Virus record (IMG/VR): IMGVR_UViG_3300021139_000006
Coordinates: 6,646 to 70,645 of that record
From: a virus
Lineage: Duplodnaviria > Caudoviricetes
Direction: 5' to 3' (one strand)
Length of the DNA: 64,000 nucleotides
Shown: positions 1 to 64,000 of the stretch, one piece after another
How positions within the stretch are numbered: the stretch's first letter is position 1
Layout: every line of letters begins with the position of its first letter
Made by a program: the position numbers and the translations under genes
The notes under the pieces: model-generated
The model's database searches: none
The model's input: only the letters and a program-made list of their open reading frames with translations
What the model was told of the DNA's origin: nothing

Positions 1-1085
1 CCTTTGTTATTAGCAACCCTACCCTTCATACTATCTGATAACTTTTTTATATACGCAGCATAAGCTTCCGGTTCATCATCCTGATCAATCGGAGAGCCTC
101 CACCTTGTGTCTTTAATGTTCTATTATATCCATTCTTGAAGCTATCAAAAAAGTTTATCCACCTAAGCTCTTTTTTGATAGCTTCAGATTTATCATCAGC
201 TAAATCTATAACTTCAGCTTTCATGTTATCCCAACCGTATTTCTGTACAGCATAGTATAATCCTACAGTAGCCGACCTTTCAGATACTTTTTTATGCTGT
301 GACATCCTGTGATAAAAATTTACAGTTCTTCCAATATAACATTTACCAGACGGAGATGTTATCTTATAGATAAAATGCCTACCTTCCTTAAGCAAGGAGT
401 CGTAGTCATAGGCGAAATAATCAACACCTTCTTTAAATACTTTCAACTCTTTCTTTTTAGAAAATTGGTCTTTTTCTTTTTTAGCTACAGGAGTCTTAGT
501 TTTAGGTTTCTTGTAATTAACTAAGCCGTTTTCCGAGTAATACACTTCTCTAGATATTTCTTTTGTCTTTTTTGAAAGAATCTCTTCCATACCTGTAGCT
601 TCTCTGAATTCCTCCATAGTCATCCCATGCTTCTGTATGTGTGTATTTCTGATAGCTTTAAAATACTTCATGCAAATAGGGCATTGAATTCTGTTGTCAG
701 GTGATTCTGCCAGCTCTTTTTGCCTATTTAAGATTAGCAACTGGGTATTGAATAAATGCTTTTCGCTAGGGTACTGCTCTAAATAGTCTTTTATCTCTGT
801 CTTATGATGATTTGTAATGTGCCCTGTAAGCATCCCACTCTTATTAGTTGCATCTTTAAATACTTTGTTGCATATTTTACAATAGCATCTTGGGACATCT
901 TTGTAAGGATTGTCTATTATATCATAGTAATCTAGGCAATTTTCAAACTTTATACCTAACTTAGTTAAGTATTGCTTTAATCCCATGTTTACACTCCCTT
1001 CTGTGTACTTAAGTTCATTTCCGTCAATTTTACACACGGCTAATTTTTCCCAAGTCTCTACTCCTCGCTTATCTTTTGTCTTCAT
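1..1085 (-). CDS. Zinc-finger + GIY-YIG endonuclease, probably homing (runs off the left edge; absent from ORF track)
   Basis: Manual translation from ATG at 1085: two C2H2-like motifs (CKICNKVF..GHITNHH; CPICMKYF..THIQKH), then FIYKITSPSGKCYIGRT..R..QH..KELRWI..GYN, a GIY-YIG signature. Confidence 0.85.
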   Translation of the reverse strand, partial: MKTKDKRGVETWEKLAVCKIDGNELKYTEGSVNMGLKQYLTKLGIKFENCLDYYDIIDNPYKDVPRCYCKICNKVFKDATNKSGMLTGHITNHHKTEIKDYLEQYPSEKHLFNTQLLILNRQKELAESPDNRIQCPICMKYFKAIRNTHIQKHGMTMEEFREATGMEEILSKKTKEISREVYYSENGLVNYKKPKTKTPVAKKEKDQFSKKKELKVFKEGVDYFAYDYDSLLKEGRHFIYKITSPSGKCYIGRTVNFYHRMSQHKKVSERSATVGLYYAVQKYGWDNMKAEVIDLADDKSEAIKKELRWINFFDSFKNGYNRTLKTQGGGSPIDQDDEPEAYAAYIKKLSDSMKGRVANNK

Positions 1086-1244
1086 CTTCGATGTTTTACC
1101 TTAATAAATATAAGCAAAGGTAATGTATCTAGTTTACATGGAAAAATTTATTTTGAATTATGCGGAATAATGGTTATAATTTAGTCTATTTTGGAAGTAT
1201 TCATATTTTGAATTCTTTGGATAGAAATGTTTTTTAATCTTTCT

Positions 1245-1277
1245 AAAATGAAAGAGCCACTCTGTTAGAAGTGGCTC
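1245..1277 (-). terminator. Intrinsic terminator after the major capsid gene
   Basis: GAGCCACT/AGTGGCTC stem followed on the minus strand by TTTCATTTT. Confidence 0.7.
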
Positions 1278-1307
1278 ATTTTCAATGGTTTATATGGTTA
1301 ATTAATA

Positions 1308-2990
1308 CTAGAACGTGTTGAAATCTGCAACTAAAATTTTTCCAAAAAATTCCTGCCTCAGAATTAGCTTTGCATAACGGGTCATTAATCCCTTACTAAG
1401 CGCGAATGTCTTAGGATCATACACAAGTGGAGTAGAAATCAATGGAATGTATGGAGCAAATACCCCACCGCTATCCAAGTAATTAGCTCCCTTGAAGCCC
1501 ATGATGATAGCATTCTCTTGCATATAGGCGTTTACAAGTATTTTGAATTTACCATTCAATTTACCAGCTTCTTTACTACCGAATGCATATTCCATTTTAG
1601 AACCGTCAGTTCCAGCAGCGTAACCAGCGATTGACTCGATGATTGCAGCAACTTTTGGAGATACCATTGCAACGTTAGCTTCACCTCTTTGAGTTTTAGC
1701 ATGGATTGCACGTGATACTTTTTGCATTTTAGTACCCAAAGTTTGGAACCAGTCTTGTTGGCTATTGTAATAACCACCTGCAGTAGCACCTACTTGAGAG
1801 AATGTGTTAGTACTAGAGTTGAATATTGTGTTGTTAACTGCTGACCAAACCTCTACAGTTTGAACTGCTGCTAAATCAATCATATCAATCAATTCTAAGT
1901 CAATTTCACGAGAAATGTACTCGCTCAACAAACTTGTAGCTTCAGCTTCGATATCAATGCTTTGGAAAGCGTTGTAATCTTGTTGAGCTTCTTGAGTGTA
2001 TGAGTATTTCAACTTACGAGTCTTGGCAGTGATACTTACACTTGTAGGTGCAATATCAATTTCAGGAATTGAATTACTACCTGTCAATGGAGTGTTAGGA
2101 GTGTCTTCGAAGTCACCACGGAAGTTACCGTTAGTTTGTACTGAGTAGTAAGAAACTACACTACCTGTAGGAGTAGTTGTACCAGATTGAACTGAGATAC
2201 TACCTGTTACTAGGATACTTAATTGGTCAAAAGTACTATTGTAAGAAGTAAACTCAGGGTAGATTGTAGCTTCAGAAATCTGGCCTAAAGAACCTGTGAA
2301 TACGAATGATCTAACTGCAGTAGAGTCAAAGTTAGTAAGGATAGTAGATGCACTAGCAATAGTTATTTTACGTAGACCGTTAGCAGCTACTGATGCAGAT
2401 ACGTTAGCATTGTAGTTAGTGTCTGCGTAAGAAGCTGTTGTTACTGTCATTGATTGTGAAGGGATAGTTGCGATGTACTCATTGATTGAGAAACCGAACT
2501 TACCAGCACCATACAAACCGCCAAATGGATCAACACCTGGAGTGTTAGTAGTACCATATACGCTTTGACCTAAGTTGAAACGGCTACCAGCTGTACCACC
2601 ATTGATGTTAGGTTGTTGGTTGTTGTATTGGAAGTCTAGGTAGAATACAAGACCGTAAGGCATGCTCATTGGTTGTGTACTCAAGAATTCTTTTGCAGAA
2701 ATCTCAGCAAATACTTTACGAACCATTGGCAAAACGATACCTGCCCATTGTTCACCAGCTCCTGGAGTGAAGTTAGCTCCACCTTTGTTGGTTGTTTGTT
2801 CTTCTACAAGGATTTGCTTGTTTTGGTTCTCAAGCAAAAGAGCCATGTTTCTTTTTTCGTATGGGTGTTGCTTCATAGCTGTACCGTCTAATAGACCGGT
2901 AGGTGCCCATTTTTGTTCTAATCTTGAAAGGACTTGCATTTTGTCCTCCATGTTTCTAGATGATTCTAGTAATTTTGAGATTGTACTCAT
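1308..2990 (-). CDS. gp23: Major capsid protein, T4 gp23-like
   Basis: KWAPTGLL, ALLLENQ, TQPMSMPYGLVFYLDF, AKTRKLK, FAPYIPL and GLMTRYA are gp23-family motifs. Confidence 0.96.
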   Translation of the reverse strand: MSTISKLLESSRNMEDKMQVLSRLEQKWAPTGLLDGTAMKQHPYEKRNMALLLENQNKQILVEEQTTNKGGANFTPGAGEQWAGIVLPMVRKVFAEISAKEFLSTQPMSMPYGLVFYLDFQYNNQQPNINGGTAGSRFNLGQSVYGTTNTPGVDPFGGLYGAGKFGFSINEYIATIPSQSMTVTTASYADTNYNANVSASVAANGLRKITIASASTILTNFDSTAVRSFVFTGSLGQISEATIYPEFTSYNSTFDQLSILVTGSISVQSGTTTPTGSVVSYYSVQTNGNFRGDFEDTPNTPLTGSNSIPEIDIAPTSVSITAKTRKLKYSYTQEAQQDYNAFQSIDIEAEATSLLSEYISREIDLELIDMIDLAAVQTVEVWSAVNNTIFNSSTNTFSQVGATAGGYYNSQQDWFQTLGTKMQKVSRAIHAKTQRGEANVAMVSPKVAAIIESIAGYAAGTDGSKMEYAFGSKEAGKLNGKFKILVNAYMQENAIIMGFKGANYLDSGGVFAPYIPLISTPLVYDPKTFALSKGLMTRYAKLILRQEFFGKILVADFNTF

Positions 2991-3020
2991 GTTTTTCTGT
3001 TTTTGTTTTTGGGTTTTTAA

Positions 3021-4283
3021 TTAGTCTTTAATACCTGCTCTCTTACGGAATACGTCAGCTTCAGGTAAGTAGTTGATTGTTGTTGTTTTTGCGTTTTCAA
3101 ATAAGATATCAGAAGTTTTTTGTCTGAAACCTAAAGATTCTGCGATAGTTTGTTTTTTCTTTACAGGAGTGATTGAAGATTTCAATACTTCGTAAGTTGC
3201 TTTTGCACCTTCTACTGATTTTACTTTGTCAAATGCAGTGATTGCCTTTGCCTTATGTGCTTCAGTTAAGTTAGGGAGAACCAATACTTTGTTCAAATAC
3301 ATGTTCTTAGCTGCAAACAATTTCATTTCGTTTAATTCGCTCTTCAATTGTTTAGCAAGTCTAACTTCTTCTAGGTGTTCTGTGCTAACATTTTTGCTAC
3401 CTGCAGCTTTAACATCACTTTCTTTACTAGAATTAATGTCTTTACCTTTCTCAGCACCTTTACCAGCTTGATAGGCTTTAGCCATATCGTCTACTAGTTG
3501 GTGTAATACTTTAATGTGGTCTTTAGAGAATCCTTTAGCTGGAGAGCTTGAATGAGCCATTTTACCTTTCTCTGCACCTTTAGCGATTTCTGGACCAGGG
3601 TTACCAAATCCTTTTTTCTCTTTTAGTTCATCTGGTTCGTAACCTTCTTCCTCTTCATAAGCTTCATCCATTTCGTCTTCAGAATCCATTTCAGCTAAGA
3701 TAGCATCGATGTCATATTCTTCATCTAAATCATTTTCTTCAATGTTTTCTTGATCTTCTTCTTGCTCCTCTTCGCTTTCACCTTTTTCTTCAGCATCTTT
3801 TTTAGCTTGACCCTTAGCGTCTTCTTCTTTATCTTCTTCAGAATCCTCGTAGTCTTCACCTTCAGATAATCTTTCAATTTCAGCTAGAGCTTCGTCAAGG
3901 TCAAACGCTTCTTCCATTGCAGACTCTTCTTCTTCTGTTTCTTTCATATCTTCTTCACCTTGTGATTCTTCACTCAATGCACCTTTGATAGCAGCGATAG
4001 TGGTTTCATCAAGACCAAGTTTTTTAAGTCTTTCCATCATGTTACCTTTAAGGGCTGTGTTAGTGTTCATTGGATTTTTTTGATTAGAAGTTTCACCAGC
4101 CCCTGCGTAGTAGTTTTCATCTTCTTCTTCTGTTTCACCTAAGTCTTCGTTAAGTTGTTTTGAAAGAAGTTTCTCGATTTCAGGAGTGATTTTTTCGTGA
4201 AGAGATTGTTTGGCTTCTTCGATTGCCATTGCTTTCAGTTGCTTTGCGTCTGCAAGAGCTTCCTCTAATACAGTTTTTTTCAT
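3021..4283 (-). CDS. Prohead core scaffolding protein (gp22-like)
   Basis: Very acidic and coiled-coil, many L-x-E sites, lies between protease and capsid genes. Confidence 0.8.
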   Translation of the reverse strand: MKKTVLEEALADAKQLKAMAIEEAKQSLHEKITPEIEKLLSKQLNEDLGETEEEDENYYAGAGETSNQKNPMNTNTALKGNMMERLKKLGLDETTIAAIKGALSEESQGEEDMKETEEEESAMEEAFDLDEALAEIERLSEGEDYEDSEEDKEEDAKGQAKKDAEEKGESEEEQEEDQENIEENDLDEEYDIDAILAEMDSEDEMDEAYEEEEGYEPDELKEKKGFGNPGPEIAKGAEKGKMAHSSSPAKGFSKDHIKVLHQLVDDMAKAYQAGKGAEKGKDINSSKESDVKAAGSKNVSTEHLEEVRLAKQLKSELNEMKLFAAKNMYLNKVLVLPNLTEAHKAKAITAFDKVKSVEGAKATYEVLKSSITPVKKKQTIAESLGFRQKTSDILFENAKTTTINYLPEADVFRKRAGIKD

Positions 4284-4424
4284 TTTGTTTTTTGGGTTTG
4301 TTTTAGTTTCTGTACCTATTAGGGGAGGGGGTACAATAGAATTTTTACTTATTATCTTCGGTCATCTATAGAAAGGTGACAATATGAAGTTATGTAAAGG
4401 GGTAATTGGTGTACCCCTATAATA

Positions 4425-4432
4425 ATAAATAT
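4425..4432 (-). promoter_or_regulatory. Putative late promoter ATATTTAT for the scaffold-capsid operon
   Basis: The same 8-mer occurs upstream of many structural genes (see findings). Confidence 0.6.
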
Positions 4433-4450
4433 ACAGCAATAAGAGGTGAA

Positions 4451-5065
4451 CTATTTTTTATCTAATCTACAAGGGCAAAAGTTGCTATTAGCACAGATAA
4501 TCCCATGTATTATATCGTCAATCTTACTGTATTTATTTGTAATAATGCTTGCGCCTTCGTTCAATGAAAGTGTAGAACCTTGAGTGGATTCAAAAGAAAC
4601 TGCATCAAAACACAGCATCTCTAAATCATCCTGGACCATTATGGCCTCATTTGTTTCCATTACACTTCCCTGAGCTCTAGAACTGATTCCAAAAGGAATT
4701 TTCTTGATAGCTAGTTCTTTAAGTATTTTACCGGAGGGTGTGTCTAGTATCTCTACGTCTCCGTATACTTCGTCACCTTCCCAGTGCATCTCGGTAATGA
4801 TATGAGATACGTTCTTAAGCTCAACTACCATGTTTGATTCATGATCTAGCTCGCCTAGTGCTCTTCTGGTCTTTACGAATTCTTCGTTGTATTTTGATAA
4901 TACACGCTCAAGTACAGTTCTTGGATAGATTCTTCCGTTTCTATTCTTTGCATTAGCTCTTTGAAGCAATATATGCCTAAATACAATTGGAGCATTAGGT
5001 AAGGATGCAGCTTCGTTTAACTGATAATCGCTAAGGGTGACTGGGAAATATTCGGTAAGTATCAT
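4451..5065 (-). CDS. gp21: Prohead core protease, T4 gp21-like
   Basis: NRNGRIYP, ALGELDH, NVSHII, LDTPSG and GISSRAQGS motifs. Confidence 0.95.
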   Translation of the reverse strand: MILTEYFPVTLSDYQLNEAASLPNAPIVFRHILLQRANAKNRNGRIYPRTVLERVLSKYNEEFVKTRRALGELDHESNMVVELKNVSHIITEMHWEGDEVYGDVEILDTPSGKILKELAIKKIPFGISSRAQGSVMETNEAIMVQDDLEMLCFDAVSFESTQGSTLSLNEGASIITNKYSKIDDIIHGIICANSNFCPCRLDKK

Positions 5066-8000
5066 TAGATTCTGTATTTTGCTTTTAAGTCTTCTAAAGC
5101 CTGTTGTAACTCCTCTTTATGTTTACAATTAGGTTGTGATAATTTATATTTAACAAAGGCAACTGCAATCTTATGCTCTTTTTTACCTGGATTAAAATAG
5201 GTGTTTTGTAAGTATTCTGTGAATGGAGTTATTCCAGTCTTAGGTACGCACTTTTTATAAATATCATTTAATGTTTCAAGTATGTTCTGTTGGTTAGGGG
5301 TGAAAGAAGGTTTTTCTGATTCAAAAACCTCTTTGGTTTTACGTTTAACAGGCTCTACATTACCATCTCCATCTATATAAGTACGGTCATCGTCTGGAAC
5401 TTGTACCGGATTAAAAATTTGAGCTCTTACATCATATGGGGCACATCCTAGTGCTTTTGCATATTTGTTGTAGAGGTCTATTCCAGGTTGTCCCATTTGT
5501 CTGATTAACTGATCAATCTTTACTAGTCTTTCTGAGTCTATTCTGTTTGTGTATACAGAAGTGTGGTCAGTGTAGTTTTGGTTATCAGCCGGAGTATTGT
5601 TTCTCAGTTCTCTTTCTAAATCGTCTTTATCCACTAGTCTTCCTTGTGGATATGGTACGAACATACCTAGAGAAGGAGTGTAGAGGTCTTCTAGGAGTCT
5701 TTCTTTAAGTACCTCAACTATAAACTGCTCTTTTAGTCCTTTGGTTATTTTTATTTTCTTTAGTTTTTGTACTAAATTGTCTATACTACCTTCGTTCTCT
5801 AAATTAATTATTACCGGGAATGATTTTACATTAGCTTTTGCTGTATCCTTTAGTTTATTTATGACACTGGCTAATAAACTATCTTTCTTCTTTATTTCTT
5901 TGTTATAAGCTACCTTTACTGCAGGGTCTACTCTTATAATAATTTTGTTTCTGATTAAATTACCTTCTTCATTTTTTTCTTCCGGAATTGTAATAGATTC
6001 AACTGGTTTAGCTAGTGCTTTCATGGTAGTAGCTACATACCTAGCTGGCTTGCCATAAGGAATTAGTTCTTCCTTCTCACCTCCGGTAAAGTCAAGTTCT
6101 CCTTGCTTAGCAGCTACTTGTTCTCCAGATTTTTTAACAGGCGTCTTACTACTCTTCTCCTTTTCTGTCTTAGCTTTAACTCCTTTTCCTCCTTCTTCTC
6201 CTGCTGCTTGAGTGAGTTTTTTACCTGTTTTTGTATTTGTCTTTGGTTCATTTTTTGTATTTACTGGCTCTGTTGTTTTTACTCTAGGTGTACCTTTTCT
6301 TGCTAATTCTAGTTTTTCTTTGCTACTTAATTCATCCCAACTCCTCTCTGTAACTCCTTTTCTTCCTAATTCTAGTTTTTGCATTAAGGTTAATTCAGAA
6401 AAATCCTTAGAGGTATCTTTAGGAGATAATTCAATTGGTTTAGAAGTATTTGAACTATTGAATCTATTCAATAATTCTTTTGCTCTTTTATCTGCCAGTT
6501 TACTAATTTCCAAATCAGACATACCATCTGTTGCTTTTGGTGCCTGTGTTCTCACAAATTCAAGTTTATCTTTTAGAGGTAAGTCCTTGAACTCAGTTGG
6601 GTTGTTTATGATGAAAGGTACGTCTGCTGGTGATTTTTCTTCTTCTTTAGGCTTTTCTTCGGGAGTTGTTATGTTGGGATTAAGCTCTATTGTATTACTA
6701 CTTTTTGTTAATTCTCGGGTTCCCTCTGGTTCTTCTTCTTCTTCTTTTTCTTCTTCCCCTTTAGTGCCTGTTAGATTAAGCACTATTTCATCACTACTTT
6801 TTGTTGGTTCTGTACTGCCACCTTCTTCATTATCCTCTTGGTCTCTTTTTGGTTCATCACTAACACTATCTTCTTCTGTTTCTGGTGCAGTCTTCATTAA
6901 ATTATAAAAGTCATTTAAAGTTGCATATCTAGAATCGTTATTTTTTGCAAATTTAAAAGTCCCTTTAGCTGCAAAATAAAGTACCCCCAATGATGATAAT
7001 AAAGCCGCTACTGCTGCTGCATTTTGACCTGCACTGTGATGCACGACATGTTTTACTGCATGTGCTGCTTGTTTAATAGTATCACCATGTTGTGTCACAT
7101 GTGTTGATGCATTACCCGCTAATTTTGCTACTGCGTTTGCTATCTTTTCTGTGGTAGTTGGTGGTAGTTTAACTGAAAATAAACCTTTATTTCCGAAGGT
7201 TCCAGCAGATTTAGTGAATACATCACCCATCTTACCCCCGTGAGAAATTAAGTCCTTGAGCTTATCAGCTTGCTGATCAACAGACCCTGCACCATTATTG
7301 GTAAATAGTTTTTTAGTTACTTCAAGACCTTTTTCGTAATTACCTCCACCTACTTTTTCTATGGCAGATTTAAGATTATTAACGCTTTGATGTTGGTTTA
7401 AGCTTATACCTGTCATCTTTTGCAAGATTTGGGTAAAGCCATCGGCTGCGGTTACAGCTACATTTTCATTCAGAGATTCATTAAAGGCTTTATAAGTACT
7501 TGCTAATTCAGAGTCTTTTAGAGTTTTTACGTACAGCTTAATACCAACTACTAGCTTATTAGCTAAAATAGGGTCCATATAGCCTTGTTCACTTGGGTCT
7601 AAAGTAGCAGCATGCTTTATAGAATAGTACGTATCATATATAAATTCACAACCTTGGTTAAACTTTTCAATTGATTCTCCGTTAGGAAATTTTGGATCTA
7701 TTTTATTTAAAGCTGACTCTAACTTATCTAATTCATCATTAACAGCTTGGTCAGATATACTATTCAACTTATCTTCTAAAGCTTTTCTTTCTTTTGATTT
7801 AGGCTTATATTTATGTAGTGATGCAGAAAGTGATTTTAATTTACTCCAAGCACCTTCATTAAGTTGGTTATCGGCTAAATTTTTTTTTTTGAAGTCTTCT
7901 AGTAACTTGGTCTTTAGTTTTTCGATTTTAACTCTGTCGGAGTCTTCTTTAGTATCTTCAGGTTTAGCCATCTTTACTGGCTTTACCTGGTGATTCTTAT

Positions 8001-8490
8001 CCTTGTAGTTTTCACCCTTGGATATGTCAATCATTTTTTTAGATTCTACTTCTTTATCTGTAGGGGCATGTTTACCCATTTCAATCTTAGTGTAGTAGAT
8101 TGCATCCTTCTTCAAGTTAGCTATAGCTTTCTTTTGTGCAGCAAGAATAACCTTATCGTCACTAAGGTCTTTTCCTTTTGCCTCATATCTCCATCCTTTT
8201 TCATATTCAAAAGGGTTAACTTGTTGAACCTGATGAGCAAAATCATCCGGTTTATCTAAATCACTAATGGACTCTTTCAGAACTGACATGAAGTTGAATT
8301 CTTTTTCTTCATTTTTATTTACAGTTTCTGTAATGAACCCTCTGTTTTTGAATATACTTACTACTTCCTCATAAGAGTTTAGGTGCGAGAACGTTCTGTT
8401 TAAACGTGAGTCTTCCTTTGCTTCTTTCAAGAAATCTGCTTTTGAGAACTCTCCGGCTACTACTTGTCTGTATCTTGTATTGATATCCAT
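5065..8490 (-). CDS. Large putative internal head protein (1141 aa)
   Basis: In the head cluster; multiple L/I/F-x-E sites, short internal repeats (ELTLMQKLELGRKG / ELSSKEKLELARKG) and one hydrophobic helix. Confidence 0.55.
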   Translation of the reverse strand: MDINTRYRQVVAGEFSKADFLKEAKEDSRLNRTFSHLNSYEEVVSIFKNRGFITETVNKNEEKEFNFMSVLKESISDLDKPDDFAHQVQQVNPFEYEKGWRYEAKGKDLSDDKVILAAQKKAIANLKKDAIYYTKIEMGKHAPTDKEVESKKMIDISKGENYKDKNHQVKPVKMAKPEDTKEDSDRVKIEKLKTKLLEDFKKKNLADNQLNEGAWSKLKSLSASLHKYKPKSKERKALEDKLNSISDQAVNDELDKLESALNKIDPKFPNGESIEKFNQGCEFIYDTYYSIKHAATLDPSEQGYMDPILANKLVVGIKLYVKTLKDSELASTYKAFNESLNENVAVTAADGFTQILQKMTGISLNQHQSVNNLKSAIEKVGGGNYEKGLEVTKKLFTNNGAGSVDQQADKLKDLISHGGKMGDVFTKSAGTFGNKGLFSVKLPPTTTEKIANAVAKLAGNASTHVTQHGDTIKQAAHAVKHVVHHSAGQNAAAVAALLSSLGVLYFAAKGTFKFAKNNDSRYATLNDFYNLMKTAPETEEDSVSDEPKRDQEDNEEGGSTEPTKSSDEIVLNLTGTKGEEEKEEEEEPEGTRELTKSSNTIELNPNITTPEEKPKEEEKSPADVPFIINNPTEFKDLPLKDKLEFVRTQAPKATDGMSDLEISKLADKRAKELLNRFNSSNTSKPIELSPKDTSKDFSELTLMQKLELGRKGVTERSWDELSSKEKLELARKGTPRVKTTEPVNTKNEPKTNTKTGKKLTQAAGEEGGKGVKAKTEKEKSSKTPVKKSGEQVAAKQGELDFTGGEKEELIPYGKPARYVATTMKALAKPVESITIPEEKNEEGNLIRNKIIIRVDPAVKVAYNKEIKKKDSLLASVINKLKDTAKANVKSFPVIINLENEGSIDNLVQKLKKIKITKGLKEQFIVEVLKERLLEDLYTPSLGMFVPYPQGRLVDKDDLERELRNNTPADNQNYTDHTSVYTNRIDSERLVKIDQLIRQMGQPGIDLYNKYAKALGCAPYDVRAQIFNPVQVPDDDRTYIDGDGNVEPVKRKTKEVFESEKPSFTPNQQNILETLNDIYKKCVPKTGITPFTEYLQNTYFNPGKKEHKIAVAFVKYKLSQPNCKHKEELQQALEDLKAKYRI

Positions 8491-8500
8491 TTAATTATTT

Positions 8501-8938
8501 TTAATATGTTGCGCTATAATATTCTAAAGCTATTGGTGTTGTACCTGAGTATACGTATGCTGATACTGAGGCTATGTGTTCTGTCCCACCTATCATCCAG
8601 GTGTTATTAATGATGTGTGAGTTTTGAGGCTGTAATTGTACTTCGTATGAACTAGAAATAGAGCCTGAAATTAATAAATTCAGAGTTCCTTGGGTATCTA
8701 TGTTTGTTAAACGTAAATAAGCCAGGGAAGAGGCTTCTATATTACCAGCAAGAGCACCTGCTAAAGAGCCTGTAAATGCTACTACTTGTGTAGTACCTCC
8801 TGTTGGTATGTTGAATATCCTGTTATCTACAGAAGCTATACTGACTTCAGTCTCTGCTACAGATGAATTTCTGTAATTGTTGTTTAGGAATATATCTTCT
8901 GAAATGTTTATTGTAAGGGTGGCCGGTACACTTGACAT
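8501..8938 (-). CDS. Hypothetical virion protein, beta-rich
   Basis: S/T-rich composition, head cluster context. Confidence 0.5.
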   Translation of the reverse strand: MSSVPATLTINISEDIFLNNNYRNSSVAETEVSIASVDNRIFNIPTGGTTQVVAFTGSLAGALAGNIEASSLAYLRLTNIDTQGTLNLLISGSISSSYEVQLQPQNSHIINNTWMIGGTEHIASVSAYVYSGTTPIALEYYSATY

Positions 8939-8940
8939 GA

Positions 8941-9786
8941 TTACTTTATTGTTTTACACTCCTTTAATAATTCAAAGTAGCTTAGTATATTACTAATGTC
9001 AGCTTCGCTGATATTCTTATTGGCCGGTATCTCTTCTATCAGTTTTGACACTTCCTGTAGTTTTACCTTCCGAACCTGGTCTGTCATTCCCTTTATTACC
9101 TTCTTGAGTTCTGTTTTGATTACTTTTATTTGAGTATTACAGTACTCTTTCAAGTTACTTGAAGTGGAAATATTGTTGATATACTCCTTTAAAAGATTCT
9201 TTTGATCATCGTTCAAGTCCCCGTACCTTTCGTTGAACTTATTCAGTGTCATTCTGTAAACAAGAGCTCTTGTACCTTTATCTGATTTTGAGAATTCTTC
9301 TATTAAACTGCTGTTTGAGGCTTCTTTTTTAGAAGTTATATGCTCAAGAATAGTTCCTTTGCACTTTGCGTATGTTTCTATATCTATATTAGAAGCTGAA
9401 TGCATTTCTAAAAGATTGTAAACTGAAGCAAGTACAGTGTAATCATCCACTTTAGCCTTAAAAAACTCTTCTAAATCGTAGTTCTTTTTTATCTCAGCAA
9501 TCAAATTATACTTATCCCGTTTTAGCTTATTTTTAGGTAATTTCTTGTAAGACTCTAAACAAGCATCAATAAGTACCTCTGCTTTTGCATCTGGAAGATT
9601 CCTAGCTTTAGTGATAGTATTGTAGATTTGATATTCCCTGAATATATCTGTGTTGTTGAAATACTCCCTGAGTATGGCAACCGAACTTGAATCCTCCTTT
9701 TTAGTTAAGGTATCCGTTGTGAACTGTCTTACTAACAATTCAAAAAGAAGTCCTGTATTACGTAGTTTGTTATGCTTAGATGCCAA
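8941..9786 (-). CDS. Hypothetical head-cluster protein
   Basis: 281-aa helical ORF directly downstream of portal, preceded by ATATTTAT. Confidence 0.6.
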   Translation of the reverse strand: MASKHNKLRNTGLLFELLVRQFTTDTLTKKEDSSSVAILREYFNNTDIFREYQIYNTITKARNLPDAKAEVLIDACLESYKKLPKNKLKRDKYNLIAEIKKNYDLEEFFKAKVDDYTVLASVYNLLEMHSASNIDIETYAKCKGTILEHITSKKEASNSSLIEEFSKSDKGTRALVYRMTLNKFNERYGDLNDDQKNLLKEYINNISTSSNLKEYCNTQIKVIKTELKKVIKGMTDQVRKVKLQEVSKLIEEIPANKNISEADISNILSYFELLKECKTIK

Positions 9787-9820
9787 GGCTTTAAAGTTTA
9801 GCTATAATAATAAATATCAA

Positions 9821-12800
9821 TTAGTCTTTGTCTAGTAAATTACCCTCATCTAATACAGATAAATCCTTAGGTTTCTCACTTTCAAATAGTTGGATTTTTT
9901 TACCAGGTTTGATTTTCTCTAAATCAGATTTCTTCAAACCTTCATTATATATACCTTTTCTAGGATTAGGTTTTAGGCTATCTTTCTTGTATTTGTCACG
10001 CATCTCTTTCTTTCCGAATGGATCTCTTCCAGCAAAAGAGCTATCTGTGCCGTAAGAAGAAGCGTGTAATACCGGTCTGCCTATAGTCTTTTTCTCATCA
10101 TATCCATCTGGTACGCTTTCTGGGCCTGAAGCATTGTTTTTGTAAATAGATGCCAGGTCATGTGGTGTTCCATAAGATACTCCGGATAAAGCTGGGTCAT
10201 TACCTTCCTGCTCAATCTGAGTGTATCTGAATTTACGTTTAACATCTTCAGCTATCAGATCACGCTCCCTATTGATTTGGTCTTCACTCATTTGGAATAT
10301 ATTGTCGTACACCCAATCGGTTGATAACAAATTCTTTTCTTGCATTTGATTGGCTAAATCAACCTTTTCTTTTAGTAAAGCTATACGTTCTTGCTCATGT
10401 AGAATAGAGGGCCTAGCTAAGGTTAAGTCAAAATTAGCTAAGTCAGCATCTTCATAACCCAATAAGGTAAGGTGCACCTGTGCTATCTTGTTCAATTGAG
10501 TGATAGCCATCCTTTGTATGTACTCTATGGACTTACTAAAAGTCAGAGATAAACCGGATAAAGTGGAGTTTTTTATAACAACCCCTGCACTTGTAAGGAA
10601 ATTGTGGTTTTCATTTTTATCATAGACTTCCATGTTGTAAGTGTCCGAAGTGTAGTCAAGAAACTCGACTGAAACTACTTTATGGTTATATGTTTTTCCT
10701 ACATAGTTTGTAAGAGGTTCACCTAGTATTTTTTCAAGCCTCTTTACAGCTAACTTACCACAATTTGTTTTTATTTTAAAATCCTCTAGAGAGTTACATC
10801 CTTGTAGCTTTTCTATAAGAGCCTCTTTTCTAAGTATGGTTTCTCTTCCTTTTACAAAGCCAAAGTGTTCATTTAAAAACTCAGCCATATTTACACCTGC
10901 TATATCAAAAGCTTCTTGAAATATAGTCATATTATACCCCATTTTTGGAGCTAATTTATATCTAGTATTTATTTCTGATTTATCCCCTTTATAACTATTA
11001 ATAAAATCAACTACAGATTGTATACTTGGCCTTTCTATCCATTTATAACTGTTACTCCCTCTATTAAAATCTGGATTAGACTCTATCCACTTTCTTTGAC
11101 CTTCTCTTAGCTTAGCTTCACGTGCAGGAAAAGTTCTATTTGCTACAGATCTTAATTTTTCTCTTGTACTGTCTGTAACTTTTTCTATAGCTATCTTACT
11201 TTTTTCTTCGAAAGATAAAGATAGCCAAACATTCCTTAATCTGTTTTTAGATTCAGGATCTTTTTCGCACTGTTTAGCCATATTTTCTTTACCAATTTGA
11301 GAGGCTTTCTTCCTATACTCTTCTCCTTGTTTAGTAGCCTTAGCCTTCTCTTTAGCACTATTTGACCATATACCTTTTTCTGCATTAGCTACATGTATAG
11401 CAGAGTGTTCTCTGTAAGTACATCTTTGTAAGTTGTCAGGTTGATTATTATACCTATTGTAATCTTTATGATGTACTACAATTAAATCATCCCTTTTAAA
11501 TTTGCCTTCTTCATTAAAACCATTATTCTCTAATTTATCATTAAAATATTCATCTACCATCTTGTGTGTCAATACCCACTTTTCTATATTTGGTTGATAA
11601 ACATGCTCGTAATCATTTTGATTATTTCTTAATTTTTCAAACTTACGATAAACTGCTTGAAGAGAGTCCCCTTCTTTCAACTCTTGTGCCTCTACCCTTT
11701 CCCCACCTCTTCTTACAAATCCGTGGTCTGGTGTAGTTATAAGACTTTCTCCATTATCTAAAGTTACTTTTACTAATTTAGCATTTAACCTTGTCTTTTC
11801 AGCTTTTACTACTTTACCGGGTATAATTGCATTTGTTTCTTTATCATAAGAGTAAACCCATAAATTAGGATTACCTTCTGATTCAAATAAATCAGCTATC
11901 TCTTTTATAGTTTTTTCTGTACCATTTAGTAAAGGTATCTTTGTATCCGGATGTAAACATTTTCCGTTTAATTCATCAGAATAATTAAGAAATGCCTTAG
12001 GTACTTTAAGTGCTGAAAACATCTTATTGATGAAATAGTTCATATCATCCATACCTGTGTACTCAAGGCCTTTAGCTGTATCAATTCTAGTTAGATTATC
12101 TCCACTACGTACGGGAATGTGAAAGTCTTCTAACAAATTCATCATGTTGAACTTGTAGTTGAATTGCCCAGTTTTGTGATCAAATAATGGTGTACGTTTT
12201 TGATTAGATATGTGCTTCTGCATCATAGCATCCACCTCATTTGGAGGAAGATTTCCTACATTGTAGTAGAATACCCTTTTCTCAGCAGATTTAGTTACAC
12301 GATGGGTTACTGCAGCATCCTCCATCATGGTATATGCCTTGAATAATTTACGTCCATTTTCGAGCCAACTTTTACCATAAGGAAGGAAATTACTGTCCTT
12401 CATCAGCCTAAAATGAGCTATCTCATAGTTTTCGTAAATCCTATGATTACGAGATTGGTTAATCGAGCTTATACCCCCCATAATTGCTCCTGGGTCCTGT
12501 ACAAACCTAACATACTCTCCGTTATTAGCGTCTAGGCCTTCTTCCCTTACCATTTCGTATGGGGATAGGGACTTTACCCCATAAACTCCAAACTGGTCTG
12601 ATAGACGCAATAAAAGAAAAAAATCACCATACTTACAATATGACCTTATCCACATTGGTAAATTGAATTCAACATTCAATACGTTGTAAAAAAGATTGTA
12701 TAATTCATCTTGTACGTTCTCAGAGGATGACCTGACAGATAGCATTTCATTATTCATCTCATTAGGTTGAGTAGCCTCTTCACATAGTATGTCTAAAGCG

Positions 12801-13072
12801 GGTCCAACTAATGCATCTAAGTCCATTGCTTCGTAGTCTAGGTATAGTTGTGCTCTTGTTATCTGCATCCCATAGCCTATACCTGGCTCTATTAGAGAAC
12901 TATTAGAGTACAGTCTGGTATATCTATTTGCAAGCGTATTTTGTTGTAAATTTCCAAATGCTTGTATGTTATTGAAATCAGATACTTTCAAGAACTTACC
13001 TCCTGCCCTTTTAATTATAGTATCGGTAGTAAACTTCTGTTTTAGTTGTGCAAATAAAGCTTTATTAGCCAT
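9821..13072 (-). CDS. gp20: Portal vertex protein, T4 gp20-like, intein-containing
   Basis: MEDAAVTHRV, EKRVFYYNVGNLPP, MNLLEDFHIPVR and ALKVPKAFL motifs; about 619 aa after intein removal. Confidence 0.93.
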   Translation of the reverse strand: MANKALFAQLKQKFTTDTIIKRAGGKFLKVSDFNNIQAFGNLQQNTLANRYTRLYSNSSLIEPGIGYGMQITRAQLYLDYEAMDLDALVGPALDILCEEATQPNEMNNEMLSVRSSSENVQDELYNLFYNVLNVEFNLPMWIRSYCKYGDFFLLLRLSDQFGVYGVKSLSPYEMVREEGLDANNGEYVRFVQDPGAIMGGISSINQSRNHRIYENYEIAHFRLMKDSNFLPYGKSWLENGRKLFKAYTMMEDAAVTHRVTKSAEKRVFYYNVGNLPPNEVDAMMQKHISNQKRTPLFDHKTGQFNYKFNMMNLLEDFHIPVRSGDNLTRIDTAKGLEYTGMDDMNYFINKMFSALKVPKAFLNYSDELNGKCLHPDTKIPLLNGTEKTIKEIADLFESEGNPNLWVYSYDKETNAIIPGKVVKAEKTRLNAKLVKVTLDNGESLITTPDHGFVRRGGERVEAQELKEGDSLQAVYRKFEKLRNNQNDYEHVYQPNIEKWVLTHKMVDEYFNDKLENNGFNEEGKFKRDDLIVVHHKDYNRYNNQPDNLQRCTYREHSAIHVANAEKGIWSNSAKEKAKATKQGEEYRKKASQIGKENMAKQCEKDPESKNRLRNVWLSLSFEEKSKIAIEKVTDSTREKLRSVANRTFPAREAKLREGQRKWIESNPDFNRGSNSYKWIERPSIQSVVDFINSYKGDKSEINTRYKLAPKMGYNMTIFQEAFDIAGVNMAEFLNEHFGFVKGRETILRKEALIEKLQGCNSLEDFKIKTNCGKLAVKRLEKILGEPLTNYVGKTYNHKVVSVEFLDYTSDTYNMEVYDKNENHNFLTSAGVVIKNSTLSGLSLTFSKSIEYIQRMAITQLNKIAQVHLTLLGYEDADLANFDLTLARPSILHEQERIALLKEKVDLANQMQEKNLLSTDWVYDNIFQMSEDQINRERDLIAEDVKRKFRYTQIEQEGNDPALSGVSYGTPHDLASIYKNNASGPESVPDGYDEKKTIGRPVLHASSYGTDSSFAGRDPFGKKEMRDKYKKDSLKPNPRKGIYNEGLKKSDLEKIKPGKKIQLFESEKPKDLSVLDEGNLLDKD
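10568..11959 (-). mobile_element. Intein (464 aa) with HNH endonuclease in portal
   Basis: Begins CLHPDTKI, block B TPDHGF, HNH motif VHHKDYNRYNNQPDNL, ends TYNMEV..HNFLTSAGVVIKN followed by Ser+1. Confidence 0.92.
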
Positions 13073-13104
13073 GTTATGTTCTTTTGTATTGTTATAAATA
13101 TAAT

Positions 13105-14745
13105 TTAACTACCAAGTACCCAAGAATAATCTTCCATTTCACCCGTTACAGGATTTGGCATTAGGTAATTACTTGCCCTCCTATCTATATTGCTACGTAT
13201 AACAGTCTGAGGTGTTGTTGATTTTATAGATCCAAGACATGCTCTTTGCATATCTGTACTGTTTGATGCGTAGGCTAATGCGGTACCTCTCAGGTAAGTT
13301 CCTATTGCTAATGGAATCAACAAGTCATCGTTAGCCCCAGATTTAGCTACAGGTTTAGGACCTTTCCAAACAAATGCCCTCATTTCAGCATAAGCCCTTT
13401 TAGACCTTATTTTTATAGATTTTTCTTCTACAGCATTCTTGAATGATTGCAGCATGGGAATCCTAGTGGAGGTTGATGTGGTAAATCCAGGGGTCATCTT
13501 GTCTTCATCCATGTATTTGTTTAAATATTGACTAACATTGGTTGTATCACCCTTTAACGACTTGTATACATTCCTGTATCCAGAATCAGTAACGTAACTG
13601 CAGGTGGTATTACCTATGCCTGTATTTTCCGCTATAAGTAGTGCATTATTATACTCTATGCATACCGATACAGCGAAATTTGCCAGTTCCTTAGGTCCCA
13701 TATCCCCCATATATTCACCTATTTGGTCTCCATTTAATAAATCTATTATCTGCATGGTGGAATAATCTAACCCATCACCTCTGGAGGTATCTAGTATAAC
13801 CGCACAGTTGGCTACTTCTTCTGGGAATTTCCATATCCAGAATGCATTATCCCTTCCTCTTGCCTGTACAGGCTCTTCTAAATTGGCTTTTACCCAATCT
13901 AAATCTTCTGGCTCAAAGAATGTGTTACCTGAGCTAATCATCTCGGCGTCACATTCTTGTTTTGCAAGACGTTTACCAAGCTCTTGATCTTGTTTATCTC
14001 TCCACTCCTGTGTATGCTCTGGGTGAACTCTCCAGTCTAACTTTATGGGCAGGTATTCATTATTACCTAGCTCTGCTTTTGAGTATAAATCTGCGAATTT
14101 ATTCTCTGTACCTTCTGGGGTTGATAATACTATACACTTACCTCCTGTAGCTAGTGTTTGTTGAGCTGCTGCATAAGTCTCCTCTGCGTCTTCCACGAAT
14201 GCAAACTCATCATAAATAAGAAAAGAGGCTGTCTTACCTCTAGCAGAGTTCTTAGCTCCGGATATTACCTCAATCTTTGATCCGTTAGATGATACTACTT
14301 TCTTTTGGTTTTCTTCTTTGGTAGTTGAATTGGATAATTCAATCATCCATTTAGGTAACTCCTCAAAAGCAAACTTAAATTTATCCATTACGGCTTTAGC
14401 CATATTGGTAGTTGGAGCCATACAGAGTATGGAGGAGTCATTTTTAAATAGAAATAGCCAAAGTGCGTATGCTGAAGCTAAAGTGGTAACACCTAGCTGA
14501 CGGCTTTTAAGGATAATGATGCGGTCCCTGGTGTGCATCAGATGTAAAAGCTTCCTTTGGAAAGGGTATAATTGGAATTTACTTCTACCTCCGGACGTGG
14601 TCTGAATCCACACATAGGTTAATATGAAGTATTCAGGGGATTCCATACACTTTTTGTACTCTGATAAAGCTAGTTCTTTCAGGTTTATAGGTCTGGCTGC
14701 TGGTGTATTAGGTGTTTCTGGTTTTTTGTTAACTGCTTTTGCCAA
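13105..14745 (-). CDS. terL: Terminase large subunit, gp17-like
   Basis: YPFQ Q-motif, Walker A KSRQLGVTT, Walker B LIYDE, STP coupling motif, nuclease motifs LDTSRGDGLDYS and NDDLL. Confidence 0.95.
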   Translation of the reverse strand: MAKAVNKKPETPNTPAARPINLKELALSEYKKCMESPEYFILTYVWIQTTSGGRSKFQLYPFQRKLLHLMHTRDRIIILKSRQLGVTTLASAYALWLFLFKNDSSILCMAPTTNMAKAVMDKFKFAFEELPKWMIELSNSTTKEENQKKVVSSNGSKIEVISGAKNSARGKTASFLIYDEFAFVEDAEETYAAAQQTLATGGKCIVLSTPEGTENKFADLYSKAELGNNEYLPIKLDWRVHPEHTQEWRDKQDQELGKRLAKQECDAEMISSGNTFFEPEDLDWVKANLEEPVQARGRDNAFWIWKFPEEVANCAVILDTSRGDGLDYSTMQIIDLLNGDQIGEYMGDMGPKELANFAVSVCIEYNNALLIAENTGIGNTTCSYVTDSGYRNVYKSLKGDTTNVSQYLNKYMDEDKMTPGFTTSTSTRIPMLQSFKNAVEEKSIKIRSKRAYAEMRAFVWKGPKPVAKSGANDDLLIPLAIGTYLRGTALAYASNSTDMQRACLGSIKSTTPQTVIRSNIDRRASNYLMPNPVTGEMEDYSWVLGS

Positions 14746-14884
14746 TTGGTTCTTTTTTCTTTTGATATTTTTCTCTAGCCTTAGCGTCTATTACAGCTTT
14801 GTTCCGTGTGTAATAACGCTTGGTAGCTTCGTTTTTAGCTTCTTTTACCTGCTCTTCGGTTGTATATTTTTTAGTCCTTCCCAT
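14729..14884 (-). CDS. Small basic protein (51 aa), possibly DNA-binding or a homing-endonuclease remnant
   Basis: Manual translation MGRTKKYTTEEQVKEAKNEATKRYYTRNKAVIDAKAREKYQKKKEPIGKSS fills the gap between the two terminase-like genes. Confidence 0.5.
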   Translation of the reverse strand: MGRTKKYTTEEQVKEAKNEATKRYYTRNKAVIDAKAREKYQKKKEPIGKSS

Positions 14885-14887
14885 TAC

Positions 14888-15646
14888 CTACAATTCAAAA
14901 TTGTTTATATGTTGAAGGGCTCCGTTATCTATGTAATAGCAAGAATGGGCTTCTACTTTTGCTTTTTCTTTGCCTTTCTTAGCTACTTTTTTATTAAACC
15001 ATTTTTCAGTTCTTTGCTTGCTTATGTTACTTGGTATCTCTATGTACTGACCTTCAAATTCTCCTTCACGAGCTGCTACACACTGTTCAAGAAATTCAGA
15101 TTTATGGTATAAAGTTGAGGCTGTTACTAAACATCCTTTTGGTTTCAATTTCTCTTTTAATCTTTCTTGTGTTTCTCTTAAAGTTGTCACAAAATCTGCG
15201 TTTTCTATTATAGCTAGGTCTATTTCATCTTCTGGTATTTCTTCGGATGGGTCTATTATGTACAACTTAGAACCGTTTTTTAGCTCAATATAGAATGGGG
15301 TCTGTGATTCAACAATTACAAAGATAGGCAATTTATTGAAAGAATACATTAGTAGGTCAATAAATTCTTTGGCTATTATCTTGCTAACACTTGTTACTAC
15401 TATTTTTGTGTTCGGTCTGAATACCATCATCCAGGCAGAGTATGATGTAAGCATGGTAGTTACACCTACCTTCCGAGCAGAGTTGATGAGTATTTCCTTT
15501 GTCTTCGGGATTAATCTAGTGATCTGCCATTGGTATTTTTTAGGAATTATCAATTCAATCCTGTGGCCATAACTCATCACTTTCCATTCATTCAGAAAGA
15601 AATCTTCAAATGAGGATGAATATTTTTGATAAAGGCTTTGACTCAT
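14888..15646 (-). CDS. Terminase-ATPase-like paralog with degenerate motifs and no nuclease domain
   Basis: KKYQ, SARKVGVTT, LKNGSK, LAIIENADF and TAST are collinear with the ATPase motifs of the adjacent TerL. Confidence 0.75.
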   Translation of the reverse strand: MSQSLYQKYSSSFEDFFLNEWKVMSYGHRIELIIPKKYQWQITRLIPKTKEILINSARKVGVTTMLTSYSAWMMVFRPNTKIVVTSVSKIIAKEFIDLLMYSFNKLPIFVIVESQTPFYIELKNGSKLYIIDPSEEIPEDEIDLAIIENADFVTTLRETQERLKEKLKPKGCLVTASTLYHKSEFLEQCVAAREGEFEGQYIEIPSNISKQRTEKWFNKKVAKKGKEKAKVEAHSCYYIDNGALQHINNFEL

Positions 15647-16260
15647 AACTTTACTTTCCAGTAGGTTCCTACACCGTACACAATCTTACCTGTTATATCT
15701 ACCCCTGCTTTTACCTGGAATAATCTGTCAGATTTGGTCTTGTAGATAAGTCCGGCCTCTGCTGAATTTACTAATGAAGGAAGGTTACCATTAAGTGCTC
15801 CTCCTACATACAGTTGATTCTTAGGTATACAAGGTTCTTTTATGGTTATGGTGTTGGTAATTGTTGGGTATTTGAAATTTAATATATATCCTACCCCTTT
15901 TATTTTATTCTTGAATATGGTATCCATGATGTATACCTTGGAACTATCAAATTTGATAGAGTCTTTGTATATGTTCTCTGCTAAGAACATGTCTCTTAGA
16001 GATTCAAATTGAGTTCTTAGTTTACTGTAGTTTGTGTCTGGTATAAAAAAAGTATCCTTTGATTTAACCACATAAGGAATTGTCTTTGTAATAGTTGGAC
16101 TTGAGCCTTTTATGGTGTCTCTATGAGCCAACCATTGGGTGTCTCGTACTATTGTTACGGTTGGTCCTGGTATTGTAATGTTTCCACAACGTTGTAGAAG
16201 CATGACAAATAGTAAAACTAAGCATATGATGCTTAATAGGTTTTGTTTTATGTAATTCAT
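15643..16260 (-). CDS. Membrane-anchored or lipoprotein-like protein, possible spanin
   Basis: N-terminal hydrophobic helix ending LLQRC; C-terminal amphipathic beta strands ending YWKVKL. Confidence 0.45.
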   Translation of the reverse strand: MNYIKQNLLSIICLVLLFVMLLQRCGNITIPGPTVTIVRDTQWLAHRDTIKGSSPTITKTIPYVVKSKDTFFIPDTNYSKLRTQFESLRDMFLAENIYKDSIKFDSSKVYIMDTIFKNKIKGVGYILNFKYPTITNTITIKEPCIPKNQLYVGGALNGNLPSLVNSAEAGLIYKTKSDRLFQVKAGVDITGKIVYGVGTYWKVKL

Positions 16261-16320
16261 AATGTTAGAGATAGGGGGAATTACCCTACACTAATAAATA
16301 TCAAGATAAATATCATTAGA

Positions 16321-16728
16321 CTATTTTCCAGACTTTAGCTTCTCAGTATAGCCTCTCATAAGAGTATTCCCCATTAGATAAGCTTCATCTTCCATTTCTT
16401 TTAAGTGTTCGGAACCTTTTGTGTAATCGTCTGATACCCCACCTATCTTATCCTCAGCTAAGTCTCCTCTGTGCCCTTGCAATACATGAATAAATTCATG
16501 TGAACAAGTTCTTAAACAGTCTTTAGGAGAACGCCCATTTGTGAATATAACTACAACGTTTTGTTCAGGGTCATAGTAACCTGTTTTATCCAGTATATCG
16601 TCTGGGTTATTCTCATTTGAGAATATGATTTGAGGATAAGGTTTAAGATTAAACCCTTGTTGTCTGAAATAAAGAACAAGTCCTGCTATATGTTGCTTAA
16701 GTGATTGGAGTTGGGATGGTGTCATCAT
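16321..16728 (-). CDS. Zincin-like metallopeptidase
   Basis: TGYYDP..LRTCSHEFIH (HExxH)..EDEAY. Confidence 0.75.
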   Translation of the reverse strand: MMTPSQLQSLKQHIAGLVLYFRQQGFNLKPYPQIIFSNENNPDDILDKTGYYDPEQNVVVIFTNGRSPKDCLRTCSHEFIHVLQGHRGDLAEDKIGGVSDDYTKGSEHLKEMEDEAYLMGNTLMRGYTEKLKSGK

Positions 16729-17264
16729 TAGCTTTCTGTTTCTGGTTCTTTTGGATTAGGGCCGGCTGGTGCCTCTTCAGTAGGAGTTCCCCCCTTTTCT
16801 ATTGCTTGTGTTTCTAAGTCTGGATTCTTGGTGTCTATTGGGTTTTGTCTTAAGGCTATACCTATTTGGTCTAGGCATTGTTCATACTGGGAACCTACTC
16901 CTAAATCGTATATTTTACCTAGAACTCTAGCTCTGAAGTAATCTGATGGAGTGTAGTTCTTAGGGTTGCTTACCATACTTGGTGTGGGATCATATTTCAA
17001 ATCCATGTAATTGGAGTTCTTGAATATGATACGGAAGGTGGTAGGTCTTTTTTGTATGACTTTGATATCAGTAACGATATCTTTTATTTCTTTGTCGGTA
17101 ATTGGACTAGGTTCTTTTTGAGATGTAAGAGTACGCATTAGAGTATACCTCAACTTAGGTGATTTAGACAAAACCTTGTCCATATCAGATTCTTCTGCCT
17201 CTTGTGATTGTATATCTGCCTCCGCTATATATTTACGGAAATTTTGAAAAGTAAAGTCTGGCAC
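16728..17264 (-). CDS. Hypothetical protein, possible internal head protein
   Basis: N-terminal KYIAEA resembles a gp21 cleavage site. Confidence 0.5.
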   Translation of the reverse strand: MPDFTFQNFRKYIAEADIQSQEAEESDMDKVLSKSPKLRYTLMRTLTSQKEPSPITDKEIKDIVTDIKVIQKRPTTFRIIFKNSNYMDLKYDPTPSMVSNPKNYTPSDYFRARVLGKIYDLGVGSQYEQCLDQIGIALRQNPIDTKNPDLETQAIEKGGTPTEEAPAGPNPKEPETES

Positions 17265-17268
17265 TATA

Positions 17269-17943
17269 TTAAAATTTTGGTAGTTTTTGGATATCCTTCT
17301 GGAGGTAATATATTAAGTCCACAAGCTGTTGAATATGGTCTATTTGCTCTTCAGATAGTATATGTTTTTTATTTACCCATACAAGACTTACCATACCTTC
17401 GTATACGGTACCTCCTATCTTGAAGTCATATGACATTGCAATCTGGTATCTCTCCATCATTCTTTTGTCATCTCCGTCTAATTCGTCTGTTTCGATAACT
17501 GCGTAACCTTCTTGTGATTTGTCTACTTTATCTAGGATAGTTCTGAAATAACCTGCCGGTATGTTTTGGAATGTGTCTATAAGTGGTGCTACAATTCCAT
17601 CTGTTTTCTCTTCAATCATCGAAACAAAATTCATTGAAAACCCGAAATGTGTTTTAGTTCCGTTATGATATGCATACAAGCAAGCTCTGGAACATTCTGT
17701 ATAACCTTGTAATTGTATTAAGATTTCTTTTATCTTCTTTTGAATGTCGTTATTGTGCTGTAACGACTTGTCTATTTGTTGATTTTTCCTCTCCTCTTCT
17801 TTTCTTAGTCTTCGTCTTGCTACTGATTTCTCTACTGCATCTTTTATATAAACCCCTAGAACTGTTACTATACTTGTAAATGCTGCTATTATTAAGTTAG
17901 TTGAGTTGTACTGAACTTGGAGGATTATTTCGTTAATCATCAT
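17269..17943 (-). CDS. Single-TM protein with GAF-like domain, possible T4 holin T-like
   Basis: One N-terminal TM segment, a coiled coil, then an alpha/beta domain (YHNG..FSMNFVSMIEE). Confidence 0.45.
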   Translation of the reverse strand: MMINEIILQVQYNSTNLIIAAFTSIVTVLGVYIKDAVEKSVARRRLRKEEERKNQQIDKSLQHNNDIQKKIKEILIQLQGYTECSRACLYAYHNGTKTHFGFSMNFVSMIEEKTDGIVAPLIDTFQNIPAGYFRTILDKVDKSQEGYAVIETDELDGDDKRMMERYQIAMSYDFKIGGTVYEGMVSLVWVNKKHILSEEQIDHIQQLVDLIYYLQKDIQKLPKF

Positions 17944-17946
17944 GAG

Positions 17947-18213
17947 TTATATGTGCAGTTTAGTTACTTTTATTTTAAGGTTATCGGTTCCTTTTATTAA
18001 TCTATGGAAAATATCTCTCTTAATAAATATAGGTTTGTCTATAATGGCAGGTAACTCGTCATCTATTTGAATCTTCCAATCTGTGGTGTGTAGTGGTTCA
18101 ACTATACGATCTTCTCTGTCTCTGTGCCAGACCAGCTCTTCTTCAGGTACTTCTTGGGAAAATTCTCTAATATAATAGTCTTGTTCTTTCAGTTCGGTAA
18201 ATGGATATTGCAT
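17947..18213 (-). CDS. Small cupin-like protein
   Basis: WHRDREDR and FIKRDIFHRLIKG cupin-like metal-binding motifs. Confidence 0.6.
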   Translation of the reverse strand: MQYPFTELKEQDYYIREFSQEVPEEELVWHRDREDRIVEPLHTTDWKIQIDDELPAIIDKPIFIKRDIFHRLIKGTDNLKIKVTKLHI

Positions 18214-18410
18214 TGTGCAAAAATAAGTATTAATTCGGATATTTTCCGAATTATTGATAATGGATTATCATTTTTTCTAGTAAATTTGATAATGATTAAA
18301 TTACACCACCCCTTTTAGCGAGGTCTCCTTCGCTGTTAAAAGTATCTAGAATTCAATCTGATTAAGGTTTTTGAATAATATTTTGTCGCAAATTTATACT
18401 ATAATTGAGA

Positions 18411-18690
18411 CAAAAAAGAAACCCCCTATTGTGAGTAGGAGGCTTACCTAGGTTCAGAAACCTAGTATTTTTTGCGGCCCGGTACGTCTACCAAGTCGGC
18501 TTTTTTGTTACCAGAGGTAACATAACTAACAAATGATTTGTTAGCGGGGCTTTACGCCCAAAATGCAGACTTTCTAGAGTTGCATTCGGGGAAGCAGTTT
18601 ACTCCAAATGGAAGGATTCACACAAGTTAACCTAGAATCTGTATCTAGGTGCAAAGACTTACGGTATCTATACCTACTAGTAATAAAATC
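18411..18690 (-). ncRNA. Putative structured RNA (tandem hairpin array); strand uncertain
   Basis: At least seven consecutive hairpins in an ORF-free region, ending in a terminator-like hairpin plus U-tract on the minus strand. Confidence 0.45.
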
Positions 18691-18691
18691 G

Positions 18692-19303
18692 CTACCAGTA
18701 TCCTGGGATACTTCCTCCTTTACCTGCCGACTTGCCTCCTAGATTCAGAAGTCTAGCATAGCGAGTGAGATGACAGCTCCAGTATCCTGGTTTAGTCTTG
18801 TCTTTCTTTGCTGGGCAGTTCATTCTGTCTGAAAAAGCTTTACGAGCTTTAGGGTCTGTTATCTTAGAAGATAGACCTCCATGCTTGTCTCCAAATGTAA
18901 CCTTAATTACCTTACCGGTTTTAGGGTTGTGTGTAAAGACTACATACTTTTTACCTGAACCTGAATTACGCCTAGGGTGATTCAACTGGACACTCTTTCC
19001 ATGGAACTCGGCTTCCATCAATAGGTAATCCTCAGTAAGGGGATAATCTAAAGGAACTCTTATACCATTGTATTCACCAAACTCACCTAAGTCTGTTTCT
19101 GTTAAAATCTCTGTGTCAATCGTGTCAAGGACAATGTTACCTTCTTGAAGAAGTTCTCTAGCCTCACGGAACAAATGATAAAAGCTATTAGAGCCTGGGC
19201 GATAAATCGATTCATTTAATGGTGTTTGTGTTTTTATATGGTATTGGAGACCTTCAGATAAGGTTGACATATCGGAGGCCTCCATTAGGATTTGTTTACC
19301 CAT
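18692..19303 (-). CDS. Phage protein with basic Cys-containing C-terminal domain
   Basis: KKYVVF..KVTFGD..DPKARKAFSDRMNC..GYWSC; several L-x-E sites. Confidence 0.6.
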   Translation of the reverse strand: MGKQILMEASDMSTLSEGLQYHIKTQTPLNESIYRPGSNSFYHLFREARELLQEGNIVLDTIDTEILTETDLGEFGEYNGIRVPLDYPLTEDYLLMEAEFHGKSVQLNHPRRNSGSGKKYVVFTHNPKTGKVIKVTFGDKHGGLSSKITDPKARKAFSDRMNCPAKKDKTKPGYWSCHLTRYARLLNLGGKSAGKGGSIPGYW

Positions 19304-19305
19304 AA

Positions 19306-20385
19306 TTATTTCCTCTTAATGTTCTTCCACATTGCGCTCGCAGCCACGCGTTTGCCAGCTTCTTCCGATCCATATTCTTTAGCAGCTTTATCAGCTAGCT
19401 TCTCAAACCCTTTCCCTTTCTTGCCTATATCTTCGCCTTTTTCAGCTTTCTTTACAACAGCTGATTTTTGTTTCTTGGTGAGACCGGCAGAAGGTTTCTT
19501 TTTCTTTGCTTCTCCTACCACTCCGATATTATCGTAAGAATTAGGCTCTTCGGTATACATTCCTTCGTCTTCATATTGATCCATGTATGGGTCTTTCTCT
19601 GCTTTGAAGTATGTAGTGACTTCTTCAATATTATCACATGCAACGTTTAAATGTTGGAATGCCCAAGCTGGCCAATCGTGACCTTCCATTACTTGCATCT
19701 TTAAGAATTCTACATTTTCACAGATAGAATCAAGTTCACCTGCAACCATGTGTAACTCTTGAGGATCTTGTTCTTCTTCGTACTCTCCTACAGTAGCCAT
19801 CATTTTAGACTCATAGAGGGCTTTTAGGTCTTTGGTAGTGATAAGTACTGACTTACTATTTAAAGTGTCTAGAGCCTCGTCTAATGAGGTATTATTAGTA
19901 CTTCTAAGTTCTCCTGATTTAGATAAGGTGTATATTGTCTCGTTTAATGGTTCGTAAGGAGGTCTTTCTGATTTACGGTTTGCTTTAATGTCATTTACAG
20001 TTGGGGCTGCTGTTGCTCTATCTATTGCACTCAATAATTCACTACATAAATCCTCGACATCCCCATGTCCGTTTCTTTCAATCATACTTACCGTAGAGAT
20101 AAATTTTTTAGCTATAGAGCTTCTGACAGAAAATTCAAATGTAATACCTTCAGGAGAAGACTTACAGTATTTTTGACTGAATATCTCTGGGTCATCTGTA
20201 AATGCTGAGCTCGTACCTGTCTTTATGAACTCTTTGTAACCTAATGAATTTTTAGGTATTGTTACCTTGAATGTATTACCTGAAGATTCATCTTTTATTT
20301 GCATACCCTCTTTAAGTACAGATTTACCTTCATTAATAAAGCTTTTTCTAAATTTGTTTGCGATTTGATCCGCTTCTTTAATCAT
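19306..20385 (-). CDS. Putative internal head protein
   Basis: FINEG, VLKEG and PLNET sites; basic C-terminal module KKKPSAGLTKKQKS..AMWK. Confidence 0.55.
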   Translation of the reverse strand: MIKEADQIANKFRKSFINEGKSVLKEGMQIKDESSGNTFKVTIPKNSLGYKEFIKTGTSSAFTDDPEIFSQKYCKSSPEGITFEFSVRSSIAKKFISTVSMIERNGHGDVEDLCSELLSAIDRATAAPTVNDIKANRKSERPPYEPLNETIYTLSKSGELRSTNNTSLDEALDTLNSKSVLITTKDLKALYESKMMATVGEYEEEQDPQELHMVAGELDSICENVEFLKMQVMEGHDWPAWAFQHLNVACDNIEEVTTYFKAEKDPYMDQYEDEGMYTEEPNSYDNIGVVGEAKKKKPSAGLTKKQKSAVVKKAEKGEDIGKKGKGFEKLADKAAKEYGSEEAGKRVAASAMWKNIKRK

Positions 20386-20404
20386 TGTTTTTGTTTTTTA
20401 TTTG

Positions 20405-20632
20405 TTAGGATTTAGTTTGAGTCCACCAGTTACATAAATACTTTTCAGGCTCAGTAGGTATAACCCCTGAACCATTATACTCTATGAAGTATTTACCTTC
20501 ACATTCTCCTTTATCGGCATTCCATTTTATGCAGTTAGCACAATTGGCACCTCCGTAAGGTACTTCTCTTGCAGCTTTGTATCCAGGAGGATAAACTGCG
20601 TTTCCTTCTAGGATTAAGTTAATTAGTTTCAT
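20405..20632 (-). CDS. Small four-Cys protein, HiPIP-like spacing
   Basis: CANC-x10-C-x19-CNWW; N-terminal MKLINLILEG. Confidence 0.45.
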   Translation of the reverse strand: MKLINLILEGNAVYPPGYKAAREVPYGGANCANCIKWNADKGECEGKYFIEYNGSGVIPTEPEKYLCNWWTQTKS

Positions 20633-21197
20633 TTATTCTATTTTCAAGTTCGGTAAGCTCTTTGTCCATTTGTTTAATTATATGGTCATTACTATTGTTA
20701 CCAGTCCAGTTTTGTTTCTCACCTGTTTCTGTGTAAATACCTCTGTCCATTCCATTTAGTTCCTTCATAAACGCCCTTGCATCTTTTGTGAATGTAATTG
20801 CATTTTCGGTCATTATCCTTTGGGCGTACTCTTCGTACTTACCTTCTGCTCTTAATTTGGTTTCTAAGGATAATTGGCAGGAGAAGCAGTGCTCAAATAA
20901 ACTGTAAAATTTAGAGTCGAGCTTGTGCTTCATACTGTTCTTGCATGAAGGGCATACTAATGGTGCAAATAACGCTTTCTTAACTGAGCTGTATTTCGTA
21001 TTGGTCTGCCTGATACCATCTTTTATAGTCCATTCTTTACCATCCTCAATCCAGGTGTCACCTTCTTTGTATTCGGTAAAGCTTTTCTCGTACCCTACTT
21101 GGGTACCTGTTGATTGGGTTGCATTTCCTGAAAACAAATTACGAAGACGTTTTACATCTTTGCTTCTAAACTCTTTTAATAACGCGTTATCTGCCAT
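20619..21197 (-). CDS. Hypothetical protein with Zn-ribbon
   Basis: CPSC..CFSC. Confidence 0.6.
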   Translation of the reverse strand: MADNALLKEFRSKDVKRLRNLFSGNATQSTGTQVGYEKSFTEYKEGDTWIEDGKEWTIKDGIRQTNTKYSSVKKALFAPLVCPSCKNSMKHKLDSKFYSLFEHCFSCQLSLETKLRAEGKYEEYAQRIMTENAITFTKDARAFMKELNGMDRGIYTETGEKQNWTGNNSNDHIIKQMDKELTELENRINETN

Positions 21198-21199
21198 AA

Positions 21200-21790
21200 T
21201 TATTTTACTCCGAATTTTTCGTATAATCCTTGTAGGTATCCTACATTAATCACATTTCCGTTATTACCGTCTACCTCTTCCCTTAACATGTCAAATACCT
21301 TTTGAACAGATAATTTAGATAATTCAGGTGGGATATACTTCATGAATTCCTTCATGTTTTCATCTATCACGGACTGCATCATTTCACCCCTGATACCGTA
21401 GTTGTACTCAGGGATAAGTATTATCTCGTAATTATGAAACTTCCTGAATTTGTTTTGGAACTCATGACTCTTAGCTACCTTTTCTGGTATAGCTATAATA
21501 AATGGTTCTTCAACATTACTCTCAAGAATTTTATATATGTAGTGTCTAGGGGAATCCTCTCCGGATAATTGAGTCTTGACTATATCTCCGTTAGTTTCGT
21601 GGATATATAAATCAAAGATTTGCTGATTGACCTTTGCAGGCACTAAAGCATTTTTCTCTTCTCCTATAACAATGACCACTTCACTTATCTCAGATTGCTT
21701 TCTACCTAACCAGTAGGCAATTTGCAAATCCTTTTCAGTTGGTGGACAAAAGTATCCAGGTAGGTAGCATCTTTTTAATAATGAAGGCAT
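21200..21790 (-). CDS. Degenerate HxGH-type nucleotidyltransferase-like protein
   Basis: YLPGYFCPPTEKD resembles GxFxPPHxGH with both His residues lost. Confidence 0.4.
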   Translation of the reverse strand: MPSLLKRCYLPGYFCPPTEKDLQIAYWLGRKQSEISEVVIVIGEEKNALVPAKVNQQIFDLYIHETNGDIVKTQLSGEDSPRHYIYKILESNVEEPFIIAIPEKVAKSHEFQNKFRKFHNYEIILIPEYNYGIRGEMMQSVIDENMKEFMKYIPPELSKLSVQKVFDMLREEVDGNNGNVINVGYLQGLYEKFGVK

Positions 21791-21806
21791 ATACTATAAA
21801 TATCAA

Positions 21807-22355
21807 TTAATCCTTTAGTAAGGTTACTGTATAAGAAGAATTACTTGTTTTAGTAGGGGCTGTAATTGTGATGTTTTCCAATAGCTCACCTGTAGCAGGG
21901 TCTGGAATACTTACAATCATGAAGTCACTGATTGATTTCAAGAATTCCTCCCTCTTTTTAATCTCCTTGTCAAGCTCCTTTTTTCTGGCTGATAAGCTGT
22001 TGTATAGTGGGTCTCCAGAAGATGCGTAGTCATACTTAGTACCTGTCTCAGCCAACTTAAACTTAGTGCCTTTTGGTGTAATGAATTCTTTCTTTCCTTC
22101 TGCGTTTAGCACTATCTCTTCGCAGATTAGACCTGTCATAGAAGTATTACCAGACTCATCTACCATATCTTTAAGTTCTGCATGTACTTTGCTCATTAAA
22201 GCAAATGCTTCTATGGCAGTTACAGCTGATACTCTACCTTCAGTCACGTCTTCAAATACCTTATGTGCTATCGCTTTAGCGGAGCTATCAGATACTACTA
22301 GGGCGTTTGAATTAACTTTTACTTTGTCTAACTCGAATTTTAACTTAGTATTCAT
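21807..22355 (-). CDS. Hypothetical protein
   Basis: 182-aa ORF in the primase operon. Confidence 0.6.
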   Translation of the reverse strand: MNTKLKFELDKVKVNSNALVVSDSSAKAIAHKVFEDVTEGRVSAVTAIEAFALMSKVHAELKDMVDESGNTSMTGLICEEIVLNAEGKKEFITPKGTKFKLAETGTKYDYASSGDPLYNSLSARKKELDKEIKKREEFLKSISDFMIVSIPDPATGELLENITITAPTKTSNSSYTVTLLKD

Positions 22356-22548
22356 AATTGTTCTTTTTAAGTTTATTGTAAATTTTTGCTATTGTACCAG
22401 AATCAGTTTCATCATATGTGATAAACTCTCCTCCATTAACTAGGTAGTACTTCCAAGTTTTTAATACGTAGTATATGCCAAATACCAGTAATATACCTAG
22501 TACTAATGGACTGGAAATTACCCTTAAGACAATCTTACCTTTTATCAT
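22345..22548 (-). CDS. Small membrane protein
   Basis: One TM segment; overlaps both neighbours. Confidence 0.5.
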   Translation of the reverse strand: MIKGKIVLRVISSPLVLGILLVFGIYYVLKTWKYYLVNGGEFITYDETDSGTIAKIYNKLKKNNYEY

Positions 22549-22865
22549 AATTTATAATTGTTTAAGTAGTGTAATGTCTTCATGATCCTGATGTACTCAT
22601 TCTTATCCTCAGAGGTGCAGTCAGGGTTATTGATTATACCAACGTACTTCTTCATCTGTGAGTTATAGTAATCTACCTCTGCTAGTATTAAAGCTGCTAT
22701 GTATACCTTATCAAAGGGTTCTTCAACCTCAACACAATGCATAGGTATTACCTTGGTCCATTTACCGAACTTAAGTGTGTAAGCCTTTTTTCTTTCTAGA
22801 TTGTAGTACCTCATACGGTATTTACCGTTTGGGTCTTTAAATCTTTCGTTTATAATGACGTTCAT
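22545..22865 (-). CDS. Hypothetical protein
   Basis: Tightly packed in operon. Confidence 0.5.
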   Translation of the reverse strand: MNVIINERFKDPNGKYRMRYYNLERKKAYTLKFGKWTKVIPMHCVEVEEPFDKVYIAALILAEVDYYNSQMKKYVGIINNPDCTSEDKNEYIRIMKTLHYLNNYKL

Positions 22866-22871
22866 AATTGC

Positions 22872-23093
22872 TTACAATTTACTTAGTTCTTCATACCCCA
22901 TTACCTCATCTTCTACATGATTGTATATTACTTTACATACTATTGCATCTTCAAACTCGTATATACCACAAGTATCACATGCATTTTCTTCTGTGTCATA
23001 CAGTTCTATATTACCATGTTCATCTTTCATAAAGTCGCTGAATAGTAAATCTTTTACTATAAAGTACTTCCCTACTGATTGTTTATTTATCAT
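22872..23093 (-). CDS. Hypothetical protein
   Basis: Tightly packed in operon. Confidence 0.5.
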   Translation of the reverse strand: MINKQSVGKYFIVKDLLFSDFMKDEHGNIELYDTEENACDTCGIYEFEDAIVCKVIYNHVEDEVMGYEELSKL

Positions 23094-23100
23094 ATCTTGT

Positions 23101-23286
23101 TTATTCTATTTCCTCTATAGGATATTGTTCTGAATTTCTAATTACATCACCTAAGGCATACACTACATGCATCTTTGCAAATTCAGTCATTAATTTCTTA
23201 ATATCCTCCAACTCAGTTGGAACGCTAGACCAACTTTTTAATATAAATTCTTCTGCAGATAATATTTTGTCTTTCATAATCATCAT
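23101..23286 (-). CDS. Hypothetical protein
   Basis: Overlaps the primase stop codon. Confidence 0.5.
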   Translation of the reverse strand: MMIMKDKILSAEEFILKSWSSVPTELEDIKKLMTEFAKMHVVYALGDVIRNSEQYPIEEIE

Positions 23287-24257
23287 ATCTTGTTTATTTT
23301 CATCTTCATCAACTTACTCGTTGTCAGTGGACTTACCTGTTGTATCAGCTTTGTAAAGTCCTCAAACGTCATAGACCCTGGGTCTTTCTCGTCTAATTCA
23401 ACTAGATACACTGTCTTGCCCATTTCCATCAATAGCTGACAATTAACTAATGATTCCTTCAATGCGTCTGAATCTAGGCAAAGATACACCTTTTTTGATT
23501 TGCAGGTCAATAATTTTTTCATTAACTCGGGTTGTATAACCTTACCCAATAGCGGTATACAGTTACGCTTAATAGTAAACATATCAAATACACCTTCACA
23601 AAGTACAATAGGCTTAGACCAGTTAATCATTGACTCAAAAGGGATAATATCCCTAGAGCATTCTGGAAATTCATACTTGACGAAGGTCTCATCAGATAGT
23701 GCTCTACCTATCAGGTAATTAACCTTCATAGATTTATCGTAAGATGGAATGACAATACGGTTACGGTACCGGCCTTCTTCACAGTATCCTATGTTCCATT
23801 TAATGATGTCATCTTCACGTACATTACGCTTCTTAACATAAGCTTTAGCATGACGAAGCTTAAGATCATGTTTAGGTAGTTTGCCTTGTACAGATTTGAA
23901 TTCGGCTGGGAGCTGGCCTGAAAATACACCTTTTACCTCTTTGGGTTTATGTATAGAGGTATCTGTGTATTTTAGTATTTCTTTGAGTTCATTGAACCGT
24001 TGTTCTGTAGCCCCTATCTTTTTAAGTAGGTTGTAAATAGACTTACCTTTCTCACCACAAGACCAGCAGTGGTAGATGTTGACAGGTTTTCCATCTTCTA
24101 TTATGGTTTCCATATCAACCTCTAGTTTCTTCTGACCGGCAATTCTAGAAGGCCTGTTTGCACAGCCTACAAATGGGCATAGGTATTTTCTGTTTGATGA
24201 AGAGGAACCGGTACCTGTGCCTAATACTGAATCAAGAAAGGGAATTAGACTACTCAT
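23283..24257 (-). CDS. dnaG: DNA primase (CHC2 zinc finger + TOPRIM)
   Basis: CPF..YHCWSC, RIVIP, LCEGVFD, LDSDA and KDPG motifs. Confidence 0.92.
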   Translation of the reverse strand: MSSLIPFLDSVLGTGTGSSSSNRKYLCPFVGCANRPSRIAGQKKLEVDMETIIEDGKPVNIYHCWSCGEKGKSIYNLLKKIGATEQRFNELKEILKYTDTSIHKPKEVKGVFSGQLPAEFKSVQGKLPKHDLKLRHAKAYVKKRNVREDDIIKWNIGYCEEGRYRNRIVIPSYDKSMKVNYLIGRALSDETFVKYEFPECSRDIIPFESMINWSKPIVLCEGVFDMFTIKRNCIPLLGKVIQPELMKKLLTCKSKKVYLCLDSDALKESLVNCQLLMEMGKTVYLVELDEKDPGSMTFEDFTKLIQQVSPLTTSKLMKMKINKI

Positions 24258-24275
24258 TAACTTTTATTTACCCTG

Positions 24276-24303
24276 CGAAGGTAAGTAAATTTAATTTGTC
24301 AAA
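24276..24303 (-). promoter_or_regulatory. Bacteroidota-type promoter for the primase operon
   Basis: TACCTTCG (-7-like) with TTTG about 17 nt upstream. Confidence 0.5.
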
Positions 24304-24306
24304 AAA

Positions 24307-25056
24307 TTATTTTTTGAAGGTTTTTAATATCATGTAAATATCTTTCAAATCCTTTAAACTAATTATGTGAAATGCATTCAAATCTTTAACTGAGTCTTTA
24401 ATTTCTTCATCAAATAACTTCTTCCAAATATCGTACATTTTTTTATACTGTGGATTTTTACTCACAAACCTTTTAAACTCAGCGTTATTTACATGTTTGT
24501 ACTCATTCGCTGGTGTTACTTTATCATAATCAATATTTCCTTCTTTATCCATTACTTGTTCAGCTTCACGATAAACACGTTCTATATCCTCAACAGTTTG
24601 TGTGTCATAAAAACCTAGTAATTTATTCATTAGAAATACAGACGGAGTGAATGTTATGTCTTTTTCAAATACTGGTAATATTAACTCTTCAAATTTTTCT
24701 AGCTTTAATTTGGATATCTCCCTTTTTTTCAGTGTAACTAAGTCTTCTGATACAGCTAAACGTATTTTATCTAAATTCTTTAGAAATTCTGTTTGGTCCT
24801 TATTATCAACAAAATTATTAAATCCTTCACCATCAAATTTTCCATTGGGGTCTGTAAATCTATCTTGTTCCTTATTCCAGTCAAATTTATTTTTATAGTA
24901 TTTACCATAGTTGTATTCAAACTGTTTAAGCAAGTCTTTTGGAAATTTATTAAAATCTACTAAATTACCTTTCTGTTTTTCTAACTCACCCTTAGCGTTT
25001 ACTTGTAATGACTCAGCGAGAATTGTTTTTAGTAATTGTTTAAATAAGTCTGCCAT
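24307..25056 (-). CDS. Hypothetical protein, possible internal head protein (likely start MADLFKQ)
   Basis: ATG at 25056 avoids overlap with the upstream gene; LLKTILAES leader. Confidence 0.55.
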   Translation of the reverse strand: MADLFKQLLKTILAESLQVNAKGELEKQKGNLVDFNKFPKDLLKQFEYNYGKYYKNKFDWNKEQDRFTDPNGKFDGEGFNNFVDNKDQTEFLKNLDKIRLAVSEDLVTLKKREISKLKLEKFEELILPVFEKDITFTPSVFLMNKLLGFYDTQTVEDIERVYREAEQVMDKEGNIDYDKVTPANEYKHVNNAEFKRFVSKNPQYKKMYDIWKKLFDEEIKDSVKDLNAFHIISLKDLKDIYMILKTFKK

Positions 25057-25060
25057 TTTA

Positions 25061-25483
25061 TTATGATATTTTAGCATATTGCCCTTCAGACTCATCTATC
25101 CAAGCAATATCGTTTAATTTGACAATTTTCGAATACAATTTATTATTTTTTCCACCAGCATAATCTTGTGCATTCATTTTAGATGGTGATACGAAAACAC
25201 CATTTTTAATTGGGTAGCTTGAATACACTAATATCTCTCCTTTAGATAATGCTTCTTCCATATCTTTAACCGTAAAATCAGGATACATATTACCCTCTAC
25301 TTTTGCATTTTCAAATGCTTCACGAGCTGTTTTAATATCCGAAAGATTTCTAATCCATGTGTTATAACTATTTGGTGCTGGATTAGAATTATTTATCAAC
25401 TCTAATTGTTTAGATTTTATACCAGTAGGTTCTCTTGAGTCCTCAAGTTTCTCCCTTAATATTATACTGAATATGTCTTTCAT
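25061..25483 (-). CDS. Putative packaged protein with ART-like fold
   Basis: ILVYSS..GVFVSPSKMNAQDYAG..EGQY pattern; IILREKLE leader. Confidence 0.4.
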   Translation of the reverse strand: MKDIFSIILREKLEDSREPTGIKSKQLELINNSNPAPNSYNTWIRNLSDIKTAREAFENAKVEGNMYPDFTVKDMEEALSKGEILVYSSYPIKNGVFVSPSKMNAQDYAGGKNNKLYSKIVKLNDIAWIDESEGQYAKIS

Positions 25484-25490
25484 TGGTTAT

Positions 25491-25952
25491 TTACTTTGTT
25501 TTACCCCAACTTTTACCTTTACCTGGGTCTTTGCATGCTGCCGGTGTAGGCCGGCATGAAGGATACTTAGACCTCTTTTCTCCATCTTGTCTTCCACAAG
25601 ATTTACATTTTACTTTTCCGTTTTCCTTCTTACATGTATTGCAATCAACCCATCCTTTAGACTTGCCTGGTGCACCTTTTCTATTAAACCATTTGTGCAG
25701 TGATTCTTCCTCTTCTTTTATGTCGCTCCAGATATCTCCTTTACGGCATCTTACAATTGCTCCTGATCTATAAGCTGACGGCTTATCGTATTTTTGACGT
25801 GCAATACGTAGACATCTATCAGCTTTTTTCTCTTGTAGTATCTCCTTTAATAAATCAATCAACTCACTGTTAGACTGACATGAGTTACATTCTTTTAATT
25901 CAGATTTCTCCAGTAGAACTTTCTTTATTAGGTTGCTATGTAAGTCTTGCAT
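25491..25952 (-). CDS. Cys-rich basic phage protein
   Basis: PSAYRSGAIVRCR..LHKWF..GWVDC..CGR..YPSCRP; leader with VLLE and ILQE. Confidence 0.6.
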   Translation of the reverse strand: MQDLHSNLIKKVLLEKSELKECNSCQSNSELIDLLKEILQEKKADRCLRIARQKYDKPSAYRSGAIVRCRKGDIWSDIKEEEESLHKWFNRKGAPGKSKGWVDCNTCKKENGKVKCKSCGRQDGEKRSKYPSCRPTPAACKDPGKGKSWGKTK

Positions 25953-25956
25953 GTTT

Positions 25957-26406
25957 TTACTGAATTAAATCCTTTCTGAAGAAGGTAGAATTTATGTTTG
26001 AGTTATAAGAATTGTCTGATTCTAAAACACCCTCCATGAATTGGTACTTTATTTCATAGTAAGTATTTTGTTTCTTCCCATATGTAAATATCAGAATTTC
26101 TCGAATGAATTGATTTTCACCATAAGTTTTAAGGTCTAGTAACAACTCTTCACTACTTCCCCAGTACTTCTGCCAATCTGATTCTTTCTTTACTAACTTC
26201 TTAGTTGCCTTCCGGCCAGGCTTCTTTAGTAAAGATTGTTCTTGAAGTTCTTTCTTACCTAGCTTTACATTTCGCTCGCTGAATAGTTGTTTCTTTCCTA
26301 TATAGAACTTTCCTGTAGAGATACGAGTTATCTTGTATATAAAACCAAATGCACCCTCTGGTGCATCTGATATTGATTGTATGGTTGATTCTTTATACTT
26401 CCACAT
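25957..26406 (-). CDS. GIY-YIG endonuclease (EndoII/Seg-like)
   Basis: GFIYKIT..FYIGKK, YWGSS, FIREIL and YNSNI motifs. Confidence 0.85.
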   Translation of the reverse strand: MWKYKESTIQSISDAPEGAFGFIYKITRISTGKFYIGKKQLFSERNVKLGKKELQEQSLLKKPGRKATKKLVKKESDWQKYWGSSEELLLDLKTYGENQFIREILIFTYGKKQNTYYEIKYQFMEGVLESDNSYNSNINSTFFRKDLIQ

Positions 26407-27237
26407 TTACCAGTCTAATTTTACATTTATGTTGAAATCTGTGTTTGCTGACATAGGTAGGGGTTGTCCAAACTTTGCTATGGCCATCAGTTGATTGTCT
26501 GGGCTATAGAGACCTACAGAGGTAATGTACGGCTGAAAGCTGCTACTTGTAGCAAAAGACTGTAAAGTGCCGTCACTACCTGAGACAAGTAAAGTCGGAT
26601 TGTATGAATAGTTAAAATCATGTTGTTTTATTTTAAGCCTGTAAGTCTGTTCATATACAGTTAAGGTATTGTTAAATGAAAAAAATATATCATCTACTTC
26701 TGGGTCTATGAAATAACTCCCGTTTGTGATAACAACTAGCCCTTGACTGTAGAATACATTTCCTATATGAACATAATCCCCCACATCGTTTAGGTTAGGA
26801 TCAAATATTGTAATATTACCATATCCGTCATCTGAACCTAGGTAGGTAGTTTCACCACCAATGTAAAGTGTAATACCAAAATTACTTGGTTTTATACCTT
26901 CTCCGTAGTAAGATCTAGGGAATGACAAAATTTGAACTTCATAACCTATGGATGAAACATCATAACTTATGTTTCTGTAATCCACATAAGAACTAGAAGG
27001 TTGTTGATATGAGGCTGATATATAGTTATTAGACTGTAATCTTTGCTGAACACCTGTTAAACTACCTGATATGTAGTTTGGATAGTATTGTTTTACAATT
27101 ATGTTGTAGAAAGGGTCTCCTACTGATACATCATAAAACTGTACTCCGGGAGTTTCTAAATTCCCATAGTATGTTTTATTTGCAACGTAAGGCACAAGAG
27201 CTACGTCTGAATCTGATATATTCTTAAATGCGCTCAA
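26407..27237 (-). CDS. Virion protein with tail-collar-like C-terminal domain
   Basis: YITSVGLY..LMAIAKFGQP. Confidence 0.6.
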   Translation of the reverse strand: MSAFKNISDSDVALVPYVANKTYYGNLETPGVQFYDVSVGDPFYNIIVKQYYPNYISGSLTGVQQRLQSNNYISASYQQPSSSYVDYRNISYDVSSIGYEVQILSFPRSYYGEGIKPSNFGITLYIGGETTYLGSDDGYGNITIFDPNLNDVGDYVHIGNVFYSQGLVVITNGSYFIDPEVDDIFFSFNNTLTVYEQTYRLKIKQHDFNYSYNPTLLVSGSDGTLQSFATSSSFQPYITSVGLYSPDNQLMAIAKFGQPLPMSANTDFNINVKLDW

Positions 27238-27238
27238 G

Positions 27239-28282
27239 CTATGATTGTATTTTTACTCTAAGATTTAGAGTCTGAGTAAAGTTCTTTTTTAAAGGTGTGC
27301 TCAACTTTGCTACAGCCATTAATTCGTTTTGCATACTATACAACCCAATTGATGTGATGAATGTCTCAGGATTATTAACAAGTGTGGTATATATGATATT
27401 GCCATTTTTATCAATTACTGATGGGTTGGTTGTATAATTTAAGTCTGTGAAATTTACCTTCACATTAAAATACCTAGAAGTGATTGTTTCTAGACTGTTT
27501 AAAGAGAATGAATTACCTGAGTAAATAGCAGAGTACAACCTTGATGTATTTATATTGTATGTGGCATTATAAGATGTACTATTAGTACTGTCAATAACCA
27601 AACCAATACCTCCACCAACTCCTGGGGCTGCTGCAAGCGCAGACGGATTCAGGATAATAGTACTGATATTTGGTAAGAATATACCATACGAACCACTTAC
27701 TGTTTGTACATCATTACCGTTGTAAGATGCACCATTTGATCCACTTACAATCAAGAATACTTCGTTACTTCCTACAAAAGATTCAACAGTAACATCATTA
27801 CTATTATCGGTTAGTTGAATAGTACCTGAGGGTCCTGTCAGTGTCAGATTCAAAGACCCAGGTTGTAATGCTTCTTTATATTGAGCACGAGAAACTGTTA
27901 GTACAAATATATCTGTAGAAGATGCATTACTTGTCCCAAAAGTAAATGGCTCCTGACTACTTGCTTGTCCATATACCAAACTTGAATACTGACCATATAT
28001 ATCGGATGTAGGTGATTTACCACCTACATTCGTATTATATGCAGGAGACCCATATCCGTTTAAATTACCATAGGCTATTGCAAATTGTAGAGATGACCCT
28101 ACTGCTGATATAGGTAAATTATATACATTTAAGTATGAAAGCCCTTGAGGTGAATTTGCTTGAACAGATGATGTGTACATTGCTGCCTGAGTCAATGTAT
28201 TGGTATTATTTGACCATAATGGGGATACTATTGATTCTTGGACTATAACAGAATCATTTGTGCCAAAGGATATGTAAGACAT
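27239..28282 (-). CDS. Virion protein with tail-collar-like C-terminal domain
   Basis: FITSIGLY..LMAVAKLSTP; paralogous to the neighbouring gene. Confidence 0.6.
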   Translation of the reverse strand: MSYISFGTNDSVIVQESIVSPLWSNNTNTLTQAAMYTSSVQANSPQGLSYLNVYNLPISAVGSSLQFAIAYGNLNGYGSPAYNTNVGGKSPTSDIYGQYSSLVYGQASSQEPFTFGTSNASSTDIFVLTVSRAQYKEALQPGSLNLTLTGPSGTIQLTDNSNDVTVESFVGSNEVFLIVSGSNGASYNGNDVQTVSGSYGIFLPNISTIILNPSALAAAPGVGGGIGLVIDSTNSTSYNATYNINTSRLYSAIYSGNSFSLNSLETITSRYFNVKVNFTDLNYTTNPSVIDKNGNIIYTTLVNNPETFITSIGLYSMQNELMAVAKLSTPLKKNFTQTLNLRVKIQS

Positions 28283-28288
28283 ATTTTA

Positions 28289-28942
28289 TTAAGTTGTTTT
28301 AGTGATTGTTAAAGGTACTCTAATTGATGCTCCACTGTTTCTTCCTACTATATATATTTGAGTGTACAGAGAAGTGCCTGATGTACCAAATAGTGTATTG
28401 ATAGTAGTACCAGTAAGGTTAAATGTTGTACCTATTTGACTTGTACTAATATTAGTGGTTTGGATAGTGGTAATGGTTGATGTGCTCATTCCTGAAGTGT
28501 CAATACCTGTTCCGGTAAAAGTTGATAACAATCTACCATCACCTATTGTAACCAAATATCCATCTGGCTCTATAGTAGTATTTGAACCTAGGTAATTCAA
28601 TGTTTGAGGTACAATAGCTATGGATGCACCTTGTTTCAAGGTTACAGTTACTGACCCAATAGATATCACAGGAAGAGTGGCCGTACCTTGTGGTAGGGTT
28701 ACCAACTTGTACTTCATACACTGCGTATCATCTGGGAATGCCTCTAATATAGGTAGGTTTTGAATTGCCTCTCCGTAGAAAGCTGACCCAGAAGGGTGAT
28801 TTACGTTGTAGAGTGTGTAGTCGACTTCATCATCAGCACAAGCAAATGATGTTATGTCGAAAGTCCCTTGGGATAAGTATTGACGCCCTTTTTTAGTTAG
28901 GATTGCATCAATGGTTACTGTTTGATTACTTAAATAAGCCAT
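28289..28942 (-). CDS. Virion/baseplate protein
   Basis: AILTKKGRQYL..ADDEVDY, resembling a tail-collar N-terminus. Confidence 0.55.
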   Translation of the reverse strand: MAYLSNQTVTIDAILTKKGRQYLSQGTFDITSFACADDEVDYTLYNVNHPSGSAFYGEAIQNLPILEAFPDDTQCMKYKLVTLPQGTATLPVISIGSVTVTLKQGASIAIVPQTLNYLGSNTTIEPDGYLVTIGDGRLLSTFTGTGIDTSGMSTSTITTIQTTNISTSQIGTTFNLTGTTINTLFGTSGTSLYTQIYIVGRNSGASIRVPLTITKTT

Positions 28943-28971
28943 GTTGTAGTTTTGTAGTTATAAATATCGTG

Positions 28972-31900
28972 TTATTGTGGTAATAGGTTATTGGTTAAGG
29001 GTTGAATAATATTTGAGACATTATTTTCTATTGCAGGGTCTAGATATTCAGGTATTAAAACTGCTGATGATACTACACCAAGTTGCTTTTGTGATTCAAT
29101 TATTACAGATGTTTCATCTGGCATTAGTCTTATTATTGCAAATGCAGAACTAGTGTCGGATACTACTGGTGCTCTATCTAATGTGGCTTGTAATTTTCTA
29201 GTTACGGTATCACCTACTGTAATTGGGGCAAGAACGCTCTTTACTATATATACTGGGTCCAATACATTTTCTATGGGAGATATTCTAACTAAATCCCCTT
29301 GTTGTATTGTAAATATATCTTCTACTGGTGAGTAGCTTGCTGTTATATACGATGTGAGTGCTCCTGTATTATATTGTGGACTAAATGTACTGTTATTGTA
29401 TAAAAGAGATGATGTAACATCAAATATCAATGTGTCGTTATAACCTGTAGTATAGCTACTTGATATATAAAACATCGGTGCCCCTGATGCAATGCTTTGT
29501 GTTACAACTTGGTTAGTTTGACCTCTTGAATCTATTACTTGGAAATAACCACCTTGTGGTATGGTGAAATTTATTTGATGACTTCCTTGAAAGAAAAGTG
29601 ATAAATCTAAGAAAAATACCCTGAGTCTTAATTTTTCACCTTGCTGAAGCTGTATTGTCTGGTCTAATTTTTGATTAAAAGTTATATAATTGTTATTAAG
29701 ATGATCCCAAATATATATGTTACCTGGATATCCATAAGCTCCATTATCTAGTCCAGAGTAGTCCCCTGAAGGTGCTACAGGTATATTCCAGTCTCCTAGA
29801 CTCGTACTAGCTGCATATCCCCAGCTACTCCCAGCATACTTTTCCACTACCCCTATTACTTTAAATGTACCATTACCTTCTTCAGGATGATTACCTGTAT
29901 ATTGTATAGGGATATATGCAGATACATAATAATCTGATGTTTCTGGAGCAGTAAATACTAATCTGCCTGTTTGGTCATTTGTATCGTATGTCACGTAACT
30001 ATTTAGTCCACTAGATATAAATCCTCCTGCAGAGCTAGTGTTTGGTAAATGAAAGTAGCTTAGTTCATAGTAACCCTGTAGATAATCTGTACCTGTTGGT
30101 TGATATAAAGTTTGTTGATAGTAACCCCCATCATAACCTTTGTATAACCATGTTTGTGGTGTACCATAAGAAGTGTTTATCGTAGGGTACATAGAATTAA
30201 AATCGTATAATGATCCATATACTTGAGATAATCTACCATCTGTTACTTGTTGACCATTAACTATAAGTTGAACAGCATTGCTTGGGGGTTGTGGCTGTCC
30301 TAATGGTACGGGCTGTAAGGCAAAAGATAGATTAGTGTCAGCTCCATTAATTGTATACCAATTAACTGAATAATCCATTACTGCTTTAAATCCAACAGAT
30401 GTTGTATAAGTCTGTACTGGTTTAGTAAATGTAAATGAAAGAGATTCATTGCTATCCCTGTACACTATAGGTTTAAAAGAATATCCTCCTAGATATATAG
30501 TAGAGGTTCCGTCTATAGAAAATTGATTAGAAGGGCTCAATGGGTTTGTGAGTGAAATAGTTATACTATCCCCTGACTTAAATGTGTTTTGGACCTCAAA
30601 TAAATTTTTATTTGCCTGAGTCAATGTTGTAGTTGAACCAGATGCGTCCAAAAGATATTTTATACTAAAGGTTGTTTTATCTAAAAAATTATAATTGTTT
30701 ACACTACCTTGTAAAGAATACCCAAACTTACCCGAATAGGTGTTTATATTAGGAAACGTACCCAATCCTGTGTCTCCTTGTGTATACTTATTAAGCTTTT
30801 GTACGCTAACCTTACTACCTATATATCTAGGAATACTCCACCTTTTATGATTATACTCGCTATCCTGTAAGGCAACAGGTTGTAGTATATTTGGATTATT
30901 TATATCCTGCTTCTTAGATACAGTTGATAAACGGTTGGTATACACATCATTATTAGTTACGTTAAAATCGCTATTTTTGAAAATAGCAGTACTAAAGCTT
31001 TGTGTATAAGATAGGTAGGGATTGTAATTACGAATCTCATAGTTATCATGTATATCTACATAAGATCCTGAAATATCCCCTGTCATAAAAGTCATCTCCT
31101 CATTGAATTGAGGGTATGATGTACCTGCTTTTATAGTATTATGTCCTACAGATGCGGTATACTGGACCAAGGACATGCTAGGCTGGTGCCTAGATATTTT
31201 GTTACGTTCAAGGATTGGTGACTTAATTGTTACGCCTGTGCTAAGGTTTGTTCTAGCAGGGGTAAAATCACCTATCATTTTGAATAGTGTATTATCTATT
31301 TGCCCTACTAAATTTATAAAGTCTTTGTAATCATATTTAGATATAAACTTCTGGTAATATTGATCATTTATTGTGACAATATCTGGATATACATTTAAAC
31401 CTTGATAAGTTGGGTCTCCTATATATTGGTCTAAATCAAGTAAGCTACCATATTGAGATATGATATCTTTGTTTATTTCATTCTGAGGGGAGAAACTTAC
31501 TTCAGCAAAGTGGGTATCTCTTGACCTATTTGTATCAGGTGCTTCTATCCTTAAAATAGGACTTAATACATTACTATTAGGGGTGTTATTGACTATACGA
31601 ACTTTCTCTGTAACAGGGCTGTAATAGCCAGCTTGAGGAGTATTTGTGTAGGACAACTCATACTCTGATTGGTAGTTATTCTGATTGGGAAATCCTATAA
31701 ATAAAAGGCTATTGTATGATGAGCTGTATTGTAAGGATTGTGTTGGTAATCCTCCATAACTACTGGTACTGTAATGAGCATAAGTGCCGTATAAGGATCC
31801 TCCTGATGCTGAATATACACTTCCTGATGTGTAGTATAATTTGAACTGTGGATGTACTGAGCCTACAGATGCAGTTTGATAGTGATTATAGGTCAACAAG

Positions 31901-34362
31901 TTGTTGCCTAAAGGGAATCTTGCTGCTAAATCGTTATAGGCACCATTTATATTATTTCCTTGAAAAGATTCATTACTTAACGTATGTGCATCAAATGCTG
32001 TTGATGATAAAGGTTCAGACCAATATCTAAGCTCTTGTATTCCTCCTATAAATGATGAACTGAATAAAGGTGTTACTACACCTGGGCCTCCAACTGACAA
32101 ATATACTAATGATGATGTATTACCGTAATAGCTCCATGCTCTATTTAATGCGAGGTCAGAAGCAAGGTCATAGTTGATATTATTGTAGTTACCTATTGAA
32201 GTTTTAGCTGTATGACCTACTCTTCCTGATATACAATTTTGAACAGTTAGTGTGTATTTTTGACTACCTGATATTGATGATATGTAATCTTTATACTTTG
32301 TATTTGTTGTCAACAACACATTCCAGAATCCAGTTTCTCCATCACTACCTGTTGCATACATGGGTACAGAAAGAGAAGACGATACGTATCCACTTGACCC
32401 TGACATAATCAAAGTAAAGTTGGCAGACGGTATGCTTTGAGATACTATATAATTTAATGTAACTCCGAAGTTTGCTTTTGAACTTCCGCTTTGGTACACT
32501 TGTATCAACGATACGTTGGATGGTTGTGTATGTTTATCTGGTTTTACCCTAAACTCAATTGAACTTGGAACAAGGTCACTCGAACCGTACTTTAAATAGT
32601 TTTGGGTAAGTGGTGCCCAATAAGCTTGTACATAACTTCCTGTACTATTTGTCAAAGAATAGGAAAATCTGTCATATACATAGTCAGGTTTGGTAGATGT
32701 ACTATCATCTCCTCCGTATTGTATAGGGGTTAATATAGTGTCAGGAATGCCATATACTGTTATTAAATTCTGGATACCTCTTGTAGTACCTTTGGATTTA
32801 AGTAAGTAGGGTAAATTATGATAAAGTCTTTTGTAAAGTTCTTTAGACTGATCTTGCCCACTAGTTAGTATTCCTGAGCCCGTAACTGTATAGCTCCCTG
32901 TTGGTGCCCCTAGTAGGTATTCAGATAAGTTTAGGTCTGAGTTGTTATTATATAGTTTTATACCATATGACCTCAATACATCATAAACCATATCTTTTGA
33001 GATGCCGGTATTCAGATTATTATCTGCTTTATGGATATCATTTATAGCTTTGATGTATATCCATATACTATCATAATGCTGCCCAAGCATATTTGTAAAT
33101 AATAAGAATTGAGCATTTTTTGGGTCATCTACTATGAAACCAGGAGTACTGAATACTAAATTATCTTGGTTTTCTAAGTCATACAGAGATGCACTATATA
33201 ACTGTCCGTAGGTCTGGTTATCTCCTAAAAAGGCTTGTGCTTGTGAAGATGTAACACTGTATAAAACACTACCACTTTTTGGCCATGCATATGTAGATGG
33301 GGAACTGTACAAGAAAGTCTCATACGGATCAAAGTTCTTTATTATGTTATTTGTAGATACTTGTATTGACTGTGCACTCCCACTAACAGATACATCCATT
33401 CCAGGTAATGATAATAACCTAGATACTGTAGATTCATTCTGTTGTATCTCAGTTAATTTGTAAACAAAGTTAACAAGTCTTTGAGCTGCAGATGAGAAAT
33501 GTACGAAGTTTTTATAATTAGTGTAATCAACATTAATCCCTATAGAATTATCGTTAAGCTGATTAATTATTGCTTGATAATCCTGTAGTGTGGGTGTATT
33601 GTATATAGTTGATTGGTTAACATACGTCGATGCTAAACCTGATTGAGCATGCACATCTATATCAAAATTAGCCGAAGCTATCATAGGTATCGGTGCCGGA
33701 GTAAAATCAGGCGTAAGTACCACTTCAAATATGATAGGAGAAGCGAGCTCCTCTACTATCCATAAAGGGGCCTTTAAACCGAATTCAGTAGGTAAAGGTT
33801 GATATAGCTTTATTAATAGGGAGTAAGGATTAGTACTCTCATCTATGGCAATATTGACAGCATTAACTGCATTGTTATTGCCAAAGTTCAATAAAAAGTC
33901 CTTGAAATATGGAGAAGACTGTACCTGGTTAATGAAGTTAAGGGTATTGGTCTCTAAGGCTAAATTAGATACAATATTTGAGGATAGGCGTATTTCTGTT
34001 CGGTCAGTGCTTATCTCCGTTATGAAAAAGGTATACGAAGACAGATTGTATATCTGATGCCTGTATATCCTGTAATCAAGCTTAAAATCACCTACATTAT
34101 AATTCCTACTGGTTAGGTAAGTACCTGGGTCAAATAAAATCTGGTTACTGGTATTATATCCTGTATCTGGTAAAGTGTACTCTGTAACATTGTAGTTAGA
34201 ATCCAAAAGGATGTCGTCTTGCGTATAGATATGGCATTCCACATAATCCGTAGTAGGATTAAAATTACGTAAGAAACTTTGTGAAGGTATGAGTACTTGA
34301 TCAATAGTATCATACTTATCTAAAGCTGGGTCTTTTATTTGGTTTATGGATACGACTGACAA
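28972..34362 (-). CDS. Large baseplate wedge-like structural protein (1796 aa)
   Basis: YLLKSKGTTRGIQNLI wedge-like motif; LamG-like segments (IEFRVK, GGIQELRYW). Confidence 0.65.
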   Translation of the reverse strand: MSVVSINQIKDPALDKYDTIDQVLIPSQSFLRNFNPTTDYVECHIYTQDDILLDSNYNVTEYTLPDTGYNTSNQILFDPGTYLTSRNYNVGDFKLDYRIYRHQIYNLSSYTFFITEISTDRTEIRLSSNIVSNLALETNTLNFINQVQSSPYFKDFLLNFGNNNAVNAVNIAIDESTNPYSLLIKLYQPLPTEFGLKAPLWIVEELASPIIFEVVLTPDFTPAPIPMIASANFDIDVHAQSGLASTYVNQSTIYNTPTLQDYQAIINQLNDNSIGINVDYTNYKNFVHFSSAAQRLVNFVYKLTEIQQNESTVSRLLSLPGMDVSVSGSAQSIQVSTNNIIKNFDPYETFLYSSPSTYAWPKSGSVLYSVTSSQAQAFLGDNQTYGQLYSASLYDLENQDNLVFSTPGFIVDDPKNAQFLLFTNMLGQHYDSIWIYIKAINDIHKADNNLNTGISKDMVYDVLRSYGIKLYNNNSDLNLSEYLLGAPTGSYTVTGSGILTSGQDQSKELYKRLYHNLPYLLKSKGTTRGIQNLITVYGIPDTILTPIQYGGDDSTSTKPDYVYDRFSYSLTNSTGSYVQAYWAPLTQNYLKYGSSDLVPSSIEFRVKPDKHTQPSNVSLIQVYQSGSSKANFGVTLNYIVSQSIPSANFTLIMSGSSGYVSSSLSVPMYATGSDGETGFWNVLLTTNTKYKDYISSISGSQKYTLTVQNCISGRVGHTAKTSIGNYNNINYDLASDLALNRAWSYYGNTSSLVYLSVGGPGVVTPLFSSSFIGGIQELRYWSEPLSSTAFDAHTLSNESFQGNNINGAYNDLAARFPLGNNLLTYNHYQTASVGSVHPQFKLYYTSGSVYSASGGSLYGTYAHYSTSSYGGLPTQSLQYSSSYNSLLFIGFPNQNNYQSEYELSYTNTPQAGYYSPVTEKVRIVNNTPNSNVLSPILRIEAPDTNRSRDTHFAEVSFSPQNEINKDIISQYGSLLDLDQYIGDPTYQGLNVYPDIVTINDQYYQKFISKYDYKDFINLVGQIDNTLFKMIGDFTPARTNLSTGVTIKSPILERNKISRHQPSMSLVQYTASVGHNTIKAGTSYPQFNEEMTFMTGDISGSYVDIHDNYEIRNYNPYLSYTQSFSTAIFKNSDFNVTNNDVYTNRLSTVSKKQDINNPNILQPVALQDSEYNHKRWSIPRYIGSKVSVQKLNKYTQGDTGLGTFPNINTYSGKFGYSLQGSVNNYNFLDKTTFSIKYLLDASGSTTTLTQANKNLFEVQNTFKSGDSITISLTNPLSPSNQFSIDGTSTIYLGGYSFKPIVYRDSNESLSFTFTKPVQTYTTSVGFKAVMDYSVNWYTINGADTNLSFALQPVPLGQPQPPSNAVQLIVNGQQVTDGRLSQVYGSLYDFNSMYPTINTSYGTPQTWLYKGYDGGYYQQTLYQPTGTDYLQGYYELSYFHLPNTSSAGGFISSGLNSYVTYDTNDQTGRLVFTAPETSDYYVSAYIPIQYTGNHPEEGNGTFKVIGVVEKYAGSSWGYAASTSLGDWNIPVAPSGDYSGLDNGAYGYPGNIYIWDHLNNNYITFNQKLDQTIQLQQGEKLRLRVFFLDLSLFFQGSHQINFTIPQGGYFQVIDSRGQTNQVVTQSIASGAPMFYISSSYTTGYNDTLIFDVTSSLLYNNSTFSPQYNTGALTSYITASYSPVEDIFTIQQGDLVRISPIENVLDPVYIVKSVLAPITVGDTVTRKLQATLDRAPVVSDTSSAFAIIRLMPDETSVIIESQKQLGVVSSAVLIPEYLDPAIENNVSNIIQPLTNNLLPQ

Positions 34363-34368
34363 TTGATT

Positions 34369-34695
34369 CTATGAATTAGTTATGGTGTATAATTGTTGTT
34401 TCAGGGATACATTTTCATTACGGAGATTTTCCACTTCTTTAGTTAAATCTGCATAAGATATACCTAGATAGTCGCTACTTCTATTCACCAGTTCAAGATG
34501 AGAGTTAATAGACCCTGTGGCCGGTATGTCGTAGAATATGGTATTATAAGATATAAAGAAGTCCTTTACCTCCGTTATTGTATTTGGAGGTGTAGAGTTA
34601 TCTGGTGGTATTAGCTGTGTGAAGTTGGTTTTAACCACATTCTGGAAGCTGTTCTTTCCATAGATTATTCTCGATATAGGAACCTGTTCTGTCAA
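34369..34695 (-). CDS. Hypothetical virion protein
   Basis: Structural cluster; C-terminal coiled coil. Confidence 0.55.
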   Translation of the reverse strand: MTEQVPISRIIYGKNSFQNVVKTNFTQLIPPDNSTPPNTITEVKDFFISYNTIFYDIPATGSINSHLELVNRSSDYLGISYADLTKEVENLRNENVSLKQQLYTITNS

Positions 34696-34715
34696 TTGTA
34701 TTTAGGGTTTAATGG

Positions 34716-35804
34716 TTATTTCTCTACTTTAAATGTGTAGCCATTATCAAATACTACTTCTTCACCGTTTATAATGGATTTTATAAGTATCTTATAATAT
34801 CTTGAAGGTTCTAGACCGTTCATATAAATAGTGAAGTAATTACTTTTACTATCTGCCGACACTTTAGTGTAGTTTGTGTCGTAATCAATTACCACATCTT
34901 TTGTCTTGTAATCTACTAAAGACCAGTAAGAGCTGCTAGGCAAGAACTTGTTCTGAGTAAACATACTAGTAGTCATAAACTGTCTAGTCGGGTACTGATC
35001 ACGAACACTTACTCTGAATTCTTTTATTGAATCTGGCCTAAAGGTTCCTATATTGTTCTGCAAAGATACGTTAATTTGTGAATTAGAACAAATATTTCCT
35101 GAAGGGTTAAAGGAAGAGTCATCCCACCTGAATTCAAGACATGGTGGATATATAGTATTACTGTCCCTAGAAAAGAAATTTAAGGTGTAGTTGTAGTTAG
35201 AGTCAAACTCTAGACTTCCTGATGTTTTTACTATAAATCCGTAGTTAGGTATGGAACCAGATAGGTATAAATTAGTAAAGTTTGTGGTTTCTATTTGTAT
35301 ATCCTTTTCGGTGTATGGAGTAAATGATTGTGTATATGATGATGTATACCAAGTACCTCCCCCAGGATTGGTGCTGATGAATGATCCTGTTACACCGGCA
35401 GGAAACCCAGACGTTAGCCAATAACTAGAGCTGTAAGCAGTGGGAAAATTCCAGGTTGCTCCAGTTTCATTGACAGGATTATCACCTAACTTACCGGTAC
35501 CCATATCCCATTTCTGATATGTAGGGTGTAACTCTATGGTATAATTTGTGGGAATGCCATAAGCCTCACATAGGTACATTTTAAAGTATGACTGGTATGA
35601 CGCTGTCCTTATATAATTTGTTAACACATCACTCATGTCGTCTTTAGAAAACTGAACTAATGGACGTGCATAGGTAGATTGTGATGGATACAGTAAAGAT
35701 GCATTCTTAGATAGGTATAATAATGCATCTAAGCCTAGATTGGCATTATTTACTTCGCTGTACAAAGTCGTGTCTTGGACGGGGAATATTTTATATACTG
35801 CCAT
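34716..35804 (-). CDS. Virion protein with beta-sandwich (DNRLRE/CBM-like) domain
   Basis: DTTLY..WDMGTG..GATW..NYGFIVK..FFSRDS..YPPCLE. Confidence 0.55.
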   Translation of the reverse strand: MAVYKIFPVQDTTLYSEVNNANLGLDALLYLSKNASLLYPSQSTYARPLVQFSKDDMSDVLTNYIRTASYQSYFKMYLCEAYGIPTNYTIELHPTYQKWDMGTGKLGDNPVNETGATWNFPTAYSSSYWLTSGFPAGVTGSFISTNPGGGTWYTSSYTQSFTPYTEKDIQIETTNFTNLYLSGSIPNYGFIVKTSGSLEFDSNYNYTLNFFSRDSNTIYPPCLEFRWDDSSFNPSGNICSNSQINVSLQNNIGTFRPDSIKEFRVSVRDQYPTRQFMTTSMFTQNKFLPSSSYWSLVDYKTKDVVIDYDTNYTKVSADSKSNYFTIYMNGLEPSRYYKILIKSIINGEEVVFDNGYTFKVEK

Positions 35805-36503
35805 TTATGTTCTATTACCTTTTTTAAAATTATCTACAGCCCATAAAGGTTGTAGGTTTGTGTAGTGAAATGCTTTCTTCTGCTCCTCTAAATCAAATAA
35901 ATTAAATTTTGATAATGGTATTATATGATCGATATTCCACCTATTTTCATAAAAACCATGATTATCCCAATTCATACCTTCTGTAAAAAGAGATTCTAGG
36001 TGTAATTTTAATTCGGGTATTGAGCAACCTAATAAGTCTAAATAATGACAATGTTCTACACCCTTCTTAAGTCTTTTAATTACTTTTTGAAATCTTTTCC
36101 TCAGCCTATCTCTCAACATTGATTCAGGAGATTGATTTTTTCTATAAATTTTTCTCTGCTCTCTTATTATATCCTTTCTAGACTCTCGATACACCTTAAC
36201 TCTTTCCTTCACTTCCGGCTTACTATAGTATTCTCTAACTCTCTTCTTCTGTTCTTTATGGTTATTATAATAGTAATTACTAAATTTCTCTTTAATCTTT
36301 TCTGGATGTTTTTCTGCATATGTCTTAGCATGAAGTGCTGCTCTCTCTTTGGTTTTAGGATATTTTTCTCTATTTTCCCTATTCCTGCAAATTTTACATG
36401 CTGTTTTTAATCCATCCTTAGATTGAGTATGTTTATGATAATCCTCATAAGACTTAAAGTCTTTACAGATTGTACATACCTTTCCTGTTATCGTAGATTC
36501 CAT
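35805..36503 (-). CDS. HNH homing endonuclease
   Basis: CTIC..CKIC and WNIDHIIPLS..HYTNLQPLWAVDNFKKGN; inserted among structural genes. Confidence 0.9.
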   Translation of the reverse strand: MESTITGKVCTICKDFKSYEDYHKHTQSKDGLKTACKICRNRENREKYPKTKERAALHAKTYAEKHPEKIKEKFSNYYYNNHKEQKKRVREYYSKPEVKERVKVYRESRKDIIREQRKIYRKNQSPESMLRDRLRKRFQKVIKRLKKGVEHCHYLDLLGCSIPELKLHLESLFTEGMNWDNHGFYENRWNIDHIIPLSKFNLFDLEEQKKAFHYTNLQPLWAVDNFKKGNRT

Positions 36504-36506
36504 TAA

Positions 36507-37034
36507 TTAAGGTTTAAATTTAAAGTAATTTGCCCTCGCCATCCATCCTTTGATAAACTTACTTTGAGAGGGATTCTTAGCTACTATGTCTTTATAATGT
36601 TGTTGACGGCTATTTACTAGATTATTAAAAAGTTCTTGCTGATTAGCTGAATTGATAGCTTGTATTGTTTTTGGGCCTACATTTCCATCTACAGTAAGTC
36701 CTAATATTTGTTGCGTTCTTCTAGCTGCGAATCCTATCCCACAGTTGTACCCCCAATCCACAATGTATTCGGCTATTATTTGATTATTTATAGTATCTGC
36801 TTTTACCACATCCCAATACCTTTTCTTTACTATGGATGCAGCCTCTTCATCCGTCATTAGGTTTAAATCTTTTTCGTCTATGACACCGTCATTATTATGG
36901 TCTACACCATACTCTTTGTATTCTGATATGATTATACCATCTTTTGTCCAAGAACCTTTGTCTCCAGGTACATTCTCTAATTTTGTACCTTCTAGCTCCC
37001 ATAATTTGATTAAATAAGGTTTTATGTCTGCCAT
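36507..37034 (-). CDS. GH108-type lysozyme with peptidoglycan-binding domain (endolysin)
   Basis: EGT..PGDKGSWTKDGI, YWD, NCG, DGNVGPKT and FIKGWMAR motifs. Confidence 0.88.
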   Translation of the reverse strand: MADIKPYLIKLWELEGTKLENVPGDKGSWTKDGIIISEYKEYGVDHNNDGVIDEKDLNLMTDEEAASIVKKRYWDVVKADTINNQIIAEYIVDWGYNCGIGFAARRTQQILGLTVDGNVGPKTIQAINSANQQELFNNLVNSRQQHYKDIVAKNPSQSKFIKGWMARANYFKFKP

Positions 37035-37040
37035 TGGTTA

Positions 37041-37364
37041 TTAGTTTATAGGTGTATCAATAGGTGTTTCCGGTTTTGGTTCAGTGGTGTCTGATAAGTT
37101 CAAAGGCTTATCCTTCGAAAGCCTAGTTATACCTAGCAAAGCCCCTCCTATTGTAAGGAATGCTAAAGTTAAATTTGAGTACAATTCCAAATGTGCAAAT
37201 ATTGTGTATGGAAAACAAACACAGCTTACTGCTACTATAAGAAATCCACAAAATAAGTGTATATCGGATTTACCTGAACTATCATTAAACATCTCTTTAA
37301 AAGAGAATTGGTTCATTTTTGGAAAATTAATCATATTGTTTTGTTTTAAATTAATTTGTGACAA
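37041..37364 (-). CDS. Two-TM membrane protein, possible holin
   Basis: Two hydrophobic segments, directly upstream of the endolysin. Confidence 0.55.
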   Translation of the reverse strand: MSQINLKQNNMINFPKMNQFSFKEMFNDSSGKSDIHLFCGFLIVAVSCVCFPYTIFAHLELYSNLTLAFLTIGGALLGITRLSKDKPLNLSDTTEPKPETPIDTPIN

Positions 37365-39243
37365 CTCTACCTTTTATGTCATTTTGAGGATATTGTATGC
37401 AAAATATTGATGGGTCCCTAGATGGATAGATAATTCCGTTTTTGGTGGCTCCTACAATATCGTAACCATACTGGGAATAGCCATCGTTAACTCCTGATAC
37501 GTTGTTTACATTTATATCCAATACACTTTGAACACCTTTTACTTTCAATATTAGAGTATAAATATCCGCAAGTATTATTGGTTGATTTATAGCTGTATTG
37601 TAATCCCCATAGTAATCAGCAATGTTGTTTAAACATTGACTTAATATCTGCTGTGAATTGTATGAAGGAAGGATTGATATGCTGAAGCTTATTTGTATGT
37701 TTATCACAAACGCATCCTTAATAGACATCCCATCTCCTAGCATAGCGTATTGGCTAAGATAGTTTTTCAAGTTTTCTTTAAGAGCATCACTAGCTGTGGT
37801 TAAATTCTTGTTTGCATCATAGCTAAGAATGTATAATGAAATACCTAAAGGGTTACTGTTTACAAATGTGTTATTGGTAGCAAGCGCATAATCACTAGTC
37901 GCATAAGCCTTAGCAACAGCTCCATATTGGGCTGGAAGTGACACAGCTCTGGTTACTATGTCATCATTCGTCACACATCTTAATTGAGTAGGGTAAGCTG
38001 CCATAGCATGGAGACGTATGTCATCTACACTATCACCGGCACCTCCACCGGAAGCTGCATTTTCATTAGTAAAAGTAACAGTGTTACTTATCTGTTGAAA
38101 CAAGGGTTGATTTATAGAATTAGGGTTACTGTTTGCAGCAGTCTTAGTTATTGAGTATATGGTAGTGATATCGTTTGCAGGAACGTTTGTTGTAACCCCT
38201 CCTCCATTTATGTAAGTTATGTTTAATGAGGTATTTCCAGGTGCGAGCCCGTATTGCTTTGTGTACAAAGGATTCGCAGGGTCAAATGCTGTATTCAACA
38301 TAGAGATACTATCAATTAAGCCCATTCCTACATTCTCTGTATTAGGAATAATTGTCTCATCTGGTTGACTTACAACACCTGCTCCAAAATACATTGTAAG
38401 AGTCGAGTCTCCATTATATCTTGTTGCGAACCTTCTTTGTACTGTTCTTAACTTTAGTATATATGGTACTGTTCCATTATACTGAGCCATGGTTGGGTCA
38501 TTTAATGGGGTGTTAGGTACAGTGTCATATACGGTTGATTGAGCTAAGTAAGGTACTTCATACCAGGTATTCCCATCACTATCCACCACAGATAATATCT
38601 CTATTATATCTGTATCAGGTAATGTTACACTATCAAATTTAACTGGACTTCCAAAAGAGTAAGTCTGTGTGTTTATAGTTCCTGCAATAGCTTGTACTTG
38701 TTTCTTCAATAAGTAGTACTCAGGTTTGTTTGTATTAGAGTTAACTGAGTATACAGATACCGTTGTAGGGTCTGAAGAAGACGAATAAGCGAAGTTTACA
38801 GGTGCCTGAGTAATGAATGTAACATTACTGTTTGATTTTGAATTTATCTTTGCGTTAGTTGCTATGTTTATTGCATAGCTATAGTCTGGGGAGGTTGTAC
38901 CTCCAATAACTAATGCCGGTATCTGTTGGTATACATCTAATGTAACTACAGCAGTACTAGTAACCCTTGGTCTATAACCTTGGGTGTATGCAAGTGACAT
39001 TATATTGTCTTCTTGCACCGCGAACTCTAAAAAGTTTTCTTGTACAGACCTATCAGTATATAAAGACAATATATCTCCAATAACAGACGCTTGCTCTATA
39101 AGCATAGTGGCAGGAGAAGCGTCCGAGAAGTCGTTGTTAGTATTAGGAAAATAAGCCTGTGCAAAGTTAATCAATGCTTGTTTGAAGCTGTTGAAGTCTC
39201 TGTTAAGGTACTTTATGTCGATATTAGGTGAGGTTGTGGCCAT
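37351..39243 (-). CDS. Baseplate wedge subunit, gp6-like
   Basis: DFNSFKQALI, YFGAG and RCVTNDD baseplate J/gp6 motifs. Confidence 0.85.
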   Translation of the reverse strand: MATTSPNIDIKYLNRDFNSFKQALINFAQAYFPNTNNDFSDASPATMLIEQASVIGDILSLYTDRSVQENFLEFAVQEDNIMSLAYTQGYRPRVTSTAVVTLDVYQQIPALVIGGTTSPDYSYAINIATNAKINSKSNSNVTFITQAPVNFAYSSSSDPTTVSVYSVNSNTNKPEYYLLKKQVQAIAGTINTQTYSFGSPVKFDSVTLPDTDIIEILSVVDSDGNTWYEVPYLAQSTVYDTVPNTPLNDPTMAQYNGTVPYILKLRTVQRRFATRYNGDSTLTMYFGAGVVSQPDETIIPNTENVGMGLIDSISMLNTAFDPANPLYTKQYGLAPGNTSLNITYINGGGVTTNVPANDITTIYSITKTAANSNPNSINQPLFQQISNTVTFTNENAASGGGAGDSVDDIRLHAMAAYPTQLRCVTNDDIVTRAVSLPAQYGAVAKAYATSDYALATNNTFVNSNPLGISLYILSYDANKNLTTASDALKENLKNYLSQYAMLGDGMSIKDAFVINIQISFSISILPSYNSQQILSQCLNNIADYYGDYNTAINQPIILADIYTLILKVKGVQSVLDINVNNVSGVNDGYSQYGYDIVGATKNGIIYPSRDPSIFCIQYPQNDIKGRVVTN

Positions 39244-39245
39244 GT

Positions 39246-39644
39246 CTATACACTTATAGTTATTTGGTTGTCAGTATTGTTAAAGCTGTACTTTAGAGTT
39301 ATATACAGTGTATGGGTGTTATCGGGTGAAGTCACAGTCAGACTCTGTATGTTGATTTGAGGGAACTGATTGGATACAGCGGTTCTTAGTGCATTATCTA
39401 TAGCTTGCAAATCGTCATCTGAGCTAAAAAGCAAATCTCTAATCCCAGCTCCAAAAGAAAGATTAAACAGTCTCTCTCCTGGATTAGTTAACATAAAGTT
39501 GATTAGATTAGTTTTTAGCTGATCTTGGGTAGTGTAGTTTTGACCAAAAATTGCCGGTGCGTCAAAAGGAAGCCTCAACCCTACGGCAACTGCCTTTTGG
39601 GTATCTATAGGGTATACTTTGGTTTGAATCCTTTGACGTCTCAT
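39246..39644 (-). CDS. Baseplate wedge subunit, gp25-like
   Basis: NLINFMLTNPGERLFNLSFGAGIRDLLF. Confidence 0.9.
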   Translation of the reverse strand: MRRQRIQTKVYPIDTQKAVAVGLRLPFDAPAIFGQNYTTQDQLKTNLINFMLTNPGERLFNLSFGAGIRDLLFSSDDDLQAIDNALRTAVSNQFPQINIQSLTVTSPDNTHTLYITLKYSFNNTDNQITISV

Positions 39645-39647
39645 TTA

Positions 39648-40010
39648 TTATCTTTTGAATATATTTGGAATTGGTAAATCCACATCTGGCAGACCTTCAC
39701 TTGCTTTTGCGTGCATAGACGCCATCTTTAATGATGGATCATCATATATACTAGGAGCGTCAGCTGCTGGTCTTCTACCTTCTGTTATGATATCTTCACC
39801 ATAGTTTTGTGGCTTACCTAGTAATGTTAGTCTAGGTGCAGTTTGTGAATACTCTTGTTGAGGAGCTTGCCTACCCTCTTTTAATATCTGGGCATTAAGT
39901 GCCTTGATTTTCTTCAGCTCCTCTTTTAAGGGCTCTATAGCTTTTGTTACTGCCATTTCAGTATGGATTTTCAGTACTTCTGCTAATAAATTGATTTCTG
40001 TTGATGTCAT
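39648..40010 (-). CDS. Hypothetical protein
   Basis: Preceded by ATATTTAT; ILKEG and IITEG sites. Confidence 0.55.
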   Translation of the reverse strand: MTSTEINLLAEVLKIHTEMAVTKAIEPLKEELKKIKALNAQILKEGRQAPQQEYSQTAPRLTLLGKPQNYGEDIITEGRRPAADAPSIYDDPSLKMASMHAKASEGLPDVDLPIPNIFKR

Positions 40011-40043
40011 TGTGTATAAATATAAGTGGTTATGAAAATTAGA

Positions 40044-40961
40044 TTATGCTCCAATAATGGCTTTTAGTTCTGAAATAAGTTGGTCTGGTGTTGCTATATA
40101 GCTCGGGGCAGTCTCTACCTTTGTTAATCCTGAGAATTGGTCTATTGCCTTAGCTATTAACTCTCCTGCGCCGTAAGGTTCTACTTTCAAAAAGTAGGTA
40201 TTTCCTGCTTGGTTAGTGTATGTTTCTGTGTTTGATTTGCTAGACGGTGATGTAGCCAGACTTGAACTTGCTATGGAATTAAGGGCTTGTTGTTGACTTA
40301 TGACATCACCTTGGTTAGCTGCATTGTCTACTGTAAATTTAACATTAAGGCTAGTAACTGCTTCTACTAATTCTTGTAATACCTGTGCATTCTGTGTCAC
40401 CTCTCCTTGTAGTATTCTGATATAGTCACTTAATATATCCTTGTATGTCAGTATCTTTATACCTATCTTCATTACAGATAGAGTAGCTTTTGATACAGGA
40501 TTTATAGTTAATAGAGCTTCTTGAACATCCAGTACAGCCTTTAGTGTATTAGCAGTATTGGCTATTACAGATAAAGTTGCTATGAGTGTCTGCATTTTAG
40601 TTAATGTAGACTGTATGCTAGTTAGGTCTTTTTGTATCTTTGCTTGGTATACTGGAACCAAGGCAGCATCTTTTGGTTGAAGTGTTATAGTTATTGTATT
40701 TCCTGATAGTTGTACTTTGCCAGTATTATCTACAGACTTTACTATATCTTCTTCTAATTTTTTAATACGATCAGTAGCTATGCTTGAAATGCTATTGATA
40801 GAAGTAAGGGATTTTTTAACTAAAGCTCCTATCGGGTCAGGCATAGAAATGCCTATGCCCTTCTTTGCATTATTAAGTATCGCAGCAGAAGTTGCATTTG
40901 TAGTTACCGATGAAATGGTACTTGATATACCGCTTACAGCGGAGTCTGTTAGTTGATTCAT
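40044..40961 (-). CDS. Hypothetical helical virion protein
   Basis: Baseplate cluster context. Confidence 0.55.
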   Translation of the reverse strand: MNQLTDSAVSGISSTISSVTTNATSAAILNNAKKGIGISMPDPIGALVKKSLTSINSISSIATDRIKKLEEDIVKSVDNTGKVQLSGNTITITLQPKDAALVPVYQAKIQKDLTSIQSTLTKMQTLIATLSVIANTANTLKAVLDVQEALLTINPVSKATLSVMKIGIKILTYKDILSDYIRILQGEVTQNAQVLQELVEAVTSLNVKFTVDNAANQGDVISQQQALNSIASSSLATSPSSKSNTETYTNQAGNTYFLKVEPYGAGELIAKAIDQFSGLTKVETAPSYIATPDQLISELKAIIGA

Positions 40962-41378
40962 TTAGTTTATTGATACTATTTTTGACTTAATTTTATCTAC
41001 ATCTTTTTGTATTTGTTGTATCTGAGATGACAACTTACTCGCTGCTGTATTAACTTGTAACAAATTTATAACACCTATACCCTGGCCTGTTGCAGACGAA
41101 AGTGATGTTGCCAATTCTAACAATGAATTAAGTATTGCATTCAATGTATTAACAGTTGAGGTAGCCTTTGCTGCTGGTTCTAGATTTGTATTGTCTAATC
41201 CTATTTGAACTGCTTTTGCATTAACAATAACATTGTTTGTGTTTATATGTACATCACCTTGAGTAGACACTGCAAAGTCTTTTGCAGCTAATATGAATAT
41301 ATTGTCAGACTTGGAGTTTAATACCAACCTGTCTGAATTTATAATCCATTGATGCCCTGTATAGTTGTTAAAGTCCAT
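40962..41378 (-). CDS. Baseplate spike-associated protein (gp5 C-terminal-like)
   Basis: IINSDRLVLNSK beta-helix-like strands. Confidence 0.55.
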   Translation of the reverse strand: MDFNNYTGHQWIINSDRLVLNSKSDNIFILAAKDFAVSTQGDVHINTNNVIVNAKAVQIGLDNTNLEPAAKATSTVNTLNAILNSLLELATSLSSATGQGIGVINLLQVNTAASKLSSQIQQIQKDVDKIKSKIVSIN

Positions 41379-41384
41379 GTTATT

Positions 41385-42983
41385 TTATATGTATATTTTT
41401 GCCTTTTCATATCCAGCTGATTTTTCGGCTTGTAATTTAGGCGTCATAGGGGCTCCATACCAAGTTGATACATATTTCTCAGCATATTTAACAGAGTCTG
41501 AATTATCATAAGGTATAGTATCAAATCCTTTTTTATAAAATTTATCTATTGCAAATTGTATTGCATCCTCTAAACTAGCAAATGCGATATATCCTCTGAA
41601 TGATTTAGTTTGACCTTCTAATGCAAATACTTGTCCTGAAAGTTTTACATTAGGATATTTAGGTCCCAAACTCCATCTTGTTTTTAAATCAGATTGTATT
41701 CCGAAGAAATCATTATTAAATCCTCTGATTATATTGTGACCATGAGTTTGTTCATTTATACCTGTAGCTAGTATACTTCTAGCAATGTTTTTTGAAATAG
41801 CTCCTGAATCCACATACTTTTTCAGAGCATCAGCAAAAGCTTTGTAACCGTAAGAGGTATACTCAAAATTTAAAACTGGTAAATCTGGGTAAGCTCCCTT
41901 TTTTATAGCAGCTTCTGCATCAGCCTTATTGAAGTACAACTTACCACCCTTATTGGTTGCATTACCTTTTAGGGTATATGCAGTAGGGAATTGTACAAAG
42001 CTCTGCCTTACTTCTACGACTAAGTCTCCAATCTCCTGCGTATACTCCGGTTCCTCTTTATCTGGTAAAAAGACTACCTCATCTTGTGGGGTTGGCGAGT
42101 CTACTGTTTTAGTTTGTGTAGGGTATACAACAGGTGCTGTATCTTTCACAGGTACATTGTCAGTATTATCTAAAGATGAAGTAGCAGCTGAAACCACCTG
42201 GTTATTAGCTACAATGATATTGTTCTTATATACAGTAGACGTAGTTCCTGGTCCGTAAGATTGGAAATTAGTACTGGCCGGCACGAACTGAATCTTATGA
42301 TTATTCAATGCCCAAATAGAAGAACCATCTCCATTTATGTCTTCGTATACCGCAGATATGTTAGAGGCTGTTTGTTTTTTCTGACCATTTGTTATAGTCA
42401 GTACAGGATTTCCCTGAGGACCTTTCCAAGGTGCACTAGAGAAATCTGGATGTGAGTTACCGAATCTAATTGATTGTCCGAACCTGGCGTCTATTACACT
42501 GTCTCCAGGAAGATGTTGAAGCTTGTAAATGTTACCCTTTTCAACAAATGGGCCTGTAATAGATGCTTGGTTACTCCCACTAAATGATTTATCACTTGGA
42601 AGTGCATTATGTTCAGGTGAGTCAAATAAAGGAATTATATCATCGTAGTAATAGGTAGGTATTGTATTTCCTGCGGCATTTGAAGCTTGACTAGATGCTC
42701 TTGAGATTATGTTGACAAGCTCGTTCTGTACAGGGTACTTCTTTATGTGGCCTAGAGGATAAGCAACTAAAAAATTGTTTCCTCCATATTCGATGCCATT
42801 ATAGATCATCCTGAATTGAATAGCACCTATAGAGCCAGATGGTACTTGCATCTTTGCAAGCTGTTCAGGGTCATCGGTAAGTAATGTATATATGACACGA
42901 CCAATCATCTGGGTGTTTCCGGAATCAACTCCGCCCCCTTTATATTGACCTGTATATATAGAATTTACACCTTCTATTGCCAT
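41385..42983 (-). CDS. Baseplate hub/spike protein (gp5-like) with C-terminal lysozyme-like domain
   Basis: YPVQNELV, RFGQSIRFG; C-terminal NEQ..NNDFFGIQ..FASLEDAI resembles a glucosaminidase. Confidence 0.6.
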   Translation of the reverse strand: MAIEGVNSIYTGQYKGGGVDSGNTQMIGRVIYTLLTDDPEQLAKMQVPSGSIGAIQFRMIYNGIEYGGNNFLVAYPLGHIKKYPVQNELVNIISRASSQASNAAGNTIPTYYYDDIIPLFDSPEHNALPSDKSFSGSNQASITGPFVEKGNIYKLQHLPGDSVIDARFGQSIRFGNSHPDFSSAPWKGPQGNPVLTITNGQKKQTASNISAVYEDINGDGSSIWALNNHKIQFVPASTNFQSYGPGTTSTVYKNNIIVANNQVVSAATSSLDNTDNVPVKDTAPVVYPTQTKTVDSPTPQDEVVFLPDKEEPEYTQEIGDLVVEVRQSFVQFPTAYTLKGNATNKGGKLYFNKADAEAAIKKGAYPDLPVLNFEYTSYGYKAFADALKKYVDSGAISKNIARSILATGINEQTHGHNIIRGFNNDFFGIQSDLKTRWSLGPKYPNVKLSGQVFALEGQTKSFRGYIAFASLEDAIQFAIDKFYKKGFDTIPYDNSDSVKYAEKYVSTWYGAPMTPKLQAEKSAGYEKAKIYI

Positions 42984-42984
42984 T

Positions 42985-43365
42985 CTATTTTATTTTGTCT
43001 AGTTGTTTTTGTTGTGTTGATGGTAATTTTAAGTCTTGTTCAGCTTGTTCTGACAATAACAGTAGTTGTTGCCTGTCTTCATCTGAAAACATAAAGTCAC
43101 CTGTTTCCTTACCTTTATCCATGCATTTCTGAGCAATCTGTGCCATCTTGATCAAATGTTCATTGTTATCAAGAATAAGCTTCATATAGCTGGCTATAAT
43201 AGGTGCTATTTGCTGTGCATCACCAATAGTACTTATTAAATCCTTCAACTGCTCAATCAACCCTACAATCCTCTCATCATTCTTCCTAGAGTTACTATGT
43301 ATCTCCTCTAAGATGTCACTTAAAGTCTTCTTTTTAAATATTACAGTTCCTAAAGCTTCACTCAT
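42985..43365 (-). CDS. Helical hypothetical protein (terminase small subunit candidate)
   Basis: 126-aa all-helical ORF with ATATTTAT upstream; TerS role is inference only. Confidence 0.35.
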   Translation of the reverse strand: MSEALGTVIFKKKTLSDILEEIHSNSRKNDERIVGLIEQLKDLISTIGDAQQIAPIIASYMKLILDNNEHLIKMAQIAQKCMDKGKETGDFMFSDEDRQQLLLLSEQAEQDLKLPSTQQKQLDKIK

Positions 43366-43383
43366 AATCGTCTATAAATATCA

Positions 43384-44307
43384 CTAGGTAAAATATTCCT
43401 CAAAATCAGGCTCTTCTAATTTTGTTGGATCTTTATACCTGTTAGGGAAAATACCTTCTTTTTTGATATTAAGTTCTCCTCTATGATGGAACTCATACAA
43501 TTGCTCATGGAAAGCTTCCTTTAGTATATTTACCACTCTGGTTATATCCTGTGTTTTCTGCAGAGTCTCCTCACGTATTTGTAAATAGAATGCCGGCTTC
43601 CAGAATATCTCCAGGTCTTCTACAGCTCTGAAAAACTTGATGATGCATCGTACTATTATTTTTTCGGATTCCGAAAACTTTATAGCTTCTTCTTTTTCAT
43701 CTCTTATTATGTAGAACCAATTATCTATACCTTCTTCTACCCAATCGGCAAACTCCTGTGTAAACTCTTGTAGATTATCATCGGTTTCACCTTCGTGCCT
43801 TATCTTATCTACCTTCTCTTCGTCTTCTTGTGATTCTAAGTCTTGGCGATTCTTATGAAGCTTGTACTGCTTATCGTTGTATTGTATCAGGAATCTTTTA
43901 GTGATAATGTTGAAGTATCCGAACCCTAAGGTTCCTTTAGTATACTTAACTTCAGACCTGTCTTCACTGATTTTCATACCTTTTTCTCTGTCAAACTTAG
44001 GCATCTCCTGCATCAACTTACAGATAACTTCATGCTTTAAGTCTTCATAGCCACCGGCATGCTCCTGTGCATATTCAAAACCATTCCCATTTATGTTATT
44101 CTCCGCTAACTTTGAGAAAGCAGGAAATATCTTTTCTGAGAATAGTTTATTACGCAGAATGGGGTCATCGGATACATTGTATAGTACGATGGCCTCATCT
44201 GTTTCTTTAGTGAAGTATTCTTGGTTAGGTTTCTTACGTCTTCTCTTACGTGGTTTACCCTCCTTGGTGTATAACTCCAAGTCGAGCTGTTTCTTTTCTG
44301 TTTGCAA
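43384..44307 (-). CDS. Late-transcription sigma factor, gp55-like
   Basis: YFTKET..DLKHEVI..KFDREKG..FGYFNIITKRFLIQY region-2-like motif. Confidence 0.7.
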   Translation of the reverse strand: MQTEKKQLDLELYTKEGKPRKRRRKKPNQEYFTKETDEAIVLYNVSDDPILRNKLFSEKIFPAFSKLAENNINGNGFEYAQEHAGGYEDLKHEVICKLMQEMPKFDREKGMKISEDRSEVKYTKGTLGFGYFNIITKRFLIQYNDKQYKLHKNRQDLESQEDEEKVDKIRHEGETDDNLQEFTQEFADWVEEGIDNWFYIIRDEKEEAIKFSESEKIIVRCIIKFFRAVEDLEIFWKPAFYLQIREETLQKTQDITRVVNILKEAFHEQLYEFHHRGELNIKKEGIFPNRYKDPTKLEEPDFEEYFT

Positions 44308-44337
44308 TCTTCATTAGGATTTTGGTTTTTATTATCT

Positions 44338-44817
44338 TTACTGGTTAGTCTCCAGATCTTGTTTCTCGATCTGGAATTTATCGAGGTTTGCTTGGATTTC
44401 CTTCAAGGCTTCAAAGAAGAACTCAACTTCATCATCAGTCTTGTAAACGCCCCTAGCATCAACCTCTCTTATTTTTTGTGCTGAAACTTGTATAATCATA
44501 TCCATACTGGTGATATACTTTTCGTAAAGTTCTAGAGCAGGCATGTACTCCTGTTCTAGTTGCCTTATTCTAGAATCTGCTAAATCGGATATCTCTTTTA
44601 GTTGGGCTTCATTTTCAGTCTCAATTCTGTACAACTGAGCCTCATTCTCGGACTTAATACTGGCCAGGTTAATCAAGTTTTCAGATCTGACTTTAGACAG
44701 TTCTTGATTAAACTTATCTGAAAGAGTTTTATGCTGCCAATAAACAACTGCCCATCCAGCCATAGCTAGAAGGGTTAATAGTGCAACTCCGATTTGAGCA
44801 AGATTGATTGTAATCAT
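44338..44817 (-). CDS. Membrane-anchored coiled-coil protein
   Basis: N-terminal TM segment followed by coiled coil. Confidence 0.6.
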   Translation of the reverse strand: MITINLAQIGVALLTLLAMAGWAVVYWQHKTLSDKFNQELSKVRSENLINLASIKSENEAQLYRIETENEAQLKEISDLADSRIRQLEQEYMPALELYEKYITSMDMIIQVSAQKIREVDARGVYKTDDEVEFFFEALKEIQANLDKFQIEKQDLETNQ

Positions 44818-44825
44818 TATATAGT

Positions 44826-45488
44826 TTATTTTTTAGTTAATCTTAAATCACCCATAGATTCTATCCTAGCTGACATAGCATCAGCCTGATGAATGATATA
44901 AGGCAGGTTACTGTGAAGTTTATACTCTGGTGAATATGAAATCAAATAAGACTTGTTCCCCTCATCGTACAGACCGGCCTGAAGCTTAATAGAAAGATAC
45001 TCAGTTTCAGATACCTCTATCCCATGCTGCATAAGCAGGAATATAGTCCTGTCATGATCCTTCATAAAAGATAGCTTAGGGTTGAAACCATAAACTTCAC
45101 CTAACTTCTCTTGTCTCCACTTATCTGTCTGCTCTATATAGAACTCATGCTGATCATCACCCATCTTACCTAGGTCGTGAGTTAAGCATACAAAAGTCAA
45201 TTCTTCTATACTGAAGTCTATCTTAGCCCCTTGCTTACTCCATACTTTAGTAAGTAGCATAGCTGCATCATATACATTAAGAGTGTGTTGTACAAACCCC
45301 CCTACATAAGCACTATGATAGCTAACCTTGGATGAGGCAGGCATCATTGCCAGTCTGTTAGCATATTTTTCGAATAAGTCTGAAAGCTTATTCCATCTGT
45401 TTTGTTGCTCTGGATTCTCTGGCCAGAATTGTTTAGCTAAATCTGTGAATCTTTCCCAGTTCTGTTCAATTTTTTCTTCGTTAATCAT
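44826..45488 (-). CDS. HD-domain phosphohydrolase
   Basis: YHSAYVGGFVQH, HDLGK and HQAD motifs. Confidence 0.88.
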   Translation of the reverse strand: MINEEKIEQNWERFTDLAKQFWPENPEQQNRWNKLSDLFEKYANRLAMMPASSKVSYHSAYVGGFVQHTLNVYDAAMLLTKVWSKQGAKIDFSIEELTFVCLTHDLGKMGDDQHEFYIEQTDKWRQEKLGEVYGFNPKLSFMKDHDRTIFLLMQHGIEVSETEYLSIKLQAGLYDEGNKSYLISYSPEYKLHSNLPYIIHQADAMSARIESMGDLRLTKK

Positions 45489-45603
45489 AAATGTAAATTT
45501 TAAGTTGTTTTTAAATTAAGTTTTAAATAAAAGACCTCAGAGTAGACACACAAGGTCGTATGTACTAAAAAATGAAACATAAGATAAATGTACTTATGTA
45601 ATG

Positions 45604-45672
45604 CAAAGGTATGTCAAATAATTGAATATTTTACAAATAATTTTTTTAGGTTAATTATTCGTGCTATATTTG
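45604..45672. promoter_or_regulatory. Divergent Bacteroidota-type promoters at the strand switch
   Basis: TACCTTTG on minus (45604-45611) and TATATTTG on plus (45665-45672). Further plus-strand copies at 46340, 48018, 50125, 52206, 53785 and 53800; minus-strand copies at 1115 and 18389. Confidence 0.7.
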
Positions 45673-45697
45673 CATCATATATAATATAGAATATAAC

Positions 45698-45943
45698 ATG
45701 AACGGTACACTTAAACCAGGATATAAAATTTTAAAAACAAACGGTATATCATTCTCGATAATGCCATCAGAAGGTAGGATTACAGTCCCACCATTATTGA
45801 ACTTCAAAGAATTCCTAGAAGGTAAGGAAGGATACGTAGTATGGAGTGATAAGAAGCAAAGTCTTATGTTCCCAGGAGAGAAATTAAAGTACACCGGCAA
45901 AATAATTCTAAAAAGTGAAAGTAAAGTTCCAAGTGAGATATAA
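45698..45943 (+). CDS. Hypothetical protein
   Basis: First gene after the plus-strand promoter. Confidence 0.5.
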   Translation: MNGTLKPGYKILKTNGISFSIMPSEGRITVPPLLNFKEFLEGKEGYVVWSDKKQSLMFPGEKLKYTGKIILKSESKVPSEI

Positions 45944-46100
45944 CGGTTACAGACAGCCGGTAGTGTCCATATTTGAAGTAAAGTCACCTAAGGGTGCCAC
46001 AGAGCTTCAGAAGAAGGACCTAATAGACAAGTTCTTCAAGGACAATATTAAACAAGATGGGATTATCCAGAGATGGCCCCATGAAATAATCGAAAAATAA
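45915..46100 (+). CDS. Hypothetical protein
   Basis: Tightly packed in operon. Confidence 0.4.
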   Translation: MKVKFQVRYNGYRQPVVSIFEVKSPKGATELQKKDLIDKFFKDNIKQDGIIQRWPHEIIEK

Positions 46101-46336
46101 TGAGTATAGATTTCAAATGGTTCCGGGACAATCAAAATATCTACCACTCCATATTGGTTGATCAGACTATGGAACCTAAGTTCTGTTACTCAATCTCCCA
46201 GTATATTTCAGATCAGGATGGGTTTGAATGGATAGATATAGTATCTTCATCAGACCTGTACAGAACATACGAAGAAGCAGAAATTGCCTGCTTAAATGCA
46301 ATTTATGAAAATAGATTTGGTAGTGTAAATAATTAG
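46100..46336 (+). CDS. Hypothetical protein
   Basis: TAATG stop-start overlap; TYEEAE motif. Confidence 0.55.
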   Translation: MSIDFKWFRDNQNIYHSILVDQTMEPKFCYSISQYISDQDGFEWIDIVSSSDLYRTYEEAEIACLNAIYENRFGSVNN

Positions 46337-46367
46337 TATTACTTTTGCCTTATATTTATTATTAGTA

Positions 46368-46491
46368 CCGTAAGCAGACGGACGAAGGTAAAATTAAGAG
46401 CGTAACATACTTTTAAAATATTGGGAACTGAACCAAAGTATCCCCAAGCCCTGACTCTAGCTGCTTCTAGAATTCGGGGCTTTTTCTTTTT
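46368..46491 (+). promoter_or_regulatory. Structured leader with kissing loops and terminator-like hairpin
   Basis: Loop AAGCAG (46372-46377) is complementary to loop CTGCTT (46461-46466); U-tract at 46481-46491. Confidence 0.6.
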
Positions 46492-46496
46492 CTACT

Positions 46497-47303
46497 ATGA
46501 CGCAATTAGCAAAATACCGCACTCTGGCTTTCATCACTCTCATCAAACTTGAGAGGAAGAACTCCGTTGTGGATATGGATGCTCATCTAGGATACTTCGC
46601 AGCTAAGATTGGTATTTCATACAACTCATACAAGAAGTACCGGAAAATATGCCTAGAACTAGGATTATGCAAAATAGAAAACGGGCACGACAGATACATC
46701 GATATCCAACAGTGCATCCAGGTACTGGGCCTCACCAAGATAAACAAACATGTTCATTTCTTCAATAAATGTAAGCATGCAGACAGGACACTAATCGGTG
46801 TCTACGATACCATAATAAAGGGTATCACTCTAAACAACTTCAAGCAACAACAGCATAACACAAATAAGAATAAGGATCTCAAGAGAGTTACTAAATTGAT
46901 TCGTAAGAACAGAAATATAGCATCCGCTAAGGATAGAGCTATGGTCAAGCATATCACTAAGAATGCAAGGTACCATAACCTCTCTACTTTAGAATACTGT
47001 GATAGTATCTTACTAAAAGAATTACAACCTGCCGAGGATTCCATTAAGACAGGTAAGTATCATCTATCTAAGCTACTAGGGCTTTCTCCTTCTACAGGGA
47101 TTAATCTATTGAAGGGTATGGTAAAGGATAATACTGTCAAAAGGACAGTCATTAAGTTTAATGTATCTAAGTTAGGATATAGTAATGACTCTTTTGACTT
47201 ACTTAGGGTTAAGTATCCTAAGTTTACGGTATTACCTTACTCTGGGAATAAGTCCTTTAATGTGTATAAGGGAAGTAGGATTGAATTAATATCACAGGAG
47301 TAG
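46497..47303 (+). CDS. Winged-HTH DNA-binding protein, possibly replication-related
   Basis: Two HTH-like segments (FAAKIGISYNSYKKYRKICLELGL; LSKLLGLSPSTGINLLK). Confidence 0.55.
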   Translation: MTQLAKYRTLAFITLIKLERKNSVVDMDAHLGYFAAKIGISYNSYKKYRKICLELGLCKIENGHDRYIDIQQCIQVLGLTKINKHVHFFNKCKHADRTLIGVYDTIIKGITLNNFKQQQHNTNKNKDLKRVTKLIRKNRNIASAKDRAMVKHITKNARYHNLSTLEYCDSILLKELQPAEDSIKTGKYHLSKLLGLSPSTGINLLKGMVKDNTVKRTVIKFNVSKLGYSNDSFDLLRVKYPKFTVLPYSGNKSFNVYKGSRIELISQE

Positions 47304-47366
47304 GAACTACACATGAGCTAAGGATGCTATTAAAAGGTATATAAATTGACAGTAAAGAAATAAACA

Positions 47367-48011
47367 ATGAATTTACTAATAGACTTCAGTAAATTAGTCA
47401 AAGAGACTAAACCAGACGATTCTAGCCCATATAGGCCTAGAGTGAAGCAATCTATCCAACAGAGGATAAAAAGCGGTAAGAAAGGTGATATAGGCACTAA
47501 AGAGGTTGTTCTTGCATTAGCTAATTATTTTAAATCACATCGTGTTCAAATAAATAATTGTTATTGTTTTAACGATAACTTTGAAAACGACTTCGTAACC
47601 CTATTCGATAGTGGTTATCTGGGAGAAATTGAGGTGAAGGTGAGCCGGTCTGACTTCCAAGAGGATATTACCGGGAAGCCAGGTAAACATAGGTTATTGC
47701 TCGAAGGAACCTCCTGGGAGATAATTCCTAACAAATTCTATTACTGTGCACCCAGAGGGCTGCTATTGAGCTCTGAGGTACCAAAATACGCAGGTCTCAT
47801 AGAAGCTATAAGAGATGAAGAAGGTAATCTTACCTGTACCATAACTAAAGAGGCACCATTCATACATAAGAATGATGTATATAGTAAGGTGAAGGATAGG
47901 ATATTCAGGAAGTTAGCCTGGAGGTATAGGCAGATGTTACTAGGTAACTTTGAGCTGTTATTTGAAGATACAGACTCGGATGAAAAAATAAATTTTGAGG
48001 AAGTCGAGTAA
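47367..48011 (+). CDS. PD-(D/E)XK nuclease, MmcB-like
   Basis: ENDF..EIEVKVSRSDF..PNKFYYCAP..VPKYAGLI. Confidence 0.75.
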   Translation: MNLLIDFSKLVKETKPDDSSPYRPRVKQSIQQRIKSGKKGDIGTKEVVLALANYFKSHRVQINNCYCFNDNFENDFVTLFDSGYLGEIEVKVSRSDFQEDITGKPGKHRLLLEGTSWEIIPNKFYYCAPRGLLLSSEVPKYAGLIEAIRDEEGNLTCTITKEAPFIHKNDVYSKVKDRIFRKLAWRYRQMLLGNFELLFEDTDSDEKINFEEVE

Positions 48012-48041
48012 TCACATTATCTTTGCTGAAAATAATGAGTT

Positions 48042-48302
48042 ATGAATGCAAAAATTAAATCAGGACACAAATACTTATTCTCCGAAGGTTGTTCTAATAG
48101 ATGGATCAATTTAACAAATGAAATGATTATAAATTTTGCTGATAAATATACCTATAGATCATTTAAACAAGTTAAGAATCATTTATTAATAAGTTTACAA
48201 GAAGGAATCCCTTACGTTATAGATATAGTATTTACAAGTGAAGTGCCTAAACTAGAGTTTGATTTCTTTGAAAAAGATCAATTAGTATTGAAAATAAAAT
48301 AA
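48042..48302 (+). CDS. Hypothetical protein
   Basis: Follows TATCTTTG promoter. Confidence 0.45.
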   Translation: MNAKIKSGHKYLFSEGCSNRWINLTNEMIINFADKYTYRSFKQVKNHLLISLQEGIPYVIDIVFTSEVPKLEFDFFEKDQLVLKIK

Positions 48303-48307
48303 CAGTT

Positions 48308-48883
48308 ATGATAGATAATTTTGAATTAATTAAAGGCTTGATGTCTTTTGAGGAAGAGGGTACTTTCTACTTCTTTCAGATTTTAAAAAGGAAGAAAGAA
48401 CACCCTGAGCTAGGTTCTAACAGTTATGTTGTAAAAACATATTATGTGAAGTTCATCGATGACCTTGAATTTTACAAGGATGAAATGATTTGTTTGGCTA
48501 ATTTCCACAATGCTAGAGTTTGTGTTAATTTAAACAGAAGGTCTTTTGAGACCATAGCTTTTCAGACTTTAAGGAAGATAACTGATGTTATAATGAACAA
48601 GGACTATAAATCAGCAAGAGCTTCTTACAACTCTGTTTGTGGATTACACACATGTGAGACTGAAAAGAAATGGATACTAGATATTGATAATTTTGACTCA
48701 ACATCAGAAATAGAAGATTCTTTAGAGGGCATACAACCTTTTGGACCAAAGGTAATAGCCAAGATACCAACAAAGAACGGTGTTCATTTAATCACTAGAC
48801 CATTTAATGTGGAGGTATTTAAATCTATCTACAAAAACATAGATATCCATAAAGATAACCCTACAATCTGCTTTATACCATGA
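48308..48883 (+). CDS. Phage protein with AEP/prim-pol-like motifs
   Basis: WILDID and PTKNGVHLI. Confidence 0.5.
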   Translation: MIDNFELIKGLMSFEEEGTFYFFQILKRKKEHPELGSNSYVVKTYYVKFIDDLEFYKDEMICLANFHNARVCVNLNRRSFETIAFQTLRKITDVIMNKDYKSARASYNSVCGLHTCETEKKWILDIDNFDSTSEIEDSLEGIQPFGPKVIAKIPTKNGVHLITRPFNVEVFKSIYKNIDIHKDNPTICFIP

Positions 48884-49362
48884 TAAAAAGAATCACCCAC
48901 GAAGAGTCAAAGAATTACCGGCTTCTGAATCCAGAGAAGGATTTCAGATATAGTATGGATTGTGCAGTAGCCTTCACCCTAACAGAGACAGAACCTCATC
49001 CTTGGGAGAATGTCATATATTTTGGAGAAAGTTTTACAGATCCAACCAATTCAGTATTAAAACCCCAATGGGTGTATGTGATGGTGAACCCCTCAATCCC
49101 AAATACGGTTAAAGTGGGAGCAACCACAACTAGTGTCACACAACGTGCTAGGGAATTATCTTCACAGACGAGTAGTATAACACCATGGTATCCTGTATTC
49201 AGTTTTAAAGTAGGTAATGCCTACATGCTTGAGCAGGAGGTCCACCAGTACTTGGAAGATAGGGGCGTAAGAGTAAATAGCCGCAGAGAAGGGTTTGAGA
49301 TAAGCTCTGAAAGAGCTATTGAAGTAATAAAAGAATTAGGTCAGAAATATTTAACAAAATAA
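48880..49362 (+). CDS. T5orf172/GIY-YIG-like domain protein
   Basis: WVYVMVN..VKVGAT..RARELS..EQEVH..REGF. Confidence 0.8.
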   Translation: MIKRITHEESKNYRLLNPEKDFRYSMDCAVAFTLTETEPHPWENVIYFGESFTDPTNSVLKPQWVYVMVNPSIPNTVKVGATTTSVTQRARELSSQTSSITPWYPVFSFKVGNAYMLEQEVHQYLEDRGVRVNSRREGFEISSERAIEVIKELGQKYLTK

Positions 49363-49368
49363 GATAAC

Positions 49369-49803
49369 ATGGCACTATTTGAATTAGAGGAAGTAGATAA
49401 TGGTATCTACTACAAAGTGAAGATTATAAAATCTGGTGACATTGCCGGTAAATTTTCCCTAGATGTAGATGGTTGTTACTACTTCTGGCCTGAGCCGGGT
49501 GAAGGTTTTTATAGTGATTATGTACTGCTTGAGTTAGGTACTCTCCTGAAAGAGTTGAATAAGCCTTTTTATGATTCCGTAGACGAGTACTACAATTCCA
49601 ATCGTGGAGGCTTTGGTGAATTAGAGCACAAAGGGTTTAAAGGTATTGCTGAGTATGACGAATCAGAGGAGTTGTGGCATGCTAAGGCAGTAGGTATAGA
49701 TAGTGTGACATACATCAGAGCAGAAGGAGAATCCTTCGAGGAGTTGATAAAAGATTTCGAACAAGCCGTAGAAGATTATTTACAAACAATCGATGAATTA
49801 TGA
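49369..49803 (+). CDS. Protein with C-terminal HicB-like domain
   Basis: HKGFKGIAEYD..WHAKAVGI..AEGESFEELIKDFEQAVEDYL. Confidence 0.6.
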   Translation: MALFELEEVDNGIYYKVKIIKSGDIAGKFSLDVDGCYYFWPEPGEGFYSDYVLLELGTLLKELNKPFYDSVDEYYNSNRGGFGELEHKGFKGIAEYDESEELWHAKAVGIDSVTYIRAEGESFEELIKDFEQAVEDYLQTIDEL

Positions 49804-50120
49804 CAAAAGAGAAATTTAAAGAGTATTTTAAGTTACAACAGGGTATATCAGAAAGATACCGTAACCTTTATAATAACGGTGTAGACTTGATAGACTACGA
49901 CAATGAATTCTACCTTATAATAGAATTATTAGGTGAAGAGTTATTTGGAAAATACGGGTGGGACCACGTATCTAATTTTGAGATGAGTAGGAAAGAAGTA
50001 TACTCTCGTGAGAAGCCTATGTGCTGGGATTCAGAGACTGAAGAACCTTTATATTGGGATTTGGATTCCCTGTATGATTTTATGGTTAAGGAAAAATATA
50101 TTTTGGTAAAAGAGTCTTAA
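49800..50120 (+). CDS. Hypothetical protein
   Basis: ATGA overlap with upstream gene. Confidence 0.55.
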   Translation: MTKEKFKEYFKLQQGISERYRNLYNNGVDLIDYDNEFYLIIELLGEELFGKYGWDHVSNFEMSRKEVYSREKPMCWDSETEEPLYWDLDSLYDFMVKEKYILVKES

Positions 50121-50151
50121 TCGATACATTTGCATCAAAAATAGGTACAGT

Positions 50152-50421
50152 ATGTCATTAGTAAAAGAAAAACTACAAGGTAGAATAAAGCCCGTCCTAG
50201 AAAAAGAATCAGGTGGGCAAACAAAAGAGCAGATAGATCTCATCAGAGAAAGGCACAAGTACCTTGATGAAAAGCTAAGGGATGAGGTGTTAAACAAAGT
50301 AGCGGTAGAATATTACCTAGACCTAGATGCCGGCGAAGACCAGCAGACAGTAATTAATTCATTTATAGCCGGAGCACTCTACGAAAAGTGGAGAGCTGCT
50401 ATTGAAAAACACGCACAATAA
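50152..50421 (+). CDS. Hypothetical protein
   Basis: Follows TACATTTG promoter. Confidence 0.55.
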   Translation: MSLVKEKLQGRIKPVLEKESGGQTKEQIDLIRERHKYLDEKLRDEVLNKVAVEYYLDLDAGEDQQTVINSFIAGALYEKWRAAIEKHAQ

Positions 50422-50472
50422 AATTAAAACTATAAATTATAAAGTAATTGAATATTAGTAAAAAAGAAAACA

Positions 50473-51135
50473 ATGAAAAAGATACTATTAACATTTGCAA
50501 TGTGCATTTTTTGCACAATACTTTTTGCACAACACACCATAACTGTAAAGCACACTTATTATACTTTAGAGTATGATACTGTTTTGAAATCGCCTTTGAT
50601 TAGTTGGTATATCCAAACTACCGCACACGCAACTAGTACAAATAAGATAGACCGTAAGACAGTTGCGTCTTTCCATCAAGACCCTTTAATTAACCCTAAG
50701 TATCAGGTAGCCACTGACAAGGAATACCTGAACAATGGTAAATATGATAAAGGGCACCTGGCTCCATACAGTGCATTCTATTTCGACTTAACAGCTGCAA
50801 AGGAATCTATGTTGTATACAAACACAGCTCCGCAGTATTCCTTCTTTAATGAGCATCCTTATGAGCGTTTAGAGCAGCATATACTTAAAGAACTTGCCCC
50901 TGATTTTGACTCAATATATGTCTATACAGGATGTTTATATGGTAATGAAAAGATGAAGGATGTACCTGTACCAGATTATTACTGGAAGGTAATAAAATAC
51001 AACGGAAAAATAGAAGGGTGGGTGTGTCCAAATGAGTTTACTAATAACTCAGACTATACAAGATACAAAAAAGACATTGTGTTTATCCGAGATTTGATTT
51101 TAAAATATTACCCTAAGTTAAATATACCTTTTTAA
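50473..51135 (+). CDS. Secreted DNA/RNA non-specific endonuclease (NucA/Serratia type)
   Basis: Signal peptide; YDKGHLAP, NTAPQ and VPDYYWKVI motifs. Confidence 0.88.
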   Translation: MKKILLTFAMCIFCTILFAQHTITVKHTYYTLEYDTVLKSPLISWYIQTTAHATSTNKIDRKTVASFHQDPLINPKYQVATDKEYLNNGKYDKGHLAPYSAFYFDLTAAKESMLYTNTAPQYSFFNEHPYERLEQHILKELAPDFDSIYVYTGCLYGNEKMKDVPVPDYYWKVIKYNGKIEGWVCPNEFTNNSDYTRYKKDIVFIRDLILKYYPKLNIPF

Positions 51136-51138
51136 TAA

Positions 51139-51771
51139 ATGAACAGACTAAGAGTACTTATTGGTTGTGAAGAATCACAAGAGATAGCAAAGGCATTCAG
51201 AGAACTAGGTCACGAAGCATACAGTAATGACCTACAAGATTGCTCAGGTGGGCACCCAGAATGGCATATTAAGGGTGATGTACTCGAAGTTATCAAGATA
51301 AACTGCTGGGATTTAGCTATATTCCACCCAGATTGCACTTATTTGACCTGTACAGCCAATAAATGGCTGAAAGACCAGCCTGAGCGTAAATCTGGTGTAT
51401 TAGTAGGAGAACCTCGCAGAATAGCCCAAAAAGAGGCTATAGAGTTCTTTATGAAGCTATATAACTGCGATACTACCCATATTGCAATAGAAAACCCCAT
51501 AGGAGTGATGAGTAGTGCCTTCCGTAAGCCTAATCAGATACTACAACCGTGGCAATTTGGCCATGGGGAAGTTAAGGCTACCTGCCTATGGACCAGGAAC
51601 CTACCCATACTAAGCCCTACGGATGTAGTCTCAGGTAGGGTAGCTAGGTCACATAACGTCCCACCTAGTCCAGAAAGGTCTAAAATAAGGTCTAGGACCT
51701 ACCCAGGTATTGCGAAAGCAATAGCAAAGCAGTATTCAGACTACGTAATAAAATATAAAAGATGCTTCTAG
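51139..51771 (+). CDS. Phage DNA cytosine methyltransferase-like protein
   Basis: VLIGCEES, HPDCTYL, IENP and RSRTYPGIA motifs. Confidence 0.8.
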   Translation: MNRLRVLIGCEESQEIAKAFRELGHEAYSNDLQDCSGGHPEWHIKGDVLEVIKINCWDLAIFHPDCTYLTCTANKWLKDQPERKSGVLVGEPRRIAQKEAIEFFMKLYNCDTTHIAIENPIGVMSSAFRKPNQILQPWQFGHGEVKATCLWTRNLPILSPTDVVSGRVARSHNVPPSPERSKIRSRTYPGIAKAIAKQYSDYVIKYKRCF

Positions 51772-51980
51772 AGTTAAAACTAAAGGTAGATGTAGGAGAA
51801 AACTTCATAAGTACCCCTCCAACCCAGGTAGAACTGGACTGGTTACACTATGATTTTCTTAATCCCATAAATCTATCACTAGGGGATGAACCATACCCAG
51901 TCTTGGAAGTATCTGAAATAAAGTTGATAAATGAACAAACCGGCCCTGAAATCCCTAAAATAACATTCTTTAGTGTATGA
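51762..51980 (+). CDS. Hypothetical protein
   Basis: Overlap packing with neighbours. Confidence 0.45.
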   Translation: MLLELKLKVDVGENFISTPPTQVELDWLHYDFLNPINLSLGDEPYPVLEVSEIKLINEQTGPEIPKITFFSV

Positions 51981-52222
51981 GACATCCATTAATAGCGTTC
52001 AAAGAACGTCTGAGTAAGATAGGTATAGAAATAACCATGTCATCTAATTACCCATGGGTTTATTTATATACTGTAAATGGTAACAGAGTAACTGAAATAT
52101 ACCAAAGTGATCATTGCTTCACTATTGGGTTTATTAGCGTCAGGAATGAAAATGAGTTTAGGTTCACAGACCTAAAAGAAATATTTCTGGTAATCAGAAA
52201 ATACCTACCTTTGCATAAATAA
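51977..52222 (+). CDS. Hypothetical protein
   Basis: ATGA overlap; NYPWVYL. Confidence 0.55.
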   Translation: MRHPLIAFKERLSKIGIEITMSSNYPWVYLYTVNGNRVTEIYQSDHCFTIGFISVRNENEFRFTDLKEIFLVIRKYLPLHK

Positions 52223-52229
52223 AATAAAC

Positions 52230-52703
52230 ATGTATACAAACAACAACTACACGACTACCATCAGCTCTTACAAAGAGTTTGAAGAAGCATTAAATGAAGC
52301 TATCAACTCTACGAAACCAATGACAGAGGAAGAAGCAGATATGATAGACTATCTGGCTGATTACCTAGACTTATTCGACCTGCAAGGTGAAGAAGACGAG
52401 TTAGATCCAGAAGTAACAGCCCTGAAACAAAAGGTAACAGAGCTAGAAAACAGGCTTAAAAACCTAGAGGCATCTCACAAAGATGTAGTAGTAGAACCAG
52501 CTAAAAAAGCTGAAGTTGACTACTCCTTCTGTAACTTCATGGATAAAACACATCCAAGTAAGAATAGAAAAATTATCATAGGTACAAACATAGGTTCATC
52601 CGCATATAGTGGAATGGCCGAAGTGAAAACAGTAGAAAGTGTAATTTACACCCAAGACTACATAGACGAGATGATAAGAACTGAAAAATGGGTAAAATTA
52701 TAG
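52230..52703 (+). CDS. Hypothetical acidic coiled-coil protein
   Basis: Follows TACCTTTG promoter. Confidence 0.55.
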   Translation: MYTNNNYTTTISSYKEFEEALNEAINSTKPMTEEEADMIDYLADYLDLFDLQGEEDELDPEVTALKQKVTELENRLKNLEASHKDVVVEPAKKAEVDYSFCNFMDKTHPSKNRKIIIGTNIGSSAYSGMAEVKTVESVIYTQDYIDEMIRTEKWVKL

Positions 52704-52786
52704 AAAATTTTTTCAAAGGGGGATAGCCTGTTAAAAGGTAAATCTCCCTTTGATATTTTAACAATAAAAAAAGGGGGGTAGGGGGT

Positions 52787-52972
52787 ATGTACATAGACGA
52801 AAACCTATTCAATACTATAAGAGCCCAGGCTCTGGTAAAACTGAACAACAACAAAGACAAGCCTATGTCCGAAGCAACCATAGAGGCAGAAGCTATTCTA
52901 GATGTATTAAAGGCTCTAGAGGAAGGCTCCAGGCGTAACTATAATGAAGAAGATTTAATTAACAGAATATGA
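52787..52972 (+). CDS. Hypothetical protein
   Basis: Tightly packed in operon. Confidence 0.45.
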   Translation: MYIDENLFNTIRAQALVKLNNNKDKPMSEATIEAEAILDVLKALEEGSRRNYNEEDLINRI

Positions 52973-53181
52973 AATACAGAATAAAAAGCTATGTAGGCTA
53001 CGATGGTAACACTTACTACATGGCAGAGTATAAACCTAACTGGTGGAGTCTATGGAGAGAGGATATGTACCACTACGAAACACAAGAGGAGGCTCTAGCC
53101 GAAATAAAAGAATGGAAGGAGAATGAAGCAAAAGAATTAGCTAGAAAAAATAGAAAGTACACTTACAAAGAAGTAATATGA
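52969..53181 (+). CDS. Hypothetical protein
   Basis: ATGA overlaps on both sides. Confidence 0.55.
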   Translation: MKYRIKSYVGYDGNTYYMAEYKPNWWSLWREDMYHYETQEEALAEIKEWKENEAKELARKNRKYTYKEVI

Positions 53182-53489
53182 TAACAGACAAAATAAGAAA
53201 ACTAGCCCAGGAAGGATTCGAAGATTTACACGTGCCGGTAGGATCTTTGGTAAAACTAATAGACCTGATAGGGCATGAATTTCCTCTGTTAGTTAATGGG
53301 GCTAAAATATGGATACACACAGAAGGAGAACCATGGGATGGAATAGCCATGGAAAGAAATATATCGGATGGGAGTATAACAGAGATAGAGTTTGATGAGG
53401 AAGATGAAGAAATGTACCAGATGACTGTAAAGAGAAGACAGGACCACTTTGAACTTACAGAGAGGTTGAAGGAGTTTAACAGGGGGTGA
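53178..53489 (+). CDS. Hypothetical protein
   Basis: ATGA overlap; followed by a terminator. Confidence 0.55.
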   Translation: MITDKIRKLAQEGFEDLHVPVGSLVKLIDLIGHEFPLLVNGAKIWIHTEGEPWDGIAMERNISDGSITEIEFDEEDEEMYQMTVKRRQDHFELTERLKEFNRG

Positions 53490-53528
53490 AGAGTTTAACA
53501 GGGGGACATAGTTGTCCCTTTGTTGTTT
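53472..53528 (+). terminator. Terminator preceded by a 15-bp direct duplication
   Basis: GAGTTTAACAGGGGG at 53472 and 53491; GGGGGACA/TGTCCCTT stem plus T-rich tail. Confidence 0.6.
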
Positions 53529-53928
53529 AGTATAGTGAAGTGATGGTTTAACCTCAGGGTCCAGGGGGAAGGGTAGCCGGAGCAGATCTTAGGGTTATTT
53601 TATATAATTATATATTATTTTAGATTTGGGGGATTTGGGGTGGGGTTAGAGAGGCAATCTGCTGGATCCCTCCAGCGAAAAAATTTCGTTAGTTACGAAA
53701 ATTACTACTTTTTTACGAAAAAAATAAAACGAAAACGATTGAAATTTACGATATTGGGAAACATATACCAAAAAGTTTGTCTGGTAACTTTGCAGCCCTT
53801 ATCTTTGCCATGCCATACCATTACTCACTAAAAACACCCTTAAGGGGCGACGGGTAAAGTATTGCCCATACTTTTACAATTAAAGTATGGTATTAATTAA
53901 AAGGCTTAAATAGCCACAATTTAAAGTT

Positions 53929-54657
53929 ATGAGTACAGAAGTAAACAATGTAGTAAAGGCAGTAGCAGCAAGGCAGCCAAAAGAAGTAAAGGCAGTAGCA
54001 GCAAGGCAGCCAAAAGAAGTAAAGGCAGTAATAGTAGGCAGCATTGCCGAAACCACTGCCGAAAGTATCAAAGTAGAGATACTTAAACCAATGTTATCCA
54101 ATTACAAGGCAGCAAAGGAAAGTGGTTTATTATCATTTAGGGTTGATTATATGCAGCCGCAAAGGATTGGGAAAGAAACCATATTTACCGAAGCAGCAAT
54201 GTTATTGGATAATATTAGTGTGAAAGAACTAATAAACGTACTGCCCACTAAATTAGAACACATAAGGCAACACAAAGGCAAGAGTGTTAAGTTGGTATTG
54301 AATAACGATGTTTTATTTAATATCGATATTAATGCAGCTGCTAAAATGCAGCCTTATATATTAGCCAAGTATCTTACTACATCACTATTTAGAGCTTATA
54401 GTAATGAAACAGACCTTACTGACATCGCTTTATTTATTAGCTATTTCCTTACTTTAGGCAATAGGTCAGTTTTGCCTAATATTGATGCCATAACCCTTTA
54501 TGAAAGTAAGAGGGTCGAAAAGATTATAGTAGCCACTAACTACAATAATGCAAGACAAGCAACTTTACACATCGTTTCAGATATGGCAAGCGCAAAGTTA
54601 ATAGCCGAAACTGAAACGCTACAAAATAGCCTTAACGGGTTATTGCTTAACGCTTAA
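53929..54657 (+). CDS. Orphan protein (242 aa) upstream of a large structured RNA
   Basis: Preceded by tandem TAnnTTTG promoters; N-terminal repeat VKAVAARQPKE. Confidence 0.7.
   Translation: MSTEVNNVVKAVAARQPKEVKAVAARQPKEVKAVIVGSIAETTAESIKVEILKPMLSNYKAAKESGLLSFRVDYMQPQRIGKETIFTEAAMLLDNISVKELINVLPTKLEHIRQHKGKSVKLVLNNDVLFNIDINAAAKMQPYILAKYLTTSLFRAYSNETDLTDIALFISYFLTLGNRSVLPNIDAITLYESKRVEKIIVATNYNNARQATLHIVSDMASAKLIAETETLQNSLNGLLLNA
53952..54030 (+). repeat. 33-bp tandem repeat (about 2.4 copies)
   Basis: AGTAAAGGCAGTAGCAGCAAGGCAGCCAAAAGA twice plus a partial copy, in frame. Confidence 0.9.
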
Positions 54658-54659
54658 TC

Positions 54660-55547
54660 CTTTGCAGCCTATTACACTAATTTAAGTTAGTGGGTAATGT
54701 CGGACATTAATAGGCTGCCTATTCTATCAATACAGCAATTTTGATAGGGTTTATTTAAGTGGTTAATTTGATAGGGTTAACCATTATTTTACGGCTGCAA
54801 TAAAGCAATTTTGTAGCAACTTATTAACAGTTCTTTTGTAGGTTTATTGTATTGTATTATCTTAACTGCTTAATTAATTTATTTTAGTTAGTTGCTTATC
54901 CCTTACAATAAACTTACAAAGCAAATATAATAGCTTACTATATACACAACTTAATTAAGTTAGTATGTAGTAGGCTATACTTGTTTGCACCACACCAATA
55001 AAAAAGATGACATACCACACCGAATAAGTGTGGCACAACCTTAATGTACTTTATGTACATTGGTTAATGTATATACAAAAATTTATACATTGATATAGGT
55101 ATGTGCTGCAAAATATGCGTGTGATGTGGTATGCTCATTGAGTACTATATGCTGACCTCTCTATATGTACTTTGCCGTAAGCAAGTGTATAGATGTAGCT
55201 ATGTATGTGAGTAGCGACCACATACAGTTATCCTTACAACCATAACCAATGGTAAGGTAGTCAGGCAACTACAAAAATGGATCCACATAACACGTATGCA
55301 GTAACGTGTTTAATCCCCACAAGAAGGGTAAAACAACTATAATAAACTTGCAGTCGAAAGGCTACCTATGTGAGTAGGTTAATCCCCGCAAGAAGGGTAA
55401 AGGTTGTACAATAGACTTGTATGTCTGCAAACATAGTGTAGTGGGCTTGCAGAGGGTTCGAGTCCCTCGCTACCTCAAACCACCTGGATTGCAATCCCTT
55501 GCGATTCGGGTGTGTCCGTCTATATACAATTTATAGGCGGTGTTTTT
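54660..55547 (+). ncRNA. Putative large structured non-coding RNA (about 890 nt)
   Basis: Near-continuous stems with plus-strand G-U pairs, multi-way junctions, a duplicated 22-mer, a tRNA-like T-arm and a terminal hairpin with U-tract. Confidence 0.7.
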
Positions 55548-55586
55548 AACAAGGGGTACATTAGTTACTCCACAAAAAAGTTATGT

Positions 55587-55823
55587 ATGGATTTATTAAT
55601 GCATCACACTCCTATGGGGTTCGCACCAAGAACGAACACCCTTAATATGGAGGAATTTAGTGAGCACATTAAGTTGCTCACTACCTGTAAAGGTATGGGG
55701 TTATTTGACTATATCCTATTACTAAGGAATAGCCCATGTGCTACTCATAATAAGATGGGTAGTAAATTAATCAAAGAAAACACAGAGGGACTGTGTTTTC
55801 AATTTCATCACCATAAAAATTAA
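55587..55823 (+). CDS. Hypothetical protein (likely start MDLLMH)
   Basis: ATG with A-rich leader; the track start at 55512 lies inside hairpins. Confidence 0.4.
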   Translation: MDLLMHHTPMGFAPRTNTLNMEEFSEHIKLLTTCKGMGLFDYILLLRNSPCATHNKMGSKLIKENTEGLCFQFHHHKN

Positions 55824-55827
55824 GTAT

Positions 55828-56034
55828 ATGAAAAAGAATTTGGATCTACAAGGGTATGAGTACTCTGAAAAATTATCCTCAAGGGAAAAGACTGTCCTAA
55901 TGATAGTGGTTATAGTGATGATTGCCTTTACGCTTACAAGCTGTTACCACCAACAGTACGATTGTGCTGCACATTATAAAATAACCCAGTACTACTCTGG
56001 GAGGATTACCCCTGCCTATAAATTAGCCCACTAG
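55828..56034 (+). CDS. Small putative lipoprotein
   Basis: Hydrophobic stretch followed by lipobox LTSC. Confidence 0.55.
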   Translation: MKKNLDLQGYEYSEKLSSREKTVLMIVVIVMIAFTLTSCYHQQYDCAAHYKITQYYSGRITPAYKLAH

Positions 56035-56124
56035 GAGGCTCAAGGCTGCCCTGTAATGGGGTGGCTAAGGTGTATGTATTGTTTTATCTTTTAACTGCCC
56101 TAAATGGGCTTAAATTAAATTGTT

Positions 56125-56553
56125 ATGGAAAAGATGACTAAGTTCGAGTTCAATCTCGAAAAACAATCGTTTGCTAAGGGGAGTGATAATAGTGAGGTTG
56201 TATATGAACCTACTAAACCCTTTCCAAAAAGTGAAAAGGTTAACGCACTTGAATTATCTTGGTGGAAAAAAACCGCTGAGAGAGTGTATGGTCGTCCTAT
56301 TCCCCATAAGGAAGGGGATAGGTATATTCCCTTAGAGAAGGTAAAGGATGTAGAGTTAGTGGAAGGTAAAATACTCACTGAGTATAGAGCCTTAAATGGC
56401 TATCTTGACAAGCCTAAGGATAAGGGAAAGAGAAAAAGGTTCAAGATTCATACATCTTGTGTAAGCACAATACCTAGTGGAAGGAGGGTGTATGAGGCAG
56501 CACAGAGAAAATGTATTCCTTACTTTCAAGCAAAAGCACTAGCACATGTATAA
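56125..56553 (+). CDS. Hypothetical protein
   Basis: A-rich start context. Confidence 0.5.
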   Translation: MEKMTKFEFNLEKQSFAKGSDNSEVVYEPTKPFPKSEKVNALELSWWKKTAERVYGRPIPHKEGDRYIPLEKVKDVELVEGKILTEYRALNGYLDKPKDKGKRKRFKIHTSCVSTIPSGRRVYEAAQRKCIPYFQAKALAHV

Positions 56554-56866
56554 GGAAATATTAGAAAAGGCCAGGAAACACTATACCTTCCACCTGGACC
56601 TTATGGAAGGTATGAGTGACGTAGGAGAGATGATAGAATATGCTCATAAGTACGACATAGGCATGGGTCTGTGTTGGTACCTCATTATGAGGGCCGGCTA
56701 TCACAGGGATGAGTATGAGGGAGGCATCTTTGATATTATCAAGAAGGTAAGTAAGGGTAATAGATACTACTTCGAGTATGCCTCTGATATGCACACTAAG
56801 GAGAAGGTATTACAGGCGATAGCTAAGAGAATAGAGTTGATTGATAGGGTTATGAAAAGGATGTAG
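56546..56866 (+). CDS. Hypothetical protein
   Basis: Overlaps the upstream gene. Confidence 0.5.
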   Translation: MYKEILEKARKHYTFHLDLMEGMSDVGEMIEYAHKYDIGMGLCWYLIMRAGYHRDEYEGGIFDIIKKVSKGNRYYFEYASDMHTKEKVLQAIAKRIELIDRVMKRM

Positions 56867-56868
56867 GG

Positions 56869-58134
56869 TTACTCTAAGTTAGAGTTCTTAGTTTTGACAG
56901 CCTCTTTGAATATTTGATAATACTTGTCTATGGTATTTTTACTAAGCACTTTCTTACGAGCCAATCCTTTTATAGTTATTTTACCTTCGAGTTCTAAGTC
57001 CCATTCATCTATTAACTTAGCCAATCTCTGCTTACTCTCTAATATTTTCTTCTTGACTAGTTCATCTCTGCACACTTCTAGCTTGTCTTGTGTGGATAAT
57101 TTACTCCTATTATTGTGGTCAAAGATTATATACCTGGGCTTATCGTGTATAGGGCTAAGTTCACCTTCATTCAACTGTTTGAATACTGTGTCTACAACTC
57201 TCTTCACATTAACTTCTTTGGAAGGCTTACTATAATATATTTCATTGACCCTTGACATTATCTTGTAAGCTCTGGCATAGCTTATGGAAGGGTTAAGCCA
57301 AACTAAATTTGTACAGTAGCTGAGTAAGGTTTTATATTTGTTAGAGCATTTATTTTTGAAAGGTATGTAGCAATGTATAAAAGTAAAGCCTGACCAATTG
57401 ACAATGTAGTCACAGGTAAATTCGTAGTCTTTTAGATTATTGAATCTGAGTTGTGCATAAGGGATATTTGACCCCATCTCTGCGATATATCTTATCTCTT
57501 CTTCATTTACCAACCGAAGTGGGGTCTTTTCTTTTTTATTGGATAGTACAACAGAACTGGGGTCTTTTTTATCTACGGATAATATGACAGAACTGGGGTC
57601 TTTTTCAACCTCATAAATTAAACAATCTTCATTAATAAAAATGTTAGTATCATGGCTAAGAGTAGTGTACTGAGAATGTTTACTTGCATTAGTATCCAAC
57701 AGGTGGTTGATACCTAAGTCTGTAGCAATAGTATTATAAGAACTTTTAAAGTTATCTCTAGTGATACCATTTGCCCTTACAAGTAATGTGTAACCCCTAC
57801 CTCCAAAGGAGTGGTATAAAACGAATACCTTGCTCTTGTCAAGATTGGTTGTATCAAATTCAGGAGTATCAATATCAAAGTATAATAATCCAGTAGAGCT
57901 TTCTATATTCTTATCTTTCTTGTAGCCTTTATACAGGAAGTTATAAGTAATACAAACTAGATTTAATTTAGTGGATTCATAATCTCGGATACCTTTCCTG
58001 GCCTCAATTACTTTATAGGTATGAGGGCAATTCTCTATAGCCCTTAACCAATCTCTCAGGGATACTGTACCTAATACAGTAGGTTCACTTAACTTCTTGT
58101 AGTAATTTACTACGGTTGTGTCTAGTATTGACAT
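56869..58134 (-). CDS. BT4734/VirE-N-like primase-polymerase domain protein with C-terminal HTH
   Basis: TGLLYFDID, HSFGGRG and LSHDTNIFIN motifs; C-terminal KITIKGLARKKVLSKNTI. Confidence 0.7.
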   Translation of the reverse strand: MSILDTTVVNYYKKLSEPTVLGTVSLRDWLRAIENCPHTYKVIEARKGIRDYESTKLNLVCITYNFLYKGYKKDKNIESSTGLLYFDIDTPEFDTTNLDKSKVFVLYHSFGGRGYTLLVRANGITRDNFKSSYNTIATDLGINHLLDTNASKHSQYTTLSHDTNIFINEDCLIYEVEKDPSSVILSVDKKDPSSVVLSNKKEKTPLRLVNEEEIRYIAEMGSNIPYAQLRFNNLKDYEFTCDYIVNWSGFTFIHCYIPFKNKCSNKYKTLLSYCTNLVWLNPSISYARAYKIMSRVNEIYYSKPSKEVNVKRVVDTVFKQLNEGELSPIHDKPRYIIFDHNNRSKLSTQDKLEVCRDELVKKKILESKQRLAKLIDEWDLELEGKITIKGLARKKVLSKNTIDKYYQIFKEAVKTKNSNLE

Positions 58135-58148
58135 GATAAAATAATAAA

Positions 58149-58230
58149 TCCAGTCTTTTCTGTGGTAAGGACACGTACTGGGACTGGAATATCAATAAGT
58201 TTTAGTAGTTTTTAGTATTCCTTACATACT
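58149..58230 (-). promoter_or_regulatory. Structured leader with kissing loops
   Basis: Minus-strand loops GTAAGGA (58219-58225) and TCCTTAC (58165-58171) are complementary. Confidence 0.6.
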
Positions 58231-58308
58231 ATTCTACTTATTTAGGGCATAAGTCTGAGTAATTTAGTACATTATTCAGCAGCCCTTCTTATAATAAATA
58301 TAATAAAA

Positions 58309-58482
58309 ATGAAAAGGAGAATAAAATGCAAGGTAGTAAGGCTTAAAAACGATGCTTTACTACTACTCTTTGGTATAAAACCTAGGAGAAATAGACTGAA
58401 ATTTAATAAAATAAAGGTAAAAGAAAGGGAAATTACCCCTGAATTATTTAATAAATGGAGTGAGGCTGTCTTTAAACGATAG
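58309..58482 (+). CDS. Small basic hypothetical protein (57 aa)
   Basis: Manual translation MKRRIKCKVVRLKND..; below the ORF-track cutoff. Confidence 0.35.
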   Translation: MKRRIKCKVVRLKNDALLLLFGIKPRRNRLKFNKIKVKEREITPELFNKWSEAVFKR

Positions 58483-58590
58483 CCTTTTTTGATTGATTCT
58501 AGCCTCAAGGTTAGACTTTAGGTGTGTGAGTAGGGTGATTACCTTACTCTTTTATTTTCATGCCCTTAATGGGGCTTAAAACGAATCCGT

Positions 58591-58740
58591 ATGATTAAGA
58601 TTATTGGAGTATCCCTAATGGTACTGGGGATAATAATGTGCATACATAATAGAGTTGGGGGAGGAGTCGTAGCTTTTCTCCTGGGAGTATTGCTTGCTAT
58701 GGAAGGGGATGATGACGAAGGTTTACCACATGGGGTTTAA
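58591..58740 (+). CDS. Small two-TM membrane protein (49 aa)
   Basis: Manual translation MIKIIGVSLMVLGIIMCIHNRVGGGVVAFLLGVLLAMEGDDDEGLPHGV. Confidence 0.5.
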   Translation: MIKIIGVSLMVLGIIMCIHNRVGGGVVAFLLGVLLAMEGDDDEGLPHGV

Positions 58741-58825
58741 TGGGGGGAGGTTTTATATAAAATGGTAAAATAGTATTAATTTTTGGTAAGATCTGCTCAA
58801 AAAGCAGATACCCTCCCCTCCGCCT

Positions 58826-58850
58826 CCCACTTTTTACCACTTTTTCCCAC
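58826..58850. repeat. Three CCAC boxes at 10-bp spacing (MraZ-box-like)
   Basis: Reverse complement reads GTGGGAAAAAGTGGTAAAAAGTGGG. Confidence 0.6.
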
Positions 58851-58967
58851 CTATGCAAAAACTTTTTATATATCCATTCTACGGATATTCAATTCAGTAG
58901 AATAATATTCTATAAAACCTCCTCCTAGTAGTATTTTATTTTTTTAATTAAATAAAAAAAACAAGCT

Positions 58968-59330
58968 ATGCACAAGTATCGAGTAGGTCAAAAAGTGAAA
59001 GTAGTAGTAGAGAACCCTAACTACTCAAGTTATGCTCAAGGGGATGTAGTAGAAATAGTAAGTATTCTTTCCGGCACCTTTTACAGGTGTACTGAGGATG
59101 GTAGGTATTACATGAACATACAGGAAGAGTACTTAGAATCTGTAGACTTAATAACAATTCCATTACCTACTGATGGTGAACAAACTCAAGCCTTATTAAA
59201 GGAACTTGGGATGGAAGACCAGATGTTAAGGCAGCTAATTATGTCTATGCCTTTTGATATGGTTGAAACTCTGTATCTAGAAAGGAAGCGTATGAAATTG
59301 ATAAAGATTCAATTAAATTTTAAATTTTAA
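58968..59330 (+). CDS. Hypothetical protein with SH3/KOW-like N-terminus
   Basis: KYRVGQKVKVV. Confidence 0.55.
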   Translation: MHKYRVGQKVKVVVENPNYSSYAQGDVVEIVSILSGTFYRCTEDGRYYMNIQEEYLESVDLITIPLPTDGEQTQALLKELGMEDQMLRQLIMSMPFDMVETLYLERKRMKLIKIQLNFKF

Positions 59331-59341
59331 AAAAGTTAGTT

Positions 59342-59728
59342 ATGAAAAGAAGATGTGAATTTAATGTTTGGTTTTGGTATGTGTTAGGGATTATCCTCTC
59401 TTGTCTTTCGTTGGGGTTAGTCTTTTGGTTATTTTATGAGTACTTTTTCGAAAGGCACTATTGGTTTAATAGAAGGTTACTTTACAGGAGATTAAAGGAT
59501 GGCTACTATGAGGTGGTCTCTACCAGAATGATACCTTCGTACAATATTGAAGAACATAAGTTGAAAAATGGTTCCATTTGGGTTTACCTTGACCATGAAA
59601 AAGTTACCTTTAATGAAAGTAAAAATGACTATCCTGATTATGTAGGGTTGTTTACACAATCCCCTATTATGAAACGCTATAATAAAAAGATAATCAAATT
59701 ACTATATGAGAACAGACAAGTTCATTAG
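59342..59728 (+). CDS. Membrane protein
   Basis: N-terminal TM segment. Confidence 0.55.
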   Translation: MKRRCEFNVWFWYVLGIILSCLSLGLVFWLFYEYFFERHYWFNRRLLYRRLKDGYYEVVSTRMIPSYNIEEHKLKNGSIWVYLDHEKVTFNESKNDYPDYVGLFTQSPIMKRYNKKIIKLLYENRQVH

Positions 59729-59900
59729 GCTATTCAGGATGTCTCATGTCATAGAGAGTGAGATTTTATCTATTAATAGAAAGCTATGTAAGTCTCCCTC
59801 TGATAAGGTAGTTATTAGTTTGACTAAAAGATATGATAGTCTTTCCAGGAGGAGGTACATAGTTGATTTTCATAAACAAAAATTTAGTAGTATTCATTAA
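59706..59900 (+). CDS. Hypothetical protein
   Basis: Overlap packing. Confidence 0.4.
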   Translation: MRTDKFIRLFRMSHVIESEILSINRKLCKSPSDKVVISLTKRYDSLSRRRYIVDFHKQKFSSIH

Positions 59901-59919
59901 CAATTAAAAAAAAACAGTT

Positions 59920-60261
59920 ATGCGTAAAAAAGTTAAAGATTGGTTGATGGAATTACCTCAGCCTTATCGTAGTCAGGCATTGGATAATACCAATGTACCT
60001 AATGGTGATGGATGTGAATCACTTGCAGATGCTGTCAGTTGTGCATTTGTTTGGGATGATAGTCCAGAAGGACACGAGTATTGGATTAACCTAAGGGATA
60101 GGATAAAAGATGGATTACCTCTACTACCTACAGCTATCCAAATAGGTAATTTGATATCTGATATCATTAACCAGGATGGAGATGATTATACAGACGGAGA
60201 AGTGGTTGACCAGATAGTGGATTTACTTAATGGTTATGGTCTTTATTCAGCTCGTAAATAA
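59920..60261 (+). CDS. Hypothetical protein
   Basis: AFVWDDSPEGHEYW motif; A-rich start. Confidence 0.6.
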   Translation: MRKKVKDWLMELPQPYRSQALDNTNVPNGDGCESLADAVSCAFVWDDSPEGHEYWINLRDRIKDGLPLLPTAIQIGNLISDIINQDGDDYTDGEVVDQIVDLLNGYGLYSARK

Positions 60262-60300
60262 AAATTAAAAAGAATTTTTTAACAATTAAAACAAACAGAA

Positions 60301-60990
60301 ATGACAGATTACAAAGTAAAAGGTACAAAGTTACCTGGAATACCAAACGGTACAGAGTATAGAGCAGTAGGTTGGGGGTCATCAGACCCTAATGAAAAAT
60401 TATCACGTGGCTATGAGGTTCTTAGATCAATTAGCTATGGTAGCAAAGAGTTTGAAGGTGAGGTTTATATCTTAGCTGAGACACTTGTGTATACAGGTTC
60501 TAACTACTTCATGTTCAAAGAAAGTGATGTGATAGCTCTTGCCGAATCTGAAAGAGATACTATCATTGGCTATAAATTAATAAAAGAAGAATACAGAGAA
60601 GCAGCTATCAAGATTGCTTTGAGAAAGGAAAAGGATTTTATTAAGGACAGCTCAATCCACTTTACTCAGGGCAGTAGATCAAGAGAAAGACTAGAAGAAG
60701 CAGGCGTATTGAACTTATGGTTTAAACCTGTCTATGAAGAAAAGAACGAACGAACTATTACAGATAGCCAAGATAGAAAAGCTAAAATAATCAATCGTGA
60801 GTTACACGTGGCTGATGGTAAACTAACTTTAGCAGATTTGAAATCAGTATCTGAGAGATACTATGGTCTTGACTTAGGGGGTAAGCATTGGAGTGTTGAG
60901 CTTGTATCTGCTACATTCGACATAGGATGTTGGTCAGGTGTTACGCTTGAAGATATTAACAAAGCAATCGAAGCGATAGAATCATTTTAA
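60301..60990 (+). CDS. Modular hypothetical protein
   Basis: IIGYKLIKEEY..LEEAGVLNLWFKPVYEE module. Confidence 0.6.
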   Translation: MTDYKVKGTKLPGIPNGTEYRAVGWGSSDPNEKLSRGYEVLRSISYGSKEFEGEVYILAETLVYTGSNYFMFKESDVIALAESERDTIIGYKLIKEEYREAAIKIALRKEKDFIKDSSIHFTQGSRSRERLEEAGVLNLWFKPVYEEKNERTITDSQDRKAKIINRELHVADGKLTLADLKSVSERYYGLDLGGKHWSVELVSATFDIGCWSGVTLEDINKAIEAIESF

Positions 60991-61050
60991 AAATAAAGTT
61001 GCTAGATTGAAATTTATTCCTTATATTTAGTTAAATAAATAAAAAACGTT

Positions 61051-62010
61051 ATGAATAATCAAGTAAATTGGAAAGAGTTATTTAGTAGTGACAAAAATCT
61101 ATTTGTTTGTAAAACAGAAGAAGAAGCAGAGTATCTGTTACAAATAGCCCATGATTTAGGTTATAAATGGTCTAGCGGCGATTCATTTCTAGTAGTGACT
61201 TTATTTAGAGAAGAGGGTGTACATTATAGAATAAATACCGGACATAGCGGATATATAGAATCTCTTGACATAAGCGAAGAAGAAGGGGATACAGCATACT
61301 ATGTCGAAGAATTAATAAAACAAGATAAGATGAAAAGAGGTTTCACAAAACAAGAGTTTTTAAACAAAAAAGTAGCTATTGAATGGGAAAGTGATAAAGC
61401 AGTAAAGATAAATGCTTTCTTCAAAGAATGCCATAAAGACAACACCCGTGCTACGGGTCTTAGTAAATATTACTTCACTAGTTATACATCCAATCCAGGT
61501 TATTATGATGGACGTAATTCACTGGAAAAATTAGCTGAAGAAGGAATCACAGAAGTATACACAATTGATCAATTAATAAAAGAAACAACTATGGATACAC
61601 AAACAATCAGTAGACAAAATTTAGGTAAGATTTATCCTGAGGTATGTAGTAAATGGAAAGATAGAATAAATGCTGCATTAGCTGAACAGAAGTTTGCTAC
61701 AGATATAGAAGTAAGTGAAGAAGTTATAAAGGAAGCATTTAAAGAAGCAAACAGCGATCAAAAAACAGCATTACGGTACTACTTTAAAGAACCTAAACCT
61801 AGTTTCCAAGCCGAAGACTTGAAGATAGGAGAGATAATGAAGGTAACTGGAAATGTTGATGGTAGTGTAATAGGTAAACATATTATGAGAATTTATGATG
61901 GACTTGTGTGTCTAGAGAATCCAGGTCAAACTTGGAACAATGTAGACACCTGTACTATAGAAGGTACTAAGTTAGCAGCAGGTTCAGGTATTCTTGTAGT
62001 AGCAAAGTAA
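61051..62010 (+). CDS. Modular hypothetical protein
   Basis: CKTEEEAEYLL..GYKWSSG module plus further small domains. Confidence 0.6.
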   Translation: MNNQVNWKELFSSDKNLFVCKTEEEAEYLLQIAHDLGYKWSSGDSFLVVTLFREEGVHYRINTGHSGYIESLDISEEEGDTAYYVEELIKQDKMKRGFTKQEFLNKKVAIEWESDKAVKINAFFKECHKDNTRATGLSKYYFTSYTSNPGYYDGRNSLEKLAEEGITEVYTIDQLIKETTMDTQTISRQNLGKIYPEVCSKWKDRINAALAEQKFATDIEVSEEVIKEAFKEANSDQKTALRYYFKEPKPSFQAEDLKIGEIMKVTGNVDGSVIGKHIMRIYDGLVCLENPGQTWNNVDTCTIEGTKLAAGSGILVVAK

Positions 62011-62037
62011 AGAGAGGGGCAAAGCCCCTTTCTTATA
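62011..62037 (+). terminator. Intrinsic terminator
   Basis: AGGGGC-AAA-GCCCCT stem followed by TTCTT. Confidence 0.65.
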
Positions 62038-62057
62038 TTCATCTAAATAAATAAATT

Positions 62058-62429
62058 ATGATACATAGATTTTACAAAGACAACGAAGGTTGGTTTATTG
62101 ATTTACCCGAGTTCTTAGAACTAGGTTTAGGTGTTAAAGGTAACCTAGCAATGGTCGCAGGTGCAGATAGGATACTAGATGAGCTATCAGGTAATAGTGA
62201 CGAAGTAACCTTAGAGTTCTATGAGGAAGAATTTGAGGGTTTTGAACATCATATGATAATGGATGACATGGGTATGGATGAAGATATACTCAAGAAGTAT
62301 GGACATCCAATAGAGATAGGTGGGTACTATCATAGAGAGTCTGACGGGTTACAGATATGGTTATGCCCAGTTACTCGTTGGGTGTTCGGCGGTTATTACC
62401 CTTATGACATCTACCTTAAAGTAGTTTAG
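62058..62429 (+). CDS. Hypothetical protein (DUF6717-like)
   Basis: WFIDLP..MVAGAD..IWLCPVTRWVFG. Confidence 0.6.
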   Translation: MIHRFYKDNEGWFIDLPEFLELGLGVKGNLAMVAGADRILDELSGNSDEVTLEFYEEEFEGFEHHMIMDDMGMDEDILKKYGHPIEIGGYYHRESDGLQIWLCPVTRWVFGGYYPYDIYLKVV

Positions 62430-62465
62430 GTATTCATTTTTTTTAATAATTAAAAACAAACAGTT

Positions 62466-62864
62466 ATGACTATCTACGAAGAGATGCAAGAGCTGGCTAA
62501 GAAAAAACTACGAGCCGAAAAATCTGAACAGGAAGATTGTAATGTTATTCAACATGAGATTGCCCAGGAACTATATAGGTTCCTGAAGGATAGTGGCCTA
62601 TCAGTAGAGTTGGTTGCTGGCGGTTGTGTCTATGACATCTGTGTCACTATTGATGCAGATAACACGGGTACCGTAAGGGTATTCTACAAGAGTGTATCAA
62701 ACAAAAATGAAAAGCATAAGGTAGAATACTTGTCCCCTGTAATCTGTAATTCAATCATAGGGAGAAAAAGATGCTGGGTTTCTGTGTCATCTAATGAACA
62801 AATGTTAGACCTCATCAAGGGTGACATAGTGGATGTTTTCACTTACAAACTGAAAAATAAATAA
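62466..62864 (+). CDS. Hypothetical protein
   Basis: A-rich start context. Confidence 0.55.
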   Translation: MTIYEEMQELAKKKLRAEKSEQEDCNVIQHEIAQELYRFLKDSGLSVELVAGGCVYDICVTIDADNTGTVRVFYKSVSNKNEKHKVEYLSPVICNSIIGRKRCWVSVSSNEQMLDLIKGDIVDVFTYKLKNK

Positions 62865-63038
62865 CTATGCTTCCTATCGTATTTGAATTCAACCAGGACT
62901 ACCTAGCCTGCTCGGGCAGTATGGTGGAACAGTCAGGTTTATTTGTTTACATCCGGACTCTTTACCAAGAGGCGTGGATGGGTACTACATTTTTTATATC
63001 GATGAATTAGTATTTAAAAACAATCTAAATTAAATTTT

Positions 63039-63338
63039 ATGAGTAAAATTAAAAAGTCATCAAATGACTTTAAGAGTCTACCTAGTAATAATAGACTTGA
63101 TGGTATTCAGTATTTAGCTATGTTCCCTAATGGGTATGGAGCTTCAATAGTCATGAACCTATTCTCTTATGGTGGGAATGATGGATTATGGGAGTTAGCT
63201 GTCTTGGATGATGAGGGTGACCTTTGCTATGATACACCTATTACAGATGATGTGTTAGGGTATCTGACAGAAGATGATGTAGATGAGATTCTGGATAGGA
63301 TAGAAGAACTACCCCCTTGTGTTTCGAAGAATGTTTAG
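63039..63338 (+). CDS. Phage hypothetical protein
   Basis: [29 protein letters not shown]. Confidence 0.65.
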
Positions 63339-63350
63339 TTTATATGTAAA

Positions 63351-63382
63351 AAAGCCTGTTCAACTGAGCAGGCTTTATTATT
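63351..63382 (+). terminator. Terminator-like hairpin
   Basis: AAAGCCTGTTCA/TGAGCAGGCTTT stem. Confidence 0.6.
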
Positions 63383-63403
63383 TAATCACTTAAAAAGTTT
63401 GTA

Positions 63404-63613
63404 ATGAAAAAGATGTATTACGTTGTGGAACGTCAATTAGAATCTGATGGTGAGTTTGACTATGCCACAGATACTAAAGATGTAACCTTGTATGTTTGGG
63501 ATTCTAATGTTAATGATTTAGTCTATGTAGGTGATTCAGAGTTAGCTGTAAAGACCAATGTATTAGAGTATTTACAAAAGCATTTTCCTGATAATGAATT
63601 TAAAAAATTGTAA
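63404..63613 (+). CDS. Hypothetical protein
   Basis: Tightly packed in operon. Confidence 0.5.
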   Translation: MKKMYYVVERQLESDGEFDYATDTKDVTLYVWDSNVNDLVYVGDSELAVKTNVLEYLQKHFPDNEFKKL

Positions 63614-63615
63614 TT

Positions 63616-63834
63616 ATGACGTACAGAATAATCTGGGAGGTGGAGTTAGATGCAGATAATCCTTTAGAAGCAGCTAAGGAAGCCTTAGACTACATAATAA
63701 ATGGTGAGGCAAGATTCTTTGAGGTCCGGCAGGAGTGGGACGATAAAGACAACCTTTTGGATAAGCCTGTAATCTATGGAGTAGATTTACTAGAGGGAGA
63801 AAATACAGTATTTTTAATTGAAGAAAATAAATAA
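63616..63834 (+). CDS. Hypothetical protein
   Basis: Tightly packed in operon. Confidence 0.5.
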   Translation: MTYRIIWEVELDADNPLEAAKEALDYIINGEARFFEVRQEWDDKDNLLDKPVIYGVDLLEGENTVFLIEENK

Positions 63835-63837
63835 GTT

Positions 63838-64000
63838 ATGCAAACAGAATACAATTTAGAATTCCTGTTAGAAAATACAGGATGTTATGAGAAAAGTAAA
63901 ATAGAAAGTCTCTTTCCAAAAGAAAGAGAAGTAGTTAGCTACAAGGATATATTGCAAAGCAATATTCCTCTTGAAGATAAGTACTGGTTCTTTTGCCATA
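63838..64000 (+). CDS. Hypothetical protein (partial, runs off the right edge)
   Basis: MQTEYNLEFLLENTGCY.. is open to the window end. Confidence 0.5.
   Translation, partial: MQTEYNLEFLLENTGCYEKSKIESLFPKEREVVSYKDILQSNIPLEDKYWFFCH

What the first reader, a model, noticed from the sequence alone, without database searches (positions are those of the whole stretch)
53929..55547. Orphan protein followed by a ~890-nt densely folded non-coding RNA: candidate new large phage RNA or RNP system
Seen: about 890 nt without a credible ORF in an otherwise gene-dense genome, starting just after the stop of a 242-aa orphan that is driven by tandem TAnnTTTG promoters. Stems include an 11-bp stem at 54664-54674/54708-54718 enclosing two hairpins (three-way junction) and a 17-bp stem at 54835-54851/54904-54920. 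There is also a long hairpin at 54921-54988, a multi-branched domain at 55007-55138, many hairpins at 55160-55440, and closing hairpins at 55481-55512 and 55516-55540 followed by TGTTTTT. Non-Watson-Crick positions in the long stems are repeatedly G-U on the plus strand, which favours a folded plus-strand RNA over DNA palindromes. Known: GOLLD, ROOL and OLE are large structured bacterial RNAs of similar size, and GOLLD and ROOL occur in phages. Inference: this is an early-expressed large RNA, either a new class or a divergent member of those, possibly partnered with the upstream protein.
Basis: partly seen in the sequence, partly recalled or inferred. Interest (0 to 1): 0.85.

Follow-up and report, generated by a model that had tools for sequence, protein, structure and literature searches.

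The report
Large phage RNA with tRNA-like end
Behind a small gene of unknown function, an uncultured freshwater phage carries about 890 bases that look like a large folded RNA ending in a tRNA look-alike, a kind of RNA not yet catalogued and of unknown function.

Summary
Window 54658-55547 has no credible ORF, lies between a Bacteroidota-type promoter (53776-53807) and an intrinsic terminator (55516-55547), and folds far better than shuffles on the plus strand (z -12.3, against -6.0 on the minus strand). Rfam 15 and ARAGORN find nothing.

Three related loci (two IMG/VR contigs, one metagenome contig) have the same layout. An ORF is followed at once by 870-1000 nt of ORF-free structured sequence that ends in a tRNA-like domain.

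It has a 7-bp acceptor stem stacked on a canonical T arm (GAGGG-UUCGAGU-CCCUC, 55452-55468), and a long helix carrying an insertion replaces the anticodon arm. It is 97% identical between phages whose flanking genes are 79-90% identical, and its three helices keep pairing in the distant locus through both-sided changes.

The 5' body and the ORF vary: two unrelated ORF families occupy the slot. Modules such as the three-way junction keep their architecture through many compensatory changes.

It is not GOLLD, ROOL, tmRNA or a canonical tRNA. Best reading: a new, rare family of large phage RNAs co-transcribed with a protein gene and probably cut by tRNA-processing enzymes. Function, expression and any protein partnership are untested.

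The parts
53776..53807 (+). Bacteroidota-type promoter: TTTG (-33) and two TAnnTTTG (-7) motifs at 53785 and 53800
   Evidence: The pattern occurs 11 times in the window against 3.7 expected (0 of 100 shuffles reach 11).
53852..53890 (+). Conserved 5'UTR element: hairpin 53866-53890 (9 bp, loop UACAAUU), overlapping an alternative hairpin at 53852-53867
   Evidence: In the 8 pairs next to the loop, 4 change on both sides between the window group and L010, and none is broken.
53929..54657 (+). 242-aa protein gene (type A), real coding gene of unknown fold family
   Evidence: By my count from the table, 16 of 19 listed differences to a 90-95% variant fall on third codon positions. Distant homologues are 29-43% identical. 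No Pfam, PHROG, PADLOC or NCBIfam family.
54658..55547 (+). The whole ORF-free structured RNA region, about 890 nt
54664..54718 (+). Three-way junction directly behind the stop codon (outer stem plus two hairpins)
   Evidence: The same architecture is present in L006 and L007. Of 19 pairs, 7 are invariant, 1 changes on one side, 11 change on both sides, and 0 are broken.
54721..54817 (+). Two hairpins with the shared 10-nt loop UA(C/A)AGCAAUU (54721-54750 and 54794-54817) and different stems, with a further hairpin between them
   Evidence: (D6)
54835..54920 (+). 17-bp stem enclosing a branched insert
   Evidence: (I1)
54921..54988 (+). Long hairpin with an AAUU loop and two G.U pairs
   Evidence: A variant in run X4 has A>G at 54942 and 54949, both opposite U.
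55063..55094 (+). Third hairpin with a 10-nt loop (UACAAAAAUU), 11-bp stem
   Evidence: L010 has the near-identical loop UACGAAAAUU twice.
55160..55231 (+). Hairpins X (loop CGUAA) and Y (loop AGUAGCGAC). The loops are identical in L007 and the stems differ.
   Evidence: Of 19 pairs compared between window and L007, 10 are invariant, 2 change on one side, 7 change on both sides, and 0 are broken.
55255..55475 (+). tRNA-like domain: acceptor stem 55255-61/55469-75; helix P2a 55262-66/55445-49; helix P2b 55268-73/55437-42; T arm 55452-55468. The interior holds two 69-nt-spaced units (55310-55350, 55379-55419).
   Evidence: (D1)
55481..55512 (+). 14-bp hairpin with three G.U pairs, between the tRNA-like domain and the terminator
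55516..55547 (+). Intrinsic terminator: 9-bp stem, loop UACAAUU (identical to the 5'UTR hairpin loop), then UGUUUUU
   Evidence: Of its 9 pairs, 3 change on both sides against L006 and L007.

Best explanation
This is one early-region transcription unit of an uncultured T4-like phage, probably infecting freshwater Flavobacterium-type Bacteroidota. It runs from the promoter at 53776-53807 to the terminator at 55516-55547. It makes an mRNA for a 242-aa protein, and the sequence behind the stop codon is an approximately 890-nt folded plus-strand RNA of a family not in Rfam.

The RNA is modular.
- The 5' body (about 600 nt) is fast-evolving and rich in hairpins. It has a three-way junction, long G.U-bearing hairpins, and hairpins that keep their loops while their stems change.
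- The 3' tRNA-like domain is strongly conserved. A 7-bp acceptor stem stacks on a canonical T arm, giving 12 bp as in tRNA. The anticodon arm is replaced by a long helix that carries about 160 nt of insertion in this phage. In the distant relative L010 the whole domain is a 78-nt cloverleaf.

Shown: the structure signal, its strand, its conservation, and the tRNA-like fold.

Inferred:
(i) Host tRNA-processing enzymes recognise the acceptor/T-arm minihelix. RNase P would cut at 55254/55255, and 3' trimming would occur just behind 55475. This would separate and stabilise the RNA pieces. It is the same logic as for large phage RNAs encoded next to tRNAs (GOLLD, ROOL) and for MALAT1/mascRNA.
(ii) The hairpin-rich body works as a scaffold or sponge for a protein, most simply the protein encoded just upstream.

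I put about 0.85 on a real plus-strand structured RNA family, about 0.6 on processing through the tRNA-like domain, and about 0.35 on partnership with the upstream protein.
For: Structure and strand.
- Plus-strand z is -12.3 for the window and -8.6 for L010. The minus strands give -6.0 and -4.5.
- The plus-strand MFE is 44-71 kcal/mol lower than the minus-strand MFE in 4 of 4 loci.
- Strong stems in window plus L010 carry 8 G.T mismatches and 0 A.C.
- In the X4 variant, listed changes in the RNA turn A-U into G.U (54942, 54949) and U.G into U-A (55469). A loose end shows a G-C to A-U swap in junction hairpin 2.

Transcription unit.
- Terminators on the + strand lie at 53496-53525 and 55516-55540.
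- The promoter is at 53776-53807, and there is no TAnnTTTG inside the ORF or the RNA.

Family.
- 4 of 4 loci with enough sequence (window, L006, L007, L010) have an ORF, then 870-1000 ORF-free nt, then a T arm and acceptor, then the MKKNL gene.

tRNA-like domain.
- Across the four loci, the 17 pairs of the acceptor, P2a and T stem show 5 both-sided changes, 1 one-sided change and 2 positions with a non-pair.
- The tRNA-like fold is the MFE of each of the three isolated domains folded (window, L007, L010). Enforcing it in the full-length RNA costs 1.4-4.5 kcal/mol in window, L006 and L010.
- The only tRNA-model signal in the 70.6-kb record is this T arm (12.1 bits).
- Window and L006 are 97.3% identical over the domain (6 mismatches in 220), against 79-90% for the flanks.

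5' modules.
- Of 38 pairs, 17 are invariant, 3 change on one side, 18 change on both sides and 0 are broken. Loops X and Y are identical.

Loop motif.
- 6 of the 8 hairpins in 64 kb whose loop fits the scanned class (starts UAC or UAA, ends AUU, 7-10 nt) lie in this 1.7-kb unit, all on the + strand. Five of the six have loops of the form UA(C/A)...AAUU.
- The 10-nt-loop version occurs 3 times in the window, 3 times in L010 (type-A ORF) and 0 times in L006 and L007 (type-B ORF).
Against: - There is no expression data. No RNA run holds the sequence, so transcript, ends and processing are all inferred.
- The family is only four loci plus one read-level variant. Three of them share a near-identical 3' domain, so covariation there rests on one distant sequence (L010).
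- The helices of the 5' modules were aligned by structure, which inflates compensatory counts.
- The two type-B loci are thermodynamically unremarkable to moderate (L006 z -2.1, L007 z -4.5, 20 shuffles each).
- With all stems of at least 8 pairs, the G.T excess is weak: 26:14 against a control of 142:105.
- In the window, the MFE does not form the tRNA-like fold. It forms a long-range helix that competes with it.
- The ORF slot holds two unrelated proteins. L010, with a type-A ORF, shares start motifs with the type-B RNAs. This weakens strict protein-RNA coupling.
- Neither protein has a recognisable RNA-binding fold.
Confidence: 0.5

Rival explanations
1. Cis-acting only. The region is a long structured 3' UTR plus a tRNA-like punctuation or processing signal. 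It stabilises or times the upstream mRNA and separates it from the downstream genes. It has no function of its own in trans.
For: - It is co-transcribed with the ORF by all sequence signs.
- In L010 the tRNA-like element is followed after about 29 nt by the next gene, without a terminator, as a punctuation signal would be.
- The ORF varies while the RNA stays.
- The same loop (UACAAUU) closes the 5'UTR hairpin and the terminator.
Against: - About 600 nt of conserved-architecture modules (junction, hairpins X and Y with invariant loops) is far more than a stabiliser needs.
- The interior of the tRNA-like domain is 97% conserved, which implies sequence-specific recognition beyond a processing signal.
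Confidence: 0.2
2. Replication origin region. The hairpins and repeats act as DNA (or as single-stranded DNA, or as a primer transcript like ColE1 RNA II). The upstream ORF is the cognate initiator, which would explain why ORF and repeats vary together.
For: - The lowest G+C of the neighbourhood (0.27-0.29) is at 54650-55100.
- The cassette of ORF plus repeats is swapped between close relatives.
- The L010 ORF gives a sub-threshold match to Bac_RepA_C (E 0.011, 16.7 bits against a cut-off of 25; 1 of 6 family members).
- A BT4734-like (primase-associated) N-terminal domain hit, also sub-threshold, lies in the gene at 56869-58134.
Against: - Strand asymmetry of folding is seen in 4 of 4 loci.
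- Strong stems of window plus L010 carry 8 G.T and 0 A.C.
- A canonical T arm with an acceptor stem is an RNA feature.
- The unit is bounded by promoter and terminator.
- There are no multi-copy iterons, only two-copy repeats that form hairpins.
- The recognisable primase gene is 30 kb away.
- Single-stranded DNA could also tolerate G.T, so this rival is not fully excluded.
Confidence: 0.1
3. A divergent member of GOLLD or ROOL, the known large phage RNAs.
For: Similar size and a phage setting next to tRNA-type elements. [quoted passage not shown]
Against: No match to any of 4227 Rfam models at gathering score in the window or in L006, L007 and L010. No match at E <= 10 with permissive filters on the region or on L010.
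Confidence: 0.03
4. The tRNA-like piece is an attP site: a copy of the 3' end of a host tRNA gene used for integration.
For: Phage attachment sites often carry the T arm and 3' acceptor strand of a tRNA gene (established knowledge, recalled).
Against: - The 23-nt T arm plus acceptor strand has 0 exact matches in one genome each of 185,579 species.
- There is no Phage_integrase domain in the 70.6-kb record, though the record is only about 39% complete.
- The 3' strand pairs with a conserved 5' strand 210 nt upstream, with compensatory changes in L010. It is a whole domain, not a fragment.
- The nearest cultured relative is a T4-like lytic myovirus.
Confidence: 0.02
5. Conserved small ORFs explain the region.
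For: A 39-44-aa ORF (55417-55536 here) recurs in L004 and L007.
Against: - The ORF recurs only because the nucleotides are conserved. Where the sequences differ, the changes keep RNA pairs and alter the peptide.
- L010 has no counterpart.
- L007 differs by an indel of 62 nt net, not a multiple of 3, inside the domain.
Confidence: 0.02

Closest known systems
GOLLD and ROOL RNAs (large ornate phage and prophage RNAs, Rfam)
   Same: - 0.6-0.9 kb in size, phage-encoded and of unknown function.
- Encoded beside or around tRNA-type elements.
- GOLLD has a conserved 3' region and a variable 5' region (passages read).
   Different: - No covariance-model match.
- Here the conserved 3' part is itself a tRNA-like domain.
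- The RNA sits directly behind a protein gene in the same unit.
- The body is dominated by long simple hairpins rather than pseudoknotted ornate folds, as far as can be seen.
tRNA-like domain of tmRNA
   Same: The topology matches: 5' and 3' ends form an acceptor stem stacked on a T arm, and a long helix leading to a large internal domain stands in place of the anticodon arm.
   Different: - Not called by ARAGORN and not matched by the Rfam tmRNA models.
- The third acceptor pair is G-C, not G.U.
- No conserved tag reading frame (62-nt net indel in L007).
- No encoded CCA.
tRNA-like 3' processing elements (MALAT1/mascRNA; RNase P-matured phage RNAs such as P1/P7 C4 and P4 CI; recalled, not read here)
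   Same: A tRNA-like fold at the 3' side of a longer RNA that could recruit RNase P to define ends.
   Different: Processing is not shown here. The Rfam mascRNA model gives no hit on the window.
Aberrant tRNA of the nearest cultured relative, Flavobacterium phage vB_FspM_immuto (annotated tRNA-Cys)
   Same: - Same phage lineage by terminase (41% aa identity).
- Normal acceptor, D and T arms but a 32-nt replacement of the anticodon region (Rfam tRNA 32.3 bits, not called by ARAGORN).
- Discriminator C followed by A-rich sequence.
   Different: - It is 85 nt, stands in a tRNA cluster, and passes the tRNA model.
- No large RNA and no homologue of the ORF are found in that collection.
Protein-sponge RNAs such as CsrB/RsmZ (recalled)
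   Same: Several hairpins keep a loop motif while their stems differ.
   Different: The loop motif (UAC...AAUU) is unrelated to GGA. No binding protein is known.
AcrIIIA1 protein-RNA anti-CRISPR complex (PMC11662646, abstract read)
   Same: A phage protein that works together with tRNA- or tmRNA-derived RNAs in counter-defence is a precedent for a phage protein plus tRNA-like RNA pair.
   Different: Those RNAs are host or phage t(m)RNA fragments, not a dedicated 0.9-kb RNA. No sequence relation was tested or seen.

Membership tests
GOLLD (Rfam) | Match to the family covariance model at or above gathering score | tested here: not met
   0 matches at gathering score in the window and in L006, L007, L010. 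No GOLLD row at E <= 10.
GOLLD (Rfam) | Phage-encoded, conserved 3' region with variable 5' region, tRNAs adjacent or inside | tested here: met
   Variable 5' body and conserved 3' domain; tRNA-like domain. This is resemblance of layout only.
ROOL (Rfam) | Match to the family covariance model | tested here: not met
tmRNA | Detected by ARAGORN or the Rfam tmRNA models | tested here: not met
tmRNA | G3:U70 alanine identity pair in the acceptor stem | tested here: not met
   The third pair is G-C in window, L006 and L007 and A-U in L010.
tmRNA | Conserved internal tag reading frame | tested here: not met
   L007 lacks one 69-nt unit and gains 7 nt, a net 62 nt. L010 has no internal domain.
tmRNA | Acceptor stem plus T arm without a normal anticodon arm | tested here: met
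Canonical tRNA | Cloverleaf passing the tRNA covariance model or ARAGORN | tested here: not met
   Only the T arm matches (12.1 bits against a cut-off of 29). ARAGORN finds 0 genes in the window and in L010.
tRNA-like structure (generic) | Acceptor stem coaxial with a 5-bp T stem and a 7-nt UUCGANU loop, 12 bp in all | tested here: met
   Conserved in 4 of 4 loci.
tRNA-like structure (generic) | Substrate of RNase P, CCA-adding enzyme or aminoacyl-tRNA synthetases | not testable with these tools
   Needs enzymology or 5'/3' end mapping.
Type III toxin-antitoxin (ToxIN-like) | Tandem direct RNA repeats next to a ToxN-type endoribonuclease | tested here: not met
   Only two-copy repeats are present. 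No PADLOC family for 4 of 4 locus ORFs.
attP / tRNA gene fragment | Identity to the 3' end of a host tRNA gene, with an integrase nearby | tested here: not met
   0 exact matches of the 23-mer in genome contigs. No Phage_integrase in the record (the record is incomplete).
Replication origin with initiator | Multi-copy iterons and strand-symmetric palindromes beside a recognisable initiator gene | tested here: inconclusive
   The region is AT-rich but has no iterons. Stems are strand-asymmetric. Bac_RepA_C is sub-threshold in 1 of 6 members.
Cas7 (type I-F / I-Fv backbone protein), for the ORF | Match to the family profile above cut-off and a Cas7 fold | tested here: not met
   - Only P0003, 1 of the 6 proteins scanned (and the only one of the 4 type-A proteins among them), matches.
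- PADLOC Cas7f E 1e-5 (23 bits) and Cas7fv E 2.1e-5; NCBIfam Cas7fv 16.6 bits against a cut-off of 200.
- PDB Cas7fv E 0.018.
- No Cas7 chain among the 50 best Foldseek rows for either model.

The most novel reading that the evidence does not exclude
The unit encodes a phage ribonucleoprotein of a new kind. A large modular RNA carries a covalently attached tRNA mimic. The mimic is released or exposed by host tRNA enzymes, and an interchangeable protein partner is encoded just upstream. The complex acts as a counter-defence decoy or sponge, for example against tRNA-targeting or RNA-guided host immunity. This would explain why protein and RNA body are swapped between near-identical phages while the tRNA mimic is frozen.

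In this phage, the 24-bp pairing between the RNA's first bases and the core of the tRNA mimic would be a switch that hides the mimic until processing or protein binding.
Probability: 0.15. Interest if true: 0.85.

Novelty: new variant of a known kind. Interest (0 to 1): 0.64.

Why it matters
Few bacterial or phage RNA classes above 500 nt are known (GOLLD, ROOL, OLE, HEARO, raiA and a few others). For most of them the function is open, and their frequent position beside tRNAs is unexplained.

This family joins a large structured RNA to a tRNA mimic in a single transcript behind a protein gene. That makes one idea directly testable: tRNA-processing enzymes mature such RNAs. It also offers a natural protein candidate for an RNP.

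The nearest cultured relatives are Flavobacterium myoviruses, so a tractable model may be reachable.

The family is rare: four loci in the collections searched. Everything about function is inference.

Tried and rejected
Searches for more members.
- blastn of the region against 50,697 phage records found no match.
- Four exact-pattern scans of IMG/VR found only the same two contigs each time (protein scan).
- The protein scan gave one weak locus (L001, 33 residues) with no nucleotide similarity. I dropped it.
- The protein-alignment scan of IMG/VR matched 320 stretches, none confirmed.
- A metagenome pattern scan gave 0 matches.
- The metagenome protein-alignment scan matched 303 stretches and confirmed 1 (L010).
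- In genome contigs, the 23-mer gave 0 matches. The 20-specified-base motif gave 1 match, inside a coding region of a Saprospiraceae MAG with no tRNA nearby. I take it as chance.
- tblastn of the ORF and of P0005 against the phage records found no match.

Expression.
- No RNA holder is listed among 9 runs.
- The four runs laid are DNA contigs only.

Protein.
- Pfam, PHROGs, PADLOC and NCBIfam give nothing above cut-off.
- The Atlas has no usable hit.
- Two AlphaFold models (pLDDT 67 and 71.5) have no Foldseek PDB match at E <= 0.001.
- A PDB profile search gave 0 hits.
- The Cas7fv, Ribosomal_L19 and Bac_RepA_C signals are all sub-threshold and are kept only as leads.

Ideas dropped.
- The 7-nt complementarity of the Y loop to the acceptor 3' strand is reached by 67 of 500 and 113 of 500 shuffles, so it is not significant.
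- A family-wide panhandle: the strong 5'-3' pairing exists only in the window (0 of 300 shuffles reach it). L006 gives 119 of 300, L007 gives 99 of 300 and L010 gives 15 of 300.
- CRISPR-repeat mimicry: the only hit is a weak CRISPR-DR41 match in L010 (22.7 bits against 36).
- No reverse transcriptase is found in the record.
- I did not run the count of structure pairs or R-scape-like statistics. With three or four rows they would not be meaningful, so I give script tables instead.
- A window-wide z-score scan was given up because folding was too slow (one search took 195 s).

Papers.
- PMC10690425 screened IMG/VR for structured RNAs. I read passages only. Its candidates are at most 151 nt. 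Its supplementary tables, which I could not see, might list fragments of this RNA.
- No paper describing this RNA turned up in the searches. Those three searches are the only basis for 'not in print'.
Full report
**Setting.**
The window is bases 6646-70645 of a 70,645-bp IMG/VR virus record that CheckV rates about 39% complete. It carries a major head protein, a large terminase, baseplate genes and a primase on the minus strand. A block of small genes lies on the plus strand from 46.5 kb onward. The terminase is closest (41% aa identity) to Flavobacterium phage vB_FspM_immuto, a 160-kb myovirus. The Bacteroidota promoter pattern TTTG-N17-23-TAnnTTTG occurs 11 times in the window against 3.7 expected. 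DNA runs that hold the stretch are labelled freshwater or lake metagenomes.

**The observation.**
- ORF content: window 54658-55547 has no ORF above 42 aa on either strand.
- Position: it begins one base after the stop of the 242-aa ORF (53929-54657). It ends in a 9-bp hairpin followed by UGUUUUU (55516-55547).
- Upstream signals: a terminator at 53496-53525 closes the preceding genes. A promoter lies at 53776-53807 with two TAnnTTTG motifs. There is no further TAnnTTTG on the plus strand up to 55900. By its sequence signals, the ORF and the 890 nt form one unit.
- Folding: the plus strand gives -280.4 kcal/mol against -214.2 (sd 5.4) for shuffles, z -12.3. The minus strand gives z -6.0 (20 shuffles each). 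Each third of the region repeats the asymmetry with 100 shuffles.
- Databases: Rfam 15 gives nothing at gathering score in the whole window. On the region at E <= 10 it gives only noise, including a 15.9-bit tRNA-Sec row at 55402-55474. ARAGORN finds no tRNA or tmRNA.

**The ORF is a real gene.**
- Run X4 holds a variant of the locus that is mostly 85-95% alike. Of the 19 differences listed between 54468 and 54606, 16 fall on third codon positions (my count).
- Run X3 holds a form with an in-frame 33-nt skip (53951-53985) that removes one copy of an 11-aa tandem repeat.
- A word-index search found 2 near-identical proteins.
- A full HMMER scan of 1.84 billion representatives found 4 proteins at E <= 0.001: P0001, near-identical to the window's own protein, and three distant ones, P0003 (43% identity), P0004 (39%) and P0005 (29%).
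- No family library names the protein.
- AlphaFold models (pLDDT 67 and 71.5) show a disordered or helical N-terminus, two beta-hairpins with helices between them, and a helix of about 55 residues at the C-terminus. Foldseek finds no PDB match at E <= 0.001.

**Relatives.**
- Two IMG/VR contigs (L006, also held as L004; and L007, also held as L005 and L008) are collinear with the window. The left flank, up to about 40-70 nt into the ORF, is 84-90% identical. The right flank starts at 55248 (L006) or 55174 (L007).
- Between the flanks, both the ORF body and about 600 nt of non-coding sequence are replaced.
- The replacing ORFs (226 and 174 aa) are weakly related to each other (E 6e-4). Beyond the first 14 residues they are unrelated to the 242-aa family. 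I call the two families type A (window, L010) and type B (L006, L007).
- Using an alignment of type-A proteins, one metagenome contig was found (L010, 2293 nt). It has a 252-aa type-A ORF (39% identity), then 872 nt without an ORF above 54 aa, then the same downstream gene (MKKNL...) as at window 55828.
- All four loci with enough sequence therefore have the same layout.
- None of the three related loci matches an Rfam family.
- Plus-strand z-scores are -8.6 (L010), -4.5 (L007) and -2.1 (L006). The strong thermodynamic signal belongs to the type-A loci, and L006 is unremarkable.
- The plus-strand MFE is 44-71 kcal/mol below the minus-strand MFE in all four.

**The tRNA-like domain.**
- At 55452-55468 lies GAGGG-UUCGAGU-CCCUC, a canonical T arm. 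It is the only sub-threshold hit of the tRNA model in the whole record (12.1 bits).
- Its 3' strand runs straight into GCUACCU (55469-75), which pairs with AGGUAGU at 55255-61. Together they make 7 + 5 = 12 stacked pairs, as in tRNA.
- Two further helices, P2a (55262-66/55445-49) and P2b (55268-73/55437-42), take the place of the anticodon arm and enclose about 160 nt.
- That interior holds two units spaced 69 nt apart (D1). Each unit is a small hairpin with an 8-nt loop followed by UUAAUCCCCNCAAGAAGGGUAAA. L007 has one unit.
- L010 has a 78-nt version that folds on its own into a four-armed cloverleaf: acceptor, a 3-bp D-like arm with GG in its loop, a long anticodon-like arm, and a T arm.
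- Across the four loci, the 17 pairs of the acceptor, P2a and T stem show 5 both-sided changes, 1 one-sided change and 2 positions with a non-pair.
- The X4 variant turns the U.G pair at 55261/55469 into U-A.
- The fold is the MFE of each of the three isolated domains folded (window, L007, L010). Enforcing it in the full-length RNAs of window, L006 and L010 costs 1.4-4.5 kcal/mol.
- Window and L006 differ at 6 of 220 positions in the domain (97.3% identity). The terminator, the flanking genes and the 5' UTR are 79-90% identical.
- In all four loci the base after the acceptor stem is C, followed by AA. No CCA is encoded.
- The domain is not a tmRNA. There is no ARAGORN or Rfam call, the third pair is G-C or A-U rather than G.U, and no reading frame survives the 62-nt net indel of L007.
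- It is not an attP copy of a host tRNA. The 23-mer has 0 matches in genome contigs and no integrase is found in the record.

**The 5' body.**
- Directly behind the stop codon, the window, L006 and L007 each form a three-way junction of the same shape from different sequences. Of its 19 pairs, 7 are invariant, 1 changes on one side, 11 change on both sides and none is broken.
- The X4 loose end shows a G-C to A-U swap in junction hairpin 2.
- Hairpins X and Y (55160-55231) have loops identical to L007 (CGUAA and AGUAGCGAC) and different, still pairing stems. Of 19 pairs, 7 change on both sides.
- These helices were aligned by structure, which favours such counts. The stronger argument is that the same architecture recurs at the same place with invariant loops.
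- In a stem search blind to G.T versus A.C, stems with at least 11 Watson-Crick pairs carry 8 G.T and 0 A.C in window plus L010. They carry 0 G.T and 2 A.C in L007 and neither in L006. With all stems of at least 8 pairs, the excess is weak: 26:14 against a control of 142:105.
- Of the 8 hairpins in the 64-kb window whose loop fits the scanned class (7-10 nt, starts UAC or UAA, ends AUU) and whose stem has at least 6 pairs, 6 lie in this unit and none is on the minus strand. Five of the six have loops of the form UA(C/A)...AAUU.
- The same 7-nt loop UACAAUU closes both the 5'UTR hairpin and the terminator.
- The 10-nt loop version occurs 3 times in the window and 3 times in L010, but not in L006 or L007. 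This is the only sequence-level hint that the body and the type-A protein belong together. It rests on two loci against two.
- L010 also shares motifs with the type-B RNAs (UUUUACCC and UGCAAAGUAGG), so the modules are not strictly tied to the ORF type.

**A feature of this phage only.**
The first 24 bases of the RNA (54657-54680) can pair with 55433-55458, which covers the 3' strands of P2b and P2a and the 5' strand of the T stem. The duplex energy is -35.8 kcal/mol. Shuffled segments average -15.0 (sd 2.4), and 0 of 400 reach the observed value. This pairing excludes both the junction and the tRNA-like fold, and it is what the MFE chooses. It is absent in L006 and L007 and marginal in L010. 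It could be a conformational switch, but I cannot say more.

**What it most likely is.**
I read this as a real, plus-strand, modular RNA of a family not yet in Rfam, co-transcribed with a protein gene. The conserved acceptor/T-arm minihelix is the substrate shape for RNase P, 3' trimming and CCA addition. It most simply serves to cut and stabilise the RNA.

The known large phage RNAs GOLLD and ROOL are likewise encoded next to tRNAs, and GOLLD has a conserved 3' region and a variable 5' region (passages read). The nearest cultured relative has an aberrant tRNA with a replaced anticodon region in its tRNA cluster. This suggests where such a domain could have come from.

The function of the body is unknown. 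A scaffold or sponge for the upstream protein is the simplest idea and is untested. Swapping of ORF plus body between near-identical phages is the pattern seen at accessory and counter-defence loci. A protein-RNA anti-CRISPR that uses t(m)RNA fragments is on record (abstract of PMC11662646). I keep this reading as the bold one.

One family member, P0003, gives weak matches to Cas7f and Cas7fv: PADLOC E 1e-5, NCBIfam far below cut-off, PDB E 0.018. The other 5 proteins scanned, among them the 3 other type-A proteins, do not match, and Foldseek does not support it. It is a lead, not a finding.

**Limits.**
- There is no expression evidence.
- The family is four loci and one read-level variant.
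- Covariation in the conserved domain rests on one distant sequence.
- The search of earlier findings, the look-up of encoding contigs and the VIA structure libraries were not available.
- Supplementary files of papers were closed.

Noticed in passing
window 53852-53890: The 5' UTR has two mutually exclusive hairpins (53852-53867 and 53866-53890). The second is followed by a U/A-rich run. It is conserved in L010 through 4 both-sided changes and keeps the loop UAC(A/G)AUU. This looks like a leader or attenuator, or a protein-binding operator.
   Followed up: partly
window 54657-54680 with 55433-55458: A 24-bp long-range pairing joins the first bases of the RNA to the core of the tRNA-like domain (-35.8 kcal/mol; 0 of 400 shuffles reach it). 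It excludes the junction and the tRNA-like fold, and it is specific to this phage.
   Followed up: yes
window 53951-53985: In-frame 33-nt tandem repeat (11 aa, KAVAARQPKEV) near the N-terminus of the ORF. A one-copy form is present in run X3 and in P0001.
   Followed up: partly
window 53526-53775: The conserved non-coding stretch between the upstream terminator and the promoter has a G-run block (about 53626-53650) and repeated UUACGAAAA-like motifs (53690-53760). It is 85-91% identical in L006 and L007.
   Followed up: no
L017 3748-3831 (Flavobacterium phage vB_FspM_immuto_13-6C, MW353177.1 20247-20330): The annotated tRNA-Cys is aberrant. It scores 32.3 bits on the Rfam tRNA model with a 32-nt replacement of the anticodon region, and ARAGORN does not call it.
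   Followed up: partly
P0003 residues 25-131: Weak similarity of one ORF-family member to the C-terminal third of Cas7f and Cas7fv (PADLOC E 1e-5; PDB 5o6u_C E 0.018). The other family members do not share it and Foldseek does not support it.
   Followed up: partly
window 55011-55037, minus strand: Read on the minus strand, the hairpin at 55014-55036 is followed by a T run and scores as a terminator-like site.
   Followed up: no
window 55548-55827: About 280 nt lie between the terminator and the MKKNL gene. They are present in the window and L006 but nearly absent in L007 and L010. A possible 58-aa ORF lies at 55646-55823.
   Followed up: no
window 58135-58967: Another 830-nt stretch without an ORF of 80 aa or more, between the minus-strand 421-aa gene and the next plus-strand genes. 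It has hairpins and a C-rich tract near 58810-58850.
   Followed up: no
window 49369-49803 and 51139-51771: Neighbouring early genes include a HicB-like antitoxin domain protein and a DNA methyltransferase. A non-specific endonuclease lies at 50473-51135.
   Followed up: no
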